The notes under the pieces are model-generated. The model was not told the DNA's origin. It was given only the letters and a program-made list of their open reading frames with translations, and did no database searches. A stretch of DNA of 64,000 bases, taken from assembly GCF_004010195.1 (NCBI RefSeq), contig NC_057719.1, positions 20,484,731 to 20,548,730 on the forward strand, given 5' to 3'. This stretch comes from Chiloscyllium plagiosum. Its lineage: Eukaryota. Made by a program: the position numbers and the translations under genes. How positions within the stretch are numbered: the first letter of the stretch is position 1; each line of letters starts with the position of its first letter. Below are positions 1 to 64,000 of the stretch, one piece after another.

Positions 1-53
1 ATAAATATGTCCCTCTGAGACAGGCAAGAAGTGGTAAGATAAAGGAACCTTGG

Positions 54-2690
54 ATGGCGAGAGCGGTGGAGCTTCTCATCAAAAGGAAAAAGGTAGCTTA
101 CATAAGGTGGAGGAAGCTAGGGTCAAGCTCAGCTCTACAGGATTACAGGCAGGCAAGGAAGGAGCTTAAAAATGGTCTGAGGAGAGCCAGGAGGGGACAC
201 GAGAAAGGCTTGGCAGAAAGGATTGGGGAGAACACAAAGGCATTTTACACTTATGTGAGGAATAAGAGAATGGTCAAAGAAAGAGTAGGACTGATCAGGG
301 ATAGCATAGGGAATTTGTGTGTGGAGTCTGAGGAGGTAGGGGAAGCCCTAAATGAGTTTTTTGCTTCTGTCTTTACGAAAGAAACAAACTTTGTAGTGAA
401 TGAAACCTTTAAAGAGCAGGTGTGCATGCTGAAATGGATCGAGATAGAGGAAGCTGATGGGCTGAAAATTTTGTCAAACATTAAGATTGACAAGTCTCCA
501 GGCCCGGACCAGATTTGTCTTCGGCTGCGGGAAACGAGAAATGCAATTGCTTCGCCACTTGCGAAGATCTTTTCGTCCTCGCTCTCCAGTGGAATCGTAC
601 CTGAGGACTGGAGAGAGGCAAATGTAATTCCTCTCTTCAAGAAAGGAAATAGGGAAATCCCTGTCAATTACAGACCAGTAAGTCTCACGTCTGTTGTCTG
701 CAAGGTGTTAGAAAGGATTCTGAGGGATAGGATTTATGACCATCTGGAAGATTTAATCATCTTGATTAAATGCAGTCAACACGGCTTTGTGAGGGGCAGG
801 TCATGCCTCACAAACCTTATCGAGTTCTTTGAGGATGTGACTAGAAAAGTTGATGAGGGTCAAGCTGTGGATGTGGTGTATATGGGCGTTAGCAAGGCAT
901 TTGATAAGGTTCCCCGTGGTAGGCTCATTCAGAAGGTCAGGAGGAATGGGATTCAGGGTAACATAGCTGTCTGGATACAGAATTGGCTGGCCAACAGAAG
1001 ACTGCGAGTGGTAGTAGAAGGAAAATATTCTGCCTGGAAGTCTGTGGTGAGTGGTGTTCCACAGGGCTCTGTCCGTGGGCCTCTATTGTTTGTAATTTTT
1101 ATTAATGACTTGGATGAAGGGATTGAAGGATGGGTCAGCAAGTTTGCAGACGACACAAAGGTTGGAGGTGTCGTTGACAGTATAGAGGGCTGTTGTAGGC
1201 TGCAGCGGGACATTGACAGGATGCAGAGATGGGCTGAGAGGTGGCAGATGGAGTTCAACCTGGATAAATGCGAGGTGATGCATTTTGGAAAGNNNNNNNN
1301 NNNNNNNNNNNNNNNNNNNNNNNNNNNNNNNNNNNNNNNNNNNNNNNNNNNNNNNNNNNNNNNNNNNNNNNNNNNNNNNNNNNNNNNNNNNNNNNNNNNN
1401 NNNNNNNNNNNNNNNNNNNNNNNNNNNNNNNNNNNNNNNNNNNNNNNNNNNNNNNNNNNNNNNNNNNNNNNNNNNNNNNNNNNNNNNNNNNNNNNNNNNN
1501 NNNNNNNNNNNNNNNNNNNNNNNNNNNNNNNNNNNNNNNNNNNNNNNNNNNNNNNNNNNNNNNNNNNNNNNNNNNNNNNNNNNNNNNNNNNNNNNNNNNN
1601 NNNNNNNNNNNNNNNNNNNNNNNNNNNNNNNNNNNNNNNNNNNNNNNNNNNNNNNNNNNNNNNNNNNNNNNNNNNNNNNNNNNNNNNNNNNNNNNNNNNN
1701 NNNNNNNNNNNNNNNNNNNNNNNNNNNNNNNNNNNNNNNNNNNNNNNNNNNNNNNNNNNNNNNNNNNNNNNNNNNNNNNNNNNNNNNNNNNNNNNNNNNN
1801 NNNNNNNNNNNNNNNNNNNNNNNNNNNNNNNNNNNNNNNNNNNNNNNNNNNNNNNNNNNNNNNNNNNNNNNNNNNNNNNNNNNNNNNNNNNNNNNNNNNN
1901 NNNNNNNNNNNNNNNNNNNNNNNNNNNNNNNNNNNNNNNNNNNNNNNNNNNNNNNNNNNNNNNNNNNNNNNNNNNNNNNNNNNNNNNNNNNNNNNNNNNN
2001 NNNNNNNNNNNNNNNNNNNNNNNNNNNNNNNNNNNNNNNNNNNNNNNNNNNNNNNNNNNNNNNNNNNNNNNNNNNNNNNNNNNNNNNNNNNNNNNNNNNN
2101 NNNNNNNNNNNNNNNNNNNNNNNNNNNNNNNNNNNNNNNNNNNNNNNNNNNNNNNNNNNNNNNNNNNNNNNNNNNNNNNNNNNNNNNNNNNNNNNNNNNN
2201 NNNNNNNNNNNNNNNNNNNNNNNNNNNNNNNNNNNNNNNNNNNNNNNNNAGTTGGGAGGTCATGTTGCGGCTGTACAGGACATTGGTTAGGCCACTGTTG
2301 GAATATTGCGTGCAGTTCTGGTCTCCTTCCTATCGGAAAGATGTTGTGAACCTTGAAAGGGTTCAGAAAAGATTTACAAGGATGTTGCCAGGGTTGGAGG
2401 ATCTGAGCGACAGGGAGAGGCTGAAAAGGCTGGGGCTGTTTTCCCTGGAGCGTCGGAGGCTGAGCGATGACCTTATAGAAGTTTACAAAATTATGAGGGG
2501 TATGGATAGGGTAAATAGACAAAGTCTTTTCCGTGGGGTCGGGGAATCCAGAACTAGAGGGCATAGGTTTAGGGTGAGAGGGGAAAGATATAAAAGAGAC
2601 CTAAGGGGCAACGTTTTCACGCAGAGGGTCGTGCGTGTATGGAATGAGCTGCCAGAGGATATGGTGGAGGCTGGTAATTGCAACATTTAA
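54..2690 (+). pseudogene. CR1 ORF2 reverse transcriptase, partial and interrupted by an N gap
   Basis: Stop-free from 54 to 1292 with intact FADD motif. Frameshift near 2677 at the C-terminus. Confidence 0.85.
1293..2249. other. Assembly gap (957 N)
   Basis: Run of N. Confidence 1.
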
Positions 2691-2863
2691 GAGGCATTTG
2701 GATGGGTATATGAATAGGAAGGGTTTGGAGGGATATGGGCCGGGTGCCGACAGGTGGGACTAGATTGGGTTGGGATATCTGGACGGCATGGATGGGTTGG
2801 ACCGAAGGGTCTGTTTCCATGCTGTACATCTCTATGACTCTATGGCTCATTTCACAAAGTGCT

Positions 2864-2931
2864 GATACTCCTGCTCCTCGGATGCTGCTTGACCTGCTGT
2901 GCTTTTCCAGCATCATGTTATCAATTTGACT
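2864..2931 (+). mobile_element. Penelope-like element terminal fragment (family A)
   Basis: CTCCTGCTCCTCGGATGCTGCTTGACCTGCTGTGCTTTTCCAGCA matches the termini of the GIY-YIG-bearing copies at 42.9 and 61.5 kb. Confidence 0.75.
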
Positions 2932-3234
2932 AACCATACAATCCACTCATCCGAAAAAGGGGTATTGCAAATTCCAATTTTGGAGAGTCTTCAGAAGTAC
3001 AGATCTTTGCATAAGCCTTAACTTGATAATGTGTGTTGCAATTACTTCTACCCTGTGTTCCAAAATGTTATTTTCTGCATGTGTGGGATATATTTTGTGT
3101 ATGGAGCATAATTGCAAAGCTGTTTAGTTGGCTTTTTAAAATGTTCAGCTAAATTACTGAATGCTCTATGCATTGTATATTTCTAAAAAGAGCCTTTTCT
3201 AATGCTTGACGTTTTACTTCAAATAAAAGAAATA

Positions 3235-3870
3235 TTTGTGACTGTTGGCAGCCAATCATCTCGACCTCAGGTCATCTCTACAGGAGTATCTTCGGGTAGC
3301 ATCCTGGGGCCAACCATCTTTATCTGCTTCATCAATAACTTGCCCCTCAACACAAGGTCACCAATGAAGTGCTCACCATTGATTGCGGTATTCATTAACT
3401 ATTACCAGTAATGACCATTTCCAAAAGGACTAAATGCAATCACTTCTCATTGACATTCAACCATATTTCGATTCCTTAATGCCTATTGTGGATATCACCA
3501 TTGACCTCAAGCTTCACTTGTCCAATCATCTAAAGGCTGAGGCAGATCATAGGCTGGGGATTATGTGGTGAGCAACAGCCTGTCTCCATCTAGAGCATGT
3601 CTGTATGACAACTGAATTTAATTTCCATTTACATACATAAGTACAGCTCCAAGAATACTCAAAAAGCTTGGCATCATCCAGGAAAAAGCATCCCTTTTGA
3701 CTGCACTCCAATCACTGCCTTTAAATTTTCTCTCTCCATTGCAATTACATAATGTCAGAAAAGTTTATCATCTACAAGATAAACTGCAATAACTGCAAAG
3801 CTTCTGCCAAAGTAACTTCCAAGCCTGTCACCGAGAATATAAGAGTAGCAATGCAAGGGAACGCTACCCT
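3235..3870 (+). mobile_element. Decayed LINE, second CR1/L2-group family (RT to C-terminus)
   Basis: GVSSGSILGPTIFICFINNLP resembles GVPQGSVLGP..F..FINDLP. Downstream sequence resembles 60020-60830. Confidence 0.7.
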
Positions 3871-4085
3871 ATTATATTGTTACTTGGAAAATGACAATGT
3901 ATCTTTAACATATTAAATATCATCAAGAGATAAAACTTTTCCAGTGTAAAGTCACAGCGCAATGAAGTCAGTGCACTTTGTAGCTGGACCATGGGAATGT
4001 GTAGTGTTAAAATTATGTACTGTAGTCATAACATCAGCAAACAGAGAATCCACACCATGTGCAAGTCTGAGCTCTTCATGGTGTA

Positions 4086-4303
4086 TACATGCAGTCCCAG
4101 GTTGTGAACATTTTCATTCTGGCATATGTTCGCAAGTCAATTTGTACACAAGTTGAAACACAATATAGGACAACGTAAAGGAGCCATAAGTAAGTACAGG
4201 ATATGTTCCTATGCCGGACTTTTATAATTATAGCCGTCTCCAAGATCGTGTCCATAAATACGAAGGTTTATAAGTCAGAAGTTTGTAAATCAGGGACCCT
4301 TGA
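4086..4303. mobile_element. Possible Tigger/TcMar-like MITE
   Basis: Imperfect terminal inverted repeats CAGTCCCAGGTTGTGAAC ... GTTTGTAAATCAGGGAC. Confidence 0.35.
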
Positions 4304-5114
4304 CCGATGTCACATTAACAGTGGTATTTGACCAAAGAAGGTACATCACAATCACCTACAAATTCCCTACAAGGTTGCTCAGCACCCTGACTTGAAACTA
4401 TTTCACAATCCTCCACTGGGACTGGGTAAAAAAATCTGAAGCCACGTTACACTGTTTTAAAATCACTGCTTTATGGAATACAATGGTTTATATAAGTCTT
4501 TCTCTGATGCATTCACGTGGGCAATTAGGAATAAACAAAAAAAAAAGCCTTAGGCAATCACATCCCATGAAATAAAATATTATGTCTATCATCATATATG
4601 AAAGCATTCAGTTTCCTAACTACTGGAGTGCAACTTACAGTCAACAAGGTAAATTGAGTGCTGCAAAATCAAAATCATATTATATTGTCACCAGCACACT
4701 GCAGTACACAACATTAATGCATGTCAATGCACAACTGCACAGCACTGCATTACTGGAAAATAAAGTGTCTGATATCTAAAAACAAATTTTCAGTCAAGTG
4801 ATTTGTTAAGCTTTAAGAGGAAGGTACCATTTTAGGAACCTTATACTGGTATATTCGAGGCTGCATTTTGCAAAATGACTCCAACCACTCCCCATTAAAA
4901 ATTAATTCTTGCCATTGCAAGTGCACAGTGGCAGAAGAGTATATTATTAGCAAGATTTACTGCAGCAATGCCAACGTTCATTCCAAGTACCTTCCAAGCC
5001 TGAAAACAGTTCAATGCTATTCTAGAATATTGTTGAAGGGCTGTTCAAGTAATGAGACCAGTATGAGTTTGGATTTCATTTTTTAAAAATTTCTGGCTGT
5101 TGTTGGACCAATTT

Positions 5115-5434
5115 GGGCGGCACGGTGGCACAGTGGTTAGCACTGCTGCCTCACAGCGCCAGAGACCCGGGTTCAATTCCCGCCTCAGGCGACTGACTGT
5201 GTGGAGTTTGCACGTTCTCCCCGTGTCTGCGTGGGTTTCCTCCGGGTGCTCCGGTTTCCTCCCACAGTCCAAAGATGTGCAGGTCAGGTGAATTGGCCAT
5301 GCTAAAATTGCCCGTAGTGTCAGATAATGGGTAAATGTAGGGTATGGGTGGGTCGCGCTTCGGCGGGGCGGTATGGACTTGTTGGGCCGAAGGGTCTGTT
5401 TCCATACTGTAAGTAATCTAATCTAATCTAATCT
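5115..5434 (+). mobile_element. tRNA-derived V-SINE (HE1-like)
   Basis: Box A TGGCACAGTGG 5126-5136, box B GGGTTCAATTCC 5169-5180, V-domain GGAGTTTGCACGTTCTCCCCGTGTCTGCGTGGGTTTCCTCC, CR1-like 3' end, (CTAAT)n tail. Confidence 0.92.
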
Positions 5435-6814
5435 GCGCACTTTTTAAGGCATGTATGTAGCCATCTGTCCTTTCATCTGTCCATCAAAACATTTTATAAA
5501 GCCAATAAATGTTCCATTTTCATTAGAATTCTACAATGTGAAATGTGACATTAACAACTTGTGAATTCTAGTTACCAATGAAAACATAATATTTATATCG
5601 ATGTCTGCTGATTAACATCACTAATAAGGCTTTTTTCAAAGTTGGCATCATTAATTTATTCATTCTTTTGATTATAAGAATGAAAAGCATCTTATAATTA
5701 TGCCAGTTTCAAAATATGAAAAGAAAGCATATTTGGTAAGATTTTCATTCTTGTGCCTGGAAATATGATCTAGCAACACAGTCAGATTGCAGTTCATTAA
5801 CTTACAGATTAATTTCAGATAAAGGGTTTGCTACATATTTAATACAAAAACCAAATGCAATAACACCAATGGACCAGCCTGGTATTCTTAAAAAAATTAA
5901 AAACAAACTTTATTGGTTTTGAAAATAAAAAAAAAGCAGCACACTTTACAAATATAGAGTTGAAATAATCTACTGCATCTCAGATTCTCTGGGCTCAAGG
6001 TGGGGGTGTATTCCCCCAGGCGAAGTGGGGTGATGGTGTGTCAGAATTTACCTATTCCCTTGGAGGAATATTTGGGTCATGTGGGTGGGGGAAGAGTTGG
6101 AATCATTTTTCAAACTCCAACCTCAAATGCCTTAACATTGTATAGTTCCTAAAATGTTACCTACTTCGCTGCCAGAAGATATAATCTGGCAGCCAAGAAT
6201 ACAACTAGAAAAATGGAATACAATTTAATTAGTTCATGTCAATAAAACTCATTTTTCTTGCCTCTAGGTAGGAGATTGTGGTCATGGACTGTTAATTGTT
6301 TATATCCAAGATGAAGTTGGAATATGTCGAGACTACAGCACAATGCTCAATCCAATGCACAACAGACCAATATAAAACAATAGGGCAGAATATCTTCACT
6401 TGTATTCAGATAACGTACAATATTCTGGCATGCTAGTATTTATTTGACGTGCAATTCAAATATGTGCTCATAAGAATTGACTTTGAGACTGATCATTTCA
6501 ATTCTTAAACTTGGCTACGATCCATAAAGAAACATTGCTGTCAATGCTGCCAATATCTTAACTGATGATGCCTAAAATATGAGCTGCAGGGTTTCAAGTT
6601 AGGTACAATGAGAATTCATTACAGTTCATTCGAAACCAAAAGGAGTTCCAGTTTTGTATAATTAGTGGTATTTCTAATGGACAGAAAACTAAGCTAACAG
6701 TGATAATTATAAGATGATGAGACTGATCATTTGTGTAGTTTTACCAAGTTAGGTAGCTGAACATTATCGGACCAAGAAGAGTGTCTTTGGTGGGATAGGC
6801 ACTAGTCACATATA

Positions 6815-7433
6815 GTCAAGATTAGAGTAGTGCTGGAAAAGCACAGCAGGTCAGGCAGCATTCGAGGAGCAGGAAAATCGATGTTTCGGGCAAAAGCCCT
6901 TCATCAGGAATGAGGCTGGGAGCCTCGGGGGTGGAGAGATAAATGGGAGGGGAGGTGGGGCTGGGGGGGAAGGTAGCTAAGAGTGCAATAGGTGGGATGG
7001 AGGAAGAGGTAAAGGTGACAGTCGAAGAGGAGGGTGCAGCAGATAGATGGGAAGGAAGATTGACAGGTGGGACAGGTCATGAGGATGGTGCTGAGCTGGA
7101 AGGTTGAAAGTGGGGTAAGGTGAGGTGAGGGGAAATGAGGAAACTGGTGAAGTCTATATTGATGGAGTTGGAGGGTCCTGAAGCAGAAGATGAGGCATTC
7201 TTCCTCCAGGCGTTGGGTGGTGAGGGAGTGGCGATGGAGGAGGCCCAGGACCTGCAAGTCCTCGGCAGAGTGGGAAGGGGAGTTGAAATGTTCAGCCACG
7301 GGACGGTGGGGTTGATTGGTATGGGACAAAACGTTGAATTTCCTGCTCCTCGGATGCTGCCTGACCTCCTGTGCATTTTCAGCATCACTTTAATCTTGAC
7401 TCTAATCTCCAGCATCTGCAGTACCCACTTCTG
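6815..7433. mobile_element. Penelope-like element fold-back insertion (minus-strand GIY-YIG C-terminus and terminus, then plus-strand terminus)
   Basis: Minus ORF PVAEHFNSPSHS..RLEEECLIF. Inverted terminal duplication. TSD ACTAGTCA(C/G)ATATA at 6801-6814 and 7434-7447. Confidence 0.85.
6876..6911 (-). ncRNA. Minimal hammerhead ribozyme motif (GUC mutated to AUC)
   Basis: Minus strand ATTC CTGATGA A GGGC TTTT GCCC GAAA C ATC GATT. Confidence 0.65.
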
Positions 7434-8304
7434 ACTAGTCAGATATATAAACACAAATTATCACAACAAATTTCTCTTTAATATATTTCTTTTAAATACG
7501 ATAAAATAGCATAAAAGCTTGTATAAGTAAGTTAACTTCTTAATTTTTATGTGCTTATCAAAATGAACTAATATATTGAAATTAACCTCAGTTATCTAAA
7601 TTGCAGAAACTCACTTCCAACAGGTAGATATGCGATTGATCATGAAAACAATTCTTCTACCCTCACTGTATGAATAAAGCAACATAATTATTCTATTCTA
7701 GGGTAAAATATTTAATTAGCTCAAAGCACAACATGTGTTAAAGCAATATTAATATCTCATGCAATAAAGATAATTTTTGTAAAGCAGTGTGGCATAATTT
7801 GAAAACAGTTTGATTCAATTAAATGCACCACAAAGACGAGTTTAACTAGGATTGTGAATATTTCATTTCTAGCTTAGATAAGTTCTAGACTCAGAAACAG
7901 CACTTTCCATCAAATCTACTTTTACATCTTTTCATATTTTTCCAGTGAGTGAAGAACAATTGCATAAAAACAATTGCATAAAACATCCTCACAATGGAAT
8001 ATCGTAGTTTGTTAAATTCGAATTTCAGATAACATAAAGATTTTTCTTGACATGTTCTGTTATCTTCCATGACTTAACTGAAATGCTGTTTTTAATTGGC
8101 AGAACAAGGGTATTAAATCAAGAAAACTGACAAAGACTCAATTCAGAAGTTAGAGTAGATGGATGGTTAGGTGCAAGATGATGGATCAGATTGCAAGCTT
8201 TGCCCAAAAGTAAAGCCTGCTCTGATTGAGCTTCCATGAGAGTGTCCTACCTATTGGCCAGGAGTCCAGGGTTCAAATACCATCCACTCCAGAAATGGGT
8301 AATA

Positions 8305-8636
8305 ACAAGATGATTAGGGGTTTAGATAGGGTTGACCATGAGAACCTTTTTCCACGTATGGAGTCAGCTATTACGAGGGGGCATAGCTTTAAATTAAGGG
8401 GTGGTAGGTATAGGATAGATGTTAGGGATAGGTTCTTTACTCAGCGAGTCGCGAGTTCATGGAATGCCCTGCCAGTAGCAGTGGTGGACTCTCCCTCTTT
8501 ATGGGCATTTAAGCGGGCATTGGATAGGCATATGGAGGATAGTGGGCTAGTGTAGGTTAGGTGGGCTTGGATCGGCGCAACATCGAGGGCCAAAGGGCCT
8601 GTACTGCGCTGTATTCGTCTATGTTCTATGTTCTAT
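8305..8636 (+). mobile_element. CR1 3' fragment
   Basis: KMIRGLDRVD..TRGHSFKL..FFTQRV..WNALP, (TTCTATG)n tail. Confidence 0.9.
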
Positions 8637-8754
8637 ATCTGGCCAGATTGATTAGAAAATATTCTAGATTAAAAGGATTCCAGAACTGAATAACCAACCA
8701 AACATTATAACAAACAAAAAAAATGTAGAACGGATCATTGTTTTACCTATTTTT

Positions 8755-9415
8755 TAATCATATGGTATGTGAGGACTGCCTACCCCTAGTTAGTTGTACA
8801 CTGAAAGGCTTGTTAGACCATTTCAGAAGGCCGTTAAGAGTTAGCCTTGGTTTGGAATCATCTATAAACCACACTGGATAAGTTCAGCAAACACCCTTTC
8901 CTAAAGAACATTAGCAAAGCAAGTGAGTTTCTACAACAATCAACAGTTTTACACAGTCACCATTACACTAGCTTTTATTTCCAGATATTAATGAATCCAC
9001 ATTTCATCTTCAACTGTGGTGATAATTGAACTCCATATCCCTAAAACATGTACACCTAGATCCTTCTGTATGTTCACAATTTAACAATCTGAATGACTAG
9101 GGTAGGAATAGGTCCAGTCAAGGATAGTAGGGGGAAGTTGCGTGTGGAGGCGGAAGATCCTGTCATTTATTTTATACTCCCCTCCTGCATTAGACCTTCT
9201 AAAATGCATCATCTCACATTTGTTGGATTAAATTTCATCTGCCATTTTTCTGCCTCAGTGTCCAGCATATCCATATCCTGATGTGTCTTCTGTCTTCCTC
9301 ACTATCTGCAGTTCCCCCAATCTTTGAGTTGTTCGCCAACTTAATCATCAAACTGCTGACATCCTCCTTCAAATTTAGTAGGATTATTAGTCCAATGACA
9401 CACTATCATCTCCCG
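8755..9415 (-). mobile_element. Decayed second-family SINE interrupted by CR1 fragments (about 9092-9375)
   Basis: Similar to 37950-38450 (CCTAAAGAACATTAG..). The internal piece matches CR1 ORF2 on both strands. Confidence 0.5.
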
Positions 9416-11159
9416 CAAAGTTGGAATGTAAAGTAAAATTTACATCTGAGCTGTATTTCTCCTGTGTTTGTGTGCTGAAAAAAAAGGCGCTCATTGGTTA
9501 ACCCCTTGCAGCATTACCCAAAGATGGAAGGTGTGTACATGATGTCATCAGAGGTCACCAAAGGTCGGCACCATCTCATTCTACAATAACCAAGCAGCGA
9601 TACCTCAGGAGTTGGTTCATGCTGAAACCATTACTTTTTTTCCAAATATGCCCATGGGATGTGGGCAAGGCCACACTCAAAGATTCATTGTCTGAGAGGA
9701 TAGGAGAAACTGAATCAAGTAACTTTCAAAAAAGAATTGGATAAAATATTTGAAAAAGGAAAAATAAAACATTGCCTCATCTTGGGAAAAGACCAAGAGT
9801 ATTGTAACTAATTGGATAGCTTGTTGAAACATCTGCATCAGGCACAATGGGCCAAATGACTAGCTTCTATCACAAAAACCTTATAGTTCCCATCTGAAGC
9901 ACTGGCTTTCCCTCTGAACATGTGTATTACGTGAGGTGTTTCACTTTAGAAAACACACTCAGGGAAAATGTCGTACGGTGCAGGTAGCACATTTTAAGAA
10001 ATGTGTTTGGTGATGTTACATCTATTTTTTTTCAATTGAGACCATCATGTTCAGATTTTAGACAAGTTATCTTTCAAACTAAAATAGGTTTTGTTGCTGG
10101 GAAATCAGATTTTAAAATGTTATAGTGACATGAGATGTATGGTATTGAAGTTTGTGTTTTATAATTACTGATTTGTGAATTGCCTCAACAATGACTAAGG
10201 TTTCCTCTCTCAGAGGATTGCTAGTGTTTTGGATTTTCTGCCCTAGATAACTGGCTGTTATTGAAACATTTAAGGTTGAGTTAGGTTTTTTTGATGAAGA
10301 AGTATTTTGGGGGGGACAGGCAGGAAAGGGAAGTTATTGTCCTCTTCAGGTGACACCAAATGTGGTGCTACAGTATTAATCAAGTCAACCATGATCTTAG
10401 TGAATGGCTGAGTGGGTTTCAGTTTTCCAAATATCCGAGTCCTACTCCTATTTCTGATATTATTATCAAAGGGAATAAAAACATACAATGAGCTGGGAAA
10501 TAACTAGTAAAAAGTGCTGTTCTATTTGAAAAGAATGTTTCCCACCTGAGGGCATGGTCCTTTCACTTTCTTAGGGCTTTTATCTCTTGCAAGTGATTCA
10601 TTCTATGGACAGTAGTCAACTTGGACTCTAGCTAAAGTTAGCATTAATATGTTTGTTATACATATAAATAATTTTGAGGAGAATCTAAGAAGTCTGATTA
10701 GTAAAGTTGCAAACAACACAAAGATTGGGGGAGCTGCAGACAGTGAGGAGGATTATCAGAGGATAGAATAGGATATAGATAGGCTGCAGAGCTGGGTGGA
10801 GAGACGGCAGATGGAATTTAATCTGACAAATGTAAGGTGATGCGCTTTGGAAGATCTAAAGGAGGAAGGAAGAATACAGTAAATGGCAGAGGGATCTAGG
10901 CATACAGATCGACGATTCCTTAAAGTGCCAATGGGAGTGGGTAAGGTGGTCAAGAAGGTATATGGCATGCTTGCCTTCATGGGTCAGCGCATAGAGTATA
11001 AAGATTGGCAAATCATGTTGCAGTTGTATAAAACTGTACACCACACCACCAGAGGCATAGAGTCATAGAGATGTACAGCATGGAAACAGACCCTTCGGTC
11101 CAACTTGTCCATGCTGACCAGGCTTTGGAGAAGGGAAAGAAATAGTTTACGATGATGTT

Positions 11160-11580
11160 AGGCAGAGGTGGGTACTGCAAATGCTGGGGATTAGACTCAA
11201 GATTAGAGTGGTGCTGGAAAAGCACAGCAGATCAGGCAGCATCTGAGGAGCAGGAAAATTGATATTTCAGACAAAAGCCCTGCATCAGGAGCCCTTACTA
11301 TGCTGTTGGTGCTGAGGTTGGAGAAATCTGAGTTCATCTCTTGTGGTTGGAGGGTTCCTAGGCGGAAGATGAGGCGCTCTTCCTCCAGCCGTCTGGAGAA
11401 ATCTGAGCTCATCTCTTGTGGTTGGAGGGCTCCTAGGCGGAAGATGAGGCACTCTTCCTCCAACCGTCTGGAGAAATCTGAGTTCATCCCTTGTGGTTGG
11501 AGGGTTCCTAGGCGGAAGATGAGGCGCTCTTCCTCCAGCCGTCTGGAGAAATCTGAGTTCATCCCTTGTGGTTGGAGGGT
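11160..11580 (-). mobile_element. Penelope-like element fragment with decayed HHR and tandemly amplified GIY-YIG C-terminal segment
   Basis: Terminus homologous to the 6815 and 63483 copies. TSD TGATGTT at 11153-11159 and 11581-11587. Confidence 0.8.
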
Positions 11581-11581
11581 T
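11319..11581. repeat. 75-bp tandem repeat, about 3.5 copies
   Basis: TGGAGAAATCTGAG recurs at 11319, 11394, 11469 and 11544. Confidence 0.95.
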
Positions 11582-12589
11582 GATGTTGCCTCATTTGTAG
11601 GGTATTAACTATGAGGACAGATTGGACCTACTTGGTTTGTTTTCACTTGAGCCTCAGAGGCTGAGGGGCAACCTAATAGAAGTTTATAAAATTATGAGAT
11701 ACATGGATAGAATGGATGGTTGGAACCTTTTTCCCAGGGTAGATATGTCATTTACTTGGAGATGTAGGTTTAAGGCAGAAGGGGAAAAGGTAAAGGAGAT
11801 GTGAGAGGGAAGTTTTTTACACAGAGGATGGAATGCAGTACCAGAGGAGGTGGTAGAAACAGATACAATCGCAACATTTAAAAGTCACATTGACAGATAT
11901 ATGAAAAGGCTGGGAATAGAGGAAACATATTGTGTAGAGGCAAAAGCTTATTAGTTTAGAAAGGCATCATGTGTTGGTGCAGACTTGGTGGGCTGAAGGG
12001 CCTGATTCACTACCTGATATACTGCTCTTTTTAGAACAAAGGACCATTACTTTTACAAAGAAAATCTTTGTTTCTTATGGAACAGGATTGGGATTTAAAC
12101 TTAGACCAAAGTCCTGATTGATAAATAATTAGAGTGTAGAATTTACTTGGCCCAATTTCTATATGGTCCCTTGCTGGATATGAACATGGATCATATGCAG
12201 GGTAAAGCACTGCAGTTCTCATTTTATGGCACAAAATAAAATCACATTTCTTTCTTGTGTATTTTTCTGCTTACAAACCTGACAAAATGCCATTCAAGTC
12301 ATCCTACCAGATGGCAGTTCCAATTTGCTTCTTCTGACTCTGAGCTTTAACAAGGGAAGATATTATTTCCTGATTAAGCAAAGGCACACAAGACATCACC
12401 AAAATGTTTCACACATTGCATTTGTCCGCTAGTGCTCTGTGAACTGAAAAGTTCTAATGCCTGACTTTTAACTTTATCAGAAGGCAACTAAGGGAGCATT
12501 CTTCCTCTTGTGTTATTTCTGGAGAGGATAAGATAAAAATATTTTCTCATATTTATATATCCTCAAAGTGGGCTTATTTGAGATACATT

Positions 12590-12830
12590 CACTGATGTTT
12601 TGTTGATAAACACAGCAGCCAATTTTTACATAAGTTCTTCCAAACAGCCAAGGAATAAATCTGCAAGAAATCTACTCGTGACACTACTGATTGGGAGAAG
12701 AATATTGGCCATAGCATCAGGAAAACGCCACCTTCTTTTTCAAAGAGTGCTACAAGTATTTTTTGCTGCTAGCTGCCTGGCTTAAATCATATTCTGAAGA
12801 CAATGTAATGTCACCTTACAGTTTAGAAAG
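12590..12830 (-). mobile_element. Decayed DeuSINE/SacSINE-like element
   Basis: GCAGCCAATTT..CCAAACAGC..ATATTGGCC pattern, similar to 39780-40210. Confidence 0.35.
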
Positions 12831-15329
12831 AAATATCCACCCCCCCCCCAATTTAGTATATGATTTCAACTCATAGGAAGCCTGTTCTTTCGTATCTCTG
12901 ATGGTGCTGGGTATTGCTTCAATTATGCGTGTTAAGTGGATTTAAATATGTATGTTCAATTCCAAATTGAGGCACAATTTTTTTTGAAGAAATGTCAATC
13001 TGGATTTGTCCAAGTCAGAAGTATGTTCGAGTTCTTAAAGCACTAATAATAACAGTCACACTAGATCTGCATAAATATTTACTACTTTGATCATAGTTCC
13101 TTCAAGGCAATGAAGAAGCAATTTGCATGGTCAGATTCATTTCCAAGCTTCTCTTATTCTTTAAACTTTGTCTGTAATTCAGTTGTGCCTAGAATAGTTA
13201 ACAAGATTGCTACCCATTCCTGACCGTAAAGCCAACCGTTACAACCTTTGCTGATTATAAACCAAATTGTTCTCATTCTGTACATGGCATCTTACTTCAC
13301 ATTTACATAAACAAATAATCCACCCATGCAAATTACATTTCTGCCAATGAAATCCATTATTGCTATCCCTGACTTGTTATTGTGTAATTACTTCCCAGAA
13401 AAAAAAAACATTTTAATAGCCATCTGGTGTAAACTCTGACAATAAAATAAGCTTTATTGTCCATCTATCTTACATTGTTAGATTTTCTGTAACATAAATC
13501 TAAAATTGAAAGAAAGCTGAGCTCACTCAAATTGCTGTGTTCTTCTGTTCAGCACAAAATTACCAATCAGGCAACAAGGATTGTTTGAACAGTAATGTGG
13601 GTTTTATTTGCAGGAGAGACCATATACACACTGGGAAGCGATGTGGAGCAAATCTGAGCTGACATGACTGCTGCTCTGTACTCTCTGCAGGGTACACAGG
13701 ATGAAACTGTACACACTGTTTCGTGGTGGATAGTGACAGTCAGCAGATTAGAATATATCCTCAAAGGTATACCACAAGAGAAAATCCAAGATCTATTTTT
13801 AAGAAAAATCCTGCTGCAAACAATAATATGAATTGCAGGAATATAATTTAATGAGTGATAACTGCAACGGGAACATGGTGTATGCTTGGGTAGTTAACTT
13901 TATTTTTATGATACTTGTAAAGATCAATAACTTAGTAAAAGAAAAGATATTTCATTTTCCAGTTGTCCACATGTCATGATTTCAAGTTTTAAGACTTTTA
14001 CTGGAACAAACTTGAAAAAATGTAGCTAACTGGTATATGTTTACTTTAAACTCCAGAAAAGGACTTGTGACTGAAACAGTCAAAAATCCCACATCAGTCA
14101 TATTTTACATTGCCCCTTCAGAAGGCATGTTATGCCCTTAAAACCAGGCTAAAGCTATTTCTGTTCTTAATGGCTTGTTTCCAGCAAAGTAAAATCTAAT
14201 CCCAGGTTTGACTTTAAAGTTAATACAGAAGTTTCTTTCCTTCTAGCCATACTAGCTAAACCTTCATCCCAAACCATGATTCTTTAATATTTTATTAAAT
14301 TATCTTCAGTTTAAGCTAACATAAATGTTGATCGGAAAGCATTACTAAATCAAAGGTCTCATTAGTTACTTTTAATATCTTACTCCATTTCTCTAGGAAC
14401 TAGTGTTGCAAATATTTATTCAACAGTGAAGAGTTAAAATAATGAATAAGGCAACCCATGTTAAAAATGTGAATCTGGATTTGTATTGATGGAAGCAAGT
14501 GATGCGTTGAGGCGGTCATAGCAAAAAAGATCACTATATGTTAACTGTTCTATCTGCCGGGTTTACTGATGCATTACCCAAGGACAGTGATAAAGTCAGA
14601 GTTATGTTCACATCGTAAGAGAGACAGTTACTTTATTAATACTATAACTGGCTGCAGGGTGACAAATCCTGAGAAAACCTGCTGGAATCAGATTTATAGC
14701 CATAATCAATACTTTCCAGGCTAGGTACAAGCTGCTAGGGATGAGTATAAATTTGAGTTGTCAATTTGAGTAGATTCTATCTTGAGCTGCAGACAGGAGC
14801 TACAGATTCAGATGATATGCCTTTGCTATTATTTTGAAAAAAAGACCAAACTGGGAAATGGAGATCAGAACTGAGTGAAGTGTTTAATCTTATATTGAAT
14901 TGGAAGAAGAGCTAACAATTCTAGTAGTTCATATAAGGCTTGGATACACGTTGGATTTGATGACAGTCTCATGGCTTTAGCTGCATTACTGACAAGAGAA
15001 TTTCTGCATTGATCAGCTTATTTTATTTGATTTTTCTCTTATTAAATAGAACTGGAACCTAATTTGCAGTGTTTTATGAGTTTTCTTTAATGTCTTTATT
15101 TGTAAGCATCTGTAGCTAGATCTTCACTTGCAACTTCTATCAACAGTTCTCCAAATGTGATTCATTTCTAATCTTACCCTTCCCTTTATGATGGTAATGA
15201 TTGTGAACATCAACAATAAATCACCCTGGCAGATACTTCTTCCCTTTCCCCACAAATGATTTCCAGTTTGTAGACAGTTGAGATATATTGATCTAATGAC
15301 ATGTGTGACACTCCTCTGTAGCCTTCTTA

Positions 15330-15750
15330 GAAGTACTTAGAAGTGCAATGAAAAGTAGGACTCAGTAAGCATGGCCTCATCAAGAGAGAGAGGTCATGCC
15401 TGATAAATGAAACCTTTGAAGGGGTAATGAGCATATTAGATGAAGGAGAGTCAGTGGGCCTAACTTATTTGGTTTTCTAAATAAGGCATAGGTTTAAACT
15501 GAGAGGGGTAAAAAGGACCTAAAGGATAACTTTTCACACAGAGGGTGGTGCATGTATGGAATGAGCTGCCAGAGGAAGTGACAGAGGCTGGTACAATTAC
15601 AACATTTAAAAGGTATCTATATGGGTATATGAATCGGAAGAGTTTAGAAGGATATGGGCCAAATGTTGGGAAATAGAACTAGATTTATATAGGATATCTA
15701 TTCGGCATGTTGGACTGAAGAGTCTGTTTCTACATATCTTTATGACTGTA
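15330..15750 (+). mobile_element. CR1 fragments with internal deletion, 3' UTR
   Basis: GGCATAGGTTTAAACTGAGAGGGG..GTATGGAATGAGCTGCCAGAGG matches 2560-2840. Confidence 0.85.
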
Positions 15751-16839
15751 AAATACTGCAGATGTTCATCTCATTGTTTCTCAAAGCAATGTCAATTGTC
15801 CTGGAACTCCTTCTGGTATTGTCAAGTCTTCTATAGAACACTACCAAAGCTTTTGAGTTGTCACATCTTTGGAGGTTACATTGGACAGTCTTCAAGTTCC
15901 TTAAAGTATTTTGTAACTTTTGTGATTGACTCTTAAGGCAATATATCGGCCTTTGGCTGCAGTGAGTCAGCAAGAGAATTCATCAACTTCTGGTAACCAT
16001 TTCATAAGACACTGAGCAGTATCCTCTCAGTCTCTGAATGATGGGATGGGAGATTATGAGAAATTTGAATAAAAAAAAGTAAAATGTCAAACAAGGCCTG
16101 CCTAATGTCAAGACCAACAACATTCATTTTCCAAATAGTCCAGGACGTCAAGATTAAATTCCTTCCAATATACATGAGAGGGCTATTAACGGGGAATATT
16201 GCTCATTATCAACCTCATTACTGTCACACCTCACCTTATTACTTAGCAGGATCCTAGTCTTGCATCCACTGCATAGAAACATAATGCCTGAGAATTCCTA
16301 TCATGCAAGTGTAAGAGGGTAAATGGCACATCTGGCTCACTACATGATCATCAGCACCTCCATATTGATCACTCTGGTACAAGCAACCAGGGATTCTGCA
16401 ATTTTCAGTCAGGATCAGGGGTCCAGTCAGCCATCATTTGGCCTGTCCAGCTAATTTGGTCACTATTTGGGCCACAGCCAGTCTTGGAGTGCTGTGCAGT
16501 GAATTTCAAAGGGGGTGTGAGGATTCAGGTCACATTGTTGTGCTTGGTAAGTAGGGGCTTCGATGCTGGGTATTTAAGGCAGCATCTTGGGAAGAGGACA
16601 AGCAGGATGAAAGGGGGATATTGACATATAAGGGGAGAGCTGGAGATGGATTAAAGAGGGGAGGTGTTTTGTGCAGTCACCACCACTGAAGCATAATTTT
16701 ATTGCAATTCAAAAAAAGAGACATTACTTGTCCTATTTGTCTTGCCTTGTCCATCGAGTGCTTATCATTATAGAGTGAATACATTCTGTTGTTCTCTTGT
16801 GGTAAGGTTGCCCTTTTGCTCTCAGGAATTAATTACTAG

Positions 16840-17450
16840 TCATAAAGTCATAGTCATAGAGTCATACAGCTCAGAAACAGACCTTTTGGTCCAACCAGTC
16901 CATGCCAACCGTGTTTCCAAACTAAACTAGTCCCACCCATCTGCATTTAGCCCATATTCCTCCAAACCTTTCCTATTCATAGACTTATCCAAGTGTCTTT
17001 TAAACATTGTAACTGTGCCTGCAATCATCACTTCCTCTGGCAGTTTATTCAACACATTAACCACCCTCTATGTAAAAAAGCTGCACCTCATATCCTTTAT
17101 AAATCTTTCTCCTCTCACCTCAAGAATATGCCCCTTAGTTTTTAACTCCCCCACCCTTGGGAAAAGACCTTTGTTATTCACCTTATCTATGCCCCTCATA
17201 ATTTTATAAACCTCTATAAGGTCACCCCTTAACCACCTAAGCTCCAGTGAAAAAAAGTTTCAACCTATCCAGCCTGTTTTTATTGCTCAAACTTGCCATT
17301 CCCAAGAAATCCTGGTAAATCTTTTCTAAACTGTCTCCAGCTTAATACTGTCCTTCCTTTAATTGGGTGACCACAGTACTCCAGAAGAGGTCTCACCAAT
17401 GTCCTGTACAACTCCAACATGTCATCCCAACTTTTACATTCAAAGATCTT
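16840..17450 (-). mobile_element. CR1 3' fragment
   Basis: Reverse complement of the 2250-2845 region, with (GTCATA)n tail. Confidence 0.9.
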
Positions 17451-19194
17451 CTCTTTGACTCATTCGTGATATTAAATATTTTTGGAAATATTTTTTCTCC
17501 TTCTATTTCTTGATCTTATTTTGTTTTATTCCTACATTTTAAAGCTATTCTAAATTTGTCGCATTTTAATGTTGTTTTGATTTGTTTAACTCAAAGATGT
17601 AATGGTGCTATAGTGTGATGCCCTTAAAGCTTGTTTATACTCTTACATGCTATTTTAAAAAAATTGTTTGTCTTAAAGCCTCTTCAACTCTATTATGACA
17701 ATGTTATAGTAATTCTTTCTGTGTACAAGCTTTTAATACCTGTGTTGTAGTAATGTATTGTTTTCTTCTAATACAAGTTAGATACTGTATTATAGCAATG
17801 CTGTGGAGTCTTACTTTTTTTTTTAAATGTCACTGCCGCTAAGTGTCAATATGCATTTCTGGACTGCTTGCTGGGCTTTACCCACCTTTATACATGTTCA
17901 CAATTGCGGTTTCTAAGCTTATGGAGATTTTCCCACTTTCTGCAGCCAAAACTTAAGGCTGTAGAAATAGAATGGTGTGTGTGTGTGTCTGTCTGTGTGT
18001 ACGTGTGTCCAAGACACTTCCACTCTCAGGGTTTTCCCACTTTCTGACACCATTTCTCACTCTCTCTCTCACTATCTGTCATTTTTTTACTCGCAGTCTC
18101 TCATTCTCTCTTTTTCAATTACTACACAATTAAAGAGGAAGATGTTGGGTTGGGACGAAGGACCTGGGATGGGAAGATGGAGGGTAAAGGGATCAGCAGC
18201 AGAGTCATCATCAACCATTACATGAGAGCTCATCAAAAGGAGATGAAGGATGGAAGGATGGTTAGAGAATGGGATGAGGAAGCTGCCATTAACCTTGGGA
18301 CGTCATTGAAAGGAAAGAGTCATGGCAGGAGAAAGATGTTGGTTTGAGAGATTTGTGGGAGGAGTAACAGGAAGTTAAAGGAACCATTAGCCATGATAGA
18401 ATTACTATTCTGAATGTAGGAATGAGGATCAGAGTAGGTCAGAATGCCAGATAGGTATAATCCAGGGCAGGCCATGTACGCCATTGAGGTTAAGAACGAC
18501 CTTCTCGATAGTGATAGGGTACTAAGTTCACCCTACATTACACTCCTGCTGAACAATGAAACAGTCCCTAAGCCAATGATTTGATTTGTAATCAATCAGC
18601 CCATTTTCTTCAGTAGCATAAATTGTTGTGACCATTTGAAATTTAGTATTATTGTCCTGATGAATGCAATATTTTCAACTATATTCAAGTCTTATATTGC
18701 TGAGCAACTATTTGAATAACTTTGAACCATCTTTCTTAAAGCAATTCCTAGTCAGCATATTCACTTTCTGTTTTCTAACTTCAAATCTTTTAATATTTAC
18801 CTCCTTTTCCACAAAAAAGCTGCACCACAGTTGTGTTGTATTCTGAAACACTATTGTTCTATTTGTCATCCTTTATTTGAAACATCTCACCTCCTTTTCC
18901 ACCTTATTTTCAATTGCATTTTTGAGTTGTGGCTCCAATTTCCTTTTCCAGTATCCTGATACAATTCATTAATTTTAAATCACTCATACTTTTGCCAAAA
19001 ACCATCAAATCTCAACAAATTCCATTCCTCACTCCTTGCAAAACCTCTCCAACCAATTCATAAATTCAATTATCATGCTCTGGTTTACAATTTCCAATCT
19101 CAGTCCAAGAAATACCTTAAACGTTTCTCTTGCTCAACTCGATCCTTTAGGCTGTTAACCATTTCCTTTTATTTTGTTGAATCGTGAGTCTAGT

Positions 19195-19456
19195 GTGCAG
19201 CACAGTGGCTCAGTGGTTTGCACTGCTGCCACACAGCGCCAGAGACCTGGGTTCAATTCCCGCTTCGGGCTACTGTCTGTATGGTGTTTGCACATTCTCC
19301 CTGGGTCTGAGTGGGTTTCAACCGAATGCTCTGGTTTCCTCCAAAAGATGTGCAGGTCATGCTAAATTGCCCATAGTGTTAGGAGCATTAGTCTGGGTGG
19401 GTTGCTCTTCGGAGGGTCGGTGTGGACTTGTTGGGCCAAGTGGGGAATCTAATCTA
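19195..19456 (+). mobile_element. V-SINE (HE1-like)
   Basis: Homologous to 5115-5434. Confidence 0.85.
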
Positions 19457-21519
19457 ACCTCAGACTGAGAGATGGGAAAGGTATAGACTGAGTGTAAGGC
19501 AGTGGTGGTGGCTGCGGGTTAGTGGGGAGGGTTGGTGTGATGCAGGAGGAAGGGCTTGAAATTGGGGTTTGGTACGACAGTCCTGAGTACAGACGATTGT
19601 GAGGGGATGGAGGGTTCTGAACCTAACATCCACTTGATGTCTGTCTCTCTCTGACACACACACGCACACACACAACGGATAAGATGGAGTATATTTACAA
19701 ATTACCATTAGCTCTTGGAATGCCTAATGTTTCTTGGATGGTTGCACGCTTTGAAGTTGGGCAGAGGGTCATGTCAAGTGAAGTATTTTCTGCAAGGTGA
19801 GTGGTTTCCTGTGAAATTTCTGGCAGAATGGTGGTAGGGTAAACTTGAAGTTGGAAGAGGGTAGAGGAAATTCTTTCTCTTGGAATCTCATGCTCACAAG
19901 GTATTGCTGTTAGCTTCTCTGATTCAGTACCTGCAACGAGCCACTGGCTTTGTGAAAACTGTGTGCAAACAGATCCCAGCTGATTTTAAAACAAGTCAAC
20001 AGCATGGCTCTTTCGTCAGGCAGCATGTTAAAGTGGCAAGTCTTTATCCAGATAAGAGAGTTGTGCTTACATTAATTTCTAATCCTGAGTTGTGGTTTAA
20101 AACCTTAAAGGTTTCAGACAATTGCCTGGAGAGAAGGGGATAATGAAGGGAGCCATCCAATTCCATTTTCCAGCAACTCAGTTTGAATCTCCTCTTTTGT
20201 TCATATTCAGGCGGATTCAAGATTACATAGTCCTTTTGTGCTGATCCATTTTTAAACAAAGAAATATGTGAGTTGTCTGAGTGACTGGGAATATCAATAT
20301 TGTATTTGGTATTTGTTAGGCACTTAGTATTGTCTCTTGTTCAAGTGTAAAAGCTCACATGGTTTGTATCAGCCATTTCATAGTTTATGTCCATTTTTAA
20401 AAAAATGTTCACTTGAAGTTAATTATATACTGAAGAATGGCAATTTTTTTTTCACATTTCAAAATAGTAATTACTAACACTAAGTTGACCTGCTTCACAT
20501 TTTATACTCAGAATATAAGCTGATGCAGTTGTAACGTCCCGACCTCACAGCTGGACGGCTTGGTCTCAAGTTCCACCTGCTCTAGAGATGTGGTGTAACA
20601 TGTCAGAACAGGTTGATTTAAAAAAAAATCTATAATACAGACTCAATCTAAGTGAATGATGACAAAGTTTTCATCTTTAGACTCACAACAAATATCAACG
20701 TTTGGTTGAATTCATTGCTTCAGCTTGATTCACATGGACACAAAGTTATCTCCTCAACATGTTCCCTACATTCCAATATTCTTCAGATACTTTATTTTAC
20801 ATTGTTTTCATAACTAATAATGTATGTCTCTGTAGGGGAGGGAGTCATATGGTCACCTTTTATGAACTCCTAATCCTAATTAAATTCCACTTGTGTTTTT
20901 GAGAACAGAAACAAATTGATAACTGGAAAAGAGGTATTGTAGTTGATAAATAAAACCATGTGTTCCAACACGAAACAGAATGTAATTTAACAGAAAGAAA
21001 AACTATGCTTTCTTGAAGTGCTGAAAATTGAAATGCCTTTAAACATGGTGTAGTATTGAACAGCCTTGATGCATGCAGAGGTTTGATTCCTGTGAGGTTT
21101 GGACACTTCCATACTTCATCATCTTCCTGCAGTAGGTGTTACAAGAATTGTCCTTCCTGCTAGGTACTGCTGCGCTAATTACACCTGCATAGTTTCCAAA
21201 TCAGTCATTCCTTCGGGTTGTTTTGCAATGACATCACACAGAATTAGGTATGACCAGGCCAAGAAAATTATTTTGACCGGTTGATATATCCTAAAGGCAA
21301 GTGTGTATTGTGCCTACTTTGCCCATCACTGACCCTATTAATCTGATGCCAGTAAATAACACCCCCACAATCCTGTTGTAATGTTATTTAATGCTGATGC
21401 ATGTAAGCCTACTTTTTTGATAATAGATGCAGAACTACCTTCATTAATGTTTGAATAATTAATGTCAGTTCTGTTCTGCAATTATACAATGGAACATCAA
21501 ACACAGTAATTTTAAAATA

Positions 21520-21650
21520 AAATAAAGAACTGCAGATGCTGGAAATCTGAAACAAAGACAGAAATTGCTGGTGAAACTCATCAGGTCTCATAGCATCTGT
21601 GGGAAGAAAGTAGAGTTAACGTTTCAAGTCTAGTGACTGATGAAGAGTCC
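21520..21650 (-). mobile_element. Penelope-like terminus, family B, with short fold-back inside the HHR
   Basis: Minus strand ..GTCACTAGACTTGAAACGTTAACT..TTCCAGCATCTGCAG. Plus strand CTGATGAAGAGTC at 21637-21649. Confidence 0.7.
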
Positions 21651-22220
21651 CTGGAGTGCATGCTTGTGGATGTGGTGCCAATCAAATAGGCTGCTTTGTC
21701 CTGGATGGTGTCAAGCTTTTTCAGTGTTGTTGGAGCTGCACCCATCCACACAAGCGGGGAGTATTCCATCACACTCCTGACTTCTGCCTTGTAGATGGTG
21801 GACAAGCTTTGGGGAGTCAGGAGGGGAGTTAATAGCCTCTGTTCATGTAACCATTGTGTTCATTTAATGACTGCAGTTGAGTTTCTGGTCAGTGGGAACC
21901 CCAGGAGGTTGATAGTGGGGGATTTAGTGTTGGTAACACCATTGAATGCCAAGGGGCAGTGGGTAGATTGTCACTCCATGGAAATGGCAATTTGTGTAGT
22001 GCGAATGTTACTTGCTCCTTGTCTGACCAAGTCTTGGTATTGGTCAGATCTTGTTGTTACTGAACCTAGACTGCTTTAGTATCTGAGCATTCATGCATGG
22101 TGCTGAACATTGTGCAATCACTGGTGACATCGTCACCTCTGACATTACGATAGAAGGAAGGTCATTAAGAGGCAACAGAAAAAAAGATAGTTGGGCCGGG
22201 AATACTTACCTGAGGAACTG
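21651..22220 (-). mobile_element. Second-family LINE fragment
   Basis: YKAEVRSVMEYSPLVWMGAAPTTLKKLDTIQDKAA, homologous to 60300-60450. Confidence 0.85.
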
Positions 22221-22299
22221 GCACCTGATTGGTTTGCTGATACAATAGCTACTTCCTAATTTACTATCAGTATTAACATTGCATTTTCTCACTTTTCTT

Positions 22300-24000
22300 T
22301 CTTCCTTCCCCTTTTGACAATCTATGAATCTTGCTGCTTGGTCGTTATTCCAAATAATCAATCAATAATCAAAATGGTTTGCAGCTTTTCCTGCATGTGT
22401 TGCACTTGTCGCACTTGTCCATTCATTAGACCCTTCTGGAATGTATATCACTGAACCCACATTCTGGTTTGTGGGCCTGTGAAGGTAATAACTCTGTTAT
22501 GTGAGTTGTGATCACTTACATTACCACCAAGTAGCCCTTGATCTGCCAAACCTTGTTTCACAAGACTTCTATCATAAAATAACAAAGCAATTAAGTCACA
22601 AATTGACATATTTATTTCTACTAGCTACTCAGAGTCTAAGATTTTGACATTAATTCGGTTTAATCATAAAAGATGAATGTTAATAATTTAATTTCCATGC
22701 TTGTTAAATTCTAACTTGCCATTACGAACAATTATCTCACCGAGTCTTAGCCTCCCTTCTGTTTTATAGAAAATCTCCTGCATTAACTTCTGAACCAATG
22801 ATTTCTTCTATGATATCTCACTCCTTACCAAATCTTCTCCAAGGCTTCAGCCTTAAGTAAGCCCTTGGTGTAAAATATTTAAAAGTACAGGAAAAAAAAT
22901 AAATCTATTGTAGTATTTTCAAGGGAAGGAAGGCCATTACAAAACTCAAAAGGCAGTTTGCAGTTTGGACCATCAAGTAATTGATAGAGACTTCAACCTC
23001 CAACTACCTGAAGAAATCTTTTGTATGAATGTCTCATGCCAGGGCAATTGTCAACTTGCAATCTGACTGAGCAGATTGGAAAAATTATGTGGAGTTTTTT
23101 TTCAATCAGTACATGATTCCTATCAGAAAGTACATTGCTGACGGGATTTTCTTGATTATGATGTTCACATCTTACACATCCTTCTGATCTTATCATGACA
23201 AACTTACCTTCATCATTGTTCAGAACATTGCTGGTGCTTGTAATCCCATCCATATCTTTTTTTTTCATGAGTTTGTCTCTTATTGCCCTTTATTCTTATC
23301 AAATATTATTGTAAAAAATTGAAATCTAGTTGGCATGTCTACAAACTGACGAATGATGATCCATAACCTATAGTAACTACATTGGTGATGTCACTTGGCA
23401 ATGAAATACTTATAATAGGATGGCATAACATCCTCCCAAACACTTTTCATCTCTTCACATGATCTAGAAATTTAAACATTAGCACTGATTCATGGATACT
23501 CACATTGAATGTTGTCGATTTATCATACAGTCCATTAAAGTCATGTAAATTCCATTGATGGAATGTCTGTTTTCCAGAATCTCTCAAAGTCTGACTATGC
23601 CTCATAGGCATTTGACCTTCTGTAAAGTACATCAAAGAACCCTAATAGAAGATCTAAACCTTTGTTGCAAGCCAATTGAAGTGTAATAAGCTTGGAAAAT
23701 ACTTCCCTGATAATTTGATTTGTCTTAGTAAGTGATAGCTTCAATGCCATTAAATTGTTTTTCTTTAGTATGCGGATAACCCATGTCCAATTATCCACTA
23801 TTTTGTTTTACTGGGCATTTGGAGCAAATTTCAAGAAAATTGAAATGTATTTCAAGAATATTAAGATCAGAGCCCAAAAGATTAAGTCTGCTTTCTGCTA
23901 TTTTCCACAATGTGGACTACAATTGTAGTTCTCTGTCTAATTTTTTCTTCGCTTCCCTTTTAGAGAGTCATCCACACTCCAGAACTTCAATTTGTTGAAG
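22300..24000 (-). pseudogene. Possible highly decayed Gypsy-like pol remnant
   Basis: Broken minus-strand frames: WMGLQAPAMF*TMM, then 12 aa, then *DVNIII (RT-like spacing). Confidence 0.3.
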
Positions 24001-25179
24001 GCAAGACTGAAACCAATGTTTTATAAATATTTATTTACAAAGAGTTGCACATTACTGACAATGATCTTAGACAGTCTATTGGGCTCAAGAAAACCCCCAA
24101 CTAATGCACACAATGTGCATACAATTGAACATAATTAGTATGCAATGAACAACTTGCTGGTGGCCTTGCTGCCTGTTCAGATAAGAAATTAACATTGAAC
24201 ATGATGAGATGTCATTGGTAAATCACCTGCTAATTTTACTTGTTAGCTCGATAAAGTAAGAAGTGTCCTTTAAGGCTTTCTTTTACACTAAGCAGGAAGC
24301 AAACCCCCTTGTCATGTTTTTTTTCTCAACGCTAACACTGTATATTTCATTCTCAATGCAAATACAACTCCGGCTATCTCAGCAATTTTGAAAAACAATA
24401 TATATGAAGGGAATAGGGAAAATTGTAAACCTTAGCTCTCTACGTGTAAATTGCTTTCAAATTTAAAAAAACATTAAAATGAGGGATGTCCAATTTATAG
24501 AAAGGGTGAACATTCCTTTCTCTCAGAACAGAGCTCATCTAATATTGCTTGGGACTGTTTTGCTTTGCAATGAATCTCTATGCTTGGCAAGTCCAGTGTA
24601 ACGTGTACGCTCAACATTTTAATGTTCATTGTGCCATCTGTATAAGACATTCAATGTGCATTTATAAAATGTCTCACATTACAAGTGAGTTTAAGAATAC
24701 AATCTTTTACATGTTTATGCATAAGAATGACTTGTTGCTGCTGTTTCCAGTATGTAGGTGCAATGCAATTGCGATGTTTGCTAATTTGCAATTCATCATC
24801 CAGAAGAAATTGTAGGCTTTGGAACTAAAGTTAGAATATTTTAACTATGTATTTTCTTTTAAATCAGTAAAAGTGTTCATTCTCTGTGATTTGTTTTCTT
24901 TAACCGCCATTTCCTGGTAATATATACTGCCATATTATTCTTCAGTACAATTATATGGAGTTAGCAAATAAATCTTATCTTTTTAGAATAGAAATTCAGT
25001 ATTGCATTTGAATATTATAGTATAATTCTGCCATTGTTATTAAGTATTACTGCACATTATTAACAACTTAGCACTACATAACAGATTTCACTGTATTTAG
25101 TAACAACATGCATGTAACATTAAGTAAATAAATCATAAACTTATGGAAACTTATGCTTTTTCTCATATTTATTTACAGC

Positions 25180-25835
25180 ATATGGGAGTCATTCGTTGGA
25201 CCAGCATTTTTTGCCAAGCTGATGGTGCTGATGGGCAGTCTTCTTGAATTGCTGGAGTCCATGCACCAATCTTGGGGGTGTACCCACAATTAGGAAGGAA
25301 GTTCCATGATTTTGACCCAGTGACTGTGAAGGACTGTGCTACTTGGAAGGGAATGTGCTGGTGATAGTGTTCCTAAGCATCTATTGCCTTTGTCCTTTCA
25401 AGTGATAGAGGCTGAGAGTTTGAAGGATGCAATCAGAGGAGACTTGCTGAGTTGCTCACGGTACAACTTGTAGATGGTACATATTGCCTCTATAGTATGA
25501 TGGCAGTGAAAGGAGTAAATTTTGAAGGTGGTCGATGATGTGACAGTCAAGTGACTGCATTGTCATGGATGACATTGAGGTTGGCGAGGCACTTGGAAGG
25601 CATGTGGACAATATTATATCATGATTCTGATTTGTACCTGTCGGTTATGAATAGCATTGGAGAATTAGGAGGTAAGTCAGTCATCATAGATTTCCTCGAC
25701 TCAGACCTGCTTGTGTAGCAACAGTACTTTTATGTCTGGTCCAATCCAGCTTCTGGTCAATGGTAATCCACAGGATCTCAATAGAAAGGTGTTCAAAAGT
25801 TACTGCCCCAGAATTTCAAGAGGCGTTGGTTAGAG
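25180..25835 (-). mobile_element. Decayed second-family LINE 3' part
   Basis: Reverse-complement similarity to 60150-60830. Confidence 0.65.
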
Positions 25836-26153
25836 TTTCTGCATTGTTGTCTCATTCAGAACTTACAGGCTCACCGTAGTTCTGTCTTACCTTTGTCTTT
25901 TAGTTCACAGACAGAACTAGGTAACCTAAAATGTGTATAGGCAGTGTCCATTCAAGAGGGTGGATGAACTCAATCTCACACCTGCAGCATATGCCAGCAG
26001 TTTGTATGGCACTTCAAACAGAGTACTGTGTCTGAGAGAATAAGGAGAGTAATCCTTAGTCAAGTCCAGCAGAATTATCTTCAGTCAGGGGTATCAAGTG
26101 CAGCAGTCCAGAGCAGCATCCATTATTAACTACCTGGGTGAGATTCCCCAATT

Positions 26154-27185
26154 TGTTACAGTTCCAGATGAGATACCTCAAATTATTATGTTCGTGGGTA
26201 AAGAGAGATAAATGGCCTCCTTTTGTACACTTCCACTAAGTTGTTTGCAACAATATTTATTGAAAAAAACCTATCTTTTTCCTTCTCCGTATCTTTCTCC
26301 CTGAACAAAATGAATCCAATCAATACAGACATTCTTGAGTTAAAAAAGTGTTTATTAATTACTAAAAATGAGAAGAATTAGTAATGCACACAAGTTTAAA
26401 ATAAGGTGTGAATTCAAGAACATAAAGGTACAAAATGAAACAGATATATAGATTAGTCTTTGAATTGTCCATGAGCAGTTAACAGCTGTACATTATAGCA
26501 ATTTTTGTTTAAGTAACCTATAGCGTTAAGGCTGACAATTGGTTTCAAGATCCTTAGTTTTGATATTGGTTAAGATTCTAATGGTTTGGTTCCTTTTGAC
26601 TATGACAGTCTTATTCTGTTGTCATGCTCCCTTTTGACCGATAGATATACTAGCTAGCTGACTGTAATCACTGTGAAAAATAAAGTACCTTTACCTGCCA
26701 TACAGGAGTGATTAAGGGATAGTTATCTGACTGCAACCATCATAGTATAGTAACACGAACCCAGAATGGTACAAATTAGAAGGTTTAACCCCACTAATAC
26801 GTTCCTGTAGAGTTGAAACTGTGATTTTTATTCCTCTATGCTTATGTATTTTTCAAAGGAATAAACATAAAATGCAACTATAGTTTGGGGCATAATCCTC
26901 AGGGAGTGTCTTAATTTTGAGCATTAGCCTCTCATTATCTTTGTAGCTATAAAATATCATGATTCAATCTGTTTTGACTTTCCTATTGCTTGATTGAAGT
27001 ATTATCATTTAAGTTTCCTTTGCAGAATTAGATGTGAAACTCTGTGGGTATTTGTCTACCCACAGCCAATTAATTTATGTCTACACCTATTTTTGAATAT
27101 ACCAGCCATCTCTTAAAGACCACTCTTAGAATTGCAAGTTAAAAATGTCCAAAGTTCTTCAGGATTCTGACCCATGGTCATAACA
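26154..27185 (-). mobile_element. Probable solo LTR
   Basis: TGTTA...TAACA termini. Internal block (TTTATT..ATGAGAAGAATTAGTAATGCA) shared with 36.9 and 59.1 kb. Confidence 0.55.
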
Positions 27186-28049
27186 CAGTCCAGGGACTTG
27201 GACACAGACAATCTGCCACTTGAACAAATCAATGTTAGGGAGCCTTAGGGTACATTACAGAGGCAAAGTAAATTTTGGAAATTGAAGACAACATGTTGAG
27301 TTTCAGAGTCGATAATAAATGTGAAATGGAAGCAACTTAACCTTTCAGGGCGTGAGAAAATTAACCAGGGGAGCACAAGGATGAATGCAGGAGTTATTTG
27401 AGTGATCTTCATCATTGTCCTGGACTTGATATGGGGACAGAGCACAACATTAGAAGAGGGAGGACAGGAAAAAAATGTGGCTGTAAGAACTGCTTCTTCT
27501 TTTGAGGTATTTTAGGTGTTAGAGGTGATTTTCTCAAATTCCAGGAGCAGCAATTACTGCTTTACATATTTTTGTATTGTTTTGGGACTTTGGGGAAAAA
27601 GGATCAAAACAATGGCACTTTTAAATGGAGGAAACCAGACAAAGGGCAGCAACTACATGGTCAGTGAGGGAGAGAGAGAAAGAAACCTACACTGCTAATT
27701 GACACAGCAGTTGAATTGCACAGTTACTACATTTGCTGTTTGAGTTTATGTATTTCTGGACATCGGATGGCATCCAGGAAAAAAATAACAAACAGCAAAA
27801 TTCACAGCTGACCTTGGAGGAACCGGTCTGGGAGAGTTCAGCACAGGAACAGATAAGTGTATAGTTTTTGACATGTAGCTTTGCTATAAGTCTACAGCAG
27901 TGAGTAGAGTGGGTTCGTTCTTGATTATGTGTTTTACTGAGATCTGTCTCGTGATTAAATTTAAAAAATATAAACCAGAAGTACTAAGTTGGCCTGGAGC
28001 ACTGTTTTTTGGAGCACTGCTTTTTAGAACAAAAAGACAGTGCTTTTTT

Positions 28050-28358
28050 TTAGATTAGCTTACTTACAGTGTGGAAACAGGCCCTTCGGCCCAACAAGTC
28101 CACACCGCCCCGCCGAAGCGCAACCCACCCATACCCCTACATGTAACCCTTACCTAACACTACGGGCAATTTAGCATGGCCAATTCACCTGACCTGCACA
28201 TCTGTGGACTGTGGGAGGAAACCGGAGCACCCGGAGAATACCCATGCAGACACGGGGAGAACGTGCAAACTCCACACAGTCAGTCGCCTGAGGCGGGAAT
28301 TGAACCCGGGTCTCTGGCGTTGTGAGGCAGCAGTGCTAACCACTGTGCCACCGTGCCG
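28050..28358 (-). mobile_element. V-SINE inserted upstream of CR1 ORF1
   Basis: Near-identical reverse complement of 5115-5434. Confidence 0.92.
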
Positions 28359-28386
28359 TGGGTCAGTAGATTGTGAAGAAGCAAAG

Positions 28387-29291
28387 ATGGCCTTTAGTAG
28401 AGTGATGTGTTCTTCCTGTCAGATGAGGGAGTAGAGGGACAGTTTCCATGTTATGAATGATTATGTCTGCAGTATGTGTCTTTGGTTGTGAATCCTATCA
28501 TATCACATGGATTGGTTGAGCAGCGGTTAAAGGCAATGAGAAATTTACAAGAGCTAGGGTGTGTGATGGATGGCAGTTATAGGAAAGGAGAAAGGCCACA
28601 AATACATTCAGGTAGATGAGTTAACTCCAAGAAAGGTAGGAGGGGTAGGCAGGTAGTGCAGTAGTCTTCTGTGGTTATCCCCATTTCAAACAAGTACAAG
28701 TATGCTGTTTTGGAAAATGTAGGGGGTGATGGACCCTCAGCAGAATGTAGCACAAACAGCTAAGTTACTGGTATCTGATGTAATGAGGGGTATGTCGGTT
28801 TCTAAGTGATCGATTGTGATAGGTGTCTCTCTAATCAGAGGCACAGACAGACATTTCTGCAGGCAGCAGTGAAAAGTTAGGACGTTGTGTTGCCTCCCTG
28901 GTGCTAGGATCAAGGATATTTCTGAGAGGATGCAGAATGTTCTCAAAGGGGAGAGGGACCAACAGAAGGTCATTGTACACATTGGAACCAATGACATAGG
29001 AAGGGAAAAGGGAGAATATAGAAAATTAGGCAGGAATTTAAAAAGGAGGTCCTTGAGGATAGTAATATCTGGATTAGTTCCAGTGTATGAGATAATGAGG
29101 GTAAGAATAGGAGGATAGAGCAGATAAATGTGTGAGAATGCAGGGGAGAAGGGTTCACATTTTTGGATCATTGGAATCTCTTCTGGGGTAGAAGTGACCT
29201 GTACAAGAAGGACGGATTGCACCAGAATTGGAAGGGGACTAATATACTGGTGGGGAGATTTGCTCGAGCTGCTCAGGAGAATTTAAACTAG
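28387..29291 (+). pseudogene. CR1 ORF1 (CxxC..CxxC zinc finger and SGNH/GDSL-like esterase)
   Basis: MAFSRVMCSSCQM..DYVCSMC; IVIGVSLIRGTD; CCLPGARIKD; VIVHIGTNDIG; DGLH. Contains stops and frameshifts. Confidence 0.85.
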
Positions 29292-29423
29292 TAAGGTGGG
29301 GGGTGGGACCCAGGGAGTTAGTGAGGAAAGAGATCAATCTGAGGCTGGTACAGTTGAGAACAAGTTGTGTCAAACAGTCAGGGCAAGTAGGATCAAAGCA
29401 GAGAACAAGGTAGGACTGATAAA

Positions 29424-32420
29424 TTAAACTGCATTTATTTCAATGCAAGAGGCCTAACAGAGTAGGCAGATGAATTCAGGGCATGGTTAGGGACATGGGA
29501 CTGGGATATCATAGCAATTACAGAAACATGGCTCAGGGATGGGCAGAGCTGACAGCTTACTGTTCCAGGATACAAATGCTGTAGGAAGGATAGAAAGGGG
29601 GCAAGAGAGGACGGGTAGTGGTATTTTTGATATGGGATAGCATTACTGCTACACTTAGGGAAATATTCCTGGGAATACATCCAGGGAAATTATTTAGGTG
29701 GAATTGATAAATAAGAAAGGGCTGATCACCTGACTGGGATTGTATTATAGACTCCCTAACGGTCAGTGGAAAATTGAGAAACAAATTTGTAAGGAGAGTG
29801 CAGTTATCGATAAGAATATTAGGGTGGTTATAGTAGGGAGTTTTAACTTTCCAGACATAGTGTTAATGGTTTAGTTGGAGAGGAATTTGTTAAATGTGTA
29901 CAAGAAAATTTTCTGATTAAGTATGTGGATGTACCTACTAGAGAAGGTGCAAAACTTCACCTACTCTTGGGAAATAAGGCAGAGCAGGTGACTAAGGTGT
30001 CAGTGGAAGAGTACTTTGGGACGAGTGACCATAATTCTATTAGTTTTAAAATAGTGATGGAAAAGGACAGACTGGATCTAAAAGTTGAAGTTCTAAATAG
30101 GAGGAAGGCCAATTTTGACGGTATTAGGCAAGAACTTTCAAAAGTTGATTGAGGGCAGATGTTTGCAGATAAGACTAGATTAGATGACTTGCAGTGTAGC
30201 AACAGGCCCTTTGGCCCAACAAGTCCACACTGACCCTCTGAAGAGCAACCCACCCAGACCCATCACTACGGGCAATTTAGCATGGCCAATCCACACATTT
30301 TGGACTGTGGGAAGAAACCGGACCACTGGGAGGAAACCCACGCAGACACGGGGAGAATGTGCAAACTCTACACAGACAGTTGCCAGGTCTCTGGCAGTGT
30401 GAGGCAGTAGTGCTAACCACTGTGCCACCGTGCCGCCCGCTAGGTAAAGGGATAGCTGAAAAAGGAGAAGCATTCAGAAATGAGATAACAAGAGTCCAGA
30501 GAAAGTATATTCCTGTCAGGTTGAAAGGAAAGGCTGGTAGGTATAGGGAATGCTGGATGACTAAAGAAATTGAGGTTTTGGTTAAGAAAAGAAGGAAGCA
30601 TATGTCAAGTATAGACAGCAGAGATCAAGTGAATCCTTGAAAGGCAGTAGGAGTACACGTAAGAGGGAAATCAGGAGGGCAAAAAGGGGACATGAGATAG
30701 CTTTGGCTAATAGGATTAAGGAGAATCCAAAGGGATGTGATGAATACATTAAGGACAAAAGGATAACTCAGCAGAGAATAGGGTCCATCAAAGATCAGCA
30801 AGGCAGCTGATGTATGGAGCCGCAGGAGATGGGGGAGATACTAAACAAATATTTTGCATCAGTGTTTACAGTGGAGAAGGACATGGAAGATATAGAATGT
30901 CGGGAAATTGATGGTGATATCTTGAAAAATGTCCATATTACAGAGGAGGAGGTGCTGGTTATCTTGAAATGCATAAAAGTGGATAAATCCCCACGATCTG
31001 ATCAGATATGCCCTAGAACTCTGTGGGAAGCTAAGGAAGTGATTGCTGGGCCTCTTGCTGAGATGTCTGTATCATCGATAGTCACAAGTGAGATGCCAGA
31101 AGACTGGAGGTTGGCTAACATGGTGCCACTGTTGAAGAAAAGTAGTAAGGACAAGCCAGGGAACTATAGACCAGTGAGCCTGACATTGGTAGTGGGCAAG
31201 TTGTTGGAGAGAATCCTGAGGGACAGGATTTACATGTATCTGAAAAGACAAGGACTGATTAGGGATAGTCAGCATGGCTTTATGCATGGAAAATCATGTC
31301 TCATAAACTTGATTGAGTTTTTTGAAGAAGTAACAAAGAGGATTGACGAGGACAGAATGGTAGACATGATCTATACAGACTTCAGTAAAGCATTCAAAAG
31401 GTTCCTTATGGGAGGTTGGTTAGTAAGGTTAGATCCCATGGAATACAGGGAGAACTAGCCATTTGGATACAGAACTAGCTCAAAGATAGAAGATAGAGGG
31501 TGGTGGTTGAGTATTGTTTTTCAGACTGGAGGCCTGTGACCAGTGATGGGCAACATGGATCGGTGCTGGGTCCACTAGTTTTCATCATTTATATAAATGA
31601 TTTAGATGTGAAGATAGGAGGTAGAGATAGTAAGTTTGCAGATGGCACCAAAATTGGAGGTGTAATGTACAGCAAAGAAGGTCACCTCAGAGTACAGCAG
31701 GATCTTGATCAGATTGGCCAATGGGCTGAGGGATGGCAGATGGAGTTTAATTTAGATAAATGTTAGGTTCAGCATTTTCCAAAAGCAAATTAGAGCAGAA
31801 CTTATACACTTAATGGTAGGTCCTGAGGAGTGATGCTGAACAAAGAGACCTTGGAGTACATAGTTCCTTGAAATTAGCATCGCAGGTCAATAGGATAGTG
31901 AAGAAGACGTTTGCTATGATTTTCATTATTGATCAGAGCACTGACTATAGGAGTTGGGAGGTCTTGTTGCAGGTGTACAGGACATTGATTCAGCCACTCT
32001 TGGAATATTGCATACAATTCCTGTCTCCTTACTATCAGAAGGATGTTGTGAAACTTGAAAAGGTCGAGAAAAGATTTACAAGGATGTTACCGAGGTTGGA
32101 GGATTTGTGCAATAGGGAGAGGTTGAATGGATTGGGGCTGTTTTCCATGGAGCATCAGAGGTTGAGGGGTGACCTTATAGAGGTTTATAAAATCATGGGG
32201 GGCATGTATAGAATAAAAAGACAAGGTCTTTTCTCTGGGGTGGGGAATCCAGAACTAGAGGGCATAGGTTTCAGGTGAGAGGGGAAAGATATAAAAGGGA
32301 CCGAAGGGGCGGGTGGTGCGTGTATGGAATGAGTTGCCAGTGGAAGTGGTGGAGGCTGGTACTATTGCAGCATTTAAAAGGCATCTGGATGGGTTAATGA
32401 ATAGGAAGGATTTAGAGGGA
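29424..32420 (+). pseudogene. CR1 ORF2 (APE endonuclease and RT), disrupted
   Basis: LNCIYFNARGL, DIIAITETWL, FGTSDHNSI, NYRPVSLT, QHGF, KFADGTK, QPLLEYC. Confidence 0.9.
30176..30438 (-). mobile_element. V-SINE inserted in CR1 ORF2
   Basis: Homologous to 5115-5434. Confidence 0.9.
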
Positions 32421-33144
32421 TATGGGCCAAATGTTAGCAAATGGGACTCGATTAGGTTAGGATATCTGTTTGGAATGAATGAGTTGGACCAAAGGGTCTG
32501 TTTCCATGCTGTACAGCTCAATGACTCTAACCAAATGGTATGCATTGGATTTAAGGCATAAAATGGCGAGATAAACAGTTAAATCAAATATTGGGTGGGA
32601 ATGTTGGTAGGGACAAAGCTGATAGGGTTAACAGGGAGGGTAAGACAGAAAGGAACATGATGGTTTATGGACTCATTGAGACTGTGAGGCTGAACCTTTG
32701 ATTTGCTCCTGAATTGACTTCAATGCTCATCCAAATTGCAAGTGCACAACTGGAACTCAAAATAGCTGCCAATGCACCAGAGTGACTGGAGTAAGTGTTT
32801 ATTTTCTTCTGAGGGTTAAAGACATCTGTTATCAAATAAGTTTGCACGTGAACTTCATGCATTGACCGATTAAGTTGACTGAAAATCCTGACCATAATCA
32901 TGACCATATCATTCAACAATAAAACTAATCCTACAAACACAAATAATGACATGTGAACTGTAAAGGATTACCTTAATGATGAAAGTCACAATCACCTTCC
33001 AAGATTCCATGGCCTGCAAAGGTGGAGGAGCTGCTCATTTTACACCTTGAACTGTACAATGTATTTAAGTTACCTCTTCCACAGGTACAAAACAGATGTG
33101 TTGAACTGACTGAGATACTATCCTCCAGTCGCCAGTACCCCCAT

Positions 33145-33365
33145 GGAGTCAGTAAACTTGGTTGGCTGGATGGCTGATTTGCAACACAGAGTAACTGCCA
33201 ACAGTGCAGGTTCAATTCCTGTGCTGGCAGACATCACTGTGGAAGTCTAACCTTCCCAATCGTGTCCCTTGCCTGAGGTGCGGTAACCCTCAGGTCAAAC
33301 TGACACCAATTGCTTCTGTCTGTAATGAGGGAGCAGCCCTATTGTCCTCTGGGAGCATACTGCCT
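33145..33365 (+). mobile_element. Probable third tRNA-related SINE family, decayed
   Basis: Box B-like GGTTCAATTCC at ~33210, internal hairpin CCTGAGG..CCTCAGG. Confidence 0.4.
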
Positions 33366-33740
33366 TGATCTTTATCAAGAATTCAGAGTAACTCCACTCA
33401 AGCTGCCACGTGACTCTGCTGTTACCTAAATCGTGAGGCAGAAGAGGGAGTTGGTCCTGTTGACTAGTTTGGCAACAGCTTTGCCACAGTGAATTATGCA
33501 TGACATCGTCTTGTTCAGGAAGTTTACATATTCATTTCTGAAAGAACTTCAGTGACTCAACTACACTTGTCATGCCATTTAAAATCAGCAGACGTTCATG
33601 ATGAATAGATCAAATTAAAACTGTCCAAATTCAATTTCCCTGACATCTTTCGAAAATTCATCCTCTTTTAAAATACATTTATTTTCTCCGTGTGCATGTG
33701 CTTTGCCCAAGTCAACCAGCTCTGACTTTATCTGCTGGAG

Positions 33741-33783
33741 TCTGGATCAGTGGTGCTGGAAGAGGCAGCATCTGACGAGCAGC
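33741..33783 (-). mobile_element. PLE family A terminal fragment
   Basis: TCTGGATCAGTGGTGCTGGAAGAG is identical to 63485-63508. Confidence 0.7.
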
Positions 33784-34197
33784 TGGAGGTCAATCTCTTC
33801 TGGAAGATAAATCATCAGCTTCCATTGCTGTTGACTGCAGATAATTATATGAAGTACAATTATCAAATGATTCTCTTTCTCTTTAGTACTTGAAGGTCCA
33901 CCATATGTCATGCCAAAAATGTCCATGTGGAAAATTGAGAGCTTAAAGAATAGTGGAAAAATGTTGGGCAACTATTATTTTTAGTGCCTGCCTGATTCAA
34001 TACAAATAATAATTAATAAGTAATAAAATTACTGACTCAATGAAAATAGTAAGACTGGAAAGATGTTCTATTTGGTAAGATCTTTAGAGCTTATCTAATA
34101 TGTGGGTTACTGGAAGATGTTGATGGAAAGGAGAAGACTTGTACTGGATCAACATAACAGAGAAAGGATTCCTACATTCTTAGGTGTTGTAAAGGAG

Positions 34198-34243
34198 AAT
34201 TATCCATTTACTGTGAAATTAATTATCCATTTACTGTGAAATT
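34198..34243. repeat. 23-bp perfect tandem duplication
   Basis: AATTATCCATTTACTGTGAAATT x2. Confidence 0.95.
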
Positions 34244-36531
34244 TAAAGATAATACTTTGCTTAAATCAATGCTGTGCTGAGCTTTGTAAACAATGCTTTG
34301 ATGAAGGTTCGCAGTTCGCTTATCTCTGTTTGAATTCTGTAAACATTCAACTTGACCTTGTGATAGTCAAACTCAGCAAAAGCTGAATAACTGTTATGTC
34401 TAGGACCAAGGGATGAGAGGATAATAACTTGAGTTTCCCATGTCTCTGCCCTTGAGAGTGTGATAAGGAACGCTATAAGGTAGGCATCTGCGTAATTTTT
34501 CAGTACTTATTGCATTAAGGCATCTGGCTTGGTGTAATGAGTCAATCTTGCAAGGTTTTTAATAAAGACTCTTGCTAATTATTGAGTCAAGTCGATTTAA
34601 TTTCCACGACAATGTAGTACTGCAAACCTTATTGGTGGGAATTGAGAGGAAGAAGGAAGCTATATTTCCACAGGAAATCAAGGTGTAAGCAGGGATAGGA
34701 TTGGAATCAGGTCGCTAGGGAGATAAACGGTCAGACTCTGGTTCTTGGGTTGTCATGATCAGTGCATGTATCTTCTCGTGACACCTCCTCCTGACAATAC
34801 CACCAAGCATTCACTCTGCACAATTCATCATAGACCCATTGCTTATCTCCTGACAGTGAGATGTTTCACCTCACCCTCACATATGCATCAGTGTTGACAA
34901 CTTCAATCATGCCACATTATATCTTCATATATCTTCACCTGTCCAGAAATGGCAGGTGCACACCGTGATTCACTGGCATTATTCCCTTGCTTCTGCCCAC
35001 ATGCAGGAACAAGGAGCAGTGCAAAAACTTGGGGATGTTTGAGGGGTGTAGGTGTGATGGGGCAATGACAGACAGACATTCACCTTTTCCTTCTCAACTG
35101 GGTGACGTTTGGTTCTCAATTTGTTGCAGAAAAGATGATAGAATTTCATCTAGGAAATGGACAACTCCAAAGGCACAAAGCCATGTTAAGTGTAATATCC
35201 TTTGGATAAATCATGTGATTTAATATCACGTGACCAGATTTGTGAGCATATTATCAGATTTCATGTTGCTTGAGCATTGTGTGAACAGACTTCCAAGAAT
35301 ACTTCAACCAGAGTCAGCAATCATACTGAAGTCAGTTACTCACTAATGTAGCTTACATCCCATTGTTTCAGGGGGCCATACTGTGCTATTTTAATGTGTT
35401 ATACCACCATGCCATTAATCATTGATGTCCTGTTAACCATCACCTTGTTCTACAAGCCTCTTTGTGAAGCAATTTTTTTTTCAAATTCCAGTCGAAATCC
35501 AATCTAACCGATGATCATTTGTATCCATTATGACAAACCTCCCCCGTTGAGTAAAGGCTAACATGGATCAGCAGGGCTCTAATAATGTGATGGATTGAGC
35601 TCTTCTTAACTGCTGTCAATTCCATCGCACTTTATGGGCGACTTGGTCTAACAGCAGACCCGGTGGCAGGCTGCTGCATTAAGTATATGAGTCCATATGT
35701 CAGTCCACTCATGGAAATGAACTCAGACTTGTGATAGAACAGGTGGTACAGAGACAAGTTGACAAAATATGTCACACAATTAGCAAATGATAAGATGCAT
35801 GAACATGCTTTTTGAGAGCTGTGTATTTGACAGTGACGCAGTCAGAGAAACACTGACTTCTTTTACAATTCTAATGATATGATTTCCAATAATAAATGTT
35901 CCATATTGTAAAACAAGTTGTCTGCATACATTTGTTTTTGAAATCTGACGAACAGTGTTGAAAGCTATTTTGAATTCTTTGAAAGTTTAAGAATCACACA
36001 CTATAACATAACAGCGCCATTTGAAATGGATTCTTTCATGTCTTATTGTGCACATTAATCAATTCAGCATCAGGTAAGATGCAGTTTGGTTTAATGAAAA
36101 AATTACTTTGTTTTCTACACAAAATATCTCCTGCTGCATGTATTTCAGATTTTTAATTTGTGTGGAAGAGTTTTCAAGGGTGTCACGGAGAACAGATCTA
36201 AAAGGTAGGCAGAAGCTACTTCCTTTGTTTGCAATGTCTAAGAACAGGGAGCTGGGCGTAAAAATTAGAAACAGATCTTCCGTGATCGAAGGTAGAAAAT
36301 ATTTCTGTGTAAAAGGTGCAGAGTTTTAGAAATGGCAATTGATGCTAGATCAATTATAAGACTTAAACCCAAACTTGAAAGATTATGGTTAATGCAAAAA
36401 AGACAAACATGTGGTATTAGCTCAACAGTGTGCCAGTTTGTGAAGCATTCTCACCCCAGAATCGAAAGTTGTGGGTTCAAGTTCCATTCAAGGACATGAC
36501 CATAAGAACCATTGTTGAACTCCAATGCATT

Positions 36532-37540
36532 TGTTACAATTAGATTCTGAGTGAGGTTCCCCAATTCATCAGAGTCCCAGAATATCCCAAACTGTTTAAC
36601 CCTTGGGGAAGAAGAGATGAACTGGCTCTTCTTCTCTATTTACATACCCCCTTAGTTACAACAAGATTAACTATAAAAAGTCTTTTCCCATGTGCATAAC
36701 TTTCTCCTGAATCCAAATTAACTTCTGTTTTAACAAAGAGTTGATTTAACCAAGTTTTTAAAAGAAAACACTTAGGAGACGTGGTTTTAGCTTGCTAGGT
36801 CAGCACTTATAGCCCATCTTGACAAGGTGGTAGTGAGCTGCCTTCTTGAACCGTTGCAGTCCATTTGGTGAATTAACAAAAAGTGAGCTTATTAGTTACT
36901 ATACATGAGAAGAATTAGTAATGCAACACACATACACAGATTAGAAATAAGAGGTGATTCCAAAAGGATAAAAGTTGTAACAAAGATACAATTATCAGTC
37001 TTTGAATTATTCACAAAGATAGTTTGATGTTCTGGCTCTGATGTAGTGGACGATACGGGTAGCATTGATATTGGCAGGTGAACGGTAGGCTTCATGATCC
37101 TTAATTTTGAGATTTTGTAGTTCTGATGCCTTTCACCGCTCTTGAATTCCAGCATTCAGGATGGGAGTGAGTCCTTTGTTGTTCTGTTTCCATTCCAACT
37201 GGTTTGCAGCACTCAGAGCTAGGGAATTTCTTTACTTGCAACACAGCAGTAACAAGAACATAGTTCTTTGACTTTGACCATCACAGCACGCTAACATTCA
37301 AACCCAGATTGGAAGACAGAAGAACATTCAGTTCTACTCCAGTAAATTGTAACTCACTTTTATAACCCCCGTCCTCATGTATTCTTGAAATTGAAACAGA
37401 CAAAATGTATCTACAAATTGGGATATAATCTGTAGGGGGTGGCTTGTTATCAAACAGGGGTTTGTCAGCTCCTCATTATTTTTGTTGCTAAGTCTTTCTC
37501 TGATAGAAGTTTCCCTGATAAATGACATGTACAACATTCT
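36532..37540 (-). mobile_element. Probable solo LTR (same family as 26154-27185), right end uncertain
   Basis: Starts TGTTACA; shared block at 36878-36930. Confidence 0.5.
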
Positions 37541-37547
37541 ACTCACT

Positions 37548-37845
37548 TCATAGAATCCTTACAGTGTGAAGCAGGCCAGTCGACCCATCGAGTCCACACC
37601 TGCCCTCTGAAGAGCATCCGACCCAGACCAACCTAACTTCCTTAACACCCTGCATTTACCATGGCTAATCCACCTAGCCTGCACATGTTTGGACACTATG
37701 GGCAGCTTGATAGAAATTGCCTACCATGGGAGGAAACCAGAGCAACCAAAGGAAACCCACACACACACACATGGGGAGAATGTATAAACTCCACACAGAC
37801 AGTCCAGGAATCAAATCCAGCAGTGCTAACGGCTGCGCCAACATC
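37548..37845 (-). mobile_element. V-SINE, older
   Basis: Homology to 5115-5434. Confidence 0.8.
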
Positions 37846-37949
37846 ACAAAAGCAGATTATCTTGTCATTAGCATGTTGCCACTTATGGGATCTTCCTCTC
37901 AAGAAATTGACTACAGGATTAGTTATTATTAGTTATTACAAGAAATTAA

Positions 37950-38445
37950 TTCACAGGATGAGGGTGTCTCTGGCTAGGCCAGCATTTATCACCCATCTCT
38001 AATTGCACAGAGGGCAGTTAGAAGTCAACCACATTGCTGTAGATCTGGAGTCACATGTAGGCCAGACCAGGTCAGGATGGCAGTGTCCTTCCCTAAAGAA
38101 CATTAGTGAACCAGTAATTTATTTTTTCTGACCGTCAACAATGAATTCATGCTCATCATTAAACTCTTAATTCCAGAATTGTTTAAATTCCACCATCTGC
38201 CCTACAGGATGTGAACACCAGTCCCAAGAACATTAACAGTTTAAAGAGATTCTTCTGGTTCTGAACTCTGAAAACCAATTTAAAAAGAAGCAGTCCAACA
38301 AGAACACTTTCTCACCCAGAACGCTAGAAATCAAGAATGGTGCAAACTGTACAATGGTACAATGTTACAGACTCTCAGCTAATCTTCACAATTAAGCTGG
38401 TTTAACAGTCTAGCAATAATACCACTAGGCCATCGCCTTACCTCC
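37950..38445 (-). mobile_element. Second SINE family sharing its 3' end with the second LINE family
   Basis: Minus-strand end ATAAATGCTGGCCTAGCCAGAGACACCCTCATCC resembles the LINE end at 60794-60828. tRNA-like head GGCGATGGCCTAGTGGTATT. Confidence 0.7.
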
Positions 38446-38492
38446 ATTACAATGGTCATTTCACTTCGAAAGTGCCTATGGGTATTTTGAGA

Positions 38493-38772
38493 TGGGTGGC
38501 ATGGCGGCTCAGGGTTAGCATTGCAGCCTCACAGTGCCAAGTACCCAGGTTCAATTCCACCCTTGGGCGACTGTGTGGAGTTCATACATTCTCTCCATGT
38601 CTGTGTGGGTTTCTTCTAGATGCTCCGGTTTCCTCCCACAGTCCAAAGATGTGCAGGTTAAGGAGATTGGTCATGGCAAATGCAGGTTTACAGGATGGGG
38701 TGGGATGCTCTTCGAGGGGCAGTGTAGACTCAGTGGGCTGAAAGGCCTGCTTCCATACTGTAGGGATTCTAT
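38493..38772 (+). mobile_element. V-SINE
   Basis: Box B GGTTCAATTCC, V-domain, CR1-like tail. Confidence 0.85.
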
Positions 38773-39779
38773 AATAATGTCCATGGGTCATGAAAGGTAT
38801 TATAATGAATGGAAGTCTTCTCATCTTTAGGTATAAAATAATCATCATTTGAGTGAATTGCATTGCAGACATAAAGTACTAAATGACCTGTTTCTTTCCA
38901 TAAGTTCCTATGTGCTAATCAATTTGTTTTCAATGGTCACAGTGAAAGGACAAATGAACTTGATGTGAATGCATGAAGTACCCCTATATAAATCTTCTAC
39001 AGTCTAATTTTGAAGCATAATTGTCACCCAATCACAAGAAGGACATCATTTATCTCAACACTCATGGAAGGGATTAGTTGAAAATAATATGAAGTCAAAT
39101 GTTTCACAATATGGACTAAACATTTTACTGAAATATATTTTAAAGCCAATTTGTTCTGAATTTCAAAGAGTTAATTTTTCAAGAAGTTGGAAAATATATA
39201 CGAGAAAACAGTCTCAGTTGGAAACGTCATATATGTGGGTGGTTAATTGTTCTTTTGTCATGGTCTGCTCAAGGTAGAATTACAAACTTTTACCTTTATT
39301 CTGACCATAATTGCATCACAATGCAGACTTGAATGGATACTTTGTATGGCCGTCTATTAACAATGAATGTGATTCTGTCAAATATCAGGCAACTTAAATG
39401 ATGGCATTTCAAAAATGAAAAATGAATGAATTTTTTTTTGGTCTGTGTAGCAAACCATATTTTTAGTCATCACAAATCACTGTTTGCAGTCATAAGTCAA
39501 TCAAAAAGCAATAAATTGTGCTGTACAAAAGGGCAGAACTAAATTAGTTGTGAATAATTGGTGCAAGGGCATTATGATGGATTGTCGGAAGGTAACTTGC
39601 GTTGTTATTTTTAATTCCTAAGAGACAATGAAGCTTTCTTTTGTATTTCCATGATGTTCTTCAAAATTGCTTAGAATTTTATTAAGGGTAAATCATATTT
39701 AGAGCAAGTTAAATCTATCTCTAAATATCAAAAACAGAAATTTCAGTTTAATGTGTATTGAATCTTAAAGAAAGAATTT

Positions 39780-40210
39780 ACATTGATATTGCATATCATG
39801 TGCCCTCTTATTGCCTCAATTGATTACAACCAAAAGGAATATAGTCACTGTTTTTATCCAAAATATGCAGACATTTCTGCAAAGAAAGGTTGCACCAAGC
39901 AGTGTTGATGATAATGTTCAATCAATCTGATTAGAGATGTTAAGTGAAGGAGTAAGCATTGGCCAGGATATAGGAATAAGATCCTTTGCTGTTTTGTAAG
40001 AGATAAATGTACATTTGGATGCCCTGAAAGTCTCCAATGTTCTTCTTTAAATAGTACAATTTGAATTTTAATGTCCAACTGAATATAGGTAAACAAGACC
40101 TTGGTTTAAAGTTTGATCCAACTCCAAGTATAATAATGCTCCCTCAGTACTATACAGAAGTGTCAACCTGGGTTCAATGAAGTTTGAATTCACAATCTTT
40201 TAGCTGTAAA
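39780..40210 (-). mobile_element. Decayed DeuSINE/SacSINE-like element
   Basis: GCTCCCTCAGTACT..GTGTCAACCT and CATTGGCCAGGA motifs (recalled family features). Confidence 0.45.
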
Positions 40211-40861
40211 TATGCCACAGATTATTGTGGGAAACTAAGTTGAGGAAAGATGAACACTTTGTACTTTAGACAACAAAATAAGGAAAGGGATTGATGAAAG
40301 TAATGTGATTTGAAAAGACCTTGCAAAAGATAAGAGAAGCAGAAGTACAATACATTTTGTCATCACCCTTGAATATTTCCTGAATATTTTTATGATTTGG
40401 GTTAAGCTCCTCAGTAATGGCATAATGAGAATGAGAAAACATATATTTATGATATGATAATGTACAAGATGTTGTAGCATTGACACCCACAGTCACATGC
40501 TGTTTAAATCTCTGAGAAGATAGGACGGAATACCAGATGGCTGTATTACAGTTTTATGTACAATAGTGAATAAATAAAGACTTCCTTGGAATTCCTCAAA
40601 ATCAGAAAATAACCACTTACAGAGTGGTAAGACAGAGACATTGATACATCACAATGTAATTTGAATTCTTAGATTTCACTGAGAATAAAAACAGGTTACA
40701 ACCGGAAGATAGTGATGCCTTACAAGCTAGTAATATAAGGCACATTTTAGCAAGCATAAACCTTCAACACCCTCAGGGCCCATGTCAGGAGAAAGAAATG
40801 GAAAAGAGCCTTGTATACCCTAAGGCCTGTAACAGCTTTGGGAGCAGACTAAAAGGCGAGC

Positions 40862-41160
40862 AACATTATCAAATACACTTTCCATCCTGGAATTGCTCTC
40901 CTACAACCTCTTCCATCAGCAGACGATATAGAAGCTTGAACACATGCACCAACACCTTCTTCTCTGCTGTTATTAGACTGCTGATTGGACTCTCTAACTT
41001 CAAATAATGTTGATCTCCTGTGCCACAGGACCTGTATGCTACACTAGGTCTAAGCACCCTACGACCTTTATGTCCTTGTGTACTATGATCTGCCTGTACT
41101 GCTCACAAACAAAGCTTTTCACTGTACTTAGGTATCTATGACTGCAATAAATCAAACCAA
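40862..41160 (+). mobile_element. Rex1/Babar-type LINE 3' end
   Basis: RRYRSLNTCTNTFFSAVIRLL resembles the Rex1/Babar C-terminus GRRYRS..T.RF.NSFFP.AIRLLN. Ends AATAAATCAAACCAAA. Confidence 0.6.
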
Positions 41161-41169
41161 ATTAAAGGT

Positions 41170-41932
41170 AGAAATGGATTCCTGTAATCAGCCTGAGAAA
41201 GACTGAGGATAACAGGTTTCTGTTTGTTACAAAAGAGTGAACTATCAACAATGTATGTGTACATGATCATAAGGAATTAAAGTTAATGATTTTCTGTAAG
41301 TATTGGATGGAGATGAAACAAAGACAAGCTTAGGAACAGTCTCACTGTTCTCTGCAGTCAAACTTTGTAAAAACTAGAAGAAAGCCAGTTTATCCTGCAA
41401 CAGTTTCCTGCAAAAGTTGTTTTATGGCTGTGACTTCTAACTGATAAGTCAAGACTTTTTCATGAGAGAACCAGTCAGCTAGTGTCTATTGCTAGCCAGT
41501 GAAAGCATCTGGAGAAGGACGACTGAAACAATGTGGTAGACAACAGATGAGTCATGAGGATCATCTCAAGAACAGGACCTGGAAGCAAAAACTACAGAAC
41601 TCTCTTTCCAGTATTTCCCCTCGCTGATGGCCTATTTTGTTAAGTCTGTTTCTGTCCATGTTAGGGCAAGTTTATGAGGGATTTGAGAGCTTTAATTAGT
41701 AGTGTTATATGCAGTTGATTCATAACTGGTTACCTGTAGCTAGAGTCTGAAAAGTTGTAGTAAACAATGGTTCTTGTTCTGTACAGAAACCTCGTCCAAT
41801 TTCTATCAATCTGTGTTCGAAAATCAGGGACATTAGGGAATTTTATGTATGTTACAAAAGCTTTAACTTCTGTGAATATTCCAGAAATAGCAGAGCTTGG
41901 TTTCCAGCATGCTAGCCTAGTGAATCGTAACA
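41170..41932 (+). mobile_element. Probable solo LTR, left end uncertain
   Basis: Ends TCGTAACA. Block 41716-41742 is shared with 50693-50719. Confidence 0.45.
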
Positions 41933-42638
41933 GTATCTATCAAATATTAATGTAGCACTCCCTCATTTCCTGAGTGAGTGAGGAACATTTTAAATTAGTG
42001 GAATGACCCTGACACCCAGCTGGACAGCTAAAGTTTACTCCTTTTTGTTCCAAAGTAGGTCTTTAAGTTACATTGTTAATTTTTTAAATATATAGGTGGT
42101 CTCGGAATCGTAATGAGATCCCCCCTTTTTACAGTTCCAAGTTTAATTTTAAATAGTGTTAAGTCCCCTGAAAGCTTACACTTCTTAGTTGTAAAGAAAT
42201 GTAATACTGGTAAATTCCATGCAAGTCATGGGCCTCCCATTTCCCTTGAAAATGAACCTTGCTGAATAGTCAAGTTTGGTTCATACTTTTCTGACTCAGG
42301 GGTATGTTATCACATTAGAACATGTTTTGAATTATAATATTTTCTATTCAATTGTGGTTTCATTATTAATTCTTACACTGGGCTGTTTTCGTGACCCTCA
42401 CCCCTTCGCTCTGCGTCACTGACATCGAAAAATTGCCAACCGCTCAGGATCCTCATGGGATCTCTCCAATCTTCTTAGCTTATGTAGCAATGTCCTGGAT
42501 TTCAGGATGCACGGGCAACTAGCATTGAAAGACTGCTGTGAGGGCACTTTTCGGCATAGGGTCAGGTACTCCATTCACAGTTTTGAAGAAGAGTCACTGG
42601 ACCTGAAACAGTAACTCTGTTTTCTCTTCACAGATGCT

Positions 42639-42997
42639 TGGACTTCACCAGTTTCTTCATCCCCCCTCCCCCCACCTTGTCTCAGCCGAATCCCTCCAGC
42701 CCGGCACCGCCTTCCTGACCTGCAGTCTTCTTCTTGACCTCTCCGCCTCCACCCTACTCCGACCTATCACCTTCACCTTGACCTCTTTCCACCTATCACA
42801 TTTCCAACGCCCCTCCTCCAAGTCCCTCCTCCCTACCTTTTATCTTCTCCTGCTGAACACTCTCTGCCCATTCCTGAAGAAGGGCCTGTGCCCGAAACGT
42901 CGAATCTCCTGTTCCCTGGATGCTGCCTGACCTGCTGTGCTGTTCCAGCAATAAAGTTTCAGCTTTGATCTCCAGCGTCTGCAAACCTCACTTTCTC
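42639..42997 (+). mobile_element. PLE family A 3' fragment with HHR and tail
   Basis: Starts at GIY-YIG end (DFTSF), pyrimidine-rich tract, HHR. TSD CTTCACAGATGCT at 42626-42638 and 42998-43010. Confidence 0.88.
42870..42905 (+). ncRNA. Minimal type I hammerhead ribozyme motif, intact
   Basis: ATTC CTGAAGA A GGGC CTGT GCCC GAAA C GTC GAAT: perfect stem I and stem II, GUC triplet at 42899-42901. Confidence 0.8.
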
Positions 42998-44714
42998 CTT
43001 CACAGATGCTGTCAGATTTACTGAGTTTCTCCAGGAATTTCCACTTTTGTTTGCCATGAGGTTTTTGCTCCCTATGCGTTTACTCACTTAGCATCCACCT
43101 GAATGCTTGCAGCATCCCTGCCTTACCTCGTCTTGCCTAATGGCGCAGTCCCATAACCAGATAGCATGCCTTTCTCAGTCTAAGGAGACAGACATCCACC
43201 TGTACAGCAGTGTGCTTCATCGATCTCATAGCTGTACCATATGCCAGCAGCTTACACAGCAAACACACTGTTTGCGCAGCAGGCAGCCAGCCATGTCTTA
43301 AAGTCTTAGGCAAGAAGTTTTCACCAAACTCCATGGAGACAGCTGACAGCTGAGGGAATCATGTATGGTAAGGCAAGGGCAGCCTCTGAATCGCCTCAAG
43401 GGGATTGGCCACGAACAGCCAGGACATTATCGGTCAGGGAGCCCATGCCTCTGGAGTCCAGCGAGTGGGTCACAATCAGTCATGTGGCTCCAGAGTGGCC
43501 AGTCCAAGAGTAAGGTGAACACACTCAGGAAGATTTACAGGTATTGGTCAGGGATCTGGGCATTTCTTATCTAGGGCTGTTCGCTCGGTTACTGAGGGAG
43601 TAGGCTGTGATCTGTCTATTGATTCACCCGGAAAAGGTTAAAGTAGTTGGTTGGGGGTTGTGGTGGGGTAAGGAGAGGTCGATGCTGGGGGAATATACTC
43701 ATGAGAATTGAGTGCTGCAGGTTAGGGGAGCAGTGAAAAAGACAATTGTGAAGGGGGGTAATTATACTTCTAAGTGGGTTGGGGGAGAATATGGTAAAGC
43801 GAGGGTGGAAACGGGGTAATGCAGGGTTGGGGTGGGGTTAGTGGTTAGTCCACCATCAGAACCACCCCAGCATCATGGTGGGAAACACTGTTTGATCAGA
43901 CTTTGGCATGGTCACCTCATATGCCAAGGGCTGGGAGGATAAAGGTGGGCAAATACAGAATCATTTGGATCCTGGTGGGTGGGGATCTGGGGATAGGTGC
44001 AAAGCTTATGGGTTTCTCAGGAAGGGCTATGGAAAGGGAAGTTGGATATTTGGGCTCTCAACAACACATCAAGTTGGAGTTTGGATATCACTGTCTCAAC
44101 AGCACTCACTGACATCTTGTGTTGTGATAGAAATGCAGAAATGGAACAAAAATGGCCACAATAATATCAGAATGGACACGGTGTCTCAACCTGTGAGGGA
44201 GGGGAATGCAAGCTTCACTGATGTGACGTACTTTAGGAGAAACAACATTACACACAGATCCACACAGGATGTAGGGGCTCCCAATTCCTCAAGACCCAAA
44301 TTAATTGGCTTCCTGTGTGCTGTACACCTGCCTGTCCCAGACATTGCTGATCACTTCATTCAATACTAACACTTCTACACACAGAGGTCAGAAAAAGAAT
44401 AGCAATTTTTGAACAAATGATACTGGCAGAACCCATTGTCCCTTATACGCCTTGTTTACCGTGCCTCTATATACTATAATAGGCTCTTAACCAAGATATC
44501 ACTCCATGTTGCATCCTAAGTGGTCAGAATGTTAGACATCGTGGTACCACAGTTACATTTGGGGCTAAACGAGAGACTCAAATGGATGCAGTGCAATAAC
44601 ATTCACACTTAAGGAAACATAAGCATTGATAAGGAGTACAACATCCCTGTGCTATCAATCTGAGATTCTAGTCATTGCCCAGCACTTGTGTAATGCTAAT
44701 ATTCATTGTCATTG

Positions 44715-44940
44715 ATCTCCGATAATGTGGGTGTTATCCACATTGTACTGTAAATGAACATGAACTACTTTGATATCTGAGGTTTCACAAATGTTTCTGA
44801 GCACTGTCAAATCATCTGCGAATAATCCCACTTCAGACCGTCTGATGGAGAGAAGGTAACTGATGAAGATTGGGCATAGCACAATACCCCTGAGAAACAC
44901 TTGCGGAGATGTTCTGGAGCTGACATGATTGGCCTACAAA
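44715..44940 (-). mobile_element. Second-family LINE RT fragment
   Basis: Minus-strand SIRRSEVGLFADDLTV. Confidence 0.75.
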
Positions 44941-46731
44941 TTTTGTTAAAGCAGCTATTGCTGATAATTTTAGGTAAAAAGAAAATAAAGAATTGAAATG
45001 GTTAAGAAAGTTCTTAGGATTATAAGCAAAATAAAAGACCTTAAGAAAATAGAAACAGGGAGAAAATGACAAATGGAACAGAGAATGGATAAAATATTCA
45101 ACGTGTCTACATAACAGCACATGACAGGGTCAATTTAATTTGTTAGTGGAACTGTTTAAAAGAATTATGAGGAAAGTCTATGAATCAATTATTTGAAATT
45201 GTGTCTACAAACAGTAAACCTATTTATGTTCGAAGTCCTGATTTACTTTCCACTGCACGGATTCATCATTGATTGAACCAATAAACTATGGAATGAGAAG
45301 AAAATTGCTTAAATAGCGCCCATTCTAACATAAAACATGAGCAAAACTACAGCTGGAAAGGTGACAGCATTTAGAAGTGAGTTTAAAATGGAAGTTATTT
45401 CATAAAGGAACAATACTATCAGAAGGAATGTCTGTGCATTAAAATTTGTTTTGAACTAAATTAAAATTAAGTAGAATGCATTTTCAGTAATGTGTTCTAT
45501 TAAATTTTAATAGACACAAAATTATATGTGCTATCTAAGTCTTAAAGGCCAAAGGTAAACTTTGTAATAGTTAATTAAAATAAATATTTTCCATTAAATT
45601 GTCCTGCAGAAATCAGCGCACTTCAAAAATTAATTAATTCTGAAGTATTTTGAGATAAATTGACGTCAAATTGCTGTACAAATTCAAACATTATGAATAA
45701 AAATTGAAAGTTCTATGTGATTAGAATAGAAGATACAGTTGTTAAGTGGTTTAACATAAGAACTTCTCTCAGGCATAGCATTAATACCCATAAGCCTTCG
45801 ACTGAGTGAACAATTGGTCTAGAAAACTACAGACAAAATTATAAATCTGTGACTACAATGTCTTACAAAAACCAAGCATCTTTTGACTTTATTTAATTTT
45901 TAATATAGCTCCACATTTTTCACTGAACAAGTTTCGGTCATTTTCTCCCTGTTTCTATTTTCTTAATGGGAAAAGGCTGAAGAATAACAAAATAAAGGTT
46001 ACATTATGATGGGGTTTGATGAATAGGCTCTGGAGAAGAAGATTCCAATTGCGAAGATAAACTAGGGGTCGTTCTGCATATATAAGCCAGTCACTATAAA
46101 TCTAATGAATGATTCAGGAGAAATAACTTTACCAAAAGAGTGGTTAGAATGTGAAGCTTGCTACAATGTGGAATGGTTAAGCTGAATTGCATACATATCT
46201 TTAAAGAGACTTTAGATATTGAAGGAGAAAGCCAAAGAAGGACATGCTGACAGGATTAAACAATAATAGATGTGAGGAGGCCAACAAGGAAAATACACAA
46301 TTGAGATGGTGTAACCTATGGTGTTATACACCAAGAGCTGAAAGGTGGAAATTAGCTGGATAGTGATAGGCAGCCAATATCGACTTGAGCAGCTTCCATC
46401 AGGGCCGTGAATCTTTCCAGATTGGCATGTTAACATCATCATAGATCAATTGGCCCAAATAGCATGATTCTGGTTTGTAAATTCTATATAATTCCTTGGA
46501 GGTCTTGTGGCACAGTAGTGAGCAGCAGCTGTGGTTTCCAGTTTTACGTCAGATCTTGATGGCTATGTAAAGTGTTTCATAATGCAAACAGGTTTATTAT
46601 GAAACTGTAACTCCTTCCTATACATCTGCAGCAGTCAGAAAAAAATAGAATGTTTCCTGCAACAGCCTCCTCATTTTAACTGACTTCACATGCGCACAAC
46701 TTCTTGCATTGACATGTAACACCATTCCTCC

Positions 46732-46954
46732 ACTGAAAACAGCAAATGCTGGGGATCATAGTGGGTTAGACAGTATCCACGGAGAGAGAGGAAGCTAATG
46801 ATTTGACTCTGGATGACTCTGCATGAGATGAAGAGTTATCTATACTCGAAATGTCTGCTTGCTCTCTCTCCATCAAAGCTGTTTGACCCACTGTGATCTC
46901 CAGTATTTGTTGTTTTCAGTACAGATTCCAGCATCTGGCATAATTTGCTCCTAG
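46732..46954. mobile_element. Old fold-back PLE terminus (family B-related) with decayed HHRs
   Basis: Diverged inverted arms 46732-~46827 and ~46827-46920, 34-nt tail containing TTCCAGCATCTG, GATGA A GAGT..ACTC GAAATGTC. Confidence 0.75.
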
Positions 46955-47396
46955 CCTTCATCCACCACTCTTGCCAAAAGCATGCATCTGAATTTACATG
47001 AGTAATGGGCTGGCACAAATTGACAAACCAAAATTTAAATATGGTCAGCTGGTAACAACAAAATTGAGATTAGTGGTGATTGACAGCATGCTTGCACGGG
47101 TAATTTCTTACATTGGAAAAACCTCTGAATTGGAACAGTAATATAGTTAACAAAAGTGGTATTCCTTTCAGAGAGATCCAGATCCAGTGGATTCCTCTTA
47201 CCTTCTCAGTGCTTTCCTCTTGAGCATACCTCTGTGCTTCTTAAGAATGAAAGTTGAAGGGATGCTGGAGAATTGTCATGGTTGGTTAACAAGCTTTCTT
47301 TGTCAGTAGTGTGTTATAACAGGACAGCATAAACTTGAATTATAGTCACTCTGAGAGGAAGGTGCGATGGTTGAAAACAACAGCTTATTTGCTATT

Positions 47397-47720
47397 GAAC
47401 ATAGAACAAAGAAAATTGCAGCACAGGAATAGGCCCTTCAGCCCTCCAAGCCTGCGCCAATCCAGATCCTCTATCTAAAACTGTTGCCTATTTTCTAAGG
47501 ATCTGTATCCTTTTGCTTCCCACCTATTCATGTATCTGTCTAGATTCAACTTAAATGAAGCTATCATGCCCGCCTCTACCACCTCCCCTGGCAACGCATT
47601 CCAGGCACCCACCACCCTCTGCATGAAGAACTTCCCACGCATATCTCCTCTAAGCTTTTCCCTCTCACCTTGAACTTGTGACCCCTAGTAATTGAGTCTC
47701 CCACCCTGGGAAAAAAGCTG
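47397..47720 (-). mobile_element. CR1 3' fragment
   Basis: GAACATAGAAC tail and reverse-complement CR1 3' end. Confidence 0.85.
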
Positions 47721-48643
47721 GTGGTGGCATGACATTTGGGATTGTGTTACATTGTCAGATGAGTCCTGTAGGGAATTGAGGTGCATTTCCAGACAAGACC
47801 AAGTAGAAACCTGCTTTATTTCTGTGGACACCAAATAATTCTGGACCTGCCTTCTTGAACTTCAAGTGCAGCAGTTTGCCTAAATATTTCAATCGGACTC
47901 TTTGGAGTGGCTGACTACTTCAATAGCTTGGTGAAGATCAGACCACTTCCTTAAGAATTCCCCAAGTTAACAAATTACATCTGCAGGTTCTTCTATGTGC
48001 ACTTGTTGTGACACCCACAATTATTCACTTTTCTGTTTTTCTTTCTTATAGTGACTGAACTCAAAGGCAGTTCATATCTGCAACTGAGAATTTAGACAGC
48101 AATCTCACACAATTTTCTCTTCAGCAACCACAACCATCACCCAACAACTTTCAAACTTCACTACAGATGCTAGAAGGCAGAAAAACATTCCTGTTGGAAT
48201 ACCTAAGGGAAGGGTGCAAAACATAATCATATACGCTTATTCTTTGCAAGAGGATCAAAAGAAGCTGGAACCATGAAAAAGCAGATTTTTTGTCTTATCG
48301 CTGTGTTCCCTACAATATCATATGTTCTACACTTTAAACTATGACTTTGGTTTTGGAAATTTGTGAATTCAAGGAAGGTCCAATATTATAAAACAAATGT
48401 TTTGTATTTTTTTTGTTGTGTGTAGGATCTGGAAAATAATTGAAATATATCTAAGCATCTTATTTCATTTCTATAATCTTAATCTCTCCTCACCTCAGGT
48501 CCTCAACAGGAAAGTTGAAGTCTGCAAACTTCTGCGTCATCTAAATCACTGTGAACATTGCAGCAAGAGGTCTATTGGTATTTACTTTGCTGACTATTGG
48601 TAGCAAGAATTCTGTACAGAAGACAAGCAAAAAAAAAGCAGCT

Positions 48644-48927
48644 TTAGATTAGATTCCCTACAATATGGAAACAGGCCATTTGGCCCAACAAGTCCACACC
48701 GACCCTCCAAAGAGTAACCTACCTCGATCCATTCCCCTCCCTGACATTTACCCCTGACTAATGCACCTAACACTATGGGCAATTTAGCATGACCAATTCA
48801 CATGTTTGGATTGTGGGAGGAAACCCATGCAGATACAGGGAGAATGTGCACACTCCACCCGAGGCAGGAATCACTCCCAGGACCCTGGTGAGGCAGCAGT
48901 GCTAGCCACTGAGTCACTGTGCCACCC
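48644..48927 (-). mobile_element. V-SINE
   Basis: Homology to 5115-5434. Confidence 0.85.
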
Positions 48928-49579
48928 CAGATAATCGACACTTATTTACATCAGGATATCTGCAGCTAAAGGAATTCTTTTGAATGTCTTCTTTGAGCAC
49001 CAAAATGTCTACATCTGTATTGTACTTTGAACTATATTTAATTATTTGCACCCTTACTGACCATTCAGAAAAAGATCATGAATTGAGTAGTTCCTGAAAT
49101 AAGTCATTTGACAATTGGAATGAAACTAAGAAATTGAAATGGATTCAACAGTTCTTTTTTGGATCTTAACATTTTTCAGACAAAGAAGGTAAAATAAAAA
49201 TAGATGACCACGTATCACGGAGGGACTAGTTGGTCTGAAATGTGATGCATTTGCTCTGTTTCAAGTCTTGACCTGAAAAAGCATGCAAGCTTTGATTTCC
49301 TGAGAACCTCATTTTCTCAAATAAATTAAATTCTGCTGAATATATTTCCTCTACTAGTCTCCTGACACTTTTCACAATCCAGTGATACCTTTTCTTACTT
49401 ATTAAGGGATCTGTGGCTTTTATAAGAAAATAAAATGCATCATTTATTTTTCTTCCTCTTAAAAAAACTTTTTGCATGTAGGAATTCCTGAGGCTGCATA
49501 TTCATTGGAAATGACTCCATTTAGATGGCCAAGCAGAGGTAATTTGCAAAGACATTTTTTTTTGTAATTGATGCACATT

Positions 49580-49705
49580 TGGTGCACATTGGCACCAACG
49601 ACATAGGTAGGAAGAGGGGTGGGGAGGTCATTCAAGAGCTCAAGGAGTTAGGCTGGAAGCTAAAAGCTAGTTGTTCTATGTTCTATGTTCTATCTATGTT
49701 CTATG
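49580..49705 (+). mobile_element. CR1 ORF1 esterase fragment fused directly to a CR1 (TTCTATG)n tail
   Basis: VHIGTNDIGRKRGGEVIQELKELGWKLKA followed by TGTTCTATGTTCTATG.. Confidence 0.8.
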
Positions 49706-50217
49706 ATGTTATTAATGAGGCTGGAAGGAGACCACTTCACTCACAGCATTTACAAATGGACCATCTGGTGTAAGCCAGTAGTTGTGGACTAGTGACCATT
49801 TATCAATGGTACAGGTCTCTGTCTATCAAACATCTATGTGATTGACTTCCAAATAGCTAACAGCTTATGCATATGAATGTTTGGGTCAGAAGATTAGGAT
49901 CTCTGCAAGGGTGGGAGTTGTCTCTCTTCTGTGCAACAAAATAAAATGCATTAAACCCGTTTATATTTCCCTCAGCTGTGGCTCTTAATCAGTGAGCTGC
50001 AGCATTTACAAGATCGAACCTGCCACCCTGTGCCTTCTGCCAACAAGCGCAAGAATCTAAAGAAGAATCAAGCAGCAGCACATCCTGACAAGCCAAAAGG
50101 ATCACCATGTGAACAGGGGCCATTGAACTGCATTCCTGGTATTTCCCTGCACCTCTCACATCCATGATTTTTTGCGCCAGTGTCTGTCTGTATGTGTGTC
50201 CGTGGAGTGGTGGGTTA

Positions 50218-50640
50218 AATAGAAACATAGAAAATAGGAATGGTGTAGGCTATTTTATTCAGCACTTCAAGCCTGCTCTGCCATTCAATATGATCATGGC
50301 TGATCGTTCAACCCAGTACCCTGTTCCTTCTTTCCCCCCATACCTTTAGCCCTAAGAGTGCTATCTAACTCCTGGTGGAAACCATTCAATGTTTTAGCTT
50401 CAATCACTTTTTATGGTAGGTAACCCTATAGTTCCCCACACTGTGGGTGAAGAGATTTCTCCTCATTTCAGTTTTAAGTGGTCTACTTGTATTTTTAGAC
50501 TGTGATCCTGGTTCTGCTTTGCCAAGTCATTTGGGACATAACTTCCAGCATTTATTCTGTCTAGTTCTGTTAAGATGTTTCTATAAGATTCTCTCCCTCA
50601 TTCTTCTAAGTGCCAGTAATTATGGTACAAACTGATCCAC
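50218..50640 (-). mobile_element. CR1 3' fragment inserted in an LTR-like sequence (~49960-50910)
   Basis: ATAGAAACATAGAAA tail; similar to 63451-64000. Confidence 0.8.
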
Positions 50641-51689
50641 TTTCTTTTAGTTTATAAAGGGTTTAAATTGAACTAACTGAGTTACATGTCAATGATTCAT
50701 AATTGTTTATCTGTAGCTAAAAACATATTTATTTGTGGGAAATATTTATTCTTATGAGTAAAAGCCTGATCTGTACTTTCCATAAAACTGTATTTAAAAG
50801 ATAGGTAAATTGGGGAATTTTGCATACTTTTGGGAAATTGTTAACTTTGGTGAAGACTTCAGGGATAGCAGGTTTGATATCCAACGCTTTAAGCCAGCCA
50901 GGAATGGCAAGGTTTCAAAGCTTATCCAGCTGTGGCTTGAAACTGAGGGATTGAAGGTTTGGATGTGCTATTAGTTAATAGCAGAAATGAAGGAAAACGC
51001 CAGACATTTTACTGTGATTGAGACATGGTATTCAAAATGGAAAAGGATTTCCTGTAGGTGGCAGAGTAGTCCCAGGCAGACCTAAGGAAACTTTCAATTC
51101 AGGTTTCCAAATTTTGGCTGAAGCTGTGTATGTGAAAGATTGCTTCTGCTAAAGGGAATTAGTTTTAGGACTATTGAGAAACAGGTTACCTCGATGTAAG
51201 GAGTTTAGTTTTAAAATTCCAGCCTAGAACAGTTTGGTTAAAACCCTGAAAGGGGTACTTGAAACTGAAAAAGTCTAAGCTCGATTGCAGGAGTGCTCCA
51301 GGAAGAGGCTATGAGAATCCCAAAATCATAAATTTAAGCCACAATTCAATTAAGCCAATAAATGTAAATGAGAAAGGCTAAACATGATAAAGGTGCCTTG
51401 CATTTTACCACGTATTTCAAATTTTTTAAATTTGTATTGTCCGTAAACAGGTTTGTTCATTTTATTTTAACTTCATCTCATTTGAAAAATAAGCTTGTTT
51501 TTTTTTGGTAAACACAAAAGCTGCAGCATTTCGTGGGTGAGTTTCAGTAAACTATCACTTCACCAAAAAAAGATGATCTATCAAGCCAGATTTTGTCTGG
51601 GATTAAACCATACCTGCTATCACATTGCGTGTGTCCCTGCTAAATGAGATAGATTTCAAATACATCTAGTAACTCAAGACTGAGCAACC

Positions 51690-53220
51690 ATGATGTGCAA
51701 TGGACCTTAAAACACTATCTGCAAACTGCATCATCCAATCTAACATTACTGTCAAACCAGGGGATCAACTCTGGCTTGAAGGATTCAGGACATACTGCCA
51801 GGAGCAACTTAGAAATAAAATATTAACTAGATAACAGGACTGCTTACATGCCAAACAGCATAAGCAGCAAGTGTTATACAGGAGTAATTGATTCCTCAAC
51901 CAACAAATCAGAACAAAGCCCTGGAATTCTGTCACATCCAGTCATGGATGATGAGATACAATTAAACATTCTATAGGAGAAGGTTGCAGAAGTCCAGCAC
52001 ATCAGTGCAAAGATAAGGCCGAAGCCTTTTCAAGAAATGCTGAGTGGATGATTCAACTTAGCCTTCTCTGGAGGCCCCCATCATCATGGATGACAGTCTT
52101 CAACCAATCTAATTCAATCAATGTGATATCAAGAAATAGTTGAAGGCAATGAGCCCTGACAATATTCTGTTTGTAAGACAAAGATCTGTGTAACCATGCC
52201 TCTAGCTAAACTGTTCAGCTACAACACTGGCATCTACCTGGCAGTGTGTGAAATTGCACTGCTATGTTTCGTAAATAGAAACCAAGACAATTCCAATCTG
52301 ATTAATTTACATCACTTCTGTTTACACTCAAAGCGATAAAAAGAGTCATCAACAGAGATCATTTACCAGCACTTGCTAGCATGAAGCTGCACACAGATGC
52401 TCATTTTGGGTTCTGCCAGGGCCACTAGGCTCTTGACCTTATTTCAGCTGTGGTTCAAAGATGGATAAAAAGCTGAATTCCAGAGGTAGGTGAAATAGGC
52501 CATGTCCAAATGGAACAAGACAGGGACAATATCCAAGTTTGGACAGATAAGTTGCAACAACATTCGCACCACACAATCGCCAGGAAATGAACATCTCCAG
52601 CAAGAAGAATTGAGCCATCAGTCCTTTATTTTCAATGACATTGCCATCACTAAGTCTCCCATTATCAACATCCTGGGGATTACCATTGACAAGAAACTGA
52701 ACTGGAGTGGTTATATAAAAACAATAACAACAGTTGGTCAGAGGCTTGGAATTTTTCAACAAGAAATTCTCTTAACTCCAATAACGTCTACAAGCCACAA
52801 GACAGGGGTGCATTGGAATACTCTGCATTGCCTGATTGGATACAACTTTAGCACCACTCAAGGAGTTTGACACCTTCCAAGACAATGATTCATGCTTGAC
52901 TGGTACCATATCCAAAAACATTCACTCCCCACAACACCAATGCTCCTTAGCAGTAGTGTTTACCTTCCAAATCCATGACCATTACTGTTGAGCAAGACAA
53001 TGGTTACAGATACATGGGAACACTGTCAACCACAACTTCCCCTCAGTATACAGATTTGAACTATATTATTGTTTCTTTACTGTCACTTGTTAAAGTTCTG
53101 GAATTCTCTCCCTGTAGTATTGTGGGTATCATGAGTATTGCAGCAGTTCAAGAAGGTACCTCACCACCATCATTGCTGGACTAGCCAGAAATGCCCACAT
53201 CACCTGAATTGATAAAAAAA
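51690..53220 (+). mobile_element. Second-family LINE, decayed ORF2 and 3' end
   Basis: AHFGFCQG, INILGITIDKKLNW; 3' end GCTGGACTAGCCAGAAATGCCCACATC. Confidence 0.8.
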
Positions 53221-54319
53221 AAGGATAAAATAAAGAGCCAAAGTGTATTACAACCAAAACTACTGATGATACAAAGTGAGGTGAGAAAGCAAACTTTGAG
53301 GAATTCACAAAAAAATGACATATTGACAAGAGTTGGCTAACTTTTGGCCCCTCCTACACAAGAAAATATGATGCTACCAACTTTGGTGGGAAGAATATTA
53401 AAGCAGAACGTCGATGAAATTGACAGAAATGACAGAACAATGTATTGCAGAGAGTAGTGCTGGATGTTCTTATACAGATTACAATAAAGCAGATTGCAGG
53501 CACAAATAATTTGGGAGATCAATAAGATGTTGATTTATAGCAGAGGGTGAAGTTTAAAAATAGGGAGGTCATTCCACAATACATCACTAAGCAATCACCT
53601 TGTCAATTGAGGAAAGATTGACCAGATTGGCCCAAAACTCACTGGGGGTTAGAAGAATGACACGTAATCTCATTGAAATTTGCAAGGTTCTGTAAGGTCT
53701 TGAATTGATAAAGCCTGAGAGGTTTTTCCTCATTGGGGGAATATAGAGCTAGGAGGCATAAATTCAGAATATCATTAGGTTTTAGGAGTAGTTGTAGAGG
53801 AAATTTCTGCTCTCAGACATTCCTGAATGTTTGTAATTCTCTACCGTCAAGAGCGGAGGAGGTTGAATCATTGAAAATATACAGCACTGAGTTAGAAGGA
53901 TTCCTGAATTTTAGGTAACTTAGCAGTTAAATGGAGATGAGACCAAAATTGAATCTGCCAAGATCTTAATGAATAAAGCATGTCTCAGGGGCCATGTGGA
54001 TAACACTTGCTTGTTTTGCTTACATTGGGAATATCAATGTTTATTCTTCATGTGAAGTGATTCCAACTCCTTTTACTTCATCGTATCCAAACACCACACT
54101 CTTTTTCCTTCTTTTAGTCTCATGCACTTCCCCTGGGATGAATACTGGAAAAAAAAAGATTTTTTTCAGTGCTCCAGGATCAAGAGATGGCAGTTGGATG
54201 AACTGAATAGCTTTTCCAAACATGATTGGCAGTCCACCTTCCTTCTGTACTCTGTGAAGTGCTTCTATGAAATATACTTATGTTATTCAGCTCACGTGAT
54301 AGAAGGTTGCACATTTGTA

Positions 54320-55035
54320 GAATCATATTAGGATTTCAGCTCAGGAGGAGAGCATTTGACCTGTGTTGACCATAAACCAGCTCTCTGGAATAGCAATTTC
54401 TTTGATCACACTCACTGATCTTTCCCCATGCTCCTTCTTACTGTTTCGCCTTCAGATCTTTCTCCAACTCCCTTGTGAAAGCCACAGTTCATATTACCTT
54501 CACCACTCTGTCAGGCACTGCATTCCAGATCAGAACCACTTGCTCCATATTTGTTCTACTTTTCTCATACTGACCTTTGTTTTTTTTTCAATCACTTCAA
54601 CTTAGTGCCCACCAGTTTATAATCCTTCCATCAATGGGAACAGCTTCTCTACATCTGTTCTGAATGGAACCCTAATTTTGGATATTTCTAACAAAAACCT
54701 CTCTTAACAGCTTCACTCCTCTAAGGCATGCAGTTGCAGTTTCTCCAACCTCTCCATGTAACTGAAGCCCTTGGAACCATTCTTGTAAATCTTTCCTGCA
54801 CTGTCTAAAAAATTCACATCCTTTTAAAATCTGGTGCTTAGAATTGGCCACGATGCTCCTGGTGACAGCAAATTAATAATTTGCAAATAATAATTAAAAC
54901 TTCCTTGCTTTCGTACTTTATATCTCTATTGATAAAATCCCAGATTCTGCACAATGTATTAATGCTTCCTCAGTCTCTTCTGCCACTTTCAGTGAGCTGT
55001 GCCCAGTTCTCTCTTTTCTGTATCCCCTTTAGAAT
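54320..55035 (-). mobile_element. Old CR1 fragment
   Basis: Decayed reverse-complement CR1 C-terminus and 3' UTR. Confidence 0.6.
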
Positions 55036-55044
55036 GATATATGA

Positions 55045-55247
55045 AGTGGCTAATCCACCAAGCCCATGCATCATGAACAACTTCACGTGGTCAGTCCCCG
55101 GACCTGCATATCTTTGGTAATCAGAGCACCCATTAGAAACAGGGAGAATGTGGAAACTCCACACACACGGTTACCTAAGGCTGGAATTGAACCTAAGTTC
55201 CTGGTCACATGAGGCAGCTGAGCTAACCACTGAGCCACCATGCCACA
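55045..55247 (-). mobile_element. V-SINE, decayed
   Basis: GCTAACCACTGAGCCACCATGCC head and V-domain remnant. Confidence 0.75.
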
Positions 55248-56629
55248 CCAAATTCCTTTTGGTTTCTCTTTGGACACACTGAATTATGCAAATTATTAGC
55301 ACTTGAAACTGTTGTAAACATGGTTCTGGATTTAAGATGCTCCTCAAGGTCTACCTGTCCTTGCTCATGGAACAACTCTTGGTCTAAATGTTTTCTGACA
55401 TGACCACAGTAAAGCACAAGATGCATTGCCAAAAAATATTCTTTCGAATGGTGTCAACAAGCAGAAAATCACTTATATTATAGTAAATAAACCTAGAAAC
55501 AATGGCTTTCACACAGCAATTTGTTTTCACTTGAAAGCTGGAAATAAATTCCCAGTTATGATTCACCAGTAAGTTTCTAAATGGAAAATCACTCCAACTC
55601 CTCACTTTTTTTGTTATTTTTTTCTGCACATCACTTTTGACCACTGGACAATTTCCTCAAGTAGATGTCTTCAGGGTGAAACTAGAATAGACGGCATTTT
55701 ACAATCAATACAAGAGGACTGCCATTTCAAAGTAGCAGACTCTTGCTTCACTTTAAAGCAAATACCATACATCACAGGAGTCCTTTCTTTCAGTTGCTCT
55801 CTGCTGTGCCAGTGATGCGTCAAGCAGTGGGTCACTGAAGATCAGTTAATCACAGCCAAGTTTGGTGCATAAAGTTCAAAACTTATCTATTCCAGGCAGG
55901 ATTCGGAGCCCACACAAAGGCCATCATGAGCTTTTTAACAGCAGAAAACTACATTTATCTTTGAACAAGTGGCTCTCTGGATGTCATTATGAACAGAAAT
56001 GGATTCTAGCTTTCTGTACTTTCTACACATAAAACTGTGTGGTTGAATCTAGGTAGATTATTAAACTTTGATTGTATTCTAATTTATTGTGCATTTCCAA
56101 AACAAATGTACCAAGAATTATCTAAGTAAAATGTCTTGTGTATTGAACAATAGTCTATTCTCAGCACTGAGTGATACATAAAATCAGAGACTGGACCCTA
56201 TAACTCCTGCAGGGTGTTTGTTGGGATAATGTAAAATATGAGTTTTGTGCAGTCTACCACTTTCTCAATAACCCTGAAGTTGTTACCGCAAAATATGATA
56301 CAAACTAGAGATAAATCAGCAGTCCAAATATATTTTTAAAATAAAAATGAATAATTAACAGTCAATTGAACCTATTACCCAACAAACTGATGGCACTCCC
56401 CAAATGCTGCCAATGCTGCAATACAGCAGGCATGGGTAGCTGGGCAGAAGTAGGTAGTCTACCTTTAGAGGCCAAGTTGCAAAAAAGTGGGGAAGAAATG
56501 GGGGCAGGGATGTTTAATTGAGCACAGGACTATTCCCATATCGTTACCTTCCTGCCTGGCCCCCAGAAGCCATGCAGGATTGATTAAGGCATGCAGTGAG
56601 GAGGGCACAACACTGTAAACAGGGGAATA

Positions 56630-57455
56630 TAGACAAGGGAAGTGATTTGGCAAAAACCTGGCAAATGGAACTTAAAATGAGAAAATGTAATGTTATTGAG
56701 TTTGGTAGGGAGAAAAGAAGAACTGAATATTGTTTAAATAGCCAAACTCTGTAGAAAGCTACAGCACAGAGGAATTTGGGGGTCTACATGCATGAATCAC
56801 AAAAGGCTACCATCAAAATTCACCAGGTGTCAAGGAAAACAAATGGAATATGTTTGCCTTTACTTTACAGGGAATAGAGTATAAATAAAGGGAAGTCTTG
56901 TTCAAACTATACAAGGCACTAGTCAGACCATAGCTGAATTATTGTGAATGGTTTTGGTCCTTTTCTCTCAGGAAGGATGTACTGGCTTCTGAGGCAGTTC
57001 AGGGAAGTTTCACTCAGCTAATATGAGTTATGGAAGGATTTTCGTTTGAGGATAGGTTCAGTACTTACTGGAATTTAGAAGACGGAGAGAAGACTTTGTT
57101 GAAGCATACAAGATTCCCAGGAGATTTGACAGGTTACATGCAAAGAGGTTGTACCCCTTTGTGGGAGAGTCTAGGACCAGAGGGCATAATCACAGAATAA
57201 GGGGTCACCCATTTGGACAGAAATGAGGATTTCTTTTTCTTTCAGAGTGTAGTGAATCTTTAAAGTTGTCAAGGCTGGATTGTTAAGTATATTCAAGGCT
57301 GAAATTCTTACATCTTGAATTGTTAAAGGAATCAAAAGTTATGGGGAAAAGGCAGGAAAGTAGAGGTCAGGATTATCAGATCAATCATGATCTCATTAAA
57401 TGGTGGAGCAGACATGAGGGGCTAAGTGGCTTACTTTTACTTTTATGTCTTGTGG
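56630..57455 (+). mobile_element. CR1 3' fragment, decayed
   Basis: WQMELK, LYKALVRP, GESRTRGHN. Confidence 0.85.
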
Positions 57456-57628
57456 CCTTAGTCCTCTTGCCCAAAGCTGGTCAGGTTGCATGGCACTAGC
57501 ATCCATCTCCTCTTTCTTTTTCCGACGCCTGCCTGCAATTGCAGCTGGTGGATCTGTAGTGGGCTTCATTCAGGAACATTGGGTGTTGGCAGTTTGTTCT
57601 TCTCTTGGGCAAACAAGCAGTCAGTTTA

Positions 57629-57919
57629 AGATTAGATTAGAGTCCCTACAGTGTGGAAACAGGCTCTTCAGCCCAACCAGTCCACACCGACCCTCCGAAG
57701 AGTAACCCACCCAGACCCATTTCCCTCTGACTAATGCACTAACACTATGGGCAATTTAGCATGGCCAATTCACCTGCACATCTTTGGACTGTGGGAGGAA
57801 ACCAGAGCACCCGGAGGAAACCCACACAGACATGGGGACAGTTACCTGAGGCTGGAATCAAACCTGGGACCCTGCTGCTGTGAGTCAGCAGTGCTAACCA
57901 CTGAGCCACCGTGCCACCC
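57629..57919 (-). mobile_element. V-SINE
   Basis: Homology to 5115-5434. Confidence 0.88.
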
Positions 57920-58837
57920 AATTATCAACTAAAACCAAACTGCAGGAACAGGAGTATTATTCTCTCAGTGAAATTGCTCAATGCTGTCTCAGTAGTAAAA
58001 GTATTACTCATTCAGTATTTAGAGTTTGATCAAAGAATATAGGAGTTGAGCAACTAGGCGTGTGTGAAAGGACATGTTTTTTTTTTGTTATGCAATGTAC
58101 GGGAATGATTTGGAATTTGCAGCCTACAAGGATGATAAAAGCATAGGTAATTAACCATTTCAAAAGGACACACAAGGTAAATAAACTTTCAGTGCTATGC
58201 AAAATAAAATTGACTCAAAAGAGAGTCCACATAGATATGATGCACCCCATGGATTTCTTTTCTGCTGCTACGATTCTATATCCATGTCATTCGATTATAT
58301 TTCAGATGACAGTAGAGATATGTAGACTGCAAGCTTTGGTTCTGCAGACCCTCTTCTTCTCAGTGTCATGCATGCTATTTGAGGTGAAATTTACATACCC
58401 ATCCTTCTGTACAGCCCATATTAAATGCCATTTGGATTTGGGATATTAGTATGGGCACTTAGTTTGTGAATGACATGAGCAGGTCAGTATGTAACATTGA
58501 TATCACTATAGTTCTGAAATTTCTGATGTGTTTGTTTTTGACCAACTTTTGCTGTGCTCATTGAATGCTTGGATGTTTGTATTGCAACAGACTTTAGTTT
58601 AACCAATATCTTATGAATCAACACAAATAAAGGATAGCATTATGTGTATACTGCCTGTATTATGTTTCTATTACTTAGTGTGTGTTTTTACATTGATTAT
58701 GTGGACCGCTTGGTTATCTGGAATATTTGACCAACAGGTGCACTCCTGGTCCCATAGGTATCAGATAGTAAAAAGGTTTACTTTATTGATTAAATCGGTG
58801 AATTTTCGAATTCTGGTGCAGCATATAGTAAAGGTCA

Positions 58838-59780
58838 TGTTATGTATAGTCCCCAGATGAGGATTCCCCAATGCATTGAGTTTCTAGATACCCTTAACTG
58901 TTCATCTCCCGATGAGGAGGTATAAACTGGCCTTCTTTCTTTGTTCAGCCAACACCTCAGTTGATTGCAGAAAGGTTAGTTTAAACAAAACTTCCTTTCC
59001 TTGTAGATGACTTTGTTACAAACCCAAGTGAACCTACTTTATAAGAATCCAATTTAACTCAGATTTCCAGAAATGACACAGTTAAACAAAGTTTATTAGT
59101 GATTAAACGTGAGAGCAATTAGTAACACAACACCAAAAGGCACACAGTTGCCGATTAGAAATAAGAAGTGGGTCACCAAAGGTAAAACTAAAACGTCATA
59201 CAATTGTTTGTGAAGAGCACATGATTGATCATTGCAATAAAGGTCACCAGTAGTATTCACATTGGTAGTTGAACAGTTGTTTGCTGAGAGTTTTGATTTT
59301 GTAAACTGATTGAAGATCCTTTGTCCTGATTCATTTTTTTATTTGGTTTGCAGCACTCAGAAGAAGAAAAGGTCTCCCTATGTGTTGTCCTGCCTGATTA
59401 GTGGCTTCAAGCATTCAGAGTGGGAGAAGTTCTTTGTCTGCAACACAGAGGTAACAGGAGATAGTTTCTCAGCCATGATGTTCACAGCATGCTAATGCTC
59501 AAATACAAGCTGACAAACACACAAGTGTTCAGTCTCACTAGTCCATGCCAGTAAAGTTGAAACTGGCTTTTCTGATTGATTGAACGATTTAATGTCACTT
59601 GTATTTTACCGTGAATAATGCAGTAAAATATGGTGAAAAGCGTCCACTTGTCGCCATAATTCAGTGCCATTTTGTATAGTTCAAGAATAAAAAGAATAAA
59701 AAGATATAACTAAAAGAGAGTCTATCTTTAATCTCTCACTTCTGTGATGAGACCTGAGACCTGAGCTGGCTCACTAACAA
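58838..59780 (-). mobile_element. Probable solo LTR (same family as 26154-27185), right end uncertain
   Basis: Starts TGTTAT..CCAGATGAG; shared block at 59086-59134. Confidence 0.45.
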
Positions 59781-60019
59781 CACCTGCAACGCCACTCTCC
59801 TCTAATTTGTCTCTGCTGCCTGTGCCCAACTGACCAACATCTGAGTCACCACTCTTCAGGCCTCATTGATAACCTGGAGTCCCTTGCTCCAGGCCTATTG
59901 CAATCAGAAGCTGCCACCATCATCTTGTTGGTAAACAAGAGCTTTTATACCCTTCTCATACATTCTACTAAGGGAGAAACACAAAATTTGTTGGCAGTTT
60001 GGGATATAATACAACAAGG

Positions 60020-60850
60020 CCTTACAACAGGACCCGGACAATATCCAAGCTTGGGCTGACAGTGGCAAGTGACATTCGCACAACACAAATGCCAGGCTAT
60101 GACCATCACCAACATGAAGCAATCTAACCACTGCCCCTTGACATTCAACTGTGTTACCTTCACTGAATCCCTGACGACCAATATCTTGAGAGTTATCATT
60201 GTTCAAAAACTCAACTGGCCTTACTCCACATAAACACAGTGGCTACAGCAGCAGGTCAGAGAGTAGAAAAATTGCAGCGAGTAACTCATCTCCTGAAAGC
60301 CTGTCCACCATCTACTAGATACAAGTCAGAAGCGTGATGGAATAGTCCCCCCACTTGCCTGGATGAATGCAGCCCCAACAAGACTCAAGAAGCTTGACAC
60401 CAGCCAGGTCAAAACAGCCAACTTGATTGATACTGCATCCACAAGCATCCACTCCATCCTCTGCCAATATTCTGAAGCAGCAGTGTGTGCTATCTACAAG
60501 ATGCACTGCAGAAATTCACCAAAGATCCTCAGACAGCACCTTCCAAACCCACGACCGTTTCCATCCAGGAAGACAACGGCAGCAGATATATTGAAACACC
60601 ACCATATTCAAGTTCCCCTACAAGCCACTCACCAGCCTGACTTGGAAATATACCGCCATTCTTCACAGTTGCTGGGTCAATATCCTGGAATTCCCTCCCT
60701 AATGGCATTGTGGGTCAACCCACAGCAGGTGGACTGCAGCGGTTCAAGAAAGCAGCTCACCACCACCTTCCCATGGATAACTACGGACAGGCAATAAATG
60801 CTGGCCAGACAGCGACACCCACATCCCACTAAAAAAGAGAAGAAAAGAAA
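60020..60850 (+). mobile_element. Second-family CR1/L2-group LINE 3' part (best copy)
   Basis: DNIQAWAD, QVRSVME, AAPTRLKKLDTSQ, AIYKMHCRNSPKILRQHLPNPRP; A-rich tail. Confidence 0.85.
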
Positions 60851-61004
60851 AATGCCACAGGAGCCAGCTTACTGTTGAGCAGAGGTTATCTGATCCTCAT
60901 TATCTTCCTAGTCATAAGCAATTTGGGTGGCACAGTGGCGCTACTGTCTCTTAGTATCGGAGAATTGGGCTTGATTCCAGCCTTGGGCAGATGGGTTAGG
61001 CCTC

Positions 61005-61565
61005 CTAGCAGAGCGCTTTAGGGAACATCTCTGGGACACCTGCACCAATCAACCACACCGCCCTGTGGCCCAACATTTCAACTCCCCCTCCCACCCTGCC
61101 GAGGACATGGAGGTCCTGGGCCTCCTTCACCGCCGCTCCCTCACCACCCGACGCCTGGAGGAAGAACGCCTCATCTTCTGCCTCGGAACACTTCAACCCC
61201 AGGGCATCAATGTGGACTTCAACAGTTTCCTCATTTCCCCTTCCCCCACCTCACCCCAGTTCCAAACTTCCAGCTCAGCACTGTCCCCATGACTTGTCCG
61301 GACTTGTCCTACCTGCCTATCTCCTTTTCCACCTATCCACTCCACCCTCTCCTCCCTGACCTATCACCTTCATCCCCTCCCCCACTCACCCTATTGTACT
61401 CTATGCTACTTTCTCCCCACCCCCACCCTCCTCCAGCTTATCTCTCCACGCTTCAGGCTCTCTGCCTTTATTTCTGATGAAGGGCTTTTGCCCGAAACAT
61501 CGATTTTACTGCTCCTCGGATGCTGCCTGAACTGCTGTGCTCTTCCAGCACCACTAATCCAGAAT
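61005..61565 (+). mobile_element. PLE family A fragment (GIY-YIG C-terminus, pyrimidine tract, HHR) inside a decayed V-SINE (~60925-61636)
   Basis: AERFREHLWD..PVAQHFNSPSH..RRLEEERLIFCLGTLQPQGINVDF, typical PLE GIY-YIG C-terminal motifs. Confidence 0.88.
61470..61505 (+). ncRNA. Minimal hammerhead ribozyme motif (GUC mutated to AUC)
   Basis: ATTT CTGATGA A GGGC TTTT GCCC GAAA C ATC GATT. Confidence 0.65.
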
Positions 61566-62635
61566 AAGTCTCATAAATGTTGGGCTCCAGGGATAGGGTG
61601 GGATGCTCTTTGGAGAGTTGGTGCAGACACAGTGGTCTGGTGCACTGTATATATTTTAAAATTCCAGTCCAATTTGCCTGAAATTTCATTGATGTTTTAA
61701 TGTTAAATTCCATCAGCTCTCTCCCTTTCTCATTCTCTCTAGACAGCCATGTAATTTATATCCACAACCATTTTATGTAGTATTTGTCCTTTTTTGATAT
61801 AATGCACTTTGGCATTATAACATAGGAATATGGGAGTAGGCCATTTGGCCTGTCAATTTAAGAATGGCCACAGCAATTTGTGGATCTGACCCACTGTTGT
61901 AACAGTTCTTACCTTAACATTCAGCTCAGACAACATGTTGCCAGTTGTGTTGCTACAGCTGCCTGTATTGTGTCGAGGAGGTTAAACAAAGGGCAAAGTG
62001 CACAAAGGAACAGAAATGGTTCCCAGAAGGAAATCACAATCAGTTAGGTGTTCAGGGAGCTTTATGGAATTTTCAACTCAACAAGGAAGAGTGTGTGTAC
62101 AGTCTGCATTTTATGGAAGAGATGCTTGTTGAAATCTGCTGCCTGTTGAAGTGAGACTCTTCATGTTGAGGTCTGTCAACGCTGAATTTGATACCTCTCA
62201 CATTTTCCATTTTCCGATCCAGAGGTCATTGCTTGCCCAGCACAGCAGAAGAGGGACATGGCATTGCATTCTCTTTCCAGACAAAAATCAAACAGATTGT
62301 GCGTGGGGATTTTTTGGGTCAAGTGTGCATTATATTTTGCATAATGTTCATAGTTGATTTAATCTATTCTTTAAAATAGAGGGATTCAAATTGAGGGATT
62401 AATATGTGGTTCAGTCTAACAGATTTCAATGCATTTTTGAATACTGAAACCATTAATAACTGGACTGCTTTCAGCCAATGATCTGAACTGGCTCTTCCAA
62501 AGTCTCTCATGAAAAGCCTGATTCTGTGATGACTCAGAACAGGCTATTTTGTCCCTTTTAATTTTCTGACATGGGGGATTTTTGGACAGATTCCACTTTC
62601 TCTCCTGCAGACACACATGATGGGGATGTATCAGA

Positions 62636-62734
62636 TTTTGCTGAAGCTCCTCAGATGCTGCCTGAACTGCTGTGCTCTTCCAGCACCATTGATCCAGAAT
62701 CTGGTTTCCAGCATCTGCAGTCATTGTTTTTACC
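62636..62734 (+). mobile_element. 99-bp PLE family A terminal insertion
   Basis: TSD ATGTATCAGA at 62626-62635 and 62735-62744; matches 63615-63712. Confidence 0.88.
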
Positions 62735-63269
62735 ATGTATCAGACACCAGTCCATCAGAACAACAGACATCAACAGAACTCACCCTCAGTGGCAATTGAT
62801 TATCTTCCAAGAGACATATATGATGATCTGGGAGAGGACATCCAAACAAGAGGATTTTTCTTCAGGTTCTTAAGAGGATTTATCTTCATCAATGCAGTCA
62901 CATGGCACTGCTGTGTTGTTCTAACATGGATGTTGCTGTTATTCCAGTGCTATGAGTCCACGCTAGGTCTTCAAATGGCCCCATCTTCATGTTTGAGATG
63001 TGGATCCATCTCGGATTTGCAGCCAGCAGGTGCAGGGGGGTCTACGCCACCAGATGTGGACAGGTAATGTGAATTAAATAATCTTCACAAATTCATATAG
63101 ATTCAGTTTTTAAGGGAGAAGATGAGATTGAATGGCCTTTCCATGTAAGCTGGTAAATGATTAATCAAAGTTGCAGGGTGCTTAACAGTGCAACAATTTA
63201 CTATGCCCTATTATAATGGGGAAACTAAAGCCAATGTCACCAACACTATCACAAAATAATTAGCATTGC

Positions 63270-63445
63270 TGAAGGGATTAAGTTTAAAAGCAAGGAGATT
63301 ATGCTGCAGCTTTATAGGGTGCTGGTGAGGCCACCTGGGGTACTGCATACAGTTTTGGTCTCCTTACTTGAGGAAAGATGTACTGGCACTGGTGGGGGTG
63401 CAGAGGAAGTTCACTAGGTTGATTCTGGAGTTGAGGGGGTAACAG
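63270..63445 (+). mobile_element. CR1 ORF2 fragment
   Basis: LQLYRVLVRP..YCIQFWSPYLRKDV. Confidence 0.8.
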
Positions 63446-63542
63446 TATATAAGAACATAAGAACTAGGAGCATGAGTAGGCCATTCTGGATCAGTGGTGC
63501 TGGAAGAGCACAGCAATTCAGGCAGCATCCGAGGACAGGCAA

Positions 63543-63578
63543 AATCGACGTTTCGGGCAAAAGCCCTTCATCAGGAAT
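63543..63578 (-). ncRNA. Minimal hammerhead ribozyme motif (mirror copy)
   Basis: Exact reverse complement of 63583-63618. Confidence 0.78.
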
Positions 63579-63582
63579 ATTT

Positions 63583-63618
63583 ATTCCTGATGAAGGGCTT
63601 TTGCCCGAAACGTCGATT
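63583..63618 (+). ncRNA. Minimal hammerhead ribozyme motif
   Basis: ATTC CTGATGA A GGGC TTTT GCCC GAAA C GTC GATT; GUC at 63612-63614. Confidence 0.78.
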
Positions 63619-64000
63619 TTGCCTGTCCTCGGATGCTGCCTGAATTGCTGTGCTCTTCCAGCACCACTGATCCAGAATCTGATTTCCAGCATCTGCAGTC
63701 ATTGTTTTTACCTGCATGAGTAGGCCATCTGGTCCTTCGAGCCTGCACCGCCATTCAATAAGATCGTGGCTGATCTTTTTGTGGCCTAAGCTCCACTTAA
63801 CCACCATCTCACTGTAATCCTTAATTCCTTTACTGTTCATAACATTATCTATCTTAGCTTTAAAAGTATTCAATGAGGAAGCCTCAACTACTTCACTGGG
63901 CAGGGAATTCCACAGATTCACACCCCTCGGAGCGAAGATGTTCCTTCTCATTTCGTCCTAAATCTGCTCTGCCTAATTTTGAGGTTATACCCTTTTGTCC

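Follow-up and report, generated by a model that had tools for sequence, protein, structure and literature searches.

Minimal type I hammerhead ribozymes in Penelope-like elements of a shark genome: stems covarying between families and copy 5' ends that point to mostly uncut templates

Analysis of a 64,000-nucleotide stretch of the Chiloscyllium plagiosum genome (3.56 Gb), referred to here as the window (contig C10), revealed minimal type I hammerhead ribozymes (HHRs) carried by Penelope-like elements (PLEs). The reading that we hold to be probable is that these HHRs sit in the pLTRs of the elements with stems covarying between families, that the predicted cut after GUC would take place only through copies paired by a palindrome, and that most genomic copies likely derive from uncut RNA likely starting at stem I. 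The motif is already known, having been described in 2014 together with its covariation, its palindrome, and the dimer model (PMC4209133). The part worth following is the record of copy 5' ends, which points to a start at stem I and mostly uncut templates.

An earlier sequence-only reading of the window had placed a minimal HHR at 42870-42905 on the plus strand, and this identification was confirmed, the motif being an intact minimal type I hammerhead situated at the end of a PLE copy flanked by a 13-bp target-site duplication (Table 1). The copy contains the end of the endonuclease coding region, the 3' UTR, the HHR, and the tail, and sits within an older family B copy. Its attribution to a PLE also held, with the HHR following the GIY-YIG motif and features matching those described for PLE hammerheads (PMC4209133). 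The minimum-energy fold of 42870-42905 consisted of exactly stems I and II without helix III (z = -0.81, no better than shuffles), and none of the single-sequence folding z-scores of the HHRs and tails was significant. The search with Rfam hammerhead models that had been suggested as a check was unsuccessful, with no hammerhead family among the 8 window matches at E <= 10.

Table 1. Positions in the window of PLE copies and of the parts of the copy at 42639-42997.
Feature	Position	Strand	Remark
Family A insertion	6809..7433	-	Minus arm, long, bearing an endonuclease remnant and the HHR core 6907-6880, CpG-decayed (ACGT to ACAT); inverted plus arm 7329-7433; 8-bp duplication candidate
Decayed short family A copy	11159..11290	-	Broken core 11288-11261
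Family B copy split by inversion	21560..21649	.	Halves on opposite strands; HHR 21614-21649; + strand, first core half (21637-21649); - strand, GAAACGTT half and tail
5' part of older family B copy, decayed HHR (C3 and U16.1 lost)	42579..42638	+	Broken core 42583-42612; tail resumes after 42998
Target-site duplication, 13 bp, left	42626..42638	+	
Family A (CTGT-loop subfamily) PLE copy, 5'-truncated	42639..42997	+	Bounds from self-BLAST and the 13-bp duplication; fully intact core 42874-42901
AT-rich box in TATA position, putative function	42838..42844	+	~30 nt upstream of inferred start
Initiator-like motif (pyrimidine-A-pyrimidine) overlapping stem I 5' strand	42868..42874	+	Inferred +1 at 42870; pile-up of copy ends at -4 to -2
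HHR stem I 5' strand ATTC	42870..42873	+	
Catalytic core C3-A9 (CTGAAGA) with extra unpaired A	42874..42881	+	Extra A typical of PLE HHRs (PMC4209133)
Stem II GGGC/GCCC with CTGT loop	42882..42893	+	
G12-A15.1 (GAAA), palindrome ACGT, triplet GTC	42894..42901	+	Palindrome at 42897-42900
Predicted cut	between 42901 and 42902	+	From known HHR numbering
HHR stem I 3' strand GAAT	42902..42905	+	
Tail with predicted long stem-loop	42906..42997	+	AATAAA at 42950-42955
Two usual 3' end points in tail	near 42962 and 42997	+	
Target-site duplication, 13 bp, right	42998..43010	+	
Old head-to-head family B pair	46732..46920	.	Decayed HHR, broken core 46828-46855 (+)
Family A (TTTT-loop) copy with GIY-YIG C-terminal frame and 3' UTR	60975..61565	+	Frame 60975-61292; HHR 61474-61501 CpG-decayed (ACGT to ACAT)
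Solo family A tail	62636..62734	+	Starts at or 2 nt after predicted cut; 10-bp duplication
Young head-to-head family A pair	63485..63713	.	Two fully intact cores, 63574-63547 (-) and 63587-63614 (+); long tail on right arm only; 15-bp duplication

The motif is present far above chance. Exact patterns matched 111,490 sites genome-wide (A, 80,312; B, 556; C, 14,393; D, 16,229), and the reversed-sequence controls for the four patterns gave 0 each. A family-agnostic descriptor applied to a 1.21-Mb sample (twelve 100-kb blocks plus the window) returned 98 matches against 6 in the reversed control, or 71 against 1 when at least three of the four stem I pairs were demanded. Families C and D, absent from the sites listed previously, were found by this descriptor. 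At up to 4 mismatches family A had 109 matches in the same sample, corresponding to ~300,000 copies if extrapolated.

The HHR follows GIY-YIG in families A, B, C, and D, at a distance of ~430-530 nt downstream of the motif in longer copies. One locus held a 462-aa frame with reverse transcriptase (RT) motifs and a GIY-YIG match (L090; Pfam E 7e-4, just under the curated cut-off), relatives of the family A protein carry PF00078 and PF01541, and the closest named relatives of the element's protein are from carpet sharks and rays. The RT + GIY-YIG ORF of families B and C is known from endonuclease remnants only. ORF-start loci were counted for 29 of 30 (one lacked an ATG match), and 8/29 displayed an HHR 165 nt before the ATG. 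The occurrence of the HHR both after the ORF and before its start assigns it to the pLTR. No gap-free full-length element was identified among 20 long-frame loci of this gappy assembly; the window itself has an assembly gap at ~1291-2250 (957 N in total), and gaps likewise interrupt many long PLE copies elsewhere. Upstream of GIY-YIG, a Cx4Cx2C linker occurs in family A, at 2 loci of B, and at 1 locus of C, and is absent in D. Judged by this linker, families A-C would be of Neptune or Nematis type and D looks Poseidon-like; a cysteine linker between RT and endonuclease also occurs in Nematis (PMC8557442).

Traits of endonuclease-bearing PLEs were present, including 5' truncation, an inverted 5' arm (72/159), an optional 30-40 bp tail, and target-site duplications, which measured 10-15 bp in 9/57 copies compared with 0 in the control. 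Copy 3' ends formed two clusters ~35 nt apart, and by analogy with the Anolis element (PMC11167929) the corresponding points near 42962 and 42997 are likely reverse-transcription start sites. Predicted long-range tail stems in families A, C, and D enclose the first 3' end point (window 42902-43000 and 63615-63713; L230:5927-6020; L149:1580-1675); their sequences are unrelated, their z-scores are not significant, and they resemble the AC-rich stem-loop of Anolis Poseidon.

The proposal that stem changes across families are compensatory was supported by 13 real copies, one per subfamily, picked as intact and hand-anchored on the core. Stem I and II cells were paired in 93/104 cases compared with 23-43 in slid registers and 46% for cross-family strands, and 0/20,000 row permutations reached the count, these shuffle controls ignoring relatedness. 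Three Watson-Crick types occurred at each of the first three stem I pairs and three or four at stem II pairs 2-4. All 13 representatives, having been picked as intact, carry the core CUGANGA...GAAA...NUH; the unpaired nucleotide between A9 and 10.1 is A or T in 13/13, and the 10.1-11.1 pair is G-C in 11 and G-U in 2. Within family A or family C, pairing showed no gain over cross-subfamily strands. The fourth stem I pair holds in 6/13 representatives, and the two commonest A subfamilies have U-U at the third, leaving only two contiguous stem I pairs. In a 15-row MAFFT alignment, 0/500 shuffles reached the pairing percentage, the double-change cells, or the covariation score, and the measures that count pairs or types were reached by 27 and 148 of 500, partly because MAFFT shifted family C by one column. 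The nine window copies alone are poor covariation evidence because six of them are decayed.

The self-complementary helix III palindrome was strengthened by family C. The 15.2-16.2 palindrome is C-G (ACGU) in 10 representatives and G-C (AGCU) in 3, all of family C, and exact copies of the AGCT type number 14,393. The palindrome thus survives a two-sided change, and because it cannot pair within one strand, nothing else in the sequences speaks as strongly for a helix III shared by two copies.

Decay after insertion followed the CpG pattern predicted from the window. Among 83 of the 95 family A copies reaching C3 (12 were left out for indels or a shifted frame), the six HHR CpG positions differ in 12-30%, and core, palindrome, and stem II are all kept in 29. 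Non-CpG differences amounted to 39/830 (4.7%) in the core and 183/3,569 (5.1%) in the tail (p = 0.66). Selection on inserted copies was rejected, since the core decays like its flanks, and the suggested selection on structure in active elements is therefore upheld as acting on source elements.

All nine sites listed by the sequence-only reading hold an HHR or a piece of one, although only three are intact. Both cores near 63543 and 63583 proved intact but form a head-to-head inverted repeat and hence no dimer substrate. The stem I given for family A, ATTC/GAAT, applies at 42870, whereas the other A copies whose stem I 3' strand is undecayed read GATT there, giving the U-U mismatch at the third pair that most family A copies have. 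The GAGT/ACTC stem II has a counterpart in a real subfamily (GAGTC/GACTC), but the copy at 42579 resembles the GGGTC/GACCC subfamily, and its GAGT facing ACCT is therefore probably decay rather than compensation. The "TATCTAT loop" at 46826 turned out to be a decayed 5-bp stem around a 5-nt loop.

Further features accompany these copies. The 63485-63713 pair is a 196-bp, 99% inverted repeat, and its mir-2007 and mir-722 scores, far below the gathering thresholds, were rejected as reflecting the inverted repeat; head-to-head pairs could supply much hairpin RNA, with 72/159 sampled arms inverted. Adjoining the HHR copy at 11288, positions 11319-11581 hold 3.5 copies of a 75-bp PLE endonuclease-region unit in the opposite orientation. 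Insertions of one PLE into the tail of another were found as A into B in the window (42626-43010) and as A into C and C/D into others in the sample (L230 block, L262, L270, and L080), and a preference for pLTR targets is possible. Reverse transcriptase-like fragments at 251-2600, 29847-32278, 52499-52870, and 59904-60797 are presumably of CR1/L2-type LINEs, as judged from their motifs, and short SINE-like repeats lie near 2617-2946, 5045-5422, and 30281-30640.

To read 5' ends, copies were gathered by their tail, a criterion that does not involve the 5' end, and then placed on 80 long references with C3 as position 0 and the cut at +28. From 174 A-type records, 170 were mapped and 11 beside gaps were dropped, leaving 159 that include a few B-like copies. 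Ends at -5..0 accounted for 42/159 (7 per nt) compared with 0.11 per nt from -194 to -21. In young subfamilies (n = 59) the edge at -4 was sharp, with 14 ends at -4, 14 at -3, 4 at -5, and 1 at -6. Inverted junctions, where target DNA is absent, contributed 27 of the 42 pile-up copies (27/72 of such junctions). Loose ends at 42870 of the window copy comprised 78 reads and 25 contigs among the ends listed. A TTATY box was kept at -36 to -33 in 63/80 long family A references (64 including one at -43), reading TTATC in family A rather than canonical TATA, and in family C a TATAAA occupies -38 to -40 in 18/21 references. Family C 5' ends lie further upstream than those of A (median -7 vs -4, p = 0.007; ends at or before -6 in 29/49 vs 16/58, p = 0.0015). 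The A subfamily whose box sits 2 nt more upstream shows the same tendency, 7/14 vs 12/59 of its ends lying at -5 or earlier (p = 0.04, or 0.12 in a rank test). A start ~30 nt after a TATA-position box, on the initiator-like motif, would fit all three groups (family A, family C, and shifted-box A), and the pile-up before stem I with its box-linked shift makes transcription start at the ribozyme likely.

Nested patterns extended in three 4-nt steps over young copies fell from 52,780 to 51,150, 49,469, and 48,062 matches, that is, by 3.09%, 3.29%, and 2.84%, the middle step crossing the cut site. No more than 3.3% of the 51,150 young copies, mutation included, have their 5' end at the cut site, and ~97% run across it, so that the inserted RNA was likely uncut for the most part. 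Poly(A) single-cell reads labelled with the same species covered family A in both orientations (1,058 reads) and family C mainly in one (2,308 reads), with depth unbroken across the predicted cut, no start or end pile-ups in families A and C, and no family C peak among the loose ends listed. As such libraries lose short cut products and mix in host read-through, these reads establish just that uncut RNA exists. Poly(A) followed AATAAA/ATTAAA in the tails in 58 reads for A (CTGT subfamily; window 42950-42967) and in 254 and 339 for C (L230:5937-5958), and tail copies of both may also end host transcripts. The family C poly(A) site lies upstream of the usual 3' ends (5981-5984 and 6020), so that the putative RT start region would be missing from these RNAs.

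The arrangement of neighbouring copies bears on the dimer model. Head-to-head pairs within 300 bp numbered 12 against 0.8 expected, five further close pairs scored tail-to-tail, and same-strand pairs up to 5 kb were not enriched (1, 3, and 21 against 1.8, 6.8, and 19.1 expected). Tandem retrozyme arrays were rejected, with no HHR tandem in the window and no excess of same-strand pairs. The same-strand family A HHR nearest to the copy at 42870 is that at 61474. The double-hammerhead fold came within ~2 kcal/mol of two monomers and was the best duplex in 0/10 subfamilies; these energies say little or speak slightly against the dimer, and would suit an activity that is weak or assisted by protein. 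Cleavage by a dimer is a plausible mechanism, and it is weakened by the lack of a nearby same-strand partner in the window and by most inserted templates having an uncut site. Four family C head-to-head pairs with the same 15-nt gap between cores were present among the first 100 matches listed (G000:C1:2944396-2944466, 12299814-12299884, 19156311-19156381, and 19332925-19332995); this would follow if both arms extended to an identical RNA terminus, or from amplification of a single hairpin.

With the HHR as described, the 5' pile-up could instead come from stalling of the RT or from nicking of the element's own ATT by its endonuclease, or could mark where a self-priming antisense template has its 3' end; we regard these origins as unlikely. 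The Anolis endonuclease prefers ATT (PMC11167929) and family A has ATT at -4, head-to-head palindromic junctions have been read as antisense self-priming (PMC3846280), and family D, with a clear TATAAA, lacks a pile-up (44/76 copies reach -144 or beyond and 2 end at -18). However, family C is without ATT there and yet piles up at an offset following its TATAAA, direct copies with target-site duplications begin at the pile-up too, and RT stalling at a structure should show on the fold's 3' side. Microhomology with a target-site ATT was likewise rejected as the main cause of the -4 edge, as 1/9 perfect duplications ends in ATT and inverted junctions pile up too.

Two rival views of the ribozyme itself were considered. 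Routine processing, in which an HHR pair excises unit-length RNA and the circle or cut linear then serves as insertion template (Cervera and de la Pena), seems improbable to us. It would account for a small excess of ends at the cut site (8/159 at +28..+31, p = 0.008), for the window copy at 62636 starting there, and for the second same-strand HHR downstream at 5/8 of the ORF-start loci with a 5' HHR. Among ORF-start copies, 6/29 begin at +28..+31 and 4 at -8..0 compared with 8 and 48 in the general sample (p = 0.004, bins chosen after looking), but the enrichment drops to p = 0.09 against sequence-matched T-run subfamilies, where the T-run could give microhomology. The scarcity of young copies stopping at the site, the sharp -4 edge, for which a circle gives no ground, and the normal in vitro insertion of Anolis HHR mutants (PMC11167929) also argue against it, and the excess is best taken as a hint of occasional cleavage, not a result. 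Retention of the fold as a binding or regulatory structure or as a pLTR passenger, with cleavage in vivo rare or never, appears very unlikely. The weak stem I of the most abundant subfamilies, nearest-neighbour energies that do not favour the dimer, RNA reads spanning the cut site, and the success of Naiad PLEs without HHRs (PMC8557442) are consistent with such a role; against it, all catalytic nucleotides are kept across families with widely differing stems, tails, and endonucleases, as is the NUH triplet (GUC, GUU, CUA, and CUU), and the family C palindrome changed on both sides.

In the mechanism proposed here, the pLTR promoter would fire at the first base of stem I, so that the RNA would open with the ribozyme as its leading ~36 nt. 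Without helix III, a lone copy would stay uncut, whereas in a unit with 5' and 3' pLTRs the two palindromes could form a shared 4-bp helix III. Such a unit would be cleaved slowly, likely with assistance from the protein that the element encodes, which is what has been reported in Anolis Poseidon; the cut would release a capped leader of ~32 nt. Reverse transcription would likely begin inside the tail and run to the RNA 5' end, which would yield abundant short solo copies and head-to-head pairs. More tentatively, and with doubts outweighing our belief, the initiator doubling as stem I in shark Neptune-type PLEs could make dimer cleavage a self-decapping switch for two-pLTR transcripts only; single-HHR transcripts would stay capped and uncut, seeding hundreds of thousands of short SINE-like copies, and the genome would keep a record of both states, with 5' ends lying at the start site and, where a copy bears the ORF, at the cut site.

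With more than 100,000 exact-match copies in four families, genomic DNA by itself suffices for reading the 5' ends of templates. The resulting record, of mostly uncut templates and a likely stem I start, agrees with the one in vitro study and speaks against processing as a routine step. A ready compensatory test of the dimer model is available in the natural ACGU/AGCU pair, and the decapping reading, if true, would make PLE hammerheads regulatory rather than replicative. The role of the HHR in endonuclease-bearing PLEs has been called unclear (PMC8557442). The literature search returned no paper dealing with PLE hammerheads of sharks or with overlap between stem I and a start site, although subscription papers and Repbase/Dfam may cover sharks; these are absent from the text of PMC4209133 and from the two supplementary files searched, and one chondrichthyan is included in bioRxiv 10.64898/2026.07.22.740005.

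The shark motifs share with metazoan PLE HHRs the core, the extra nucleotide between A9 and 10.1, the G10.1-C11.1 pair, the palindromic 15.2-16.2, and the lack of helix III, as well as many covarying families per genome, mostly single dispersed copies, and close opposite-strand pairs, and differ in the shorter stem II of families A-C (4-5 bp) and in number, with ~9,000 Xenopus copies cited as remarkable compared with 111,490 exact matches here (PMC4209133). For the metazoan motif an inactive monomer and weak dimer cleavage were reported (PMC4209133). Poseidon PAc of Anolis (Frangieh et al., 2024; PMC11167929) similarly has two 3' end points ~35 nt apart in the tail, a tail stem-loop immediately preceded by the HHR, uncut RNA as main substrate, and no RNA-seq ends at the cut site; its HHR is protein-assisted and dispensable for insertion in vitro, and its RT starts are internal. 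Its ORF starts in stem II, whereas that of the shark TTTT subfamily starts 165 nt after C3, and families A-C have the Neptune-type cysteine linker, only D being Poseidon-like. A promoter in the pLTR with TATA-like and initiator-like motifs is shared with the Penelope of D. virilis (PMC2377424) and of rotifers (PMC3846280), but in D. virilis an intron lies between start site and HHR, whereas in the shark stem I is itself overlapped by the initiator-like motif, on which the copy ends accumulate. Animal non-LTR retrozymes are likewise short non-coding HHR-bearing units derived from PLEs (PMC7229834; bioRxiv 10.64898/2026.07.22.740005); they form head-to-tail tandem arrays (PMC7229834), whereas the shark copies are solo or head-to-head.

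Follow-up and report, generated by a model that had tools for sequence, protein, structure and literature searches.

Can the 5' end of a short retroelement copy record the self-cleavage of the RNA from which it was made? This question is raised by an insertion at 62626..62744 of the analysed stretch of Chiloscyllium plagiosum DNA (64,000 nucleotides; hereafter the window), whose first base coincides with the first base 3' of a predicted hammerhead cut. This base is designated +1 throughout.

The insertion and its relatives in the window

The insertion consists of a family-A piece of a Penelope-like pLTR (62634..62734, plus strand; +1 to +101 from the predicted cut) placed between a left TSD (62626..62635, 10 bp) and a right TSD (62735..62744), to neither of which a strand is assigned. 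The two TSD copies are identical (10/10 bases), and the last two bases of the left one double as +1 and +2 of the element. The insert proper (62636-62734) is therefore 99 bp long, or 101 bp with the shared GA, in full agreement with the initial reading of the sequence alone (below, the sequence-only reading). When compared with +1..+101 of a long natural copy (L273), 62634-62734 carries 2 mismatches in 101 bases, and its 3' end is the common (tail) end, at which related copies also terminate. The sequence-only reading had also held that this copy lacks everything 5' of the predicted cut; this was confirmed, with the qualification that the real join may lie anywhere from +1 to +3, because GA is common to the TSD and the element. 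A lone copy beginning at +1 could have arisen by chance, and the weight of the argument lies solely in the genome-wide distribution of junctions.

Several other copies reside in the window. A family-A primary arm (63580..63712, plus strand) runs from -35 to the tail, its start lying within an upstream junction cluster described below, and its inverted partner (63483..63579, minus strand) ends near +68, without a tail. The primary arm contains an intact predicted hammerhead of the minimal type I (63583..63618, plus strand) with the architecture described in PMC4209133: the 5' strand of helix I (63583-63586), the core (63587-63593), an extra A, stem II (63595-63606), GAAA and a palindromic stem III, with the predicted cut between 63614 and 63615. 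In a long family-A copy (61044..61565, plus strand; +1 = 61502), the pLTR comes directly after the end of the ORF (its 3' part). Two B-type copies had been mentioned in the sequence-only reading. The older fragment at 2864..2915 (plus strand), said to start at GAT, does have an apparent start at +1, provided that one mismatch at +4 is accepted, and no clear TSD was seen around it. The sense arm at 7329..7437 (plus strand), which is the short arm of an inverted pair (long arm, 6826-7320), begins at about -7, as had been stated. On the minus strand at 11319-11581, a 75-base tandem repeat of Penelope ORF-end sequence is located immediately upstream of a B-type pLTR.

Identity of the element and of its ribozyme

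Judged by its sequence features, the repeat represents the pLTR of a Penelope-like retrotransposon. In long copies, the pLTR is preceded by RT-like and GIY-YIG-like sequences, i.e. the order typical of EN+ Penelope elements (RT followed by a C-terminal GIY-YIG nuclease), as indicated by a weak match of one frame (L229) to Pfam RVT_1 (E 0.0028, under the curated cut-off) and by a cysteine-containing GIY-YIG-like motif seen by eye in the same frame, for which the Pfam search returned no nuclease match. We take this motif to be GIY-YIG from the known features of such nucleases and from their description in PMC8557442. The linker between the RT and the nuclease in another copy (L398) has the form C-x4-C-x2-C; a CxxC linker, as described for Neptune and Nematis (PMC8557442), would be typical of either of these clades. 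The pLTRs occur in tandem or inverted arrangements with an optional tail, including 109 inverted pairs. Their 3' ends lie at about +101 or at +63..+68, the latter being the end of 160 of the 206 tail-less arms, while 17 copies run beyond the usual 3' end toward the start of the ORF, which begins after the tail. One family-A inverted insertion (L224) is situated within a retrovirus-like pol reading frame.

The predicted ribozyme corresponds to the minimal type-I hammerhead of PMC4209133, with a conserved core, stem II, an extra base after position 9, a palindromic stem III and NUH. Matches to the motif numbered 463 in the collected loci and the window (overlapping loci unmerged), 248 of them being of the commonest form; other families retain the stem but differ in sequence. 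An Rfam scan of the window matched no hammerhead model and gave only microRNA-like hits on the inverted repeat. Whereas a stable helix I of this ribozyme type would have 4-5 bp, that of family A comprises three pairs and one U-U mismatch, and its predicted probability within a monomer is 0.01-0.03. The region directly 3' of the cut (+5..+15) is hypervariable in this family, with at least six common variants, and -60..+4 is nearly constant. A further hammerhead family, in which stem II has 5 bp and the palindrome reads AGCU, was found at L053:40-190, L406:1834-1874 and L005:1052-1092; it also forms inverted pairs and offers a natural replicate for the junction test.

Collection of genomic copies

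We collected 598 loci (1.93 Mb), so that the counts given below rest on about 1.9 Mb of the 3.56 Gb genome. The loci were obtained with +34..+101 pieces of natural copies as queries, together with inverted partners and bystanders. Thirty loci found with a query containing the flank of the 62626 copy itself were left out of the counts because of this bias. The exact 34-base string from +1 has 347 genomic copies; the set obtained with it is conditioned on +1..+34 and was therefore analysed apart. After merging of duplicates (730 of 738 arms kept), masked arms, query loci and four arms whose junction derives from a 17-base duplication were removed. The final set consisted of 581 young family-A arms picked irrespective of their 5' end (211 long, 235 inverted, 129 direct-flank and 6 other).

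The duplication in question, of +1..+17, looks like one inherited event with microhomology. It defines a sub-lineage (L183, L237, L298, L404, L405, L408, L417 and others) that kept transposing and is present in both arms of L404 and L408. Paired arms agreed in 21/26 cases; since the ends of joined arms are generally close to each other, this concordance was given no weight.

Distribution of 5' junctions in family A

Among the 581 arms, 30 junctions fall at -16..-1 vs 110 at +1..+16 (p=1.4e-9). Expressed per base among arms still extending, the junction rate is 0.36% at -55..-38, 4.1% at -37..-29, 2.1% at -28..-18, 0.5% at -17..-9 and 0.4% at -8..-1; it reaches 3.0% at +1 and then declines to 1.4% at +2..+10 and 0.9% at +11..+20. 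There are thus two junction clusters with sharp 5' edges, and changepoints were placed at +1 (posterior 0.93; 0.92 with tail-bearing arms alone) and at -36 (posterior 0.90). The highest count at a single position is at -32 (27), followed downstream by +1 (14), +7 (14) and +12 (12), and +1 stands only modestly above its downstream neighbours (14/109, p=0.017). The sequence-only reading had proposed that a sharp peak at the cut would support cleavage and a flat distribution refute it. The distribution is not flat, rising about threefold at +1; its shape is that of a step with a 20-nt tail rather than of a sharp peak.

The step was found separately in targets, partners and bystanders, the last having no junctions at -17..-1 and 19 at +1..+20. 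It is seen in both direct-flank junctions (8 at -17..-1 vs 53 at +1..+18) and inverted ones (26 vs 69), and, when inverted pairs are merged and each insertion is counted once, 19 junctions lie upstream and 85 downstream of the cut. The 17 copies running past the tail toward the ORF include seven that begin at +9..+22 and one at -17..-1. In the separately analysed 34-base-string set (n=100), three arms begin at +1, one at -1 and two at -3, and two have inserts at the cut. Only one of 128 downstream junctions arose by internal deletion of a longer copy. At +1, the caller recognised a TSD for only two of ten flank junctions, one being an artefact of duplication, vs 24 of 47 at +2..+20. To control for the caller, long natural copies were truncated uniformly and given random flanks; in 2724 trials the ratio across the cut was 1.08, and +1 received a share of 0.068.

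In step models incorporating microhomology, +1 was the best position, 19-26 log units over no step, 6-7 over +2 and 2-3 over -1. This preference holds at three microhomology strengths; since at the strongest -1 and +5/+6 come within about 2 log units, the edge is located to within a few bases. The junctions in excess downstream of +1 amount to about 79-80 in 576 arms, which corresponds to some 14% of the arms and to about one third of the copies made from short templates; the background is about one sixth of the +1 rate. In L032, L066, L156 and L119:8846, the sequence joined at +1 is unrelated or derives from the ORF and ends in GTC or TC; these joins are probably microhomology switches, and there is also an excess at -3/-2.

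The upstream cluster

The larger of the two clusters comprises 188 junctions at -37..-18, 5' of the intact ribozyme, with a sharp 5' edge at -36 and a peak at -32. It was found in all families; examples are the copy at 63580 of the window (-35), L018, L176, L294 and L470. It likely marks the start of the capped transcript. Its size and its location upstream of the intact ribozyme indicate that uncut RNA is the main template. A transcript start at this position would account for the many SINE-like copies of 130-140 bases. An extra G at the 5' junction is known from LINE-1 work as a signature of the cap. A preceding G was found at six of eight flank junctions at -36 vs 1 of 10 at +1 (p=0.013), a pattern that would fit capped ends at -36 and uncapped ends at +1; because a G precedes only 1 of 6 junctions at -32, this reading is no more than suggestive.

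Inserts and tandem units at the cut

Non-duplication inserts of at least 2 bases were found in only three cases among 548 arms spanning -15..+20 (a count that includes the flank-biased 30-locus set and the 34-base-string set). Two of the three are A-rich and lie at the scissile bond of otherwise complete copies: the 4 bases in L074 and the 7 in L003/L060 separate -1 from +1 exactly, and the sequence on either side is normal. They fit a jump in which the enzyme leaves the cut end and continues on a 5' fragment that carries a tail, although there are just two such cases and tiny inversions could produce the same structure. A family-C insertion (L113:4090-4310) consists of three tandem units, two of which begin exactly at +1 and are joined directly to +68, with no microhomology at the join and one base difference between the units. 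Such units could be products of serial template jumps on cut RNA or of a small circle.

What produces the step at the predicted cut?

The accumulation of young copies that begin at or after the predicted cut base makes it likely that self-cut RNA was the template of some of them, and we consider it probable, with clear reservations, that the step in about 14% of family-A arms is a genuine footprint of hammerhead cleavage. The claim of the sequence-only reading that the template was the 3' product of self-cleavage is partly supported, by a step at +1 that survives the microhomology models and the caller control. It is weakened by the lack of a sharp peak, by the position of the main cluster, which lies upstream, by the other families and by a possible halt of RT at a helix whose foot is at +1. 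The low predicted probability of helix I in a monomer, the few TSDs called at +1 and the anole element, whose ribozyme is dispensable for insertion in vitro (PMC11167929), also speak against it.

Families B and C (older, bystander sample) show no step: 23 junctions lie at -17..-1 vs 23 at +1..+18, and none at +1. Their upstream cluster is present (106 junctions) and their ribozyme core is as intact as that of family A. For direct-flank junctions the counts are 9 vs 7 in B/C and 8 vs 53 in family A (contrast p=0.0008), the calls in B/C being coarser because these families are more diverged. Single-cell reads of a related organism over 61330-61566 (1284 and 0 reads) displayed no pile-up of molecule starts or ends, and the loose read ends in this interval reflect genomic junctions.

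The explanation that competes best with cleavage, although we regard it as rather unlikely, is that RT halts on uncut RNA, either at the foot of a hairpin (-27..-23 paired with -4..+1 and stacked on stem II) or at a bound protein, leaving an edge at +1. This helix is part of the predicted best fold of most family-A variants tested (pairing probability 0.2-0.6), its terminal G-U pair would fray so that copying might end at +1, and it is weaker in family C, the family with the fewest downstream junctions. However, its contribution over stem II is small, about 3 kcal/mol (-11.4 vs -8.2), and stem II, although stronger, yields no step at -8. Moreover, two B-type references fold the same helix (0.54-0.58), yet the junctions of family B are split 15 vs 18, and a stop of this kind gives no reason for A-rich inserts exactly at the scissile bond.

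A second family-A transcription start near +1..+7, from which a second capped RNA would give the downstream cluster, is improbable. The two clusters do match in width and shape, +5..+15 is the most variable part of family A, and an internal promoter is described for Drosophila Penelope (PMC2377424), but the edge falls on a site fixed beforehand by the ribozyme and the extra G of the -36 junctions is absent at +1.

The least probable of the three is that truncation at the 5' end was random, without any special RNA end, and that microhomology, CpG depletion or a preference of the endonuclease shaped the distribution. In its favour are junctional microhomology (mean about 1-2 bases among TSD cases), a CpG-rich -16..-1 segment and the ATT, the preferred cut of the anole enzyme (PMC11167929), that adjoins both clusters. 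However, microhomology simulated at the strength of the TSD cases gave a ratio of only 1.1-1.2 (at most 2.2 when very strong), whereas the observed ratio is about 3.1. If the enzyme cut before the A of ATT, the step should lie at +2, where the fit is 6-7 log units worse, and families B and C share the -20..+4 context, yet have no step. The caveat of the sequence-only reading that random truncation might suffice is thereby largely refuted for family A and retains its force for the 62626 copy taken singly. For that copy the chances of an origin from cut RNA are about even, taking into account both our confidence in the footprint and the share of the excess class among +1 junctions, which is about five sixths.

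Under the cleavage explanation, transcription would begin at about -36..-30, immediately 5' of the ribozyme, from an internal promoter like that of Drosophila Penelope (PMC2377424), and reverse transcription would begin inside the RNA and proceed to its 5' end. Most templates would be capped and uncut, giving rise to the upstream cluster, and a minority would be cut at +1, giving rise to the downstream one; loss of 0-20 bases in microhomology joining may produce the 3' tail of each. The ribozyme would probably have cut as a dimer or with the help of protein. We put forward only tentatively, as somewhat less probable than the footprint itself, a broader view: cleavage by Penelope hammerheads would take place in the germline, and the 3' product, though uncapped, would serve the enzyme of the element as a regular template. 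In this lineage, about a third of short-copy templates would have been cut, the enzyme would at times have jumped from the cut end to the 5' fragment with its A tail, and cleavage would have become more frequent in the youngest family. If this were true, past ribozyme activity in different families and species could be read, as from fossils, in junction histograms. According to PMC8557442, it is unclear what the hammerhead does in Penelope-like elements; a junction step at the site of the predicted cut would indirectly attest cleavage in vivo and could be measured in any assembled genome.

Comparison with known systems

Our literature search, whose coverage was incomplete so that an earlier mention is possible, found a junction footprint at a ribozyme cut for R2 and none for Penelope hammerheads. 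The family-A ribozyme shares with known minimal type-I hammerheads (PMC4209133) the motif, the extra base between positions 9 and 10.1, the loopless palindromic stem III and the occurrence of many dispersed single and inverted copies; in the portion of that account available to us, in vivo evidence is reported as absent and genomic 5' junctions are not mapped on the cut.

An experimental parallel is provided by PAc, a Poseidon element of the green anole (Frangieh et al. 2024, PMC11167929), whose hammerhead cleaves in vitro with the protein present and is dispensable for insertion in vitro. As described there, uncut RNA dominates and no RNA-seq reads start or end at the cut. Uncut RNA dominates here as well, but a minority class begins at the cut. 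PAc has two internal RT start sites, 3' of the hammerhead and with a tail of 30-40 bases between them, to which about +63..+68 and +101 correspond here; in contrast to PAc, the present element has a CxxC linker before the nuclease and an ORF that starts after the tail.

Non-LTR retrozymes (PMC7229834; bioRxiv 10.64898/2026.07.22.740005) are likewise short non-coding hammerhead repeats tied to Penelope pLTRs; they are described as tandem units, each with a whole ribozyme, whereas the 62626 copy is a single dispersed, TSD-flanked one without the catalytic core, and it is therefore not assigned to them. In R2 elements with HDV-like ribozymes (Eickbush et al. 2013, PMC3774820), genomic 5' junctions also record the cleavage site, and joining likewise involves microhomology with non-templated bases. 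The ribozyme and the element class are different, and cleavage makes the normal 5' end of R2, whereas here it would concern a minority of templates. The 62626 insertion is thus, by membership, an ordinary Penelope-like fragment, and what is new is the probable footprint in the population of copies to which it belongs.

Follow-up and report, generated by a model that had tools for sequence, protein, structure and literature searches.

In the twin priming of L1 elements, both target strands prime cDNA on one RNA and the products are united at a microhomology joint, the two cDNAs covering different parts of the element. Non-LTR retrozymes are small, non-coding, dispersed elements bearing hammerhead ribozymes (HHRs), and are organized as tandem same-strand units of a fixed monomer. 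Penelope-like elements (PLEs) are a useful family for asking how inverted ends and tails arise and whether hammerheads cut in cells. The combination of inverted pseudo-LTR (pLTR), tail and target-site duplication (TSD) has already been published: the available portions of PMC3846280 and PMC8557442 describe EN+ PLE insertions with head-to-head, 5′-truncated pLTRs, a tail at one end, a TSD and an HHR within the pLTR. For Poseidon PAc of the green anole, the accessible text of PMC11167929 reports that the PLE protein, predicted to form a dimer, nicks and extends both strands in vitro and starts reverse transcription (RT) at two internal sites bounding the tail, one downstream of the HHR and the other at the start of the ORF. 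Minimal PLE hammerheads, in the available sections of PMC4209133, have a core of CUGANGA and GAAA-N-N-UH, an unpaired base before helix II, a G-C closing pair and a palindromic 15.2-16.2; the same sections note opposite-strand HHR pairs 100-700 bp apart, and report no cleavage by single minimal motifs and low cleavage by tandem motifs. The function of PLE HHRs is qualified as 'still unclear' in the accessible part of PMC8557442.

The insertion described here was found in a 64,000-nt stretch of Chiloscyllium plagiosum DNA (the window), and is a real, young and ordinary copy among hundreds, of a shape that is already known. In contrast to L1 twin priming, in which the cDNAs cover different parts, the two cDNAs of the shark stub would overlap almost fully, yielding a palindrome; unlike retrozymes, the stub has an inverted and variable structure and descends from an autonomous PLE. 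It shares with the EN+ PLE insertions of PMC3846280 and PMC8557442, as far as their available text goes, the features listed above, but its copies are only ~100-135 nt long and the entire insertion is a hairpin; furthermore, the TSDs of the shark palindromes measure 13-19 bp as against 8-10 bp in the rotifer EN+ PLE cases of the accessible literature. The features of the locus are:

63470..63484, plus strand: left copy of the TSD, 15 bp (GCATGAGTAGGCCAT), with a private T at 63473
63483..63579, minus strand: inverted 5′-truncated pLTR copy, from -4 to RT start site 1 (+93), tail-less, overlapping the TSD by 2 nt
63547..63574, minus strand: predicted minimal hammerhead motif, mirror of 63587-63614, by inspection of the sequence
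63580..63678, plus strand: direct 5′-truncated pLTR copy, from -6 to +93 (+1 = 63586)
63587..63614, plus strand: predicted minimal hammerhead motif, by sequence inspection, folds, and features as in the available text of PMC4209133
63679..63713, plus strand: 35-nt PLE 'tail', ending at RT start site 2 (+128)
63714..63728, plus strand: right copy of the TSD, 15 bp (GCATGAGTAGGCCAT)
63442..64000, minus strand: 3′ end of a CR1-like LINE (C-terminus of the ORF, 3′ UTR, tandem tail), split by the insertion

Positions are numbered from the first C of CCTGATGA (+1 = 63586). The perfect inverted arms (63483-63579 and 63582-63678) are 97 nt each and 100% complementary, with 2 nt between them, and the left arm shares the final 2 nt (AT) of the left TSD copy. 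Relative to the CCTGATGA word, the right arm starts 6 nt and the left arm 4 nt upstream, and the joint is blunt. The 97-bp perfect arms, 35-nt tail and 15-bp TSD described in an earlier note on this DNA were re-found, the TSD at the same coordinates; its 'TT spacer' is likewise present as two nucleotides but is no separate spacer, these being two further templated bases of the right arm. Folded as RNA, the palindrome reaches -214 kcal/mol, whereas shuffled sequences average -77 (z -24).

On the strength of its sequence, the palindrome arm is the 3′ pLTR of a Neptune/Nematis-type PLE. This assignment follows from two natural copies (L276 and L279) that join a GIY-YIG domain (PF01541), preceded by a CxxxxCxxC linker, to the 3′ UTR and the marker-bearing pLTR; in the available text of PMC8557442, the Neptune and Nematis clades are recognized by a CX2-5CxxC linker that lies upstream of GIY-YIG. 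Homologues carry RVT_1 and GIY-YIG, the nearest among named proteins (86% identity) belongs to Chiloscyllium punctatum, and in full elements the tail continues into the beginning of the ORF (656 exact junctions). No gap-free, full-length parent was recovered, the candidates presenting interior N gaps or an internal deletion. Over 134 nt, arm plus tail have a single difference from the natural tandem copy L196, and the depth of the subfamily marker is ~52 in the contigs of a related organism, where it is thus nearly absent, as against 168,000-227,000; the subfamily is therefore young. What characterizes EN+ PLE insertions is accordingly found at the locus, namely a parent with RT and GIY-YIG domains, an inverted 5′-truncated copy at the 5′ end, a one-sided 35-nt tail (30-40 bp class) and a 15-bp TSD.

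Other traces of the family were encountered. At ~61000-61565 of the window, a 5′-truncated PLE belonging to a sister subfamily and comprising the endonuclease end, 3′ UTR and pLTR stops at start site 1 and is tail-less, and older pLTR fragments lie at 2870-2915, 6826-6911, 7329-7422, 11174-11290, 33738-33764 and 42870-42983, with tandem repeats of the endonuclease end in an older fragment near 11300-11600. Elsewhere, the start of the ORF is fused to the 3′ UTR in many short copies (L173-L188), at a point that differs in almost every one, which suggests that template jumps returning to the RNA's 5′ part were frequent; a ~31-bp minisatellite (L195) is built from the PLE ORF start.

The host of the insertion is a minus-strand repeat with a C-terminal stretch of ORF, a 3′ UTR and a short tandem tail, which we take to be CR1-like from its motifs; a Pfam search of this element returned no family. 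Subject to that label, the placement of the insertion in a CR1 3′ UTR by the earlier note holds. Both TSD copies carry a T (63473 and 63717) where the host repeat mostly has G in contigs (17,732 of 18,415 in depth, X1); this locus-private base in both copies means that the duplication was made at the palindrome locus. Three contig sets and one raw RNA run yielded family-level signal only, with neither a piece spanning the palindrome locus nor a clean empty-site joint; the raw RNA run showed no locus-specific RNA or sharp RNA starts, and the A>G rows in it occur in DNA too.

We next consider the palindrome within its family. Exact counts over the genome gave 52,331 occurrences of an HHR 17-mer and 5,972 of the subfamily marker, together with 1,224 palindromes whose centre lies 0-25 nt from both cores and 760 subfamily palindromes with a gap of at most 200 nt (exact pattern counts), while reversed-pattern controls gave 0. 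Two samples were drawn: 50 palindromes, comprising 49 distinct loci among the first 50 matches listed of the 760 plus the window locus, and 100 unselected arms, being the first 100 matches listed of the downstream marker, of which 17 hit assembly gaps. In the palindromes, the 5′ ends of the arms range from -54 to +30, with 79 of 100 in -10..+12; 48 of the 50 centres are distinct, and the joints show microhomology of 1-4 nt in 24 cases, are blunt in 10 and contain extra bases in 16. Among unselected arms, 34 of the 72 at risk end in -10..+10, the corresponding figures for the 20-nt intervals on either side being 5 of 37 and 11 of 83 (Fisher p 6e-4 and 6e-6). Of the pLTR-to-ORF copies reaching the HHR that were readable (n = 8, by eye, 30 loci), 3 start there and 5 extend far upstream. 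The apex is thus a hot zone and not a fixed end.

The 3′ ends of the unselected arms are bimodal, 46 lying at +85..99 and 53 at +118..140, and the two positions (+93 and +128) match the two in vitro RT start sites in the accessible text of PMC11167929. The palindromes combine site 1 with site 2 in 37 of 50 cases and the same site twice in none (37/37 mixed; binomial p ~6e-12), the remaining 13 having one end outside both classes (short, gapped or duplication-stopped). A TSD of 13-19 bp was present in 40 of the 50 and a one-sided tail in 37. At their 5′ end, tail-bearing arms were shorter than their partner in 20 of 37 palindromes, longer in 12 and equal in 5; in those 20, each arm has sequence that its partner lacks, and neither is a simple copy of the other. 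At an A/G subfamily site, the two arms agree in 37 of 40 palindromes against ~59% expected from random templates (p 3e-6), a concordance that suggests a single RNA or a single source locus. In two copies (L070 and L369), the inverted part is the tail alone, as expected from non-overlapping twin priming.

Overall, these data are best explained by a short PLE insertion through two-ended priming of one RNA, a reading to which we give a probability of roughly 0.65. The PLE endonuclease would make cuts staggered by 15 nt in the target, whose two 3′ ends would prime reverse transcription on the element RNA, one at each of the internal start sites 35 nt apart. Both cDNAs, we infer, would halt prematurely, close to the hammerhead's 5′ side (at -4 and -6), and the two short products would be joined head to head into a palindrome with a tail on one side only, this palindrome being a dead by-product formed anew with each insertion. 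The stub is one of hundreds, each of which was likely built afresh when it landed, by copying from both cut strands. Weighing against two-ended priming, the mechanism is deduced from end products only, the in vitro work concerns a Poseidon element of a different clade (PMC11167929, in its available portions), and an inverted neighbour was flagged for only ~37 of 100 unselected arms. Either two-ended priming is not obligatory, then, or the second cDNA is often lost from one-armed insertions.

The closest competitor is a fold-back, in which a site-2-primed cDNA would snap back at its 3′ end and copy itself before the endonuclease resolves the product at site 1; a variant with self-priming antisense RNA, proposed in the accessible text of PMC3846280, belongs to the same reading, and 'EN-mediated resolution' has been put forward in that of PMC8557442. 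Fold-back accounts for the identity of the arms and suits the A/G concordance (37/40) equally well, so that the latter does not single out two-ended priming; the 5′ end position of one arm correlates with that of the other (Spearman 0.47), and ~6-7 of 30 junctions at +30 share one recurrent, hairpin-like centre, as snap-back self-priming of cDNA would also produce. Under fold-back, however, the tail arm should never be the 5′-shorter one, and it was so in the 20 palindromes above, by at least 4 nt in 16; in 3 of 40 palindromes the A/G site is not the same in the two arms, some loci carry a 17-bp duplication in one arm only, and among solo copies endings at sites 1 and 2 are about equally frequent. 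We therefore consider fold-back unlikely. Of the earlier note's 'fold-back product of PLE integration', PLE integration stands, whereas the asymmetry of the arms speaks against the fold-back part.

The other suggestion of the earlier note, a minimal non-autonomous HHR-hairpin unit, corresponds to a retrozyme- or MITE-like element transcribed and retroposed as such by the PLE protein. Palindromes of similar size do number in the hundreds (760 and 1,224), and the apex falls in a hot zone where a few simple centres recur. Tabulating apex positions, the check by which the earlier note would have its unit refuted, nonetheless gave 48 different centres among 50, spread from -54 to +30, in place of a fixed internal structure; the diagnostic marker is not the hairpin's own but is common to long, ORF-linked copies joined to the PLE 3′ UTR and endonuclease; the exact centre of the window's palindrome recurs at 2 other loci (3 in total), in one of them with the tail on the opposite arm; and the tandem same-strand HHR repeat typical of retrozymes is absent. 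Because the centres vary and long copies share the marker, there is no defined unit: the palindrome is not a defined mini-element but is likely made anew at each insertion, and a self-standing hairpin element appears very improbable. More improbable still is that a short-read assembler mirrored one repeat arm. Long PLE copies do contain N gaps, identical chimeric stretches do occur on several chromosomes, and since no contig or read spans the palindrome locus (three contig sets and one raw RNA run), assembly error is opposed only indirectly; mirroring, however, would neither duplicate a locus-private base in the TSD nor generate the site-1/site-2 polarity and a nearly unique centre per locus. 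An identical 386-bp chimeric PLE stretch seen beside gaps on several chromosomes (L255-L264) probably reflects collapsed or misplaced assembly of long copies.

By inspection, the hammerhead motif consists of CUGAUGA, an unpaired A, a 4-bp helix II and GAAA-C-GUC, with the cut predicted between 63614 and 63615 (+29/+30). Compared to the minimal PLE hammerheads of PMC4209133, in its available sections, this predicted motif matches in the conserved core, the unpaired base before helix II, helix II itself, the G-C closing pair and the palindromic 15.2-16.2, and differs in having a helix II of 4 bp and a proximal helix I of only 2 bp. Rfam searched over the whole window at E<=1 returned no hammerhead family, and three miRNA-like hairpin matches below gathering score. 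One minimal motif is nevertheless recognizable by eye on each strand, as the earlier note had it, and folding supports its view that the stem sequesters its own ribozyme: imposing the HHR fold carries a penalty of 58 kcal/mol for the palindrome and of 4 kcal/mol for the parent context, in which a longer, extended helix I is folded with upstream sequence missing from the stub. Being alone on their strand, whereas minimal PLE hammerheads require a partner on the same strand, and being buried in a 97-bp stem and devoid of the extended helix I, the two hammerheads of the stub are likely inactive.

Evidence bearing on cleavage in the parent RNA came from counting, per position, the copies that depart from the family sequence with two foreign bases. 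The 5′ junctions at +31, +30, +29, +28 and +27 numbered 14, 81, 9, 5 and 7, respectively, +30 being the first base after the predicted GUC cut, with a possible bias in these counts from two-base classes that differ among positions (RR, RY, YR). The first 30 of the 81 at +30 were all junctions, with no point changes, 17 continuing as an inverted arm, 11 as flank or unassigned sequence and 2 as sense sequence. In a second subfamily, four positions gave 38, 155, 56 and 51, the 155 falling at the predicted cleavage bond; 20 inspected matches included ~5 local changes and 2 deletions. A first count at the cut site (533 versus 41 and 54) was rejected as inflated, ~19 of 30 matches being a 17-bp duplication; in a control to this earlier count, 9 of 15 inspected matches had T before +30 and themselves resembled +30 junctions. 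The single-base spike suggests cleavage in vivo or RT stalling, and run-off on cleaved RNA fits it; a stall at a predicted +4..+29 hairpin and G microhomology are both live alternatives. In Poseidon PAc, an element of another clade, no RNA-seq reads begin or end at the HHR site according to the available text of PMC11167929, in contrast to the junction spike in the shark.

Taking both lines together, we tentatively propose, at slightly less than even odds, that one RNP brings both ends of the target to one RNA, each at a different start site, and that a few per cent of the templates are self-cleaved by the minimal hammerhead in the germ line, leaving the spike at the scissile bond. If true, a twin-priming rule would explain inverted pLTRs and the one-sided tail, shark genomes would hold a large record of PLE integration, and the spike would show in vivo that PLE hammerheads cleave, evidence described as lacking in the literature consulted. 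This one genome yields rules that can be tested: each start site gives one arm, a single RNA is the source, and junctions peak on one base at the predicted cut. In the available portions of PMC3846280 and PMC8557442 we saw no statement of strict site-1/site-2 pairing, and neither this pairing nor the cut-site spike was found in a literature search on PLE twin priming, palindromic shark PLE stubs and HHR-site junctions that covered titles and the start of abstracts (subscription papers, the repeat databases Repbase/Dfam and supplements being outside its scope). The census also implies hundreds of near-perfect hairpins of 60-100 bp in the genome, which may be sources of dsRNA if transcribed.

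Two further observations were made around the cut site. A recurrent 17-bp tandem duplication starting exactly at +30 (L345-L371) sits in one or both arms of palindromes and affects ~6% of marker copies, as extrapolated from 30. Within the window, a solo pLTR stub with tail at 62626-62744 is flanked by a 10-bp direct repeat, and its 5′ junction lies at GATTTT (62634), the predicted hammerhead cut site, with a 2-nt overlap with the repeat.
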